Shown: positions 1 through 11,400 of the stretch, piece by piece
Position numbering within the stretch: position 1 is the stretch's first letter
How the letters are laid out: each line of letters starts with the position of its first letter
NCBI GenBank assembly: GCA_016840425.1
Contig: JAEOSI010000053.1
Span: forward strand, 1-11,400
DNA length: 11,400 nt
Reading direction: 5' to 3'
DNA from: Candidatus Wukongarchaeum yapensis
GTDB taxonomy: Archaea > Asgardarchaeota > Wukongarchaeia > Wukongarchaeales > Wukongarchaeaceae
Program-made: the position numbers and the translations under genes
The notes under the pieces: generated by a model
The model's database searches: none
What the model was told of the DNA's origin: nothing
What the model saw: the letters and a program-made list of their open reading frames with translations, nothing else

Positions 1-1031
1 AGAGAACAGGTTTTAGACGTGTATTTTTCATCCTTTTTCCTCGTCTTTATTCCGTGATTTTCTGCTGTTACTCTAAGCCTTTCGTAGATGTATTTAAAAG
101 ACCAGAAGTTGTTTATCATCGCATTAGCTTTTCTCCCTTTCATTTTCTTTCTACTGTTCTCTCTTATGTGGGTTATATCTCCTATGACGATTTCTGAAAC
201 TTCTTTTTCCCAGCAGTTTTTGACAAACCTCGCTATTATCATGTTTATCGAGTGTGTGAACCTTTTCTGCCTCTTCCTAAACAATCTCCTTAGTCGTCTT
301 GATGTTTTCCTTTTCCCGTTTTTCTCCATGATGCTTTGGTGTTCTCCTATTTTTCCGTTCCAGTACCACCAATCGCTTAACAAGCTTCTCCCAGAATATA
401 TTTCCGGTCGTTTTTCTCCTTCTATCCAACTGGTTATGATGTTTATGATCCCCAAGTCGACGTATGCCTTTTTGTCTGCTGTTGGTTGATGTAGGGGTTT
501 TTCTACCTCTACCGGCATATAGGCATACCATCTCCTTGAGAGGTCATCGTAACGTATCTCTAACCTTCCTTGCTTTTTTCCTTCCCACCTGTTCTTTCCT
601 TTCCACCTAACTTTTAGCCCGAAGGGGAGTTTTAGATACTTCTCGGAAAGCTTATAACAATTACACCTTATAAAAATAATTAAAACCCTCTTCTCCGTTT
701 TCCTGTCTTTCCAGTAGCCTGGAGGAGAAACCTTGCGTATGTGTTTTGGGAGTTTTCCCTCCTTTTTCAGCCTTAACAAAGCGAAGAAAGACTTCCAAGC
801 CTCGTTGTTCTTCCTTGTTACCTGTTGGGCTGTAGCAGAACCTATAACCTTCTTGTATTTGTGATAGGACTCGTCGGTGTTCCAGTCAAAGTTTCCTGAG
901 AAAAAGGACTGTCTTCTCTTATAGTTTACCTCGTTAAACATCCTTGCACAGTTATCGGCTAACTCGAACAGCCTTTGCTCTTGCTCTTTATTCGGGCTTA
1001 GTTTGAACGTGTTGGTTCTTCTTCTTTTCAT
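1..1031 (-). CDS. tnpB: RNA-guided endonuclease TnpB (IS200/IS605 OrfB), 3' end outside the window; 343 codons visible
   Basis: Manual translation from ATG at 1031 stays open to the window edge: MKRRRTNTFKLSPNKEQEQRLFELADNCARMFNEVNYKRRQ...SATAQQVTRKNNEAWKSFF...PPGYWKDR...KKAYVDLGIINI (RuvC-I D192)...EIVIGDITHIRE (RuvC-II position)...KDEKYTSKTCS (start of Zn finger). Absent from the ORF track because no stop codon lies in the window. Confidence 0.95.
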   Translation of the reverse strand, partial: MKRRRTNTFKLSPNKEQEQRLFELADNCARMFNEVNYKRRQSFFSGNFDWNTDESYHKYKKVIGSATAQQVTRKNNEAWKSFFALLRLKKEGKLPKHIRKVSPPGYWKDRKTEKRVLIIFIRCNCYKLSEKYLKLPFGLKVRWKGKNRWEGKKQGRLEIRYDDLSRRWYAYMPVEVEKPLHQPTADKKAYVDLGIINIITSWIEGEKRPEIYSGRSLLSDWWYWNGKIGEHQSIMEKNGKRKTSRRLRRLFRKRQKRFTHSINMIIARFVKNCWEKEVSEIVIGDITHIRENSRKKMKGRKANAMINNFWSFKYIYERLRVTAENHGIKTRKKDEKYTSKTCS

Positions 1032-1143
1032 TTAACAGCCTCTTTATCACGTCTGTATACGTGTCTCCTACCTTCTTCATCGACTTTAGCTTGTTTGCAA
1101 CTTCTCTGTGGATGGAAATCTTAACCTTATCCTTTTTATCCAT
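988..1143 (-). CDS. Small ribbon-helix-helix / antitoxin-like DNA-binding protein (51 aa)
   Basis: MDKKDKVKISIHREVANKLKSMKKVGDTYTDVIKRLLNE... has an alternating beta strand (VKISI) followed by two helices ending in TYTDVIKRLL, typical of archaeal CopG/RHH-like proteins. ATG at 1143 is preferred over 1197 because the TATA box lies between them. Overlaps the tnpB start by 44 nt. Confidence 0.75.
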   Translation of the reverse strand: MDKKDKVKISIHREVANKLKSMKKVGDTYTDVIKRLLNEKKKNQHVQTKPE

Positions 1144-1174
1144 TTTTACCCCAAACACCAAAAAGGATAAAAAA

Positions 1175-1189
1175 TATATAAACCTATCG
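1175..1189 (-). promoter_or_regulatory. Archaeal-type promoter (BRE-like + TATA box) for the RHH-tnpB transcript
   Basis: Minus strand reads GCGATAGG-TTTATATA, about 30 nt upstream of the RHH ATG at 1143, implying a very short leader. Confidence 0.55.
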
Positions 1190-1226
1190 CAACTCATCCC
1201 CGCCTAAAGGGCTGGGACCTTCTTGC
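1189..1226 (-). repeat. IS200/IS605 left-end subterminal imperfect hairpin
   Basis: Minus strand GCAA-gaaggt-CCCAGCC-cttta-GGCGGGG-atgag-TTGC: GC-rich core stem 1198-1216 with one mismatch, plus outer GCAA/TTGC pairing. Resembles the CCCCGCCCTTTAGGGCGGGG-type ends of this IS family. Confidence 0.8.
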
Positions 1227-1250
1227 TCACCTTCAGTAAAGAAATCATCA

Positions 1251-1280
1251 CTTCCCCCCTTCTCCTTTTCTTCTTTTTTT
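1251..1280 (+). terminator. 30-nt pure pyrimidine tract ending in T7; probable archaeal oligo-T terminator for a plus-strand transcript
   Basis: CTTCCCCCCTTCTCCTTTTCTTCTTTTTTT; same architecture as the tract directly after the HEAT gene (4821-4850, minus). Confidence 0.4.
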
Positions 1281-1385
1281 GAACCTTCTTCAAACAAAGG
1301 CTGTACCTCTTTTTTAAAGGGATTTGGGAGTATAATCCTTTGAAAATCACTTTGAAGGTATGGCGGTTTTGATTATTTTTCTTTT

Positions 1386-4280
1386 ATGGGGAAGATTTTC
1401 ATGAGGAAGTTGAAAAAAGTCAAAAGTAAGATGTTTTTTTCCTGTCTATTTATTAGCATGATTTTTGCTTTGAATATGGGGCTTGTTTCTGCCTATACAG
1501 CTCCCACCACTACCACGCTTACAATGGATAAAAATACAGCTTATTTTTTGGAAACGGTTACTTTTACAGCTCACGTAGAGAAGGTAGGAGGGTCTTCTTG
1601 GCCCATTGAGGGGGTTTTATGGTTCCACGATACGACTACGGGGCAAAACCTTTCAGATTCACCCGTGCCTTTAGACGTTTATAGTGAAGCTACTCTTGAA
1701 TGGACAGTACCTTTAGGCTATCCTTTAGGGTATCACGATATTAACGCGACCTTTATACCCGAGAACCCCCAGGACTATCAGTCGAGTAGCGATGTGGAGA
1801 TACTAGACGTTCTTGGAACAGGTTTTACAGCGAACCTAGCAGCTAACCCTGAAAAAGCTTACAGGGAAGAAACCTCGGTAAACCTAACAACCGTTTTAAC
1901 AGGGGCGAATGTTTCTAATAAGCTAGCTAAATACTACTACGAAGATTCAATAGGTCTAAACTATATTGGTCAAAGCGACGTAATAGACAATGTAAGCGTT
2001 TATCTTTGGACACCTGAATGGGTTATGGAGTTAGGGGGGACAACAGTGTGGGTTAAGATCTACAACGATTCAGACGAATACATGGGAATAAACGATTCAA
2101 CCCTTGTGGAGATATGGGATAAAACAGAGGTCTCTGTTTCTTATCATCAGGAGCCTTATTATCCTCAAGGGGTTGTGGAGGCAGATATCAGGGTTTTCCT
2201 TGCTTCAAACATCGGGGTTGATGTGGAAAATGCTACGGTGGAAGTTTATGATCTGTTAGATGATCAGCTTGTCGGGGTTTATGAGACGGATGAGGACGGT
2301 GTTTTCACGTTTATATACGATCCTCAACAAGTGGGACAGCACACGTTAAACCTGACCGTTTATCCTGAAGATTCCTTCGTAGAAGGAGACAACCATTACT
2401 CAACTTATATAGTGAATGGCGAGACCTTGATCGTTACAGAGGTTCCTGGAGAAGCTCAAAGAGATACGATGATCTACTTAAATGCAACCGTTTACTGCTA
2501 TGGAGAAATCGTTACAGAAGGCAACTTATTGTTGAAATACACCAACGGAACTATTATTGAGACCTTCCAAGTGATGGGGAAGGTGGTTTACGGATACTAT
2601 GTTTTTCCGAGCCACGAACTTGGAGAAATGGTTTTCTTCTGGGAGTATGAGGGTACTGTGATTTATGATCCTTCAAACTCTACTACGGATGTGGTGACTT
2701 TTTGGTCTATTCCTAATTTTGCTCAAGGATCTGTTAGTACTAATCCTACATCAACGATAACCGGGCAAAACGTGGAGATAAAAGGACAACTAATAGATGA
2801 AGTAGGTGAAGGGGTGGAAAATGCCCTTATCACATTGTATGAAGGGGGTAGTTTGAGAGGTACTGCTGTTACAGGGTTTGACGGTTGGTTTTATTACAAC
2901 TACAGCATAACAAGCAGCATGCCTGTAGGTTGGCATACAATTCTTGTAAAGTTTGAAGGAGAAGGTTCTATCTACTGTTATCCAGCACAAAGCAGTCCCA
3001 TGGTACAGTTCTTCGTGAGAACGCCTATCACCTTGACAATGGAGACAACACTTTACGCAGAAGAAGATGTAGATATTCAAGTGGAGGGAACTCCTAACCA
3101 CATGATTAATCTTTACTGGCAACAAGGTTCAGGAGGTTCTGCTAACTGGATCACAAACATTCCTTTAGATCAAAACGGGCAAGGCTCCACAACATGGAAC
3201 GTTCCCTACCATAAAGGGTTAATCCTCGTTTTTGCAAACAATAGTTATGGCGACACTGATTCAAAGACTTGCGAAGTATGGATCAAACCCACAGGAGACT
3301 TTACTAACCTACCAGCAAACGTGACTGTTAGTGAAGTTGTCAGTTTTTCCGTGCAGTGCAGTGAGAGATACAGGGTTTTAGCAAATCAAATGCCTGTTAC
3401 TGGTTGGTTTGCAGGGGAAACACAAAACCAGATAAGTTTAAGCTTTACTTCAAGGGGAGAACACGTAGTTGCCATAGAGGCAAACGACACTTATGTTGTT
3501 CACACGTTTATCGAGGAAGTAGTGGAAGCTTGGGATACTGTGCAGGTTACGCTTTCCTGTCCGAGTAGCGCGGATGTTGGGGCTCAGGTTACTGCAACGG
3601 TATATGTTGTAGGTGTAAACACAGGTCCTGTTTCAGGGACAACCGTACACCTTTATGCTGACAGTGTTATGGTTTCAAGCAGCATAACGGATTCTTACGG
3701 TGAAGCTACTTTCACGTTTTCTTTGCGTGAAAAAGGGACTTATAGTATGCAGGTTTTAAGCCTTGCTTCAGACTATTGTCAGCGAGGGGTTTCAAACATC
3801 GAAAGCTTAACCGCAGGTGACGGTTCGCAAGACCCTATAAACAATCCGCCGAGCATTGACAAAGTTTGGTATACGGATTACCCGAACACCTTTGTAGGGA
3901 TTAATGAAACTGAGGAGATGAAATTTGAAGTTACTATAAGTGATGATGGTGCTGTTTCGGCGGTTTATCTCCTAATTAGTGGTACGAGGGTGGATTTAGC
4001 ACAGATAAGCGATACTCTCTGGAAGGGTTCATACAAGTTTACAGAAAACGGGGATTATTCAATAACATTGGTTGCAGAGGATGATAAAGAAGCAAAAACA
4101 AGCATGTTTTTGTGCAGTGTGAAAGTTTTACAACCAGGCGGTTCAGATCCGCCCAGTAAAGGATCGGGCGACGGATCTGATAGTCAAGGAGAATCAAATA
4201 CAGCAAATCTCTTAACTGTTTCTTTGGTCGGGGTGACGATACTAGGCGTTTATTTCTTAACAAACAGGAAACAACAATAG
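1386..4280 (+). CDS. Large secreted cell-surface glycoprotein with tandem Ig-like beta-sandwich repeats and a C-terminal membrane anchor (964 aa)
   Basis: N-terminal signal peptide (basic MRKLKKVKSK, hydrophobic core, ..GLVSA). Recurrent Ig-like motifs (V.NA.V.LY...TD.DG.F.F.Y...G.H.I). Acidic, Thr/Val/Tyr-rich. 17 N-x-S/T sequons by manual count. G/S/D/P linker (PGGSDPPSKGSGDGSDSQGES), TM helix LLTVSLVGVTILGVYFL, short basic tail. Start may be 1386 or 1401. Confidence 0.85.
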   Translation: MGKIFMRKLKKVKSKMFFSCLFISMIFALNMGLVSAYTAPTTTTLTMDKNTAYFLETVTFTAHVEKVGGSSWPIEGVLWFHDTTTGQNLSDSPVPLDVYSEATLEWTVPLGYPLGYHDINATFIPENPQDYQSSSDVEILDVLGTGFTANLAANPEKAYREETSVNLTTVLTGANVSNKLAKYYYEDSIGLNYIGQSDVIDNVSVYLWTPEWVMELGGTTVWVKIYNDSDEYMGINDSTLVEIWDKTEVSVSYHQEPYYPQGVVEADIRVFLASNIGVDVENATVEVYDLLDDQLVGVYETDEDGVFTFIYDPQQVGQHTLNLTVYPEDSFVEGDNHYSTYIVNGETLIVTEVPGEAQRDTMIYLNATVYCYGEIVTEGNLLLKYTNGTIIETFQVMGKVVYGYYVFPSHELGEMVFFWEYEGTVIYDPSNSTTDVVTFWSIPNFAQGSVSTNPTSTITGQNVEIKGQLIDEVGEGVENALITLYEGGSLRGTAVTGFDGWFYYNYSITSSMPVGWHTILVKFEGEGSIYCYPAQSSPMVQFFVRTPITLTMETTLYAEEDVDIQVEGTPNHMINLYWQQGSGGSANWITNIPLDQNGQGSTTWNVPYHKGLILVFANNSYGDTDSKTCEVWIKPTGDFTNLPANVTVSEVVSFSVQCSERYRVLANQMPVTGWFAGETQNQISLSFTSRGEHVVAIEANDTYVVHTFIEEVVEAWDTVQVTLSCPSSADVGAQVTATVYVVGVNTGPVSGTTVHLYADSVMVSSSITDSYGEATFTFSLREKGTYSMQVLSLASDYCQRGVSNIESLTAGDGSQDPINNPPSIDKVWYTDYPNTFVGINETEEMKFEVTISDDGAVSAVYLLISGTRVDLAQISDTLWKGSYKFTENGDYSITLVAEDDKEAKTSMFLCSVKVLQPGGSDPPSKGSGDGSDSQGESNTANLLTVSLVGVTILGVYFLTNRKQQ

Positions 4281-4343
4281 ACGTATTGCTCGATAGTTGA
4301 TAACCAAAAAATAGCGACTGTTTAAACTTGGTTACAAACATAA

Positions 4344-4385
4344 CCTCTCTTTTTTTATGTTTTTTTTGTAGAGCTTTTTCTTTTT
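4344..4385 (+). terminator. Oligo-T terminator region downstream of the surface protein gene
   Basis: Successive T7, T8 and two T5 runs 70-105 nt after the stop at 4280. Confidence 0.45.
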
Positions 4386-4453
4386 AGATCTTAGCAGAGG
4401 GATTTTTTAAAAAAGAAAATTGGGCGGGAATATAGTTTGAGGTGGTATTGTTT

Positions 4454-4591
4454 ATGACCGGTCTTTTCGGTATTGGAAACTATGCTTTTGATCTGAAATC
4501 AGATCCAGATAAGATGAAAATATTTACATTTCTTATTGCAGTTCTTGTTTTGGTAATCGCCCTTTACGAAAATACTAGTTTTATGAGATAA
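4454..4591 (+). CDS. Putative 45-aa single-pass membrane microprotein
   Basis: Strong SD GAGGTGG at 4439-4445, 8 nt before the ATG. MTGLFGIGNYAFDLKSDPDKMKIFTFLIAVLVLVIALYENTSFMR contains a 16-residue hydrophobic segment. Below the ORF-track length cutoff. Confidence 0.5.
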   Translation: MTGLFGIGNYAFDLKSDPDKMKIFTFLIAVLVLVIALYENTSFMR

Positions 4592-4619
4592 AGTCTTTAG
4601 GCTATAAGGGGTGAAAATC

Positions 4620-4739
4620 GTGCAAATAAACCGAATGGTAGTAAAGAGTAGAAAAGAGGAACCTATAGAAAGCATGTTTCGTGATAAAGATGAAGCGTTA
4701 TACGTTTTTCGTGAGAAAATTCACAACCTATACTCATAA
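4620..4739 (+). CDS. Putative 39-aa hypothetical peptide
   Basis: SD-like GGGGTGA at 4608-4614 before GTG; MQINRMVVKSRKEEPIESMFRDKDEALYVFREKIHNLYS. No recognisable family. Confidence 0.3.
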   Translation: MQINRMVVKSRKEEPIESMFRDKDEALYVFREKIHNLYS

Positions 4740-4820
4740 TGCTTCGAAAAGATTGGGAAGAAAAAGGAGAAAGGAGGTAGGATTAAACCAATACGTAATT
4801 TTGATTTGATGTTTTGAAAC

Positions 4821-4850
4821 AAAAAAAAAGGGAGGGGGAAAAGGAGGGAG
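4821..4850 (-). terminator. Pyrimidine tract ending in T9; probable terminator of the HEAT-repeat gene
   Basis: Minus strand CTCCCTCCTTTTCCCCCTCCCTTTTTTTTT begins 5 nt after the TAA at 4856. Confidence 0.55.
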
Positions 4851-4855
4851 TAGTT

Positions 4856-5392
4856 TTATCCTCTTTTTGCTGTTAGGTAGTAGGCTTTTTCCGTGTCAGT
4901 TTTAGGCGCCCACCCTAGTTTTTCCAAGGCTTGTGCTGCTCCCTCTCGGACAAGCTTTTCTTCGTCTTTTAAAGCTTCGATTAGGGGTTTTATCGCTCTT
5001 TTGTCGCCTATTTTGTCAAGGGTCCATACTGCTGCTTTTCTCATTTCTGCGCTTTCATGTTTTAGGGCTTTTATTAGATGTTCTGTTTTGTTTTTATATT
5101 TTAAGATTACAAGGATTGATGCCACAGCCATTCGGACAAGGCTGTCTTCATCTTTTAGGGCTTGTTCGAGGGGTTCTATTGCTTTTTCACCGCCGATTTT
5201 GTCAAGGACTTCTACTACCGTTCCTCTTACGTTCACATCTCCATCTTTTAAAGCTTCTATCAGGGGGTTTAAGGCTTTTTTATCGCCTATTTCAGCAAGA
5301 GCCCACACAGCTTCTTCTCTAACACTACTATCTTCATCTTTTAAAGCTTCTATCAAAGGGTCTACTGCCCTTTTATCCTTCATCTCTCCCAA
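4856..5392 (-). CDS. HEAT / PBS-lyase HEAT-like repeat protein; six 31-aa repeats, the first extending upstream of this start to about 5461
   Basis: 31-aa periodic motif A(V/I/L).PLI.ALKDED..VR..A..AL..IGD.R, followed by GWAPKTDTEKAYYL. The frame is open upstream to 5551 (see findings for the start-codon problem). Confidence 0.9.
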   Translation of the reverse strand: MGEMKDKRAVDPLIEALKDEDSSVREEAVWALAEIGDKKALNPLIEALKDGDVNVRGTVVEVLDKIGGEKAIEPLEQALKDEDSLVRMAVASILVILKYKNKTEHLIKALKHESAEMRKAAVWTLDKIGDKRAIKPLIEALKDEEKLVREGAAQALEKLGWAPKTDTEKAYYLTAKRG

Positions 5393-6563
5393 GTTATACG
5401 CGGCTTCCCTTCGGATTTCCGCATCTTCATCTTTTAAAGCTTTTATGAGGGATTTTATCCCTCTCTCTTTTTTCGAAGAGTTATCGGGTATCGTCGTGTC
5501 CGCCGACCCTCCTTTATGTAATGTTATTTTTTTTAGTTGTGTTTGGTTGTGTTATGGGATATTATTATTTAATAGTACAATATCGTTGTACGTGCTGTGA
5601 TATTATTTACATTTTATGTAGTTATAGAGGAAAGAAGGAGTTCTCTTCCAGCTTTTAGAGAGAGGATAAAAAGGCGGGGGACGCACCTGTTTTTTAATAA
5701 AATACTATCGGTTGCCCGTCTACAGGTATTACTATACCTTTGTAGACACCCCATCCACACCCTTCTGTGCGAAACAGGTACGTCACTAGATATGATATTA
5801 TATGGTTTATAAAAGGGTTATAGGCAGGGGATAATTTATATACCCTATCTTAAATCTTCAATTTCTTACGCGATCTAATGGAAAGAAACAAGTAATTCCT
5901 TTGAAAGGGGTTTAGAAGCATCCTCAAAGGCGAAAATTCAGAATTAACATCTTTTAATTTTAAGTTTTTGAAACAAACAATTTTTAAACTTTTTTACACT
6001 TTTCACTTTTAATATCGGTTTAAGGAATTTTACGTCTTAGAGTTCTGTTGTGGGTAGGGCGTACCTATTTATGGAAAGGATATCGGAAAAGGGAGAAAAA
6101 TGATGACAAAAAACCGCGAAAAGGAAATAGGTGCACCGCGAAAATAATAAGACGGACCGTTATAAAAGATTGATGGGGGGAGGAACTAGAGGTGGGAGCG
6201 GAGCGGGATCAGAATAAAAGAGGAAAAAACATCCTCATAAACAAATTCAAGAAATAATCGTGAAAAGGGAGGTTATTCAAGTTTTACACATATGTTTAGG
6301 GGGAAATTTAGAAGATAATGCTCGAACCCCCTAAAAATATTGTTTTTCTTTGTCTATTGAAAGGGGGATTAATGATTTAAGACCTTCTTATCACTTTTTT
6401 AACAGGAAAGAAATGTAACTAATAAAGCCGTTTTTGGCGCGGGGTATAAATAGATTGCATTAGACATATATATGCGAGGTACGTTGTTTCTCATACACTG
6501 GGATTGTTCTCGGTATTTTGGTGGGTTTTTATGTGTGGTTGGAACATGAGGGGGTTATAGCTG

Positions 6564-7466
6564 TTGCATGTTAGTACTTCCCAGCAGCGTATTGAGCTTC
6601 ATGATCGAGTTTGGCTCCCTTTGTTGGCCATAAAATTGGCACAAGATTATGACCTTTTGGGCACGGTTAAGGTTCAGAAACTCGTTTTTTTAGCACTTGT
6701 GGAGGGAAAGCTGATGCAATGGTATCCTTTTAGAAAACATGCTTATGGGCCGTATTCTCCTTCCTTGAAGATGGATTTAATCCTGCTTGAGATGGATAAT
6801 TTGATCAAAGTAGAAAGAGGAATCTCGGCAAAAGGGTATTACTTCCGTGATTTTCAGTTGGCGGAGAAAGGGGAAGAGAAACTGCGCTCTTTAAAAGATG
6901 AAATCTTGGAAGATTGGAAGAAAGCCTTGAAAGTTTTGGATAAATGGGCGGGGAAAGATAGGAATGAAATCCTCTCGTACGTCTACGAGAAATATGTTAT
7001 TAAGGACATAAAATATGACGAGATTTTCAAGAGTGTCAAAGCGGATCTGGATTCATCGTATACTCTTTGGCTTAATATTTGTGATTGTCCTTATGCTTGT
7101 GATATACTTGCTTTTTTGGAGTACTGCAAGATGGTTTTTAAAGCTCTGCAAAAAGTCAAAGATAAGGTTAACAAATCAGTTTCTCTGAGGACTATAGAGG
7201 ATCTTACGAGTTTAACATTTTCATTATATAAGGAATGTTATCCTGTAATTCAAGGGGAAGGAAAATGTTTGTTAAATGAAGAGGCTTTTAACAAAGATTT
7301 CTTAGAGATTGAAGAATATTTCCTTTTTCTGGAAGATTATGTTTCTAGATATAAAATTTTCAGTAAGTTGGAAGACCTTGATTTTTCGGTGTTCTTTAAG
7401 GACGAGGAGGAAACTCGGTTTTGTCTTCAAAAGCTGCAGGAGGAATTCGAGAAGCAAGAGTTATAG
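6564..7466 (+). CDS. Panacea-domain (DUF4065 / SocA-like) antitoxin with a ~155-aa C-terminal extension (300 aa)
   Basis: SD GAGGGGGT before the TTG start. Panacea hallmarks: KVQKLVFL, F..HAYGPYS..L..DL..L, a F.L...G segment, and ILSYVYEKY. Lies directly upstream of, and overlaps, a PIN gene. Confidence 0.8.
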   Translation: MHVSTSQQRIELHDRVWLPLLAIKLAQDYDLLGTVKVQKLVFLALVEGKLMQWYPFRKHAYGPYSPSLKMDLILLEMDNLIKVERGISAKGYYFRDFQLAEKGEEKLRSLKDEILEDWKKALKVLDKWAGKDRNEILSYVYEKYVIKDIKYDEIFKSVKADLDSSYTLWLNICDCPYACDILAFLEYCKMVFKALQKVKDKVNKSVSLRTIEDLTSLTFSLYKECYPVIQGEGKCLLNEEAFNKDFLEIEEYFLFLEDYVSRYKIFSKLEDLDFSVFFKDEEETRFCLQKLQEEFEKQEL

Positions 7467-8080
7467 TGTTCCTAGAAACTTCTGCTTGTCTGAGACATGC
7501 GATTCGTTTCGAATCGGGTGGGAGAAAGGTTCATGGTGTAAGAACTGATATGATTTCTTCCTTTATAGGGAGCTGTAAGGAAAATCCAGAAATTTTGTTG
7601 GCGACTTCTGAAACCGTTATAAAGGAGGCTCGTGGAAAAATTTCTCTTGCTGTTAATAAAACTGTTAAGGAAGTGTTCCCAAAGAACTATTTCTCTTTAC
7701 GCCGTATTGCAGTGCAAAAATGTCAAAGGCGTCTGGATTTATTGCTAAACAATATAGAAACGGTTTCTGTTTCTAATCCTCCTTTTAGAGAGGTAGATGA
7801 TTTTTATCAAAATCTTCTTAAGAATAGGGATAAAAGGCTCTATGATATAGAAAATTCGAAAGAAAGAAAAGGACTATTACCTTCAAAGAATGATATTACT
7901 ATTCTTGCTGAAGCAGTTAAGCTACAAAGAGACCTGCAAAAACCGGTCGTTTTTGTAAGTGATGACATGGATTTTCACTATTTTAGTGAGGATATTGAGA
8001 GAATTTTTCATTTCAAGGTGTTGGCTGTTAAAGGTTTGCCTGTTGGCAGTAATATCGAGGAATTTCTGAAGGCTTTGTAG
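7421..8080 (+). CDS. PIN-domain protein (putative ribonuclease toxin), 204-219 aa
   Basis: PIN motifs in order: VIVFLETS (E at the first acidic position), SETVIKEAR, PSKNDITILAEA, VVFVSDDMDF. Start is either TTG 7421 (GAGGAGG 10 nt upstream) or GTG 7466, overlapping the upstream TAG (TAGTG). Confidence 0.8.
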   Translation: MSSKAAGGIREARVIVFLETSACLRHAIRFESGGRKVHGVRTDMISSFIGSCKENPEILLATSETVIKEARGKISLAVNKTVKEVFPKNYFSLRRIAVQKCQRRLDLLLNNIETVSVSNPPFREVDDFYQNLLKNRDKRLYDIENSKERKGLLPSKNDITILAEAVKLQRDLQKPVVFVSDDMDFHYFSEDIERIFHFKVLAVKGLPVGSNIEEFLKAL

Positions 8081-8338
8081 GTTATAAAACATTACTAGCT
8101 CAACAAAACAAAATGATGATTTGTTTTTAAGGCATTGGAAAATAGTGTCCTATTTGACCGGTTTTGCATGCAGATGATTGCTGTTTCTTCTTCTTCTGCA
8201 ACAAACAGAACACCATAAACCTTAATCGATCAAACATCGCTAGAACCAATGCTGAAATTTGAAGTCTTGCAAAGCAGTATTTGGGCGAATTTGTAAAGTG
8301 TCGAAGCCATATATACTCTGTTGTATGAAATTTTGGCT

Positions 8339-8974
8339 TCATATTTCTATCACTTTACCAGCTCCTCCTTCGACATATTTCTCAGGATATAGTGACTTTA
8401 TTGTTGACTTAAACTGGGTACAATGAGCGGGACAGATGAAATCCAAATCCTCGAGCAAATGGAAATCGTTGAATCCATGCAAACCCCCGATAAGCGCTCG
8501 GGCTTTTCCAAACTGCGATGCCGCTTTCAGAATGTTTTTAACTTCGGGATGGGAGCATCCCACGATCACAACCAGTCCCTTTTCTGTCTTGATTGCGAGA
8601 GATTGTTCTATATTCTTGAGTTCGCCGGTTGAAAAAATATTTTCATGGATTTTAAGAGGTTCTTTTACTTTAATCGCTTCTCTTGCGCTATGCGGTTTCG
8701 GGCATGACAATGGAATATAAACTTTGACCGGGGTTATCTTGAGAAAATCTGAAAGTCCTCCTGTGTGATCCCAATGAGCATGGGAAATGAAAATCTCTTC
8801 AATCATGGTAGGATTTATGTTAAGTTTTTTCATATTTTCGAGAAGTATAGAGCCGTTTGCACCGGTATCAAAGAGTATTTTTCTATCATATGCCTCTACA
8901 AGGCAGGAGAAACCCCAGTCAGCTTTAAGACCTTCTTTCCATGCTTCGTTATCATAAATAATGGTAATTTTCAT
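8339..8974 (-). CDS. Metallo-beta-lactamase-fold hydrolase (COG1237-like), 211 aa
   Basis: ITIIYDN, WGFSCLVE, ILFDTG, SHAHWDHTGG (HxHxDH), GCSHP, GGLH, PAHCT. SD AGGAGGT; ATGA overlap with the upstream UDG stop. Confidence 0.92.
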   Translation of the reverse strand: MKITIIYDNEAWKEGLKADWGFSCLVEAYDRKILFDTGANGSILLENMKKLNINPTMIEEIFISHAHWDHTGGLSDFLKITPVKVYIPLSCPKPHSAREAIKVKEPLKIHENIFSTGELKNIEQSLAIKTEKGLVVIVGCSHPEVKNILKAASQFGKARALIGGLHGFNDFHLLEDLDFICPAHCTQFKSTIKSLYPEKYVEGGAGKVIEI

Positions 8975-9744
8975 CTTATTACCTCCTTACATAATTTGTG
9001 CAATCTTTCATCAATGCTTCCATCTGGAAGCATCCAATCTGGATGTGGTTCTCCCCTCTCTTCCATTTGATAACGGATACAGTTTTCCCAATCTCCTTTA
9101 CAGTATAGTTCGACCCATTCTTTACTTAATTTTTCTTCTTCATAAAATCTTTTCATCGGGCATATAGGATACCATTTGCAATCTATAAGAAGTACTTTCA
9201 TCTTATGGTAATTTTTTATCATTTTTTCTTTAATGGAACTGTTATAGAGAACAGCGGCAGGATGCTGCAAAGGGAGTATTTTTTTATCGCTAGCCAAAAA
9301 AATCTTACCATAAACCTTGTGAAATTCTGGTTTAGGAGGCAGTTGAATATCATGTTTTTCAAAGATATATTTAGTCGCATAATAACCCAGCGGGGCTATT
9401 ACTGCTGGATTTATTAATTCTATCTCCTTATCTAAGTACTTACTGCATGTTTCAACTTCATCCCTCTTTGGCCTCCTATATTTCGGAAGCATGCATTTAA
9501 TCAGGTTTGTCATGTAAATCTTTTTTCTATCGATATTAGTCGTCCTTAATAGTTCATCTAATACTTTTCCTGAAGGTCCGATGAACATTTTTCCTTCTCT
9601 ATCCTCATTCTCTCCGGGCGCTTGAGCAATGAGCATGAGTTTAGCGTTTAGATTTCCCTCCCCGCAAAGAGCTTTTATTCTGGTCTCAGATAGTCTGCAT
9701 TTGTTGCATTTCTTTATCCTTTCATTCAAGTCCTCGATCCCCAT
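8971..9744 (-). CDS. Family-4 uracil-DNA glycosylase (variant motif A) fused to a C-terminal Cys4 domain, 257 aa
   Basis: [4Fe-4S] cysteines (CNKC, KC, ETC); AQAPGENED..G..FIGPSGKVL; YMTNLIKC; motif B HPAAVLY. An extra ~70-aa tail begins at CKWYPICP (about 9180). Confidence 0.9.
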   Translation of the reverse strand: MGIEDLNERIKKCNKCRLSETRIKALCGEGNLNAKLMLIAQAPGENEDREGKMFIGPSGKVLDELLRTTNIDRKKIYMTNLIKCMLPKYRRPKRDEVETCSKYLDKEIELINPAVIAPLGYYATKYIFEKHDIQLPPKPEFHKVYGKIFLASDKKILPLQHPAAVLYNSSIKEKMIKNYHKMKVLLIDCKWYPICPMKRFYEEEKLSKEWVELYCKGDWENCIRYQMEERGEPHPDWMLPDGSIDERLHKLCKEVIR

Positions 9745-9796
9745 TGTAATGCCCTCTCTGCTTGAGCTATTTTCAACATTATAACAACACGCGCAA

Positions 9797-9806
9797 TTTT
9801 ATATAA
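9797..9806 (-). promoter_or_regulatory. Putative TATA box for the UDG-MBL operon
   Basis: Minus strand TTATATAAAA about 52 nt upstream of the ATG at 9744; SD-like GAGAGGG at 9758-9752. Confidence 0.4.
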
Positions 9807-9863
9807 TTTAATATGTGTGGAACTCGTTTTTTGCTCCAATAAAACTTTTGTAAAACGTATTTT

Positions 9864-9894
9864 GGGGTTAGGGGGGACTGGGGATGTTTAGGGG
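9864..9894 (+). other. Potential G-quadruplex-forming sequence
   Basis: GGGG-TTA-GGGGGG-ACT-GGGG-ATGTTTA-GGGG: four runs of at least 4 G with 3/3/7-nt loops; a fifth G5 run at 9912-9916. Confidence 0.5.
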
Positions 9895-10084
9895 ATGTTT
9901 TTGAAGTTTTTGGGGGTTTTTGTGCTTAGTAATATGTGTCACTAAATAATGCAGGGTCTGTAAAATCTAACCCAAGTATCTAAAATGCTAGACAAAGAGG
10001 GGGTAAGAGTAGCATAGAACGAAAAAAAGTGGTATGGTCTTTTTCCTAAGATGGAATCACTTTGAGAAAATCATAGGATAAAGA

Positions 10085-10285
10085 TCACCGCTCTATTCTG
10101 AACGCGATTTTAACCTTCGCTTGATACTCAACGATCTCGTTTTGCTTCACTTTTGCCCCGAAAGATGTTATATCTATCCACTCAATCCCTCTAATAGTCT
10201 TAGCTGCTTCATCAAGAGCTTCTTTTACAGCTTCTTGAAAATTATTAGGGGAAACGCCAATTAACTCGATATTCTTAATTACCAC
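10085..10285 (-). CDS. Dodecin family flavin-binding protein, 66 aa
   Basis: KNIELIGVSP..F.EAV..AL..AAKTIRGIEWIDI...V....IVEYQAKVKIAF matches the dodecin pattern, with the flavin-stacking Trp and the conserved Gln retained. SD GGAGGA before GTG. Confidence 0.93.
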   Translation of the reverse strand: MVIKNIELIGVSPNNFQEAVKEALDEAAKTIRGIEWIDITSFGAKVKQNEIVEYQAKVKIAFRIER

Positions 10286-10340
10286 ATCAATTCCTCCAAA
10301 ATCCTGCTCAAGAATTTTTTGATTAAAATTAAAACTTCAG

Positions 10341-10355
10341 ATATTAAACTTTCTG
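10341..10355 (-). promoter_or_regulatory. BRE + TATA promoter for dodecin
   Basis: Minus strand CAGAAAG-TTTAATAT about 55 nt upstream of the dodecin start. Confidence 0.5.
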
Positions 10356-10421
10356 TATAATAAACGCTACTGGTTGGCTTTGTGAACGTGCTTAGACATA
10401 GAAATCGGTGCAGATTTTTAT

Positions 10422-11142
10422 TTGGTTGGAATAAAGGCGGTAAAAGTGGATTTGGAATATGATGATATTATTGAAAAGCTAAAATCTTTTTCTAATCCTA
10501 AAGCGGTTGGAAACATGGCGAGGTATGGAATTATGCCAGAGAACGCTTATGGTGTGTCTATTCCAAACTTAAGGAAGATTGCTAAGGAAATAGGGAAGAA
10601 TCATGGGCTTGCTCAACAGCTTTGGGCTTCGAATATTCGTGAGACTAGGATACTTGCAAGTATGATTGATGACTCTAGAATGGTTACTGAGGAGCAGATG
10701 GAAGAGTGGGTAAGAGATTTTGATTATTGGGAGGTTTGTGACCAATGCTGCACGAATCTTTTTCAGAAGACTAAATTTGCGTATCAGAAAGCTGTTGAAT
10801 GGAGTTCAAATGAAGAAGAATTTGTTAAAAGGGCGGGTTTTGTTTTGATGGCTCGTTTGGCTGTTAGTGATAAGAAGGCGGATGATGAACAGTTTGTAGA
10901 GGCTTTTTCCCATTATAAAGAGGGAGACTTTTGATAATAGGAATTTTGTTAAAAAGGCGGTTAATTGGGCTTTAAGGCAGATTGGAAAACGGAATCTCAA
11001 TTTGAATAAGAAAGCAATTGAAACTGCTAAAGAGATTCGAAAAATGGATTCGAAAAGTACTAAATGAGTTGCTTCTGACGCGATTCGAGAGTTAACAAGC
11101 GCAGCGGTTCAAAAAAGATTGCGACGTAAGAGGAGGGGATAA
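10422..11142 (+). pseudogene. DNA alkylation repair protein (AlkD-like, HEAT-like repeat glycosylase family), disrupted by a frameshift and a nonsense codon
   Basis: N-part: YGVSIPNLRKIAK, LWAS..RETRILASMI, FDYWEVCDQ, EEFVKRAGFVLMA. After about 10910 the homology continues in the +1 frame (PIIKRETFDNRNFVKKAVNWALRQIGKRNLNLNKKAIETAKEI), is interrupted by TGA at 11065-11067, then continues VASDAIRELTSAAVQKRL to TAA at 11140-11142. Confidence 0.88.
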
Positions 11143-11232
11143 TCGTTTTCAATTTGTTTTTGTTCATGTCGTGTTCAGTTTTTCTCTACTTATATAAAAA
11201 ATTTGGTTTTTTTTTAAAAAAAAGGATTTGTG

Positions 11233-11247
11233 CCCCTAAAATAGGGG
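11233..11247 (-). terminator. Short hairpin followed by a T-run; probable terminator of the right-edge minus-strand gene
   Basis: CCCCTA-TTT-TAGGGG immediately after the TAA at 11253, then a T-run at about 11216-11223 on the minus strand. Confidence 0.45.
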
Positions 11248-11252
11248 GGTTA

Positions 11253-11400
11253 TTAATATCCTAAATGTTCTCTGCGTATTTCGACGCTTTGTGACATGAA
11301 TATGGGGCCGATAATTTTTTGGTAGAGTTCTACGTAGCCGTCTTGTTCTGATGCTACTGCTACGATGTTTGGGGCGTCTGCTTGTGGCGCTATTAATACT
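11253..11400 (-). CDS. 3' end of an unidentified protein-coding gene entering from the right edge
   Basis: Open frame ...VLIAPQADAPNIVAVASEQDGYVELYQKIIGPIFMSQSVEIRREHLGY* with protein-like composition and a terminator-like hairpin after the stop. Confidence 0.55.
   Translation of the reverse strand, partial: VLIAPQADAPNIVAVASEQDGYVELYQKIIGPIFMSQSVEIRREHLGY

Follow-up and report, generated by a model that had tools for sequence, protein, structure and literature searches.

The analysed stretch of DNA (the window, 11,400 nucleotides) comes from a marine-sediment archaeon and carries, on one strand, two overlapping genes that are referred to here as gene A and gene B (Table 1). An in-frame stop codon at positions 6558-6560 excludes an earlier start for gene A, which is therefore fixed at TTG 6564. 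Gene B may begin at either 7421 or 7466, candidates between which the sequence alone does not choose. The long form overlaps gene A by 46 nt; for the short form, the G of the gene A stop codon TAG (7464-7466) is the first letter of the GTG start. To the left of the pair, no ORF in the 1171 nt from 5393 to 6563 matched a family, scans of the window and of this 1.17-kb spacer for Rfam families (E ≤ 1) and tRNAs returned none, and a repeat search in the spacer gave short matches only, probably arising by chance. To the right lie a convergent gene for an MBL-fold protein and a UDG gene, the latter with matches in MAGs labelled as many unrelated phyla. The sequence-only reading had described a 300-residue Panacea protein and a PIN protein of 204 or 219 residues, set apart by non-coding DNA on the left and a convergent operon on the right; both the layout and, as detailed below, the two fold assignments were borne out.

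Table 1. Features of the gene A-gene B locus (coordinates refer to the window; gene B residues follow the 204-residue numbering)
Feature	Positions	Strand	Description
TATAAATA	6445-6452	+	Possible archaeal TATA box (tentative), ~110 nt upstream of gene A; read from sequence
GAGGGGG	6548-6554	+	Shine-Dalgarno-like, 9 nt before the gene A TTG; read from sequence
Gene A	6564-7466	+	ORF, TTG start, 300 residues, range includes stop codon; putative PanA-like antitoxin
Gene A residues 1-150	6564-7013	+	Divergent Panacea/DarG-C-terminal-like domain, KVQKLVF...YGPYS motif
Gene A residues 151-300	7014-7463	+	Family-specific helical C-terminal extension, predicted (AF2 model)
Gene A duplication allele	7245-7300	+	In-frame 20-residue tandem duplication, low-confidence loop
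GAGGAGGA	7404-7411	+	Shine-Dalgarno-like, 9 nt before TTG 7421 (long gene B); read from sequence
Gene B, long form	7421-8080	+	ORF, TTG start, 219 residues; predicted PIN-fold nuclease, putative toxin
Gene B, short form	7466-8080	+	ORF, GTG start, 204 residues
E4 codon	7475-7477	+	First PIN acidic residue, end of strand 1; alignment A1
E54 codon	7625-7627	+	Second PIN acidic residue, T50...E54 motif; nearly invariant in A1
D143 codon	7892-7894	+	Third PIN acidic residue, helix N terminus; invariant in A1
D167 codon	7964-7966	+	Fourth PIN acidic residue, FVSxDGDF motif; invariant in A1
TTTGTTTTT	8120-8128	+	Possible oligo-T terminator (tentative), 40 nt past gene B; read from sequence

Both genes are real, since full-length homologues occur as the same pair in ten distinct lineages, all metagenomic, with identities of 18-51%. 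A full-length gene A homologue lay directly upstream of gene B in 10 of 10 lineages, the count being restricted to those with enough DNA upstream of the gene B homologue. Pairwise identities of the two proteins rose together (r = 0.70; 8 lineages, with non-independent pairs). Relatives of gene B numbered 48 in 1.84 billion representatives, and word-index searches for homologues returned near-identical proteins only. Relative to a near-identical strain, the codon changes in gene B were synonymous in 8 cases and non-synonymous in 2. Gene A also exists as a duplication allele (protein P0006, 320 residues), the joint of which, going back 56 with 7 letters between, was present in three of four metagenome runs. 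Samples from marine sediment, mangrove and marsh contain the locus. Among the public runs checked for RNA evidence on the locus, no RNA run was listed.

The distribution of this co-conserved pair is that of an accessory, mobile-like element. No relatives of gene B were found among 400 genomes of the phylum, a search of genome contigs with gene B alone yielded no related loci, and no paralogues were present in the source genome. At the syntenic site of a genome from the same genus the pair is missing, window positions 6348-10080 being replaced by 1162 nt with a TPR gene. Transposases or integrases adjoin several copies of the pair. The source genome (92% complete) also contains TBP, which marks it as archaeal; McrA was not found in it.

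The protein encoded by gene B is confidently predicted to adopt a PIN fold. Its AF2 model (pLDDT 95.9) aligned with VapC2 (3zvk_A; VIA) over 132 of 134 residues with a Z score of 11.8 and an rmsd of 3.0. The 22 chains retrieved at Z ≥ 8 were PIN domains nearly throughout, and the top 9, together with 18 of the top 20, were VapC/FitB-type or archaeal stand-alone PINs (VIA). Foldseek agreed, with a probability of 1.00 to many VapC chains. Four acidic residues (E/D4, E54, D143 and D167) lie at the canonical topological positions of PIN domains and are invariant or nearly so in alignment A1, which comprises 24 members of the gene B family. Residue 4 is Glu in most members, with Asp in the others, the latter being usual for PIN domains; E54 sits in the helix after strand 2, and D167 follows strand 4 and aligns to the motif of NYN-like 2qip. 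Compared with the PIN of VapBC systems, gene B carries ~70 inserted residues, the extra parts being a hairpin (13-27), long helices (49-95) and two additional helices (107-132).

Sequence comparison gave weaker signals for gene B. PIN_4 scored 21.1 bits, under its cut-off of 21.9, and no Pfam PIN-clan model matched at its gathering score; across the family, weak Pfam matches were to NYN (7 of 24 members), PIN_12 (5 of 24) and PIN_4 (2 of 24). A PDB sequence search with gene B alone returned nothing, and searching with its family profile yielded no more than a weak NYN-like match (2qip, E = 0.004). Because hhalign comparison of the family with four canonical PINs was not significant (probability 3.4%), it is predicted structure and motifs that carry the PIN assignment.

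The N-terminal 150 residues of gene A are, as judged from profile comparison and modelled fold, a divergent Panacea/DarG-C-terminal-like domain. A Pfam search with the protein returned nothing at E ≤ 1, and PF13274 (SocA_Panacea; gathering score 25.7 bits) had no match in a six-frame search of the source genome. This model gave only weak matches to the gene A family (6 of 10 members, best E = 0.0059). When the family was compared by hhalign with five Pfam-passing Panacea proteins, a probability of 97.15% and an E value of 4.8e-11 were obtained over columns 15-147 (123 columns), and the gene A family HMM scored 52.4 and 42.6 bits against two Pfam-passing Panacea proteins (L027 and L026, respectively). 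The best structural match of residues 12-205 was the DarG C-terminal domain (7yk3), chain D of which aligned with the gene A model over 131 residues with a Z score of 13.2 and an rmsd of 3.5. Structure atlas rows for gene A include SocA_Panacea and DarG clusters, and PADLOC and NCBIfam models of DarG matched over their C-terminal part; DUF4065 is itself homologous to the DarG C-terminal domain (PMC13621843). The GPV-type motif, important in Panacea (Kurata 2022, PMC8832971), takes the form YGPYS in gene A. Its G-P is present in every family member covering the site and is invariant in the Pfam-passing Panacea set, in which the third residue varies (W, Y, F, V or T). PDB sequence searches returned nothing for gene A alone and nothing meaningful for its profile, and the AF2 model is of moderate quality (pLDDT 77). 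The Panacea and PIN labels alike rest on profile-profile and fold comparison, with no database match at threshold.

The remaining half of gene A, ~150 helical residues, belongs to no known family, and the motifs LAFxEY and E-F-F...EEE..R are kept within it. Fold comparison of this half retrieved generic helical bundles only, below the level that is meaningful for helical proteins, and its language-model look-alikes all scored below 0.8. Complex prediction, which the sequence-only reading had proposed as a check, gave gene A-gene B a median ipSAE of 0.67 (runs of 0.67, 0.67 and 0.81), as against 0.00 for the best of three controls. Among solved complexes 58 of 80 reach the ipSAE mark, as do 2 of 110 mismatched pairs. 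These counts are rough here, custom alignments having been used; ipSAE expresses the confidence of the model and is not a measurement. The runs shared at least 77% of contacts, with a partner pLDDT of at least 79. In the predicted contact, residues 170-190 and 269-300 of the gene A extension meet the insertions of gene B that adjoin the active site, and the Panacea core lies outside the interface. The prediction thus supports binding of gene B by gene A.

Comparison with known systems places the pair closest to the PanA toxin-antitoxins. The partners of PanA antitoxins span dozens of toxin folds, PanA and toxin form complexes, and the published dataset includes a PanA with a PIN-like partner (class T38, from Actinobacteria), untested there (Kurata 2022, PMC8832971). 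Shared with these systems are a bicistron with the antitoxin gene first, a Panacea-type domain, the conserved G-P and expected direct binding. The present pair differs in that gene A goes undetected by the Pfam model and carries a C-terminal helical add-on without known relatives, in that the insertions of its PIN toxin are family-specific and match the add-on, and in that its hosts are uncultured archaea. The nearest counterpart within the phylum (L026, in genome G087) consists of a canonical archaeal Panacea (33.6 bits, over the cut-off) followed by an overlapping PIN_3 protein (48.4 bits). This Panacea aligns with gene A (BLASTP E = 3e-6); however, its pair (223 and 145 residues) lacks both the C-terminal helical domain and the PIN insertions, and both of its proteins are recognised by Pfam.

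VapBC systems likewise combine a PIN fold and four acidic residues with an overlapping upstream antitoxin gene, and the C-terminal part of gene A is predicted to lie over the toxin active-site face as VapB tails do. By contrast with VapBC, gene A has no relationship to VapB families, its PIN partner is larger by ~70 residues with mostly Glu as first acidic residue, and the C-terminal motif of gene B (SxDGDF) is nearer to NYN/PIN_12. A strict VapBC assignment was rejected: gene A has no RHH, AbrB, PHD/YefM or MerR domain, its fold being Panacea/DarG-CTD. The C-terminal domain of DarG (7yk3), which gene A resembles most in structure, binds and inhibits its own toxin, but gene A lacks a macrodomain, is paired with a protein other than a DarT ADP-ribosyltransferase, and is predicted to make contact through the extra C-terminal domain. 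DarTG was also rejected as an identification, with gene A matching only 174-305 among the 338 positions in the DarG model, Macro absent and gene B a PIN rather than DarT (DUF4433). The same applies to PDC-M19: the PDC-M19A match of gene A is confined to positions 18-122 of 294, no gene B member matches any PDC model, and no mention of PDC-M19 was found in the searchable literature.

The reading that we favour, at a probability of roughly 65%, is a type II toxin-antitoxin of the PanAT kind in which the PIN protein is neutralised by direct binding of the gene A add-on domain. The locus has the anatomy of such systems, with overlapping genes on the same strand and the antitoxin gene first. Gene B would be a PIN endonuclease that depends on Mg, with RNA as its most likely substrate, and we infer growth arrest by the free protein. 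Gene A, encoded just upstream and probably translationally coupled to gene B, would act as the antitoxin by binding gene B directly, the neutralising part being the C-terminal helical domain (~170-190 and 269-300) and not the Panacea core. This extension may clamp two PIN insertions, the beta-hairpin 13-27 and a long helical hairpin 62-84, and touch residues beside catalytic E4 and D167, so that the active-site face of gene B would be covered. The N-terminal Panacea/winged-helix-like domain would then be left free for regulation, dimerisation, a trigger or the like. Such an arrangement has precedents, in that some PanAs neutralise via added N- or C-terminal elements with Panacea accessory, and documented add-on neutralisers include the Phd-C helices that act against Doc in C. 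doosanense PanA, PAD1 and the MqsA zinc-binding domain (Ernits 2023, PMC10440598). The sequence-only reading had suggested that the extra mass of both proteins might serve sensing or regulation. The models instead predict that the extension and the PIN insertions are mutual binding surfaces, in line with that add-on principle.

An antiviral abortive-infection module, in which the complex persists at rest until Panacea senses a viral cue and the PIN is freed or activated to degrade host or viral RNA, is possible but unlikely. It draws on the same parts as the favoured reading but takes defence as the primary function and Panacea as the sensor. The neighbours between which one copy (L082) lies are a type II restriction-modification pair, GmrSD_N and, as a weak match, BrxC/BrxD, and another copy (L016) shares a cluster with MazE and RHH+PIN genes. 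The gene A family matches the PADLOC candidate PDC-M19A (7 of 10 members, best E = 1.6e-15) as well as DarG and type I S subunits in their Panacea-like parts; a sensory Panacea has been hypothesised where an add-on domain neutralises (Ernits 2023, PMC10440598), and the predicted interface leaves the Panacea core out. Nevertheless, gene B has no PADLOC match, viral contigs searched with three queries gave no relatives, and the host is uncultured, with no known trigger. Recognisable defence neighbours are absent at most loci, this window included; 1 of 10 loci lies among restriction and BREX-like genes, and the analysis gave no evidence of sensing or of the antiviral role put forward in the sequence-only reading. 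More doubtful still is an archaeal abortive-infection switch in which Panacea would sense a viral or stress cue and the C-terminal clamp would allosterically free the PIN, the insertions having evolved as its docking site. If this is true, both the neutraliser domain and the PIN subtype would be new, and the pair would offer a structural handle on the triggering of Panacea antitoxins.

Gene B could also be a non-toxic RNA- or DNA-processing nuclease, its specificity or expression set by a winged-helix DNA-binding gene A, for example where the pair serves a mobile element in maintenance or regulation. The N-terminal part of gene A resembles PadR-type winged-helix regulators (Z of about 9-10), the first acidic residue is Glu instead of Asp, and the NYN and PIN_12 families matched weakly by several gene B members include processing enzymes. 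Moreover, a frameshift divides gene A beside an intact gene B on three contigs of two lineages (L018, L019 and L079), which, unless these are assembly errors, implies that gene B is not lethal without gene A; a further locus (L080) has the same gene B with gene A intact. We nonetheless consider this reading improbable, and less credible than the antiviral ones: the best match of gene A is a toxin-binding antitoxin domain and not a regulator, the Panacea homology is significant, the active-site face lies under the predicted contact, and the sporadic, accessory distribution is unlike that of a housekeeping enzyme. That the ORFs are chance or mis-called genes in AT-rich DNA, as the unusual TTG/GTG starts and the lack of a curated family match at threshold might suggest, has a negligible chance of being right and is already refuted by the homologues in ten lineages and the very confident gene B fold, with the excess of synonymous changes and the frame-preserving duplication of gene A also against it.

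On the reading that we favour, a toxin-antitoxin of the PanAT kind, the pair represents a new family within a kind of system that has been described before, and not a new kind. The suggestion of an undescribed toxin-antitoxin module thus held in part: the pair is conserved (gene A beside gene B in all ten lineages with enough flank), has toxin-antitoxin anatomy and belongs to an uncatalogued family, with no full-length match for either protein in the Pfam, NCBIfam or PADLOC models, but its kind is known from class T38 and from L026. No new principle is involved, as pairs of PanA with PIN-like proteins and add-on neutralisers are already published. What the pair adds to the Panacea toxin-antitoxin network is an archaeal family that annotation does not see. 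Pfam, NCBIfam and PADLOC would not flag it, and profiles from alignments A1 and A2/A3 could serve for its annotation in archaeal metagenomes. With the predicted contact wholly in the add-on domain and the matching PIN insertions, and the Panacea core free, the pair would provide a clean test case that bears on a question posed in the PanA literature, namely the role of Panacea when it is not the neutraliser.

The two overlapping same-strand ORFs, the ∼1 kb of non-coding DNA to their left and the convergent genes to their right that the sequence-only reading described were all recovered, the ORFs at the positions it had assigned. The start of gene A, the putative Panacea-type antitoxin, is set by an in-frame stop at 6558-6560 and is preceded at 9 nt by GAGGGGG. 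The final base of its TAG stop is also the first base of the GTG of gene B, the putative PIN-fold toxin. The alternative TTG of gene B has GAGGAGGA 9 nt before it; this long form is picked by gene callers on related contigs, and the PIN fold starts with the short form, whose numbering is used here. The left spacer, beyond which lies a divergent HEAT-repeat gene, gave no supported ORF, Rfam match or tRNA match; its identity to a related strain is 97%, a little lower than that of the flanking genes. On the right are a UDG gene and a convergent MBL-fold gene. Between gene B and its counterpart in a near-identical strain, 8 codons differ synonymously and 2 non-synonymously, and the duplication allele of gene A was present in three of the four metagenome runs compared with that stretch.

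Coordinates of features in the window and in comparison loci (L-numbers; G399, same-genus genome)
Feature	Position	Strand	Remarks
TnpB (OrfB_IS605) gene	window 3-1197	-	continues past left window end; start overlapped by preceding 69-aa ORF with VapB-antitoxin-like (PF02697) match
Left spacer	window 5393-6563		1171 nt
Spacer piece	window 5650-5939		present on two contigs of G399
GGGGG...CCCCC hairpin	window 6290-6340		inside spacer
Segment swapped in G399	window 6348-10080		3.7 kb (A, B, MBL-fold gene, UDG); 1162 nt in G399 (L090 241-1403)
Gene A	window 6564-7466	+	ORF, 300 aa, TTG start
Tandem duplication	window 7245-7300		in-frame, 20 codons, loop of gene A; 320-aa allele P0006; population polymorphism
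Gene B, long form	window 7421-8080	+	ORF, 219 aa, TTG start
Gene B, short form	window 7466-8080	+	ORF, 204 aa, GTG start
UDG-family gene	window 8971-9744	-	257 aa, C-terminal part Cys-rich
Canonical Panacea/PIN_3 pair	L026 887-1977	-	overlapping genes
Second Panacea-like gene	L020 8414-9427	-	∼333 aa, Panacea part in C-terminal half
Frameshift-split gene A	L018 4132-5005		intact gene B beside it
Frameshift-split gene A	L019 2320-3169		intact gene B beside it
Frameshift-split gene A	L079 77-960		intact gene B beside it
Defence island	L082 313-4590, 12214-12543		

Gene A encodes a diverged Panacea protein that carries an additional domain. It has no Pfam match at E ≤ 1, and residues ∼18-157 are matched by PADLOC/NCBIfam models through their Panacea-like parts (the DarG C-terminal part, candidate PDC-M19A and a fused type I S subunit). 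In profile-profile comparison with five same-phylum proteins above the Pfam SocA_Panacea cut-off, the A family matched over columns 15-147 (97.15% probability, E 4.8e-11), and two of the five score 52 and 43 bits with the A-family HMM. Of the published GPV signature (PMC8832971), the G-P is present in the KLQKLxF...YGPYS block. The best structure match of the AlphaFold2 model (pLDDT 77) is the DarG C-terminal toxin-binding domain (7yk3_D, Z 13.2, 131 residues); according to a 2026 paper, DUF4065 proteins are homologues of this domain (PMC13621843). Residues ∼150-300 are helical and family-conserved (LAFxEY, a conserved Cys loop and E-F-F...L...EEE..R), with no specific match by structure comparison or among language-model look-alikes.

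Gene B is assigned as a PIN nuclease on predicted fold and motifs, given that its family profile was not significant against four canonical PINs. Its PIN_4 score of 21.1 bits lies below the Pfam cut-off of 21.9, with no NCBIfam or PADLOC match. Exhaustive HMMER searching of 1.84 billion representatives gave 48 relatives (22 below 1e-10; ∼25-40% identity, 150-230 aa). Y114, P139, D143 and D167 are invariant, T50, E54, F173 and E176 nearly so, and L-E/D-T-S opens members with a complete N-terminus. The AlphaFold2 model built from the family alignment (pLDDT 95.9) matches VapC toxins full-length (3zvk_A: Z 11.8, rmsd 3.0, 132/134 residues aligned); VapC/FitB-type or archaeal stand-alone PINs make up all of the nine best structure matches and 18 of the best 20, and Foldseek was consistent. 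The acidic residues E4, E54, D143 and D167 occupy PIN positions: the first and last follow strands 1 and 4, the second lies in the helix behind strand 2 and the third at the N-terminus of a helix. The ∼70 additional residues comprise a β-hairpin (15-22), a pair of very long helices (49-70, 72-95) and two further helices (107-132). Weak NYN and PIN_12 matches come from the C-terminal motif FVSxDGDF in several members, and its match to 2qip is weak.

Wherever a contig extends far enough upstream of a B relative, a full-length A relative (∼290-310 aa) comes immediately before it on the same strand, the two genes overlapping or separated by a few bases. Ten distinct lineages carry the pair (the window together with L012 as one lineage, then L015, L016/17, L018/19, L020, L021/22, L079/80, L081, L082 and L083); two more contigs end too near B for the upstream gene to be judged. 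Pairwise A identity correlates with pairwise B identity (r 0.70, 8 lineages, pairs not independent). Given that flanks vary among lineages, the unit is a two-gene module. Among the genes near other copies are an rve integrase, an IS110 transposase and a phage-type integrase, and one copy adjoins MazE and RHH+PIN genes. The module is rare; no B relative was found in 400 genomes of the phylum, one same-genus genome among them, and no paralogue in its own genome (a MAG of 2.16 Mb, 92% complete, encoding TBP and thus archaeal). DNA metagenomes that contain the locus come from 11 studies and represent marine sediment, seawater, mangrove and marsh.

In G399 the flanks are conserved (79-88%), and the stretch that stands in for window 6348-10080 carries a TPR gene (169 aa) and a small membrane ORF (90 aa). 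Relatives of the UDG gene, which lies inside the segment missing from G399, show 55-83% identity and come from MAGs whose labels span very different phyla of bacteria and archaea (Thermodesulfobacteriota, WOR-3, Thermoplasmatota, Jordarchaeum, Zixibacteria, Aenigmatarchaeota and others); mis-binning, a mobile element or exceptionally broad horizontal transfer may be the cause.

Complex prediction gave A-B ipSAE values of 0.67, 0.67 and 0.81 (median 0.67) against 0.00 for the best of three controls. Among solved complexes, 58 of 80 attain the A-B mark, as do 2 of 110 mismatched pairs (rough counts, own alignments used). The runs agreed in no fewer than 77% of contacts, and partner pLDDT did not fall below 79. 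This controlled prediction supports A-B binding. Confident predicted contacts join A 170-190 and 269-300 to B 5-6, 9-10, 13-27, 62-84, 131-132 and 166-168. The C-terminal extension of A would thus grip exactly the family-specific hairpin and helical hairpin of B and would also contact residues adjoining E4 and D167, with the Panacea core outside the predicted interface. For the additional mass of the two partners, which the earlier reading suggested may serve sensing or regulation, the best explanation is instead a co-evolved docking surface, one that would cover the active site. Add-on neutralisers (Phd-C helices, PAD1 and a zinc-binding domain) have been shown experimentally for other PanA antitoxins, and the authors of that work propose that Panacea is accessory in such cases, perhaps sensory (PMC10440598); the A-B pair is predicted to follow the same logic. 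Given this precedent and the predicted binding through an add-on domain, the pair is probably a type II PanA-PIN toxin-antitoxin system (probability about 0.65).

A defence role, proposed earlier as abortive infection, appears doubtful: one locus, L082, lies in a defence island, with a restriction-modification pair (N6_N4 methyltransferase with BsoBI-type endonuclease), GmrSD_N and a weak BrxC/BrxD match, but nothing supports the role outside that neighbourhood. The main alternative to a toxin-antitoxin system, that B is a non-toxic nuclease with a regulator partner, is quite improbable. It draws on the A genes that are frameshifted next to an intact B in two lineages, which may be assembly errors or real antitoxin decay; L080, in one lineage with L079, has an intact A and the identical B.

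DarTG was rejected as the identity of the pair (no macrodomain, no DarT), as was strict VapBC (no VapB-type antitoxin). In L020, a 3.68-Mb contig, the second Panacea-like gene is separated by 3 kb from the A-B pair and is followed by a 370-aa gene of no known family; the two may be another PanA-toxin pair. In L027, a 322-aa Panacea protein is followed by a LAGLIDADG endonuclease gene.

The module had been put forward as a candidate undescribed one, which holds for the family but not for the kind of system. A PanA plus PIN-like class is listed, untested, for Actinobacteria (Kurata 2022, PMC8832971), and L026, from the same phylum, carries a canonical archaeal Panacea protein (223 aa, 33.6 bits) with a PIN_3 protein (145 aa, 48.4 bits); this kind of system is therefore already known. 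No PADLOC system covers the A-B pair, and the novelty lies in the family, which combines a Panacea domain that has diverged beyond the reach of Pfam, a C-terminal domain of 150 residues that has no relatives, and a PIN subtype with matching insertions.
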